A stretch of 20,544 nt of DNA from an uncultured Deinococcales bacterium (GTDB lineage Bacteria > Deinococcota > Deinococci > Deinococcales > JAAFIG01): NCBI GenBank assembly GCA_964247135.1, contig CAXTTL010000067.1:1-20544 (forward strand). The letters are read 5' to 3'. A model generated the notes under the pieces. It saw only the letters and a program-made list of their open reading frames with translations, searched no databases and was not told the DNA's origin. Numbering within the stretch: position 1 is the first letter of the stretch; every line of letters begins with the position of its first letter. The position numbers and the translations under genes are program-made. Positions 1 through 20,544 of the stretch are shown in pieces.

Positions 1-1
1 G

Positions 2-175
2 TTCAGTCCCCACCAATGGCAGGAGGTCAGCGTTTTTGAAAATTCCAATGTGCGGGAAGCCTTGTCCAGGATGATTTCGCTGGGTTTTCAAGTGCTGCCC
101 GTGGTCAACGAAACTGGGGTTTTGACTGGCGAACTGAGCCTCGAGCAAGCGTTGAACGCCAAAGGAAATTCGTGA
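2..175 (+). CDS. 3' end of osmoprotectant ABC transporter ATP-binding subunit (C-terminal CBS-like domain), partial
   Basis: Open frame from the window edge reads FSPHQWQEVSVFENSNVREALSRMISLGFQVLPVVNETGVLTGELSLEQALNAKGNS*, a CBS-like pattern (LPVV..G.L.G). Its TGA overlaps the GTG of the downstream permease (GTGA, 172-175). Confidence 0.7.
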   Translation, partial: FSPHQWQEVSVFENSNVREALSRMISLGFQVLPVVNETGVLTGELSLEQALNAKGNS

Positions 176-918
176 ACTCGAGCCGCAAATCTGTGCCCCT
201 GGTGCTGATTTTGGGTGCGCTTTCGTTTGCCGTTATTTTGTTTGTCTTTACCCAAACCAGGGCTTGGGAAATCGTTCTAAAATTTTTGTTTCCGCTCGAA
301 GAAAACGTTTTGTACGGCACGGTGACGCTGTTCAATTTGGCGTTAACGCATCTGCAATTGATTGCCGCCTCGAGCCTCATCACCACGGTTTTGGGCGTGA
401 TGTTGGGCATTTTTGTCACGCGATCTTCGGGTCGAGAATTTTTGCCGCTCGTCTCGAGTTTTACGGCTCTCGCCCAAACTTTCCCGCCCGTGGCGGTCTT
501 GGCGCTCAGTTATCCGATTTTGGGCTTCGGGTTTTACCCCGTCTTGATTGCCTTATGCCTGTACGGTCTGCTGCCGGTTTTAACGGGTACGCTGGCAGGC
601 ATTGGCAGCGTGGACGCCGCCGCGCTCGAGGCGGCTCGAGGCATGGGCATGACAAACTTTCAAGTGCTGACCCAAGTCGAATTGCCACTGGCGATGCGCC
701 CGTTGTTCGGCGGCATTCGCACCAGTTTGGTGATCAACATCGGCACGGCAGCCATCGGTGCAGCCATCGGCGCTGGCGGGCTTGGCTTACCGATTTTTGC
801 CGGACTCGAGAATCAGAACTTTGCCTTCGTGCTCGAGGGGGCGCTCAGCGTGGCGATGCTGGCACTCTGGGCGGATTGGGTGATGGGTTTGCTCGAGAAT
901 GCCTTGATTCGGGGTTGA
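172..918 (+). CDS. Osmoprotectant (glycine betaine/choline) ABC transporter permease, OsmW/YehW-like
   Basis: Multiple TM helices, EAA motif (EAARGMGMT), QTFPPVAVLAL and IGAGGLG motifs typical of OpuBB/YehW permeases. Confidence 0.9.
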   Translation: MNSSRKSVPLVLILGALSFAVILFVFTQTRAWEIVLKFLFPLEENVLYGTVTLFNLALTHLQLIAASSLITTVLGVMLGIFVTRSSGREFLPLVSSFTALAQTFPPVAVLALSYPILGFGFYPVLIALCLYGLLPVLTGTLAGIGSVDAAALEAARGMGMTNFQVLTQVELPLAMRPLFGGIRTSLVINIGTAAIGAAIGAGGLGLPIFAGLENQNFAFVLEGALSVAMLALWADWVMGLLENALIRG

Positions 919-1044
919 AGCATTTTGAAGTTTTACAAAAATACTTCTGTTGGGGTGTGAAAATATGTTGCCAGATTCGTGGCGGGTTTTTTGCGGCATT
1001 GATTGGCAGTATGCTTACGGCGCCTTGCCTATCCGTTGACGCGC

Positions 1045-1239
1045 TTCTTGACCCTGAAAGCAGCACCTTCTTGATGCCAAAACGCACCCTCTTGACCATA
1101 AAATGCACCTTACGGGCATGGTCGCTTCTTGACCATAAAATGCACCTTACGGGCATGGTCGCTTCTTGACCCTGAAAGCAGCACCTTCTTGATGCCAAAA
1201 TGCACCTGGCGGGCGGCATCGCTGACGGGCTTGGGTCGC
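1045..1239 (+). repeat. Tandem and nested cluster of 37-40 nt hairpin micro-elements (variants A, B, C)
   Basis: Order: A-left 1045-1067, B-left 1068-1088, C 1089-1125, C 1126-1162, A-left 1163-1185, B 1186-1222, A-right 1223-1239. Complete units share (T/C)TCTTGA...GCACC...CGGGC...TCGC. Confidence 0.9.
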
Positions 1240-1292
1240 TTCGCGCTTTCACTCCAATGCGAGGCGCTGCTTGTTTATGCTCGCACAGCTCG

Positions 1293-1323
1293 AAAATGAT
1301 TGACAAACTGCGTCAATCATTTT
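1293..1323. repeat. Perfect 12-bp inverted repeat
   Basis: AAAATGATTGAC-aaactgc-GTCAATCATTTT. Confidence 0.8.
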
Positions 1324-1431
1324 GAAATTTGCGGTAAGTCTTGCCTCGATTTGATCAACGTCGTTTTGGATGAAGAGAAGGAAACCAAGCGAACTTGATG
1401 CTTCATGAGCACATTCTTAACCTCGAGCGTC

Positions 1432-1437
1432 TATACT
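1432..1437 (+). promoter_or_regulatory. -10 box of a probable leaderless transcript
   Basis: TATACT 6 nt upstream of GTG 1444; no Shine-Dalgarno (SD) sequence. Confidence 0.6.
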
Positions 1438-1443
1438 GTTCGG

Positions 1444-2244
1444 GTGTTGAAGCGTTTTTCCCTTGCCTGCCTTGCCGGACTCAGCTTCGTCGGCTGTAGC
1501 CGCGATGTCGATTCGATTGCACCGCAAATCGTGATCGTCAAACCCAGAGACGGCAAGGTCACCCAAACCGAAAAACTCGAGGTCGAAGGTTATGCCTGGG
1601 ACGACGCTGGGGTGTTGAAGGTCGTGGTGAACGGCGAACGCGATTTGATGGTCGACCCCAAATTTAAGGATCAGCGTGGGCGCAAATTGGTGAAGTTCTC
1701 GTTTATTGCCACGTCCTTAAGTTCGCAAAAAGCGGCTTACGAGGTGCGTGCCGTGGATATTCACGGGCACTCGAGCACCGCCGAAATCAACATCACGCGG
1801 GACACCAAAAAACCAACGATCAATGTCGAAAACCTCGATTCGCTGGTCGGTACGGTGGCGGTGACGGGTTCGATTGAAGACAACATGCAGGTCAAAAAAG
1901 TGCTGGTCAACGGCGAGGCGCTGAACATTGCGCCGTCTGCCAAGGTGCCGTTTTATGCGGTGGTCAACCGCAATCGGAGCGGGATTATTTTGATTGAAGC
2001 TTTTGACGCGGTGGGCAATAAAGCCAGCCGCAGTGTCAACATGCCGGCACCACCAGCGCCACCGCCTGTGGTGGTGCCAACACAAAATCAGAATGGTACA
2101 GGGGTTAGCAACACTACGGGAACAACCACCCAGACCACGACCACGCGTCGACGCAGAAGGCGGGTCCGAGCAGCCACGACGACGACCACACAGCAGTCCG
2201 CCAGCACGCCCGCGCCGGTGGTCGTCCCAACGACACCTCGTTAA
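1444..2244 (+). CDS. Lipoprotein with two Ig-like beta domains and a Pro/Thr/Arg-rich tail
   Basis: Start refined from 1405 to GTG 1444, giving signal MLKRFSLACLAGLSFVG-C (lipobox). Repeated 'D..P.I...V.G...D...V..V.VNG...A.D..GN' Ig-like pattern; low-complexity C-terminus. Confidence 0.75.
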   Translation: MLKRFSLACLAGLSFVGCSRDVDSIAPQIVIVKPRDGKVTQTEKLEVEGYAWDDAGVLKVVVNGERDLMVDPKFKDQRGRKLVKFSFIATSLSSQKAAYEVRAVDIHGHSSTAEINITRDTKKPTINVENLDSLVGTVAVTGSIEDNMQVKKVLVNGEALNIAPSAKVPFYAVVNRNRSGIILIEAFDAVGNKASRSVNMPAPPAPPPVVVPTQNQNGTGVSNTTGTTTQTTTTRRRRRRVRAATTTTTQQSASTPAPVVVPTTPR

Positions 2245-2246
2245 AT

Positions 2247-2948
2247 TTAGCTTTTATGCACTTCCAACTCGAGCTTGAAATTGCCGCGCCGCGTTTCGTT
2301 GATGACGCGTTTAAATTCGATGCGTCCAAGCTTTTCGGCAACCAAAGTGTCGCCCTCGCGGATGCTGGTGCTCGAGCTTGCCAGTTGACCGTTGATGCGC
2401 ACGTTTTTGCCCTCGATGCCCGCCTGAAAGTATGCCCGCGAAACGCCAAAGCCTTTGGCGCCGACCACATCCACGCGCATACTGGGCACGACGACCTCAC
2501 GGGTTTTGACGCTGCGCTCGAGGTTGCTGGCGTCCAGGACTTCCATTTGCAGCTCGAGTTCGCGCCCCTGAATCCGCAGATGGCTCAGGCTTTGAAGCTG
2601 CTTGAGTCCTTTTTGCAGCGTCGCCACCAAGAACATGCCGTGTTGTTCGCGGAGGTCGCCGCGCAACTCATCGGGCAGATTGATCGCCACGCGAATGTCT
2701 TGAACGTCGGTGTTTTCCGCAAAATCTGCCTCGAGCCGCACGATTTTAACGGGGTCGTCCACGTTGGGAATATGCTCTGGATACAGGGTGTAAATCACGC
2801 GGGACGGGTCTGGGAAACCACCGTGCACGGCGAAACGCACGCCGTCGGCAGCCAGGGCGCGGCGATCCACCGATCCACCCTCGACAAAACCCGTGCGAAC
2901 CACGCGTCCACCTCGAGCTTGAGAAACCAGTGTGCGCAGATCGGTCAT
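2247..2948 (-). CDS. YlmH/Sll1252-family RNA-binding protein with C-terminal S4 domain
   Basis: C-terminal S4 motif SMRVDVVGAKGFGVSR...I..KNVRING....IREGD.L....GR; N-terminal TGF and GG motifs typical of YlmH. Confidence 0.85.
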   Translation of the reverse strand: MTDLRTLVSQARGGRVVRTGFVEGGSVDRRALAADGVRFAVHGGFPDPSRVIYTLYPEHIPNVDDPVKIVRLEADFAENTDVQDIRVAINLPDELRGDLREQHGMFLVATLQKGLKQLQSLSHLRIQGRELELQMEVLDASNLERSVKTREVVVPSMRVDVVGAKGFGVSRAYFQAGIEGKNVRINGQLASSSTSIREGDTLVAEKLGRIEFKRVINETRRGNFKLELEVHKS

Positions 2949-3091
2949 GCTGCCTCGAGTGTAAACTTCATGCCCTCACAAAACCACGCCGAGGCAAGGA
3001 TTTCAAGTCCGAGTTGAACAAATGAGCCGAATTGAAGCGGTACCCATGCTCGGCGAGGTATGGTATTCAAAAATCTCAAGGGGCTTTTCAG

Positions 3092-3892
3092 ATGTTTTCG
3101 ACCCGTACAGCCAACACTCAACATTGGACGCAGCACCTGACGCTTGGATTGGTGAGCGGCTTATTGCTAGGCAGCGTGGTTGTTTTGATTTATTCGGAAA
3201 CCAAATGGTATGTACCTTTGGTGATCCTGCTGCTCAGCCTTGCCATGAGCTTGAACGGTTTGACCAGACGAATCTTAAACATCTTGACGCTTTGTGTCGG
3301 TTTTCTTTTGGCGTTGTGTGTTTTTACGCCCGTCTTGCAACCCGTACAACGTTTTCTGGATGTCACCCAACTGCCCAGCCGTGCGGATGTGATCGTGATT
3401 TTGGGTGGCGGATTGCATTGCGGCTCGACCGACCTTGAATCCTCGAGCCTTGCCCGTACTGTCAAAGGATTGGAACTTTGGAAGGCTGGTTACGCACCAA
3501 CCATCACCATTTCGGACACGACAGGCTTGTGGGACAACTGCGTCAGCCTCGAGCAAACCATCCGTCGAGAGATAAGCAGCCTCGAGCCTAGAAACCCGCC
3601 AGAGATGGTGGTCTTGCCAGGCGTTCAAAACACCCACATGGAAGCCGAGGCGGTTTTAAGGGAAGCCAAGAAACGTGGTTGGAAAACCATTTTGATCGTG
3701 ACTGCACCGGCGCATTCCAGGCGTGCTCGAGCCACGTTCACGCAGCTTAAACTCCAAGCTTTTGTGGTAAGTTCTTCTGAGCCGCGTTATGACACCGATT
3801 TGCACTTGCCCCATGACCGTCTGCAAGCCTTACCCGTGATCGTTCGAGAGCTGGCGGGTTTCGTGAAGTACACGCTATTGGGTTGGTTCTAA
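3092..3892 (+). CDS. YdcF/ElyC/SanA (DUF218) family membrane protein
   Basis: N-terminal TM helices; [11 protein letters not shown]...G.EL, NT..EA and ILIVT.PAHSRRA motifs; C-terminal RE..G.VKY. Start uncertain (ORF is open from 3032; ATG 3092 chosen). Confidence 0.85.
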
Positions 3893-5064
3893 CCTAACTC
3901 CTGCCAAAAACTCGAGCCTACACCATCCCATTTAACGTTCAGCGCCTCGGCGACCGTTGCGCCCAAATCGGCAAAGCTGCTGCGTTCACCCAGGTTGATG
4001 TTGCTTGTCCCAGGCTTAAACGCCAGCAGCATCGCATGTTCGCGGGTGTGATCGGTGCCAAACCAAGTCGGGTCGTTGCCGTGGTCGCTGAGAATAAACA
4101 GTGCGCCGTCTTCTGGCACAGCGTTGATCAAATCTGGCAGCGCATCGTCAAATTCTTTTAAAGCGCCTGCGTAACCCGCCACGTCGCGCCGATGACCGAA
4201 TTTGGCGTCAAAATCGACCAGATTCAGAAACGCCAAACCGTTAAAACCCGAGCGCATGACCGCCAGCATTTTTTGAATCCCGTCGCTGTTGTTGTCGGTG
4301 TGAACGCTTGTGGTAAAACCGCGACCGGCGTAAATATCGGGGATTTTACCCAGACCGATCACGTCCAGTTTTGCCTCGAACAACGCGTCCAAGACCGTTC
4401 TGGGTGGCTCGAGACTGAAATCTTTGCGAGCCTCGTTGACGCGATCAAACGGGTACACGCCTTTGAATGGGCGGGCAATCACCCTTGCCACCGCGTACTG
4501 TCCTCGCAAAATGTCCCTGGCTTTCTGACACCAGTCATACAATTGCTCGAGCGGCACCTTGTCAACGTGGGTCGCAATCTGAAAGACGCTGTCGGCGCTG
4601 GTGTAGACAATCGGGTTTCCAGTCTCGAGGTGGGCGGCTCCAAAGTCGCGGATCACGTCCGTTCCCGAGTACACCTTATTGCAGAGCCAACCGCATCCGA
4701 TGGCTTTTGAAAAGGCATCCATGACCTCGGGCGGAAATCCGTCATAAAAGGTTTTAAACGGATGCTCGAGTTGCACGCCCATGAACTCCCAATGTCCGGT
4801 GCTGGTGTCCTTGCCCAGACTGATTTCACGCATTCGTCCGAACGCACCCGTTGGCTTTGGAACTTTGCTGGCATTGACGCTTGGAATCCAACCCAGCCCC
4901 AGACGCTCGAGGTTTGGTAATTGCACGCCTGAACTTTGCAGGACGTGGTTGATGGTGTGCGAACCCGCGTCGCCGTTTGGATGCTCGAGGTTTGCCGAGA
5001 ATTTGGCGGCGTCTGGCAGTTCGCCAACGCCCACGCTATCGAGCACAATCACGCTGATTTTCAT
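3889..5064 (-). CDS. deoB: Phosphopentomutase
   Basis: [56 protein letters not shown] and DHGNDPT..GTDHTRE motifs. Confidence 0.97.
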
Positions 5065-5070
5065 GGCTCG

Positions 5071-5076
5071 AGTTTA
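5071..5076 (-). promoter_or_regulatory. -10 box of probable leaderless deoB transcript
   Basis: Minus strand reads TAAACT-cgagcc-ATG (6-nt spacing). Confidence 0.65.
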
Positions 5077-5255
5077 CTGCACAATTTCGCATCAACCAAA
5101 AAGGGGGTACTGGCGACGGCGACCAGTGAAACCTGCCTGGTTTATGAGCAGAAGCCCTCTCGTAGTTCATCTTCAAACTCGGTATGATTTCGCCTGGTTT
5201 GGTTGTCAAATCAAACCTCGAGTTGACGGGAGTGATGCTCGAAGCCAGGGGAGGC

Positions 5256-6032
5256 ATGATGAAATTTAAAATCGCATCGATTCTGATGTTGGCATTGATT
5301 GGCGCGGTGTTCGCGGCGAGCCGAGACTTTTTGACGATTCATCAATCTGGCACAATCGTTATTGGCACCGACGGCGCATTTCCGCCGTTCAGTTTTAAGC
5401 AAAGCGGGCAATTGGTGGGCTTTGAGGTTGACCTTGCCAACGCCATCGCCAAGAGTTTGGATGTCAAAACCGAGTGGCGCACCGTACCGTTTACCGAGTT
5501 GCTGCCCGATCTCAGGCAAGGCAAATTCGATTTTGTGATCGCCTCGCACGGCATCACCCCAGAGCGTCAGAAGGTGGTCGATTTCGCCACGCCGCATTAC
5601 TGCACCGGCGGCATGATCGTGTCCAAAACCGACGGTCCAAAAACGATTCTCGAGCTTCCAGGGCAACGCATCGGTGTTCAGGTGGGCACAACCTATCTGC
5701 AAAATGCCCTCAAAATTCCTGGCGTGCTCAAAAGCGACGTGAAAGGTTACGCCAAAGACGGCGACGCGCTGCGTGACCTGATTGCGGGTAAAATTGATGT
5801 TTGGATCACCGATAAATTTGTGGCGCTCGATGTCATCAAAAACAATCCAAAAGCCGACCTCGAGCATGGCGATTTAATTTTTACCGAACGCATTGCGATT
5901 GCGGTCGCCAAAGGCAACAACACGGTCGTGGGTTCGATCAACAGCGCATTGATCGGTTTAATGAACGACGGCACATACGAGAAAATCTCGAACCGTTGGT
6001 TCGGCGAAGACATTCGCTGCGAGGGGAATTAA
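5256..6032 (+). CDS. Polar amino-acid ABC transporter substrate-binding protein (SBP family 3)
   Basis: Signal peptide; GTDGAFPPF, GFEVDLANAIA, L..GKFD, ITPERQKVVDF and DGTYEKISNRWFG motifs. GGGGAGG RBS lies just before ATG 5256/5259, so the ORF-track start at 5184 is unlikely. Confidence 0.93.
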   Translation: MMKFKIASILMLALIGAVFAASRDFLTIHQSGTIVIGTDGAFPPFSFKQSGQLVGFEVDLANAIAKSLDVKTEWRTVPFTELLPDLRQGKFDFVIASHGITPERQKVVDFATPHYCTGGMIVSKTDGPKTILELPGQRIGVQVGTTYLQNALKIPGVLKSDVKGYAKDGDALRDLIAGKIDVWITDKFVALDVIKNNPKADLEHGDLIFTERIAIAVAKGNNTVVGSINSALIGLMNDGTYEKISNRWFGEDIRCEGN

Positions 6033-6610
6033 AGCAACCCGAGCAAATCTGAAATCACCCAAGCCGTCATGCCCCAAATGTCAAAACCTTGCCAGTCGTA
6101 ATGCAGCACCTCGTTTGAGCGGGTGCGGTAGGCTTTGGGGTCGCTTGGCAGTTTGGCGTTGGGCGGCAGATTGCGCGGTTCATATCTGGGTTTTAAAACT
6201 TTTAATTCCTCGAGCGGGACATGTAAAATCTGTGCCACCTCATTCGGGTCTGCCTGGAGTTTTGCTGGTTGGCTTATCAAACCCAGCACGGGTGTGACAT
6301 GAAATCCTTGTGGCGTCCAGACATCGTCGAGCATTCCAAGAACCTGTACCAAACTTGCATCCAAACCAATTTCTTCCTGGGCTTCACGCAACGCCGCTTC
6401 AATTGGCGTCTCGAGGGTGTGCAACGAACCGCCAGGGAACGAAATCTGTCCTTTGTGGGTCGGCAAGTGCGCGGTTCGTACCGTCAAAATCAGGTGCGGT
6501 TCTGGCTCGAGCACCACTGGCACCAGCACCGCCGCCCGCCGAAATTCTGGCAGCTCGAGTTCGCGTCTGTTGCGGATTTTGAGGGCTTGTTCAAACCTTG
6601 TGAAATCCAT
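6029..6610 (-). CDS. Nudix hydrolase, CoA pyrophosphatase subfamily
   Basis: AAVLVP, LTVRTAHLPTHKGQISFPGG (NuCoA motif), Nudix box ALREAQEEIGL, IWGMTA. Confidence 0.93.
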   Translation of the reverse strand: MDFTRFEQALKIRNRRELELPEFRRAAVLVPVVLEPEPHLILTVRTAHLPTHKGQISFPGGSLHTLETPIEAALREAQEEIGLDASLVQVLGMLDDVWTPQGFHVTPVLGLISQPAKLQADPNEVAQILHVPLEELKVLKPRYEPRNLPPNAKLPSDPKAYRTRSNEVLHYDWQGFDIWGMTAWVISDLLGLL

Positions 6611-7229
6611 TGACCGCTTCCTGAACTCGGGTTTCGAGCCGTTCGCGCAAGATCACTTCAGGATTTTCTTTTAAACTTCGCGTCCAAGCGATCAGCGCCT
6701 CGAGCACATCTGCCGCGCCTTTCCCGTCGTCGCTCGCGTTTTCAAGTGCCGCCAATACTTCTGCCTTAGAACCCTTTTTTGCCCCAAGCGCTTTGTGAAC
6801 CTCAACACCTCGAGCCAACGCGCCGAGTGCCCGTGGCACGCGTTCGACAGGGTGCGGTTCGGGTTTGTCTGCACGCTCGAGTTTCTTGATTTCATCCCAG
6901 TTTTTTTTGACCGTTTGCGCATCTGGCGCAACAACGTCACCAAACACATGCGGATGCCGACGAATCAACTTTTCGACGATGGCAGTCTCGATGGTTTCGT
7001 AACGGTACTCGCCCGTCTCCTCGGCAATCACCGCATGAAACGCGACCTGCAACAACACATCACCCAACTCACCCGCCACCTCGAGCGGCGTGCCAACACT
7101 GATCGCATCCACGGCTTCGGCTGCCTCCTCGAGCAAATACGGGCGCAAGCTTTGATGGGTTTGCTCCTGATCCCAGGGACAACCGTTCGGGGCGCGAAGT
7201 TGACGCATGATCTCGAGAAGGCGCTTCAT
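6591..7229 (-). CDS. mazG: MazG-family nucleoside triphosphate pyrophosphohydrolase
   Basis: LRAPNGCPWDQEQTHQSL..YLLEEA.E, ELGDVLLQV.FHA, KLIRRHPHVFG, W..IK..E. Confidence 0.95.
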   Translation of the reverse strand: MKRLLEIMRQLRAPNGCPWDQEQTHQSLRPYLLEEAAEAVDAISVGTPLEVAGELGDVLLQVAFHAVIAEETGEYRYETIETAIVEKLIRRHPHVFGDVVAPDAQTVKKNWDEIKKLERADKPEPHPVERVPRALGALARGVEVHKALGAKKGSKAEVLAALENASDDGKGAADVLEALIAWTRSLKENPEVILRERLETRVQEAVNGFHKV

Positions 7230-7235
7230 ACCTCG

Positions 7236-7241
7236 AGTCTA
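7236..7241 (-). promoter_or_regulatory. -10 box of probable leaderless mazG transcript
   Basis: Minus strand reads TAGACT-cgaggt-ATG (6-nt spacing). Confidence 0.65.
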
Positions 7242-7320
7242 TCAAGACGCGCTGGCTTAAAAGGGTGAGGCAACAGACCGAATCAGAAAACTCGAGCGAA
7301 ACGGGTAAAGAAATTAAACG

Positions 7321-7355
7321 CCCTTCTCTCCTGGGAGAGAAGGGTCGGGGATGAG
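7321..7355. repeat. REP-like palindrome CCCTTCTCTCC-tg-GGAGAGAAGGG with flanking TCGGGGATGAG
   Basis: Perfect 11-bp inverted repeat at 7321-7344. The minus strand reads CTCATCCCCGACCCTTCTCTCCCAGGAGAGAAGGG, resembling widespread 'CCCTCAnCCC..CCCTnTCCCnnnGGGAGAnGG' extragenic repeats. Confidence 0.6.
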
Positions 7356-7406
7356 ATGGGAAATGGCAATTGCTCATCCATGTCTTGAGAAGGAAATACT
7401 TAATTC

Positions 7407-8606
7407 TCAAACCGCCACAATAAAATCCCGCAACTCGTACCCTTTGACCGTTTCATTCCAACCCATTGTTGCAGGGCGTTCGACGCGCAATGTCGGGATT
7501 GCCAGCAGTTTTTGCAAGAAAATATCGGTCTCCTGAATGGCGATAAAACTGCCTGGGCAACGGTGATGACCGTCGCCAAAACCCATCACGGCGGGTTGCA
7601 CGCCTTTGGGCAGTTCGCGGTCGGTGCGAAGGTCGTGCGGACACGCGCCGACCGTGCGTTCGTCGGCGTTGGCGCTGTCCAGATGCACCGCAATTTTGGC
7701 GCCCTTGGGAATCGTCACGGTCTGCCCGCCCGATTCAAGCTCGAGGTTTTCGGTGGTGCGACGCTCGAGCATCGTGACCACAGGCTCGAGGCGCAAGATT
7801 TCGCCCAACATGGCATGGCGTTCCACTTCGCCTGCCACCAGAAAGCGTTCGCGCAGTTTTGGACGCTCGAGAAAGTGCATGGTTGCCACGCAAATAAATT
7901 CGCGGGTCGTTGCCATGCCTGCCGCGCCGTAGGTCACGCATTCGGACAAGACTTCGGGCGGCGTGTAACCTTCGCCCAGCACGTGCGAGATCACATCCTC
8001 TCGGGGTTGTTTTTTGCGTGCGTTGATGGCGGGTTGCACGTCCAGAAAAAAGAACGCCAGCAAATTCCAACGCGCGGCAATGACCTCGAGAATTTTGCTT
8101 TGATCGGGCGAATGCACCAAACCCGAAATCCGTGCGCCCATGCCAGGCACGCGGCTGCTGGTCAGTCCAACCACTTGCGCGGCAACTTCGACCGCCAGTT
8201 TCATTGAGATTTTGCTCAAATCTGCTCTGCCTTTTTTGACCAAATCTGCGACCAGGTCGGCGCAGAGTTTTTCCATCATCGGGCGGTAATTGGCGTCGGT
8301 GTAATTGGGCGTGAAAAAACGTGCGGTCTTGCGGCGCAAGTCATGGTGTACTTCACCCTCGAGATGAAGTACTGGCGCTCGCATGTTGGCGGGCATTTTT
8401 GCCACCAATTCCGCACCAAAACCCGCCTGCTTGACATTGTTGCTGCGAAGCACCGATTTCACTTCATCGTGCCCTCGAGCGTGCCAAAGACCGTTTTCGT
8501 CCACGTTCAGGCTCGGAGTACTCGAGACTTCAGCCCGAGCGGTTTTACGGGCATTGTGGTCTACAGGGCAGCCATTGGCTTGTGGATTTGTTGAATCTGA
8601 AGTCAT
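7407..8606 (-). CDS. Cytochrome P450
   Basis: Heme motif FGDGHHRCPG, K-helix EILR (ExxR), I-helix AAGMATT, H..LR C-helix motif. Confidence 0.95.
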   Translation of the reverse strand: MTSDSTNPQANGCPVDHNARKTARAEVSSTPSLNVDENGLWHARGHDEVKSVLRSNNVKQAGFGAELVAKMPANMRAPVLHLEGEVHHDLRRKTARFFTPNYTDANYRPMMEKLCADLVADLVKKGRADLSKISMKLAVEVAAQVVGLTSSRVPGMGARISGLVHSPDQSKILEVIAARWNLLAFFFLDVQPAINARKKQPREDVISHVLGEGYTPPEVLSECVTYGAAGMATTREFICVATMHFLERPKLRERFLVAGEVERHAMLGEILRLEPVVTMLERRTTENLELESGGQTVTIPKGAKIAVHLDSANADERTVGACPHDLRTDRELPKGVQPAVMGFGDGHHRCPGSFIAIQETDIFLQKLLAIPTLRVERPATMGWNETVKGYELRDFIVAV

Positions 8607-8630
8607 GCCCGTTATTCTGACCGAAAACCC

Positions 8631-8667
8631 AAAGTGACATCTGTGACTTTTGAGACATTGTGTATCA
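8631..8667. promoter_or_regulatory. Two imperfect palindromes, candidate TetR operators between the divergent P450 and tetR genes
   Basis: AAAGTGACA-tc-TGTGACTTT (8631-8650) and TGAGACA-ttg-TGTATCA (8651-8667), each with one mismatch. Confidence 0.55.
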
Positions 8668-8682
8668 TTTCGTTGGAATCCT

Positions 8683-8688
8683 TATAAT
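8683..8688 (+). promoter_or_regulatory. -10 box of probable leaderless tetR transcript
   Basis: TATAAT-aacccc-GTG(8695). Confidence 0.7.
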
Positions 8689-8694
8689 AACCCC

Positions 8695-9276
8695 GTGCCC
8701 GAAAACCCAACCCTCACCGACAAACGCATCAACCAGACGCGACGCGCCCTGACCGGCGCCCTGATCGCCCTGACCCTCGAGAAAGGCTACGACGCCCTGA
8801 CCGTGCGCGACATCAGCGAACGCGCCGACATCGGGTACGCCACGTTTTTTCGCCATTTTTCGGACAAAGATGCCCTGCTCGAGGATGTGCTCGAGGGAAC
8901 GTTGACCGATTTTTTGGGATTGATTCAGCCTGTCATCAACGATCCAGAACGCACCGTGACACTTGTTTTTGAGCACGTCAAACAAAACCCCGACCCTGTT
9001 CGCGTCTTGCTGCGCACCCGCAACGTCAGTCCACTTTTACCGCGCATATTCGCTTTTTCCTCGCAAGCCATGCTCGAGAGGCTGACCCCAAATCCCGAAA
9101 GCGTCATTCCACCCGAGATTGCCGCGCATCACATGATCGTCTCGATTCTCGAGTTGATCGAATGGTGGCTCGATCATGAGATGCCTTACCCACCAAAAAG
9201 CATGGGCAAAATCGTCAATGCGCTGATCATGCAGCCCACGCGAAATTTGGCTTTCCTTGAACGAACCCACAGCTAA
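8695..9276 (+). CDS. TetR/AcrR family transcriptional regulator
   Basis: DKRINQTRRAL..ALI.L..EKGYDALTVRDISERADIGYATFFRHFSDKDALL HTH; C-terminal I.WWL. Start refined to GTG 8695. Confidence 0.93.
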   Translation: MPENPTLTDKRINQTRRALTGALIALTLEKGYDALTVRDISERADIGYATFFRHFSDKDALLEDVLEGTLTDFLGLIQPVINDPERTVTLVFEHVKQNPDPVRVLLRTRNVSPLLPRIFAFSSQAMLERLTPNPESVIPPEIAAHHMIVSILELIEWWLDHEMPYPPKSMGKIVNALIMQPTRNLAFLERTHS

Positions 9277-9278
9277 AA

Positions 9279-9917
9279 TTAAGGCTCAATATAGGTTTTA
9301 AAATGCTGTTCAACAATGTCAGTCACTTCGTCCACCGATTGTGTACCATCAACCTCGAGTGTACACAATCCAAGCCCGATGGCTTGTTGCCTCAAATCCT
9401 CAGACAACAGCAAATCACGTCTGAAAAGGTTTTCCCGAGCCTGAATTGGATCACTGATCTGACCACCAAAAGAACCTTTGTTGCGCCGAGTCATCGAATC
9501 TTGTTTGAACTTTTCGGAAGGGAACAAAAATATCGCCTGATGCGTATTTATGATTGTTGATGCCAGCAATCCAGGTGTGAAACCAAACCCCTCGGCAATC
9601 AAAAACCGACCAGCAGGCAACCAAATGGCGTGCAAATCCTCAAGTATAAAATTCCAACGATCCTGAAAAGACTGCATTGCTCGAGCTGCCAACGCTGCGG
9701 GACTGGGTTTAAGCCAGTTTTCCTCGAGCGAGGCGTTCATAAATTTCGCATAGTCCGCCTTGGTTTGGGCAAGACGACGATGATGTGGCACGTCGCTGCG
9801 ATCATAATGGTAAACCGCCCACCCGTTTCGAGTGGCAAGTTCCTGGGCAACTGTTGTCTTGCCAGAATCGGTTGCACCACCGAGAAATAAAACATTTGTG
9901 AAGGGATAATCTGACAC
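9279..9917 (-). CDS. P-loop NTPase / kinase-like hypothetical protein
   Basis: Walker A LFLGGATDSGKTTVAQELA and C-terminal VDGTQSVDEV typical of the NMP/shikimate-kinase fold. AGGAGG RBS 5 nt before GTG 9917. Confidence 0.75.
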   Translation of the reverse strand: MSDYPFTNVLFLGGATDSGKTTVAQELATRNGWAVYHYDRSDVPHHRRLAQTKADYAKFMNASLEENWLKPSPAALAARAMQSFQDRWNFILEDLHAIWLPAGRFLIAEGFGFTPGLLASTIINTHQAIFLFPSEKFKQDSMTRRNKGSFGGQISDPIQARENLFRRDLLLSEDLRQQAIGLGLCTLEVDGTQSVDEVTDIVEQHFKTYIEP

Positions 9918-10033
9918 AAAAACCTCCTGACAGAACTTTATCGCCTCGAGCTTGGCGCAGACAAAGCAATTGCACACTGTCATCCGAGTCAGAATCGGCT
10001 ATACTTTCAAAAGATCAGCAAGCGATTCACCAT

Positions 10034-11638
10034 TTAATCCATCTCCGTCAGTCTCAAACTTGGAATTTCAAGTGTTTTATTGGCAACATTTTCGAGCAAC
10101 TTGCGATCGTGTGAAGCAAAAATGATGGTGCCGCTAAACTCGAGCAGCAATTTCTCGAGCGCCTGAATTGCGTCAATGTCCAGGTTGTTGGTGGGTTCGT
10201 CTAAGATCAACAGATGCGCTTTGGTCACGCTTAAACGCGCCAGCGAAAGTCGAGTCCGTTGACCGCCGCTCAAAGTCGATATGGCTCGAGTTGGGTCTTT
10301 TGGCAGCCCCAAGCTTGCCAATAATGCAAACAATTCTCGAGTCTCGAGGTCAGGATTTGCAGCGAGCAGTGCGTCTTTGAGGGTTTGGTATTCATCAAGT
10401 TCTTCAGTGTTCTGCCCAGCCCAGTAAATGTTCAACCCAACGCCAGTCAGAATTTTGCCGCTCGAGATTGGAAGTTGCCCAAGAATCGCTTTGATCAGCG
10501 TGCTTTTGCCGCCGCCGTTCGCACCGACGAGCGCCAATCGTTCGCCGCGCCGAACATGCAAATTGAGATGCTCGAGAATCAATTTCTCACCACGCTCGAG
10601 TTTTAAGTCCTCGAGCGTCAACACCTCATTTGGTCCGTGGTTGAGAAGCCCGAGTTTGATGCGGGTCATGAAGTTTTCTTCAAACGGTTTCTCGAGTTCG
10701 CCCATATGCTCAATGCGTTTCTCGAGCGCCAGTGTGCGTCGTCCGCTCTTGTGTGTGGCTCGGTTCATGAGGTGGCTGGCGGTGGTCTTGTCACGGCTTC
10801 CGACGCGGTGCTTGTTCTCGGCTCGAGAGGCTTGCTGGGCGGCAAGTTGCGCCTCAATGTGCAATTGTTTGACCTTGCGTTCGTGGTTCTCAAAGGCAAT
10901 CAACGCCGATTCTCGCAAGACCCGTTTCACCTCCATCGCCTCGGAATAATTTCCTGGATACTCGGTCAACTTTTGCCGCTCGAGTTCATAACATCGCGTG
11001 ACCGTTGCATCCAAGAACGCCCGATCATGCGATACAATCAAAAACCCTGCCTCAGAAGAATTCACAAAATCCTCGAGCCAAACCAGACTCTCGAGGTCAA
11101 GATGGTTGGTCGGTTCGTCGAGCAAATAAAAATCGCTCGGTTCGATCAGTAACCTTGCCAAAAGCGCTCGGCGTTCCTGTCCGCCAGACAGCGCTTGACT
11201 CGAGAAATCGCCGTTCAATCCCAAACCTGCCAGAATGCTTTCGGCTCGAGCTTCGATGTCGTAACCGCCAGCCACACGAAAATTCTCTTCTGCAATGGCG
11301 AACCGTTCAAGGTTTTCTTCACTTGGATGTTCAAGGTTTTGTTGTGCCATCTCGAGTTCGGTTTTAAGTTGCCTGTGACGCACTGGCAGCACAATCTCGC
11401 GTAAACTCCCTGTCTCAAGTTCAGACCGTTGCTCGAGGTACGCCATTCGCCCCGAACCACTGACCTCGCCAGCGTCAGGAAGCTCGAGTTTGGTCAAGAG
11501 TTTCATCAGTGTGGTTTTGCCACTGCCATTGCGCCCAAGAAGCCCGACGCGATCACCCGCATGAAGCTCGAGGGTTGCATTTTCAAAAATAAGATTGTCG
11601 GCGTAACGTTTTGTTACGCGCTTTAACAATAAACTCAA
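10034..11638 (-). CDS. ABC-F family ATPase (possible ribosomal protection protein)
   Basis: Two ABC domains (GRNGSGKTT, LSGGQ, LLDEPTNHLD; GANGGGKST, LSGGQ, ILDEPTNNLD), no TM segments, long helical linker. The GGAGG RBS favours TTG 11638 over 11644. Confidence 0.93.
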   Translation of the reverse strand: MSLLLKRVTKRYADNLIFENATLELHAGDRVGLLGRNGSGKTTLMKLLTKLELPDAGEVSGSGRMAYLEQRSELETGSLREIVLPVRHRQLKTELEMAQQNLEHPSEENLERFAIAEENFRVAGGYDIEARAESILAGLGLNGDFSSQALSGGQERRALLARLLIEPSDFYLLDEPTNHLDLESLVWLEDFVNSSEAGFLIVSHDRAFLDATVTRCYELERQKLTEYPGNYSEAMEVKRVLRESALIAFENHERKVKQLHIEAQLAAQQASRAENKHRVGSRDKTTASHLMNRATHKSGRRTLALEKRIEHMGELEKPFEENFMTRIKLGLLNHGPNEVLTLEDLKLERGEKLILEHLNLHVRRGERLALVGANGGGKSTLIKAILGQLPISSGKILTGVGLNIYWAGQNTEELDEYQTLKDALLAANPDLETRELFALLASLGLPKDPTRAISTLSGGQRTRLSLARLSVTKAHLLILDEPTNNLDIDAIQALEKLLLEFSGTIIFASHDRKLLENVANKTLEIPSLRLTEMD

Positions 11639-11655
11639 CGCCAAACCTCCAAATC

Positions 11656-11680
11656 AAGAAACGCCCCAAAGTTTCGGGGC
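11656..11680 (-). terminator. Intrinsic terminator (attenuator) in the ABC-F leader
   Basis: GCCCCGA-aact-TTGGGGC followed by GTTTCTT, immediately upstream of the ABC-F RBS. Confidence 0.7.
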
Positions 11681-11699
11681 AGATCGTGCCGATCAGGAT

Positions 11700-11717
11700 T
11701 TAGCGCAAGCGTGTCAA
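11700..11717 (-). CDS. Putative leader peptide MTRLR upstream of ABC-F
   Basis: AGGAG (11726-11730), 8-nt spacer, then TTG ACA CGC TTG CGC TAA. Confidence 0.6.
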   Translation of the reverse strand: MTRLR

Positions 11718-11919
11718 GAAATTTTCTCCTACAAGAAGCAAATGGTCGCTGCTCGAGAAACCCGAGCCAGTGATTTAGTTTTGCAGACAAATCGCCACCA
11801 CGTCAATACGCCAAAAACCTTATTTGACCAAAACAGTATCGCAAACGCGTCACCAGCCCTCGAGATTTGGGTTAAACTGCCCTTGAAATACAGCTCGAGC
11901 ATTCGGAGGAGGAGTCATC

Positions 11920-13074
11920 ATGGTGAAAACAGTTGGCGTTCTGTTGGCGGTCACACTGGCAGTCGTCGGGGTTTCGGCACTCGCGCAAAGTGGTCTGAAC
12001 AAACTCGGCAAAGGCGAAGGGCGGCTTGATATTGTCGCTTGGCCTGGTTACATCGAACGCGGCGCGTCGGACAAAGCCTACGACTGGGTCACGGCTTTCG
12101 AGAAAAAAACCAGTTGCAAAGTCAACGTCAAAACCGCAGGCACCTCTGACGAGATGGTCACGCTGATGAACCAAGGCGTCTACGACCTCGTGACCGCATC
12201 GGGCGACGCCAGTTTGCGCTTGATCGCAGGCAAAACCGTGCAACCCATCAACACCAAATTAATCTCGAGTTACGCCAAAATTGACAAGCGCCTGCAAAGT
12301 GCCGCCTGGCACACGATCAACGGCGTTCATTACGGTACACCCTACCAATGGGGTCCAAACGTGTTGATGTACAACACCGATGTCTTCAAAAGCGCGCCGA
12401 CCTCTTGGAGCGTGGTCTTTGAAGAACAAAACCTGCCCGACGGCAAAAGCAACAAAGGACGTGTCCAAGCCTACGACGGACCGATTTACATCGCCGATGC
12501 CGCGCTCTACCTGATGAAAAAAGACCCAAGCCTCGGCATCATCGACCCTTACGAGTTAACCGAAGTGCAATACGCCAAAGTGCTCGAGGTTCTGCGCAAG
12601 CAACGCCCACTGATCCAACGTTTCTGGCACGACGCCAACGTTCAAGTGCAAGACTTCACCAACGAAGGCATTGTCGCCAGTGGCTCGTGGCCATTCCAGG
12701 TCAACACTTTGCAAGCCAACAAACAAAAAATTGGCAGCACCGTGCCGCTCGAGGGCGCGACAGGCTGGGCAGACACGACCATGATGGGCAGCAAAGCCAA
12801 GCACCCAAACTGTGCCTACATGTGGATGGAGCACAGCCTGAACGCCAAAGTTCAAGGCGATGTCGCTGCTTGGTTCGGTGGCGTACCCGCCGTACCCGCC
12901 GCCTGTACTGCCAGCGATCTTCTTGGCAAAGAAGGTTGCAAAACCAATGGGTACAACAACTTCAACAAAATCAAATTCTGGAAAACCCCGACCAGCGCTT
13001 GCTTAAGCCAAAGCAAATGCGTGCCGTACAACCGTTGGGTGTCCGATTACGTGGCGATCATGGGCGGGAAATAA
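11920..13074 (+). CDS. ydcS: Polyamine-type ABC transporter substrate-binding protein (YdcS-like)
   Basis: EGRLDIVAWPGYIERG, TASGDASLRLI, YGTPYQWGPN, NLPDGKSNKGRVQAYDGPIYIADAAL and TGWADTTM match my recollection of E. coli YdcS. Strong GGAGGAG RBS. Confidence 0.93.
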   Translation: MVKTVGVLLAVTLAVVGVSALAQSGLNKLGKGEGRLDIVAWPGYIERGASDKAYDWVTAFEKKTSCKVNVKTAGTSDEMVTLMNQGVYDLVTASGDASLRLIAGKTVQPINTKLISSYAKIDKRLQSAAWHTINGVHYGTPYQWGPNVLMYNTDVFKSAPTSWSVVFEEQNLPDGKSNKGRVQAYDGPIYIADAALYLMKKDPSLGIIDPYELTEVQYAKVLEVLRKQRPLIQRFWHDANVQVQDFTNEGIVASGSWPFQVNTLQANKQKIGSTVPLEGATGWADTTMMGSKAKHPNCAYMWMEHSLNAKVQGDVAAWFGGVPAVPAACTASDLLGKEGCKTNGYNNFNKIKFWKTPTSACLSQSKCVPYNRWVSDYVAIMGGK

Positions 13075-13117
13075 CTCGAGCCGCAAGTTAAATCTCGAGT
13101 TTTTAAAAGAATGTATT

Positions 13118-13181
13118 GTAGGGGTGAACCTTCTTGACCATAAACGCGCACCTTGCGGGCATGGTCGCTTGTGTTCACCCT
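13118..13181 (+). repeat. GTAG-type REP palindrome interrupted by a micro-element
   Basis: GTAG-GGGTGAAC-c[insert 13131-13168]ttgt-GTTCACCC-T. Confidence 0.8.
13131..13168 (+). mobile_element. 38-nt hairpin micro-element (variant C) in REP loop
   Basis: TTCTTGACCATAAACGCGCACCTTGCGGGCATGGTCGC, near-identical to 1126-1162. Confidence 0.75.
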
Positions 13182-13283
13182 TTCCCACACATCGGGAATG
13201 CCAACATAAGGTCGCTCGAGATTTGGGTTTGCATATTGATAACCAATGAATTCTGTTCAAATGTTTAGAAATCGTTGATCCGC

Positions 13284-13345
13284 AGGGCGCATTGCTTTCT
13301 TGACCATAAAACGCACCTTTCGGGCATGGTCACATGCGCCCCTAC
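13284..13345 (-). repeat. GTAG-type REP palindrome (inverted partner) interrupted by a micro-element
   Basis: Minus strand reads GTAG-GGGCGCAT-[insert]agca-ATGCGCCC-T. Confidence 0.8.
13297..13333 (+). mobile_element. 37-nt hairpin micro-element (variant C) in REP loop
   Basis: TTCTTGACCATAAAACGCACCTTTCGGGCATGGTCAC. Confidence 0.75.
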
Positions 13346-13384
13346 GCGGAAAACCATAAAAACCATCGTCTCGAGGTTTCACCA

Positions 13385-14404
13385 ATGCTCAATCCAAATT
13401 CCAATTCTGTTGCCGTTCAACTCGAGGATGTGGTCTGCACTTTCGGCACGCCACCCAAAGAAACCAGGGCGGTGGATCACGTCAACCTCGAGATTCAAGC
13501 TGGAGAATTTTTCAGCTTGCTGGGTCCAAGCGGCAGTGGTAAGACAACATGTTTGCGGCTTATTGGTGGCTTCGAGCGTCCAAGCGCGGGTAAGATCAGT
13601 TTGTTCGGCACGGACGCCAGCCGTTTACCGCCGTACCAACGTGAGTTGAACACCGTGTTTCAAGATTACGCCTTGTTCCCGCACATGAACGTGCTCGAGA
13701 ATGTGGGTTACGCCCTGATGGTGCGTGGTGTGGCAAAAACCGAACGCGTTAAACGTAGCGAGGCGATGCTCGAGGCGGTGAAATTGTCGGGTTTTGGCTT
13801 GCGTAAACCCGCGCAACTTTCGGGTGGGCAACGGCAACGTGTGGCACTCGCTCGGGCGCTGGTCAACCGTCCGAAAATCTTGTTGCTCGACGAACCACTC
13901 GGGGCGCTGGATTTAAAACTCCGTGAGGAAATGCAGATTGAACTCAAAGCCTTGCAACGCGAGTTGGGCATCACCTTTATTTTTGTCACGCACGACCAAG
14001 GCGAAGCATTGTCGATGTCTGACCGCGTGGCGGTTTTTAACCACGGCAAAATCGAGCAACTTGACACGCCTCGAGTCTTGTACGATTCACCGCGCACCGA
14101 ATTTGTGGCGCGTTTTGTCGGCAGCGCCAACGTGATTTCTGGAAATTTGATCGGACGGACTGGCATATACGCCCTGCGTCCCGAAAACATTGCTGTGCTC
14201 GAGGGAACATTTGAGGGCACAAACCGTCTCCAAGGCGAACTGCTTGACATTCACTTTCTCGGTTCGCTGACTCGCCTCGAGGTTCGGGTGGGCAATGAAC
14301 GCCTGACCACGATGCAAAGCGTCACACCAACTTTTGAGCGCGGCGCAAAAATCACGCTCGAGTGGCAGGACAGCAGCTTGCGCAAACTCGAGGAAGCCGT
14401 ATGA
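13385..14404 (+). CDS. ydcT: Polyamine ABC transporter ATP-binding protein (PotA/YdcT-like)
   Basis: GPSGSGKTT, NTVFQDYALFPHM, LSGGQRQRVALARAL, LLLDEPLGALD, VTHDQ, C-terminal TOBE. Start refined to ATG 13385 (GAGG RBS). Confidence 0.92.
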   Translation: MLNPNSNSVAVQLEDVVCTFGTPPKETRAVDHVNLEIQAGEFFSLLGPSGSGKTTCLRLIGGFERPSAGKISLFGTDASRLPPYQRELNTVFQDYALFPHMNVLENVGYALMVRGVAKTERVKRSEAMLEAVKLSGFGLRKPAQLSGGQRQRVALARALVNRPKILLLDEPLGALDLKLREEMQIELKALQRELGITFIFVTHDQGEALSMSDRVAVFNHGKIEQLDTPRVLYDSPRTEFVARFVGSANVISGNLIGRTGIYALRPENIAVLEGTFEGTNRLQGELLDIHFLGSLTRLEVRVGNERLTTMQSVTPTFERGAKITLEWQDSSLRKLEEAV

Positions 14405-15336
14405 CCGCGCCGAAAGCTCGAGGCAGTTTTTTAGGACGTGCCCTCAGTTTCTTGCATGGTCGCCCAGTGCTTGGCTTGGTGCTGCTCTTGATCGCGCCAC
14501 TGCTCTGGATGGGCATTATTTACCTTGGCTCACTGCTGAATTTGTTGTTTTACAGTTTTTACTCGCTCGACGACTTCACAGGTCAAATCAAATACGACCT
14601 GACTTTTTCCACCCTGCAACAACTGTTCACCTCGAGCAGCAACATTGACATCGTGCAGCGCACTTTTGTCATGAGTGTGGTCGTGACGATTGCTTGCGCT
14701 TTGATCGCCTTTCCAATCGCGTACTTCATGGCGTTTCACACCAAAGGAAACTCCAAAGCGATCTGGATTTTGCTGGTGCTGCTCCCGCTTTGGAGTAGTT
14801 ACTTGGTACGGGTGTACGCCTGGAAACTGATCCTCGCCAAAGAGGGTGTCATCAGTTGGTTCTTGAATGCACTCGGCATTCACGGCGCATTGGACAGCAT
14901 CCTCAGCATTCCAATCATTGGTGGTACGAGTTTAAGCTCGAGTTACCTCGGCATGTTTCTGGTTTTTGTTTACGTTTGGTTGCCCTACATGATCCTGCCC
15001 ATTCAAGCCAGCCTCGAGCGCGTGCCAAAGTCCTTGCTGCAAGCCTCGAGCGACCTTGGCGCGAAACCGAGTCAAACTTTTTTTCGAGTGCTGCTGCCCT
15101 TGACCGTGCCAGGAATCGCGGCGGGAAGTATCTTTACGTTTTCGCTGACTTTGGGCGATTACATCATTCCAGGCGTGGTGGGCGCTCCAGGGTATTTTAT
15201 TGGGCAGATGGTTTACACCCAGCAGGGCAACGCGGGCAACATTCCGCTCGCCGCTGCCTTTAGCCTCGTGCCGATTGTGGTGATCGGGATTTACCTGACA
15301 ATCGCCAAACGATTGGGGGCTTTCGATGCGCTGTAA
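14401..15336 (+). CDS. ydcU: Polyamine ABC transporter permease (PotB/YdcU-like)
   Basis: LPLWSSYLVRVYAW, WLPYMILPI, ASSDLGA and FSLTLGDYI motifs. ATGA overlap with the upstream gene at 14401-14404. Confidence 0.92.
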   Translation: MTAPKARGSFLGRALSFLHGRPVLGLVLLLIAPLLWMGIIYLGSLLNLLFYSFYSLDDFTGQIKYDLTFSTLQQLFTSSSNIDIVQRTFVMSVVVTIACALIAFPIAYFMAFHTKGNSKAIWILLVLLPLWSSYLVRVYAWKLILAKEGVISWFLNALGIHGALDSILSIPIIGGTSLSSSYLGMFLVFVYVWLPYMILPIQASLERVPKSLLQASSDLGAKPSQTFFRVLLPLTVPGIAAGSIFTFSLTLGDYIIPGVVGAPGYFIGQMVYTQQGNAGNIPLAAAFSLVPIVVIGIYLTIAKRLGAFDAL

Positions 15337-15351
15337 AACTCGAGGTGCATC

Positions 15352-16158
15352 ATGACCAAACCCTCCATTGGCTTGCGAATTGCGGCTGGACTGGCGTTGC
15401 TGTTCCTGCATTTTCCATTGTTCATCATCATTTTGTACGCCTTCACCACCGAAGACCGCACCTACCAATTTCCGCCGCCAGGATTGACTTTTAAATGGTT
15501 TGGTGCCGCCGCCGCTCGAGCCGATATTTGGGCAGCAATGTGGTTGTCCGTGAAGGTCGCGGTCATGGCAACAGGTATTGCCATGCTGCTCGGCACACTG
15601 GTTGCTGCCGCGATGTACCGCGCGAAATTCTGGGGCAAAGAAGCCATCACGCTGCTGCTGATCCTGCCCATCGCGCTTCCAGGCATCGTCACGGGCATTG
15701 CGTTACTCTCGAGCATCCGCCGTGCCAATCTCGAGCCTGGGGTTTTAACGGTGGTGATTGGTCATGCCACGTTCTGCATTGTCACGGTTTTTAACAACGT
15801 GGTCGCACGGTTCAGGCGCATTTCGCACAGCCAACTCGAGGCGAGTGCTGATCTCGGTGCGGATGCTTGGCAGACGTTTCGGTTTGTGGTGTTGCCCAAC
15901 ATTGCTACGGCGCTTTTGGCAGGAGGCTTGTTGTCGTTCGCGCTCTCGTTTGATGAGGTGATCGTCACGACATTCACCGCAGGGCAAGAAATGACGCTGC
16001 CAATCTGGTTTTACTCCGAACTCTTCCGACCCAGAGACCGCCCAATTACCAACGTCGTCGCCATTTTCGTGATCGCTGTGACCATGATCCCGATTTTGCT
16101 GGTGCAACGCCTGACGCAAGCAGGCGAGGACCTGCACGGCGGCGGCAAAACATCTTAA
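15352..16158 (+). CDS. ydcV: Polyamine ABC transporter permease (PotC/YdcV-like)
   Basis: [45 protein letters not shown] and TLPIW motifs. Confidence 0.92.
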
Positions 16159-16526
16159 TTCAAATCCCGACCACCGTAAAACGGGCAATCTCGAGACACC
16201 CGACTTGACCCAGGGCAACGCAAACTCCTCGAGCGCAACGCCAGCACTTGCGCGTCGGTCAGCGCATCGTTGCAAACAGGGCAAACGATTTTCAGTTCGT
16301 TCTTGGCGGTCACATCGACCACCTTCCCTCGAGATGCCGTGGTGTTCCTCGAGTTTGGAAAGTTCTGGTTGGCGTTGATGTCTCTCAGCATGGTTCTGGC
16401 TTTGGTGAACATTTGATACATGCCCTTGGCTTGCCGCCAGAAGCGCTGCACGGGTGCGAAATACCCGCGCAACCAGTACGCGAGCCACACCAGCAAAGCC
16501 AAAGCAATCACGAGGTTCAAGATCAT
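16155..16526 (-). CDS. Hypothetical membrane-anchored protein with C-terminal 4-Cys (Zn-ribbon-like) motif
   Basis: N-terminal hydrophobic helix; CPVC...CPG...CPF; TAAACT 8 nt upstream of the ATG. Confidence 0.7.
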
Positions 16527-16613
16527 CGGAAAAGAGTTTAACCCGTGATGGGATTTGAAGAACGTGATTGAGGTTATGGCTCGAGGTAGAAGGCTGAACT
16601 CGAGTTTTGATTT

Positions 16614-17288
16614 TTAGGAGATGGCAACGAATTCAATCCAACCTGGCGAAATCTTCGTACATGAATTACCTTCACCACACAATCTTTCAAGATGCAAGCC
16701 TTGTTTCCAATCCAAGAAGTACATGATTTCCCAAGAATTTACTTCTCCCAACCCGTGAGACTCCATGACTGGGATCATAATTTCTCTGCCATTACAATTT
16801 GGATGAAGCCGTAAAGGAATGCCCAAAAACGATTGTTTGAGAACAATGTCTTGCTTTTCTGTGATTGTATTGTCGTTGCAAGGATGATTCCCAATTTTGG
16901 CACGGATTTCTGTGGCAACCCGCTCAAACTCGGCTTTATTTTCTTTGAAGATTGAAGAAAATTTCTCGTCGGTTCGATAACCGTTCTTAATGAGTTTATA
17001 TTCCACAAACTCTCGAGAATATTTGGGGACTTGTAATCCAAAAAGAGCAAAAACCAAGAATGCAATCAACGAAGCCCCAGATGCAAAATTTTGGAGACTC
17101 TTGATTTTCCAAATGCGAAAAGCAAAATTGACAAACCCAATGCTGACTATAGTAAAAATTGGAACGTTTATGATGATTGCAAAGCCTCCAACGGATAGTG
17201 GATTTTTTAGCCAAACGAATGAAGCATAGAAGAACAACCCCAAGAAAATCAGGTATCCTAAAATCACAGTTCTATTCGTTCTGAACAT
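16614..17288 (-). CDS. Hypothetical membrane protein, low GC
   Basis: 224-aa ORF with three N-terminal TM segments and a soluble C-terminal domain with 4 Cys; AAAGGA RBS. Confidence 0.7.
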   Translation of the reverse strand: MFRTNRTVILGYLIFLGLFFYASFVWLKNPLSVGGFAIIINVPIFTIVSIGFVNFAFRIWKIKSLQNFASGASLIAFLVFALFGLQVPKYSREFVEYKLIKNGYRTDEKFSSIFKENKAEFERVATEIRAKIGNHPCNDNTITEKQDIVLKQSFLGIPLRLHPNCNGREIMIPVMESHGLGEVNSWEIMYFLDWKQGLHLERLCGEGNSCTKISPGWIEFVAIS

Positions 17289-17348
17289 CGAAATCCTTTC
17301 ACTGCCAACTTCACAATATCAATCTCGAGATGAGCGCGTTTTCATCTC

Positions 17349-18725
17349 TTAAAGCTGCCCAACATCGCCCCAAGTCTCGAGCAGGCGCAAATATTCGGGG
17401 TCTTCGTACCTCGAGGGCAAAAAAGCTCGAGCGTAATCGGGCAGTGCTGCGTTGGTGATGTGTGCGGTTAACAGTTCTCCCGCGCCGCAAGCCGCCATCA
17501 GTCCAAACCCGCCCATCGCGCCAATGATGTACGCGCCTTTCACGGGAAGTTCTCCAATGAGCGGTCGGTTCTCTCGAGTTTTGGTGTAATACCCGCCGTC
17601 CATGACTGGTTTTGGCGTGTGGTCAAAGTACCGTTTTAACCCTGGCACGAGCACGCTCATGGCGCGTAAAGCAATTTCTGGGGCTTCCGGGTCGTGAACA
17701 ATCGGGAAGGTCGGTTCGGTGGCTTGCGTGTGGTAGTTGCAGAGCATCAAAACATTGGTGCTCGAGTCACCACCTTCAGGGCGGCAGTGCGCCCCCGAAC
17801 CAAATGATCCCAGCAACCAGCGTGTGCTGTCGTCAGACTCGAGCACTTCGCGTTCCTCTTTTCCCCAAGGCAAGTACACTTCGTCGAGGTTGATCAGCAT
17901 GGGCACGTTGCGGGGAATCACGCCGAGGTGATCGTTGAAGTACAGTTTCAAATGGCGTTCGTTGATGATGGGCAACTCGAGTCCCAACATGTTCGCAACT
18001 TGGTTTTGCAATGGTCCTGCGGCGTTGACAAATTTAGAAGTTGAAATCGTGAACGTCTGTGCATCTCGAGTCACCTGCACGCCCTGCACCGCACCTTCGA
18101 GCACGTTTACGCCCGTCACCTCGCCTCGGATATACTGAACGCCATGTGCTTTGGCTTGCTCGAGCAAATACATGCCCAGTTGCTGCGCACTCAACCAGCC
18201 GCAACGCCGAGCGTGAAGTACCGCAATCACGGTTTCCTCGAGTTCTGGGAAGTGCGCTCGAATCAATTTAGGCTCGAGAATCAAGTCTGTGCCGTCCAGT
18301 CCACCCGCAAACCCGTGTGTCGAAGACGGCGTGTAATTTGACGTGCTCGAGTCGTGAATGCGCAATTTTCCGGCACCGTTTTTCTCGGCAATTTCGGCGG
18401 CTTCACGCATTTTAGGAATTTGATTTGGGTCGCTGGTGGCGTAGACATAACCACGCCGATTGAGGTGAATTTGATTGCCCGTCTCATTGGCAATCACCTC
18501 GAGCCAGTCGATGCTGCGGTTCATCAAACCAACCATCGCGTTGTCGATGCCGCCCCACCAGTTTCGGTAGCACTCGGTGGATTTGTCGCTCGTCATGGCA
18601 AGTGGTGTGTCCCGCTCGAGCAACACCACGTTTTGAACGTTTGACTTGACGGCAAGAAAGTACGCGGTGGCAATGCCTGCAATGCCAGCCCCACAAATGA
18701 CAACTTCGGCGTGTGAATCGGTCAT
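17349..18725 (-). CDS. FAD-dependent oxidoreductase (DAO / sarcosine oxidase beta-like)
   Basis: Rossmann motif VVICGAGIAG, VNAAGP, GYYTKTRENRPLIG and GGFGLMAA.GAGEL. Confidence 0.9.
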   Translation of the reverse strand: MTDSHAEVVICGAGIAGIATAYFLAVKSNVQNVVLLERDTPLAMTSDKSTECYRNWWGGIDNAMVGLMNRSIDWLEVIANETGNQIHLNRRGYVYATSDPNQIPKMREAAEIAEKNGAGKLRIHDSSTSNYTPSSTHGFAGGLDGTDLILEPKLIRAHFPELEETVIAVLHARRCGWLSAQQLGMYLLEQAKAHGVQYIRGEVTGVNVLEGAVQGVQVTRDAQTFTISTSKFVNAAGPLQNQVANMLGLELPIINERHLKLYFNDHLGVIPRNVPMLINLDEVYLPWGKEEREVLESDDSTRWLLGSFGSGAHCRPEGGDSSTNVLMLCNYHTQATEPTFPIVHDPEAPEIALRAMSVLVPGLKRYFDHTPKPVMDGGYYTKTRENRPLIGELPVKGAYIIGAMGGFGLMAACGAGELLTAHITNAALPDYARAFLPSRYEDPEYLRLLETWGDVGQL

Positions 18726-18748
18726 GGATATTCAACTCCAATGCAAAT

Positions 18749-19963
<1,215 letters not shown>

Positions 19964-19965
19964 TC

Positions 19966-19993
19966 AAAGAAAACGCCCCGAGTGGTCGGGGCG
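19966..19993 (-). terminator. Attenuator terminator in the tyrS leader
   Basis: CGCCCCGA-ccac-TCGGGGCG followed by TTTTCTTT, just upstream of the tyrS RBS (GAGGA). Confidence 0.85.
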
Positions 19994-20014
19994 AGAAAAC
20001 ATAAGCTCGAACCC

Positions 20015-20062
20015 TCAGACCAGAAAAGTCTTTGGGAAATAATATCGGGTTTGGTTCGACAT
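20015..20062 (-). CDS. Putative tyrS leader peptide MSNQTRYYFPKTFLV (leaderless uORF)
   Basis: ATG TCG AAC CAA ACC CGA TAT TAT TTC CCA AAG ACT TTT CTG GTC TGA, 7 nt after a TAGAAT box. Confidence 0.75.
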   Translation of the reverse strand: MSNQTRYYFPKTFLV

Positions 20063-20069
20063 GCTCGAG

Positions 20070-20075
20070 ATTCTA
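20070..20075 (-). promoter_or_regulatory. -10 box of the tyrS leader transcript
   Basis: TAGAAT-ctcgagc-ATG. Confidence 0.7.
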
Positions 20076-20135
20076 ACGCTTAAACAAATTTTGGGCAACA
20101 AAAACGAAAAGTTGGCTCAGGATTAGAATCCCGAG

Positions 20136-20435
20136 TTAAATCAATCGATTGATCCAATATGGACTGCGTTTATGATGTGTGATGGCATAAATGACCAGCA
20201 TGTTGCTTTCAATGCGGTAAATCAGGTGATATGGAAAACCTCGAAGGTTCAAACGTCGTGCATCAAATTGTTGTAAATCTCTACCCATTTCAGGCATCAC
20301 CAAGAGCATCTCGATAGCCTCCTGAAAAGCCGCATTGAACCTATCGCCAAAACCCTCACTTTGCGCCTCGAGATACCCGACAACCGCCAAGTATTCGGCA
20401 AGTGCTTCATCAGATAAAACGCTAATCTCGAGCAT
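20136..20435 (-). CDS. RelE/ParE family type II toxin
   Basis: EA..E......Y......G.RF......I..L...PEMG......R......FPY.LIYR......I.AI.H.KR.P pattern. ATG 20435 overlaps the end of the antitoxin gene. Confidence 0.9.
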   Translation of the reverse strand: MLEISVLSDEALAEYLAVVGYLEAQSEGFGDRFNAAFQEAIEMLLVMPEMGRDLQQFDARRLNLRGFPYHLIYRIESNMLVIYAITHHKRSPYWINRLI

Positions 20436-20544
20436 TGGTTTTGGCAATCACAACTTTGGCTTGTGCCAGAGCTTCTGAGAACGGAATCAGTTTGCTCTCA
20501 TTACGTTCAACACGTTTGATGCGTTTACCAATTTCTTCCAACCA
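20422..20544 (-). CDS. 3' end of putative addiction-module antitoxin, partial
   Basis: Frame reads WLEEIGKRIKRVERNESKLIPFSEALAQAKVVIAKTNARD*, resembling the 'W..EI.RR......G...IP.EE' antitoxin C-terminus; overlaps the toxin start. Confidence 0.7.
   Translation of the reverse strand, partial: WLEEIGKRIKRVERNESKLIPFSEALAQAKVVIAKTNARD

Follow-up and report, generated by a model that had tools for sequence, protein, structure and literature searches.

Hairpin units of 36–40 nt as very probably mobile DNA that enters hairpin loops in Deinococcales genomes

A 20,544-nt stretch of DNA from an uncultured Deinococcales bacterium (contig CAXTTL010000067.1 of assembly GCA_964247135.1; hereafter the window) contains a series of short, similar hairpins, several of which lie in the loops of other hairpins. 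What are these units, and how did they come to lie there? A sequence-only reading of the window proposed a minimal non-autonomous mobile element, parasitic on REPs and on its own copies, that is moved in trans. Five exact pairs of filled and empty sites, a further site inside an insertion sequence, uninterrupted REP paralogues and the peeling of inner units out of outer ones support that proposal. We estimate a probability of roughly 0.55 for the statement as a whole, namely that a non-autonomous family of 36–40-nt mobile elements is moved as single strands by a trans-acting HUH enzyme. That the units are a family of mobile DNA elements is, taken alone, very probable; the HUH mechanism, taken alone, is a tentative proposal to which we give somewhat less than even odds.

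The units are 36–40 nt long and share a constant core, TCTTG...GCACC-T(N)NC-GGGC...CGC. From 5′ to 3′, they comprise a single-stranded TTCTT, whose first base varies (T, G, C or A), a 6-bp outer stem, an A-rich unpaired spacer on the 5′ side, an inner hairpin and a 3′ GC. The outer stem begins with a G–C pair and its remaining pairs vary freely, whereas the inner hairpin, GC(A)CC-T(N)NC-GGGC, is constant; the proposed structure is also the minimum-energy DNA fold. The suggested covariation of the outer stem held in 44 units (4 from the window and 40 from other contigs) that were picked regardless of stem pairing, with double changes at five of the six outer pairs. Doubly changed cells numbered 72, compared with 25.0 ± 5.9 in shuffles (0 of 500 shuffles matched the observed value), and 89.5% of outer-stem cells were paired, compared with 23–51% when the partner columns were slid. 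Neither GTAG nor CGTC was present at the hairpin foot on either strand of the unit alignment.

Re-mapping the unit coordinates reproduced the first count of six whole or reconstructable copies and two half-copies in the window, all on the + strand and assigned to types A, B and C by their outer stems. Positions 1,045–1,239 hold a tandem of two whole units, a nested pair and two orphan left halves. Directly after the host GCGC (1,041–1,044) comes an A-type orphan left half, TTCTT-GACCC...GCACC (1,045–1,067), and a B-type orphan left half with the stem GATGCC (1,068–1,088) is placed after its GCACC. The tandem consists of the whole C-type units C1 (1,089–1,125; stem GACCAT/ATGGTC, with C rather than T as first base) and C2 (1,126–1,162; DNA fold of −5.6 kcal/mol). 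In the nested pair, the A-type unit A2 is split into a left part (1,163–1,185) and a right part, TGAC-GGGC-TTGGGTC-GC (1,223–1,239), by the whole B-type unit B2 (1,186–1,222), which lies in the A2 loop after GCACC; A2 is restored in the second round of peeling, and the host resumes as TTC-GCGC at 1,240–1,246. Two further whole C-type units sit singly in the loops of GTAG-type REP hairpins. One, of 38 nt (13,131–13,168), occupies a + strand REP at 13,118–13,180 that reads GTAGGGGTGAAC C/../TTGT GTTCACCC, with slashes marking the point of entry; the other, of 37 nt and ending in CAC (13,297–13,333), occupies a − strand REP at 13,285–13,345 that reads GGGCGCAT TGCT/../ATGCGCCCCTAC. The motif TTCTTGA occurs 11 times in the window, against 4.12 ± 2.10 expected (0 of 100 shuffles reached 11), and GCACCNNNNGGGC with at most one mismatch occurs 13 times, against 5.92 ± 2.52; the TTCTTGA at 6,883 and 14,860 are chance matches within genes. 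The uniform orientation is particular to the window: matches across the whole genome are split between forward (39) and reverse (40).

The genome that contains the window (G000) has 151 intact units; peeling out inner units raises the total to 174, with successive rounds yielding 151, 21 and 2 whole units. Of the 18 other genomes in this uncultured family, 17 also contain units (1–200 strict-pattern matches each); about 200 genomes from elsewhere in the phylum yielded none. Within one genus, the copy number varies widely, with 10 in G011 and 82 in G007. The unit core is identical across five genera, between which the REP sequences differ. In overall character, the unit is a high-copy, short, imperfect palindrome found mainly between genes, and many contigs in the present assemblies end in one.

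Relatives provide direct evidence of insertion. The comparison of filled and empty sites that had been put forward as a check yielded five orthologous sites, each occupied in one species and vacant in another; the two states differ by a single unit, precise to the base, and there is no target duplication. The 13,131 unit is present in G000 and G004 and absent from G002, and the 13,297 unit is present in G000 and absent from G002, G003 and G004. The loop of an R4 repeat (the fourth repeat family) is filled in G001 and empty in G005. The remaining two sites, both filled in G000, lie within a small ORF (G000:C13:28125; empty in G003) and an HTH-like ORF (G000:C10:5979; empty in G002, G003 and G004); these are unique coding sequences, and both are truncated by the unit. 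A site inside an IS110-family element is empty in G014 and G017, carries one variant in G000, G001 and G003, and carries another in G004. Within G000, dozens of uninterrupted REP paralogues provide matching empty sites: REP2 has 120 matches, 9 of which have a unit at the exact position preceding the usual loop (CGT, CTC or CTT), and REP3 has 14 empty and 4–5 filled copies. The expectation that removing an insert restores a clean hairpin was correct for GGGTGAAC-CTTGT-GTTCACCC, which is the commonest uninterrupted form (14 copies) and identical to the empty site in G002, but carries a caveat at 13,297, where the TGCT loop is absent from uninterrupted paralogues and the orthologous empty sites read GGCG.

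Entry is precise and leaves no target duplication; it generally follows a C, with C/T the commonest junction. The preferred point of entry is the stem–loop junction of a GTAG-type REP, of another repeat, of a chance hairpin in a gene or of the inner loop of another copy. About one-fifth of insertions lie instead at the foot of a hairpin stem. Among the 151 intact units, 31 occupy the loop of another unit, 29 that of a GTAG-REP, and 18 follow immediately on another unit; 20 lie two bases into the 5′ arm of another repeat's stem, 4 at the head of another repeat's stem and 49 elsewhere, and R4 hosts 24 units, with the proviso that sites within repeated hosts are not independent events. Hairpin loops, the target originally suggested, are thus the preferred site and not a strict rule, given the units in stem feet and elsewhere. 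This preference for stem–loop junctions produces the nests and tandem arrays. A perfect stem of at least 6 bp brackets 17 of 72 sites, compared with 1.2% of 5,000 random places, and minimum-energy folding puts just 26 of 131 sites in the loop of a hairpin whose stem has at least 5 bp, compared with 8% of controls. The C/T junction that was thought typical is the commonest, at 71 of 131 empty-site junctions against a genomic CT frequency of 4.8%, but it is not universal; C followed by any base accounts for 105 of 131, the T/A junction claimed for the 13,297 copy is confirmed, and five accct/cat sites require 38 nt or an ambiguous cut. GTAGGG tags are enriched four- to eightfold near units (33 of 123 unit clusters within 30 nt, against 3.4% of controls) and are absent within 200 nt of 71 of the 123 clusters.

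How might such a unit move? In the mechanism that we propose, it would travel as a single DNA strand. An HUH tyrosine nuclease acting in trans, of the RAYT or IS200 kind, would cut after C at both unit ends and in the target, and rejoin the strands. Recognition by the enzyme would depend on the inner hairpin, which is constant, and on the ends, which are single-stranded; the outer stem would need only to pair. This proposal draws on the absence of target duplication, on a unit length too short for a double-stranded circle, on the C/T excess at junctions, on the bracketing stems and GTAGGG proximity, and on the distribution of RAYT-like genes. Escherichia coli TnpA-REP cuts single-stranded DNA at the C/T bond, to either side of its hairpin, and can also transfer strands (PMC3479197), and the C/T junctions are compatible with putative RAYT cleavage at that dinucleotide. 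RAYT-like genes were identified in 17 of the 19 genomes of the family; none was found in G015 (0–1 units) or, with the query used, in G017 (76 units; 84% complete), and G011 has several RAYT genes yet just 10 units. The anticipated RAYT gene flanked by the unit motif did not materialize: the flanks are GTAG-REPs rather than bare units (G000:C136, G000:C1, G008, G012, G002 and G006), and a unit beside a RAYT gene was seen only inside a GTAG-REP. A single-strand mechanism gains little from GC skew, with which unit positions were not associated (p = 0.12, n = 84), from the 26 of 131 sites that folding places in hairpin loops, or from the 20 units inside a stem foot.

Other transposases were considered as sources of the units. 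IS200-type matches (E about 1e-28 or better) came from 11 of 19 family genomes, and an IS200-derived miniature was rejected because the IS200-type gene at G000:C249 carries an unrelated hairpin at its ends. A MITE of a DDE transposon was rejected on the lack of target duplication and on ends, TTCTTG and CGC, that are not inverted repeats. In G000, no long insert with unit-like ends was found except the IS110 element, itself inside a unit. Transposases of the IS110 and IS200 types occur too patchily for either to serve as the general mobilizer.

Because the core is constant across five genera while REPs change, a single conserved factor fits better than fast-changing RAYT–REP pairs. That constancy would suit a vertically inherited host enzyme acting on hairpin DNA, such as a topoisomerase, a structure-specific nuclease with a ligase, or a new protein, and no clean match to the distribution of the units was seen for any of the three kinds of transposase tested. 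We nevertheless consider such an enzyme unlikely, as this alternative has no candidate and no precedent and its basis is negative evidence from incomplete genomes. It is similarly doubtful that the units form a new class of mobile DNA, in which a 37-nt hairpin moved by no known transposase is read by a conserved factor that cuts after C at exposed stem–loop junctions, and which would be the middle tier of a four-level nest with an IS110 target guide tracking its variable loop.

Spread through RNA, with a reverse transcriptase turning transcripts of the hairpin back into DNA where single strands are exposed, is much less probable. Units lie mostly downstream of genes, outer-stem changes are G–U-compatible in a few cells and such a route has reportedly been proposed for small cyanobacterial repeats; against this, orientation relative to flanking genes is mixed (31 versus 22), and both ends are exact, none of the 151 units having a tail or a truncation. 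We assign equally little weight to the idea that the units are immobile, a useful protein-binding motif or terminator hairpin spread by host repeats and inter-repeat recombination. Repeated hosts are indeed common (29 units in REPs and 24 in R4, of 151), divergent promoter regions are avoided (just 3 of 76 units) and composite blocks recur, the A-with-B-inside nest being found at five loci. This idea conflicts with the exact insertions that truncate two unique coding sequences, with different unit subfamilies at the same host position, with units nested inside units and with empty orthologous sites in otherwise conserved hosts. Hardly credible, finally, is movement by an IS110-family recombinase and bridge RNA through CT-core exchange, with units as in effect minimal IS110 ends: the shared bond of entry in the unit loop and the reading of most unit junctions as a CT duplication speak for it, but the IS110 domain is patchy (found in 9 of 19 family genomes and in none of six unit-carrying genomes of at least 90% completeness), the ends differ (TCTTGACC ... 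GGTCG for the unit and TGTAAGTT ... ACGGCTG for IS110), a guide of about 14 nt would need more than the C/T that unit targets have in common, a covarying stem has no part to play where RNA directs the recognition of duplex DNA, and a 37-bp double-stranded circle is not considered feasible.

The IS110-family element is itself a guest of the units. It inserts only in the loop of the 37-nt unit, at the bond that the units themselves use (GCAC-CT/.../CT-NNC), and its putative bridge-RNA guide matches every loop variant occupied. A complete four-level nest is present at G000:C51, where a REP contains a unit, which contains the bridge-RNA IS110, which contains another unit.

Several known systems resemble the units in part. 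REPs and REPINs (RAYT/TnpA-REP) are likewise short, imperfect, high-copy palindromes, mostly extragenic and kept vertically within a lineage, and the C/T cut described for E. coli TnpA-REP resembles the unit junctions. The units differ in having no GTAG or CGTC tag, in not having been seen alone beside a RAYT gene, in residing in the loops of REPs and of their own copies, and in a two-tier hairpin with a constant inner part, a free outer stem and a core constant across genera. IS200/IS605 elements and their short derivatives (PATEs) have hairpin ends, move by a single-strand mechanism and insert 3′ of a short word without target duplication. The units share the absence of duplication (in exact filled and empty pairs), but have one hairpin rather than two and ends unrelated to the IS200-type gene of the genome. 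Repeat hairpins are also the landing sites of REP-targeting insertion sequences, including IS1397 (IS3 family) and IS621 and ISPpu10 of the IS110 family, which has a CT core; these are autonomous, exceed 1 kb and encode their own enzyme, whereas the 37-nt unit encodes nothing. The SDR1–8 repeats of Nostoc and relatives are said to be 21–27 nt long, to share a fold with compensatory changes and to nest in their own copies, in a host genome reportedly full of one iterated palindrome. SDRs and units are alike in behaviour only (very small size, a fold shared among copies, fixed-place insertion and self-nesting); the units belong to another phylum, probably have another sequence, are somewhat longer, target stem–loop junctions of several repeat families and genes, and have documented orthologous empty sites. 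SDR5 inserts precisely between bases 3 and 4 of HIP1 (PMC4390886). A palindromic REP family lying regularly within a second, unrelated palindrome has also been described (Di Nocera et al. 2013; PMC3733652); section 7 of that paper notes the pattern, without the self-nesting, empty-site evidence or separate micro-element found here.

If this reading holds, few described mobile DNAs are as small as the unit, for which there is direct comparative evidence of insertion, and REP-type repeats have parasites of their own that are in turn a landing pad for an RNA-guided IS110 element. The unit offers a defined 37-nt substrate for enzyme hunting and its family a natural test of hairpin-DNA recognition and cutting, while the IS110 copies in unit loops may provide a naturally occurring set of bridge-RNA guides, each paired with its target variant. 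There is also a practical warning, in that the units break short-read assemblies and can truncate genes, as in the two cases here.

The hairpin micro-elements (units) that the sequence-only reading had placed in the loops of other hairpins were borne out when positions 900–1500 and 13020–13440 of the window were read. At the first locus, host sequences GCGC (1041–1044) and TTC-GCGC (1240–1246) border a nest composed of types A, B and C, which are distinguished by their outer stems (GACCC/GGGTC, GATGCC/GGCATC and GACCAT/ATGGTC). An A-type left half (1045–1067) and a B-type left half (1068–1088) precede two whole C-type units (1089–1125 and 1126–1162) and an A-type unit in two parts (1163–1185 and 1223–1239), the loop of which is occupied by a whole B-type unit (1186–1222). 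Because the ‘A-left plus B-left’ block is a 47-nt direct repeat with a spacing of 118 nt (repeat family D4), the nest follows the order X-Y-X-rest; this arrangement could have arisen if a 118-nt piece, bounded by two sites ending in ...CC, entered the loop of B where B was nested in A. The unit order is as assembled, the read data being Logan contigs: run X1 yields short pieces identical to the window, none spanning 1045–1239, and other runs contain relatives about 90% identical and rich in unit copies, in which joints (a 37-nt skip at 1184–1222, for example) are not attributable to the window locus. In all five same-genus genomes the two genes flanking this locus lie on separate contigs, precluding an empty-site comparison there. 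The nest host is a larger palindromic repeat (acagcggttttcata...gttgacgcgc, an A-type unit, then ttcgcgc...tatgaaaaccgctgt; window 1000–1270) that carries a central A-type unit in at least four other contigs of the same genome, G000 (C40, C104, C244 and C122). At the second locus, which separates the gene for an ABC-transporter binding protein from that for its ATPase, two units (13131–13168 and 13297–13333) reside within GTAG-type REP hairpins. Unit motif words are commoner in the window than in shuffles, and an Rfam search of the window at gathering thresholds gave no match.

A strict pattern found 79 unit copies in G000 (39 forward and 40 reverse; 5.09 Mb, 84% complete), a looser pattern 151 intact units representing 110 distinct sequences, and an nhmmer profile 195 matches at E ≤ 0.01. 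The layout comprises N-TCTTG, a 6-bp outer stem, an A-rich spacer, GCACC, a T(N)NC loop, GGGC, the stem return and GC, with at least 26 outer-stem types, most commonly GACCAT (55), GACCCT (21) and GGTTTC (15). Among 44 units picked by their constant parts only, five of the six outer-stem pairs are changed on both sides, doubly changed stem cells number 72 (25.0 ± 5.9 in shuffles, none of 500 as high) and 89.5% of stem cells are paired, compared with 23–51% for slid partners; invariance of the inner helix is fixed by the search pattern and hence uninformative. Computed DNA folds match the proposed structure on both strands, at −5.6 to −7.8 kcal/mol with modest z values (−0.3 to −3.4), and the lower-strand loops are G-N-N-A or GAA closed by C-G, an unusually stable form in DNA.

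The unit is a feature of one family. The strict pattern occurs in 17 of 18 other family genomes, spanning five genera with 1–200 matches each; the exception, G015, has one match to the looser pattern. Elsewhere, 22 genomes from four other families gave 0–1 strict matches each, as did a reversed control, and the 198 non-family members of a 201-genome phylum sample had at most three matches each, those listed being unlike the unit. Under the looser pattern, abundance is uneven even among close relatives (10 units in G011 versus 82 in G007 of the same genus; one in G015), and subfamilies are lineage-specific, an example being GATCCT, which in G008 occurs both as dispersed, nearly identical copies and in tandem.

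That the unit is mobile DNA is well supported by exact pairs of filled and empty sites, the comparison by which the insertion claim was to be judged, at five orthologous positions. At window 13131, G002 is empty (gggtgaaccttgtgttcaccc) and both the window and G004 carry a unit between gaacc and ttgtg; at window 13297, G002, G003 and G004 join gcgcatggcg directly to atgcgccc, and only the window is filled. An R4 loop (R4 being a fourth repeat family) that reads cttctccc-aacatc in G005 holds a 37-nt unit in G001. At G000:C13:28125, where G003 has ggctggcgt-tattgcc, a 36-nt unit lies in a small ORF of G000 and creates a stop, and at G000:C10:5979 a unit lies in an HTH-like ORF where G002, G003 and G004 have gtggtcgc-gcaaag. 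Target duplication is absent from all five pairs. Uninterrupted REPs within G000 provide the same empty sites: GTAGGGTGCGC-loop-GCGCACC has 120 matches (top loops CGT, 38; CTC, 25; CTT, 13), nine of which bear a unit exactly before the CGT, CTC or CTT loop. Peeling, in which inner units are removed before searching again, restored 21 and then two more whole units, for 174 units at 131 final sites.

Two of these loci have further features. The C13 ORF (27000–29300; L197 1060–1400, minus strand) is a roughly 420-bp gene with a strong hairpin ahead of it, present in G000 and G003 and absent from G001 and G004; its small product is basic in the N-terminal part and has a tail that is hydrophobic, and the G000 copy is truncated by the micro-element. 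At C10 (5000–9500; L200), two paralogous HTH-like ORFs (LEKAGVVAQSTLSQILAGKRG) contain a micro-element apiece, at the same codon in both; G001 has one unit at one of the matching sites and three at the other, and in some of these units the halves do not match.

Of the 151 intact units, 31 lie in the loop of another unit, after GCACC or GCACCT, 18 immediately behind another unit, 29 in GTAG-REP loops, 20 in R4, flanked by rACCC and TTCTC at a point two bases inside the 5′ arm of the stem, four in the R4 head and 49 elsewhere. R4 (ccctCATCCCCrACCCTTCTCyC-loop-GrGAGAAGG; 216 stem matches across G000, both strands counted; copies seen beside L101, L102 and L006) is a frequent host at two fixed places. 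The empty-site junction is C-T at 71 and C-N at 105 of the 131 final sites, and the genomic CT frequency is 4.8%; since the hosts are repeats in their own right, these sites do not count as independent. A perfect stem of at least 6 bp surrounds 17 of 72 sites (1.2% of 5,000 random places), and minimum-energy folding puts 26 of 131 sites in a hairpin loop with a stem of at least 5 bp (8% of 1,000 controls). Within loops, units mostly sit just after the 5′ arm and in some cases just before the 3′ arm (window 13297; the REP beside the RAYT genes of G009 and G014). The left flank frequently resembles the unit’s own 3′ end, as in ...GTGGTCGC in the HTH gene and ...GGTCGC in tandems. Units avoid divergent promoter regions (3 of 76), have no fixed orientation relative to neighbouring genes and show no strand bias with GC skew (p = 0.12).

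Neither the window nor the unit codes for a mobilising protein. We tested three transposase kinds across the family: Y1_Tnp/RAYT (REP-associated tyrosine nucleases of the HUH class), IS200-type and IS110. We favour a single-strand HUH-type reaction, at a probability of roughly 0.4, arguing by elimination and from the unit’s anatomy: no duplication, preservation of hairpin pairing rather than sequence, a size too small to form a duplex circle, and cuts after C, mostly before T. Such cuts would release and insert the unit as a single strand. Escherichia coli TnpA-REP cleaves at C-T steps to the left or right of its hairpin and is capable of strand transfer (PMC3479197).

The main alternative is that a conserved factor other than the known transposases places the units. 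The unit core is identical in all five genera, unlike the stems of the GTAG-REPs that flank RAYT genes, which differ by genus. Pfam Y1_Tnp (E ≤ 1e-5) matched 13 of 19 family genomes and was blind to the RAYT genes of G008, G012, G002 and G006; a RAYT protein query recovered these and found relatives in 17 of 19 genomes, with none found in G015 (0–1 units) or G017 (76 units, 84% complete). In G011 several RAYT genes coexist with just ten units, and G000 has RAYT paralogues on C136, C1 and C383. The expectation that a RAYT or IS200-like gene would be bordered by the unit motif did not hold: RAYT genes are bordered by GTAG-REPs, and the ends of the IS200-type gene (G000:C249) are unrelated to the unit. 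The IS110 domain was found in nine of 19 family genomes and in none of the six unit-bearing genomes at least 90% complete.

Many family RAYT matches are in two pieces 100–370 bp apart. On G000:C383 (minus strand), a 222-aa RAYT ORF reads without a frame break across an insertion made up of a REP, a micro-element and a second REP, which separates the HUH motif from the tyrosine part.

Searching G000 for long insertions bordered by unit halves returned only the IS110 element. This holds the genome’s sole IS110-family gene (G000:C51; L005 1233–2485; L106), inside a unit inside a REP, in the order gtagggtgcgc, TTCTTGACCATAAAATGCACC, ttgtaagtt...cacggctgc, TTCGGGCAGGGTCGC, cgtgcgcacc. The element is about 1.19 kb long, with copies in relatives (L107–L111), and the six copies whose flanks could be read, each from a different species, all occupy the identical bond of the unit’s inner loop, with a CT core. 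In each copy the 5′ non-coding part contains a long stem whose two sides bear (A)A(T/C)GCACC and CCG-NN-AG, and in all six the reverse complement of CCG-NN-AG is the loop of the occupied unit (TTC twice, TGAC, TATC, TAAC and TTAC), the two variable bases being matched. By its sequence this stem looks as a bridge-RNA target guide should, judged against the guides of IS110-family elements described in PMC11208160 and PMC11208158, and we regard it as a putative guide. When three IS110 loci were scanned for RNA families by E-value, the sole match was to the L10-leader, below threshold, and no bridge-RNA family was returned. Four of the six copies also contain a unit within the 5′ non-coding part, between acggc and tgc; two lack it.

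Separately, CTCGAG is the top hexamer of G000 by more than twofold (33,925 copies, one per 150 bp; several in window 13075–13440) and numbers 12,028–35,442 across all 19 family genomes, compared with 128–7,001 for a set of 12 genomes drawn from other families. Its reversal, GAGCTC, hardly occurs at all, with no copy in G000 and 3–25 copies in most family genomes. This excess of CTCGAG resembles the iterated palindrome HIP1 of cyanobacteria. In the openly searchable literature we found no account of an iterated CTCGAG or of the micro-element; REPs inside other palindromes are remarked on in passing in section 7 of PMC3733652.

In size, copy number and lineage fidelity the unit resembles REPs and REPINs, but it lacks two defining features of REPs: it has no GTAG tag and does not flank a cognate RAYT gene. 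In behaviour, the closest known precedent is the small dispersed repeats of Nostoc, which are reportedly 21–27 nt long and inserted at fixed places and into themselves.

Follow-up and report, generated by a model that had tools for sequence, protein, structure and literature searches.

The repeat cluster at positions 1031-1255 of the window, by which we mean the whole 20,544-nt stretch of DNA analysed here, is made of a real self-nesting micro-element that stands in a two-way relation with an RNA-guided IS110. The best explanation is that successive precise insertions of a non-autonomous 36-40-nt hairpin built the cluster; taken jointly with a single-strand enzyme that acts in trans, this account is on balance probable. 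The window is contig C67 of a 5.09-Mb, 386-contig, 84%-complete MAG (G000, hereafter the genome).

The element has a constant layout: a linker of 1-2 nt (T, G, C, A, TG, TC and TA are seen), an invariant TCTTG, a covarying stem, an A-rich bulge, an inner stem, a hypervariable loop and an invariant CGC. The pattern of the full element has 150 copies in the genome and none in the reversed genome, so the element is not due to chance. Iterative peeling yields 176 strict elements from 214 loose candidates, the other 38 being dropped as not fitting the element. With the linker the strict elements measure 35-40 nt, and 175 of the 176 fall at 36-40 nt. The outer stem varies between variants, yet it is Watson-Crick paired in 528 of 550 cells, compared with a mean of 354 and a maximum of 385 under 1000 shuffles; these values come from 110 distinct copies that are related by kinship and thus are not independent. 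The covariation across variants points to recognition of the structure and not of the sequence. The loose pattern has 33-323 matches in 17 of 19 genomes of the family and 14-179 in seven genomes of a second family; the remaining of 364 genomes have at most 9 matches and controls 0-4. When two elements lie less than 120 nt apart, they are nearly always co-oriented (53 of 54 adjacent pairs). A search of the whole window against Rfam at the gathering threshold returned no family, and we found no description of the element itself in the literature, most subscription journals being outside the coverage of the search.

All the parts that the original prediction had recognised in the cluster were recovered where it had placed them. 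The following features of the window all lie on the + strand:

172-918, + strand: ABC permease (PF00528), upstream neighbour of the array
1031-1044, + strand: left arm of the host repeat, one of a family of longer palindromic repeats; the insertion point lies directly after the final base of the arm
1045-1067, + strand: left half of variant A, ending GCACC, lacking its right half
1068-1088, + strand: left half of variant B, inside the loop of A, lacking its right half
1089-1125, + strand: complete variant C, copy 1, with linker base C, inside the loop of B
1126-1162, + strand: complete variant C, copy 2, end-to-end with copy 1
1163-1185, + strand: second left half of variant A
1186-1222, + strand: complete variant B, inside the second A at GCACC|T
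1207-1239, + strand: 33-nt unit (B-right plus A-right), an extra copy of which would balance the array
1223-1239, + strand: right half of variant A
1240-1255, + strand: right arm of the host repeat
1405-2244, + strand: protein with a weak Glucodextran_B match, downstream neighbour of the array
13131-13168, + strand: solitary element of this family, inserted in a GTAG-type REP loop
13297-13333, + strand: solitary element, its right end decayed, in a further GTAG-type REP

The complete B folds into a bulged hairpin of about -5.8 kcal/mol (DNA parameters). The host repeat is found empty on contigs C89, C96 and C314, and singly filled on C40, C104 and C244. The breaks in the array had been said to fall right after GCACC each time. 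This holds for all three breaks inside A and B, but the C-to-C and C-to-A joints are end-to-end and follow a right end. The first A and the first B do lack their right halves, as had been claimed, and the array has six left halves and four right halves. It probably represents A[B[C,C,A[B]]] short of one copy of the 33-nt direct repeat, lost by slippage or in assembly, and we favour this loss among the three causes proposed for the missing halves (deletion, duplication and assembly collapse); a 33-nt tandem would collapse easily, be it in vivo or in assembly. Variant A comes first in every filled copy of the host repeat (contigs C40, C67, C77, C104, C122, C229 and C244), which suggests either a joint spread of host repeat and A or a choice of target that is not the same for all variants.

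The array as a whole could also be an artefact of short-read assembly over 37-nt repeats, which we consider very improbable. The genome is a MAG of 386 contigs in which several clusters stop at contig ends or N gaps, and none of the contigs, all from relatives, in 4 of the 8 listed sequencing runs extends across 1031-1255. However, the A[B] compound and the arrangement of host plus A are found balanced on other contigs, and nests recur in 15 of the 19 family genomes. An artefact could alter only the copy number in the window, not the phenomenon of nesting.

Throughout the genome, balanced loop nests are split at GCACC|T without exception (36 of 36), the right halves of nests close in last-in-first-out order, and both the host repeat and sister IS genes have exact empty alleles. 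These findings bear out the proposal that arrays grow by self-nesting; breakpoints scattered at random over other clusters are not what the nests of the genome show. There are also four unbalanced nests, two of them in the window, and 29 placements end-to-end. Element loops are filled in 41 cases and empty in 161 (about 20% occupancy); occupancy is 11-35% in four REP classes and 7 of 10 in the host repeat of the window. Splits outside the loop occur at the element's own left end (in the genome one case is clear and a second probable, and another genome, G013, has one more) and once in the stem (G005). The left-end and stem splits indicate that the rule is an exposed C|T-like site and not GCACC as such, and the claim that breakpoints always follow GCACC thus has to be confined to the balanced loop nests. 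The related idea that each element carries its own target needs a similar correction. The loop is favoured, but it is one target among several, which include REP loops, neutral transposase genes (on both strands) and the element's own ends, and non-self sites hold 107 of the 176 copies.

Nests might instead be by-products of recombination and replication slippage between abundant repeats, with no insertion at all. Slippage predicts end-to-end arrays of mostly one variant, and 17 of 22 end-to-end neighbours are of one variant; the unbalanced clusters are also in its favour. But nested pairs never share a stem variant (0 of 34; permutation mean 3.7, p = 0.011), the closing order is strict, and single copies are found in unrelated genes with exact empty alleles, which homology-driven exchange does not yield. 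As a general account we give this little credence; it is largely refuted for the loop nests, and plausible for the tandem arrays and for the missing halves in the window.

The junctions specify the position of the crossover. Insertion removes no host bases. At REP sites where the next base is not T, the right junction retains the host base in 17 of 18 cases (three REP classes), and at A|T and G|T sites, for which exact empties are available, the left junction retains the host 5' base. Since host bases are retained on both sides, the crossover must lie between the two bases of the site dinucleotide, which is usually C|T; C|A, C|C, G|T and A|T are also used. C|T is described as the RAYT cleavage site in single-stranded DNA, with C|A cut as well by one RAYT (PMC8266576), and the top-strand cut of IS621 is reported to fall after CT (PMC11208158). 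The crossover of the element thus corresponds to the RAYT-type cut position and not to the IS621 top-strand cut. The variable linkers hint at a staggered two-strand overlap in preference to one clean cut.

The second partner in the relation is the only PF02371 match in the genome, a 1191-nt IS110 on contig C51. Its recombinase has the PF01548 and PF02371 domains and scores 197.7 bits against NF033542 (cut-off 140), and it sits inside an element at GCACC|T. Its left end contains the predicted stem/internal-loop/stem-loop target loop of a bridge RNA. The target guides match the occupied site at 8/8 positions on the left and 7/7 on the right, the donor guides match the IS's own joined ends, and the circle junction has -35-like and -10-like hexamers 17 nt apart (a match to consensus only). 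By its sequence, this IS110 is of the IS621 type, with a CT core.

The right end of this IS clade is present in 11 of 364 genomes, all of them carriers of the element. It is absent from 13 of the 24 carriers, many of which are incomplete MAGs; the 13 include G142 (5 contigs, 95% complete). An element right half follows the IS110 right end in 24 of the 24 cases inspected (one decayed) among 29 found, and this right half is sometimes that of the innermost unit of a triple nest. Among 117 metagenome matches, 7 loci bear the IS and give the same picture, with the element right half after 6 of 6 readable right ends. Of 11 copies, 10 have a right target guide identical to the occupied loop, with 7 guide variants (permutation mean 1.7; 0 of 200000 permutations reach 10). 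This covariation of guide and site shows that the putative bridge RNA is programmed for the loop of the element.

The element, in turn, invades the IS110. One or more elements occupy a single position of the left donor guide in 11 of 14 readable IS copies. The inserts span 39-85 nt and comprise at least four variants; they are not monophyletic on the transposase tree and include tandems and nests. In none of the readable copies is the similar GCACC-type site of the target guide occupied. Genus g1 has the insert in all 6 IS copies seen. Target and donor loops are said to be able to come from different RNA molecules (PMC11208158), and insert-bearing IS copies could therefore be rescued in trans. 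No report of a repeat inserted in the donor guide of a bridge RNA was found in the literature, again with most subscription journals outside the coverage. Element insertions are also found in the IS110 coding regions of seven loci (L018, L019, L029, L037, L040, L145 and L152), often in frame; in two genomes, two different variants have entered at the same codon position.

Several individual loci add to the description of these IS110 copies. The donor loop of L152 has a second element on its other side, just before the right donor guide. At L040 (G013), an element left half is fused to the left target guide of the IS110 and the IS left end is deleted, which looks like recombination through the shared motif. 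One of five copies of the left end of a sister IS110 (L088, in G134) has a different insert of about 60 nt in the donor loop, and the target of this sister is a long Deinococcus repeat, entered at or close to a position that the hairpin element uses too. L030 (G014) is the locus of another IS110, distant at 29% identity, whose donor is IS621-like; it lies in a CCCTCATCCCC-type repeat, which is another host of the element. Many loops of G142 begin with CC instead of CT; this would remove the IS110 core and is possibly an escape from the IS110.

We lean towards a single-strand cut-and-join enzyme, supplied in trans, as the mover of the element, with the IS110 as a mutual parasite. The travelling form of the element would be single-stranded and folded, probably a small circle, and the enzyme would cut and join at exposed C|T-like sites with a chemistry like that of HUH/Y1 enzymes. 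The element's own loop would serve as one preferred insertion site, and the IS110 would be a second tenant, aimed at this loop, whose donor guide the element in turn invades. The genome encodes three RAYT-like proteins and an IS200 TnpA. RAYT matches are present in 17 of the 19 family genomes, and RAYT genes are flanked by GTAG REPs, the hosts of the element. However, none of 5 Deinococcaceae carriers has a RAYT over the cut-off, and carriers G043, G124, G140 and G142 have no Y1 match. The lack of any single candidate enzyme in all carriers counts against a mover of the HUH/Y1 type; carriers without candidate enzymes may reflect loss after spread or incomplete genomes. Thirty RAYT loci were fetched among the 70 matches listed; an inverted element pair flanks none of them, and 4 have one element copy. 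A GTAG guide is absent from the element, whose 5' letters also depart from the guide rule published for RAYT. No dedicated nuclease is found at six close element pairs in the genome or at the 30 RAYT loci, and no nuclease gene recurs by the copies among 658 frames in low-copy genomes, as compared by sequence clustering without family scans. An autonomous parent with the element's ends and a second bridge RNA for the element junction were also considered and rejected, neither having been found in the genome. IS200/IS605 elements have two terminal hairpins and a pairing of guide to cleavage site. The element was rejected as a member, because it has a single hairpin and its observed ends are not those predicted from the 5' letters; at 11 loci with IS200-type genes, no element lies nearby.

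An alternative mover is the IS110 recombinase, in which case the element would hijack the bridge RNA. An element that lands at 5|6 of the left donor guide would rewrite the first five letters of the guide as its own right end. The head-to-tail junction of the element would then look like an IS110 donor, with a CT core and directly after it the TG that the IS itself has, and the element would be copied out as a single-stranded circle and inserted by half-match reactions. The filling of one donor-guide site by several variants, the empty GCACC-type site in the target guide and the restriction of the IS to carriers all fit such a mechanism. In IS621 numbering, CT occupies 8-9 and TG 10-11 of the element's junction; the bottom-strand cut would fall at top-strand 5|6, the observed crossover (inferred from PMC11208158). 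Read as sequence, the junction matches the donor loop only in part, at the core and two right bases; the left arm matches the donor guide at 6/7, only with an element-bearing guide and for only one right-end class. For IS621, both the release of single-stranded circles and recombination at half-matches have been reported (bioRxiv 10.64898/2026.08.31.748434). Against these stand the distribution and the targets of the element. TTC loops are enriched among hosts in the genome (15/36 vs 25/149, p = 0.003), but a 17-genome comparison of guides, from which G009 and G018 were left out for having too few copies, rejects steering of nesting by the IS110 target loop. Nest occupancy does not track the target guide of the resident IS: the preference for TTC loops extends to genomes whose guide is TGAC (11/49 vs 21/142) and to those where no IS was found (48/185 vs 42/319), and it is not significant in the genomes with a TTC guide. 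Most targets of the element are not donor half-matches, and the IS right end is missing from the 13 carriers noted above, G142 included. Bottom-strand integration by CazIS110 is reported to be >1300-fold weaker than top-strand integration (bioRxiv 10.1101/2025.10.25.684509). Nor are IS110 genes a special hotspot when compared with 51 IS4/IS5/IS630 regions (6 sense-strand sites in 7.2 kb vs 26 in 47.6 kb of other transposase genes, p = 0.24). The genome has no copy of the bridge RNA elsewhere. The element as a canonical passenger of the IS110 was rejected as well, because non-T REP sites keep the host base (17/18) and occupancy ignores the resident guide. We consider movement by the IS110 recombinase unlikely, and we are equally doubtful of the broader scenario of a two-way arms race, in which a 37-base parasite reprograms an RNA-guided recombinase while the IS110 evolves its guides against a hypervariable loop.

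The element could, finally, move via an RNA hairpin or a host ligase, topoisomerase or relaxase, with no transposase involved, and so spread in any Deinococcota cell to which other IS elements carry it as a hitch-hiker; this, too, is improbable. Carriers do exist without Y1 matches, without this IS110 or without reverse transcriptase, and 3 of 5 carriers checked have no IS110 domain. Copies ride inside IS3-, IS630- and Tn3-like genes of Deinococcaceae (families assigned from translated motifs). In 109 of 110 copies one strand has T.G as its foot pair, and such a wobble is compatible with RNA as well as with DNA. But all 4 Deinococcaceae carriers tested lack reverse transcriptase, the orientation of the element is not biased to that of neighbour genes (21 co-oriented, 26 opposed), both strands of transposase genes are hit, and none of the results names a host enzyme. 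As an observation on the genome itself, its only reverse transcriptase domain is in a 552-aa frame at G000:C4:51732-52355.

The small dispersed repeats SDR1-8 of Nostoc and relatives, reportedly described by Elhai and colleagues in 2008, resemble the element in several respects. SDRs are 21-27 nt long, insert precisely into other repeats and nest within themselves, and their mover is not known. We know of no RNA-guided IS aimed at SDR loops. Like SDRs, the element is very small and dispersed, its structure is kept by compensatory changes (176 strict copies, 528/550 cells), and it inserts precisely into other repeats and into itself. It differs in length (36-40 nt against 21-27) and occurs in a different phylum; the likeness is one of description. 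SDR5 is treated in PMC4390886.

The element shares with the REP/REPIN-RAYT systems the form of a short non-autonomous bulged hairpin (as described in PMC8266576 and PMC3116915) and the geometry of single-strand cutting and joining at C|T, sometimes C|A (PMC8266576). Unlike them, it has an invariant 5' motif TCTTG and no GTAG tetranucleotide, no cognate RAYT flanked by it, and carriers without RAYT; the GTAG REPs here are hosts of the element, not the element itself. IS621 and ISPpu9/ISPpu10, of the IS110 family, are reported to insert in REP sequences (PMC11208160; PMC12288879; bioRxiv 10.64898/2026.03.19.712850). The tenant IS110 resembles them, as they are presented in these sources, in its two guide loops, CT core, junction promoter and choice of an abundant hairpin repeat as target. 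It is distinguished by a target that is itself mobile and has a hypervariable loop, with which the guide covaries over 7 loop variants, and by the invasion of its donor guide by that target. ssr9 of ISPpu9 is likewise described as a small non-autonomous unit tied to an IS110 and present elsewhere in the genome, but it encodes RNA and has IS-type ends (PMC12288879). The element is ~37 nt long and does not encode a bridge RNA; a top-strand cut after CT does not fit its junctions. Within the same phylum, the small non-coding repeats (SNRs) of Deinococcus radiodurans are reported to be mosaic (PMC1978522); the element, compared with them by description only, is similar in being a modular, mosaic intergenic repeat, and in several species it is found inside long Deinococcus repeats.

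A conserved regulatory role of the array at its locus was rejected, because the flanking genes have other neighbours in the genus. The permease and the gene downstream are not linked in relatives where both were found, and other genes precede the downstream gene in all 5 relatives. Two further open reading frames of the window, 9282-9983 and 16617-17288 on the - strand (234 and 224 aa), have no Pfam match. The genome is also rich in a second short sequence, CTCGAG, with 33,926 occurrences against 1,369 expected from base composition and a Markov expectation of 27,443 from its own sub-words, as in HIP-like highly iterated palindromes.

For the study of how repeats of less than 50 bases move, this family of elements offers exact junctions, empty alleles, near-complete carriers of cultured type and few movers that could be tested. 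Even with the IS110 as a mere tenant, the relation is a natural case of a bridge-RNA target guide that tracks a variable loop. The donor-guide position that holds hairpins of 39-85 nt may be an insertion-tolerant site for the engineering of bridge recombinases, or a natural off-switch. If the element does hijack the bridge RNA, it would represent a new kind of parasitism on RNA-guided enzymes and a natural mechanism of guide hijacking, which could also explain the movement of SDR-like micro-repeats.
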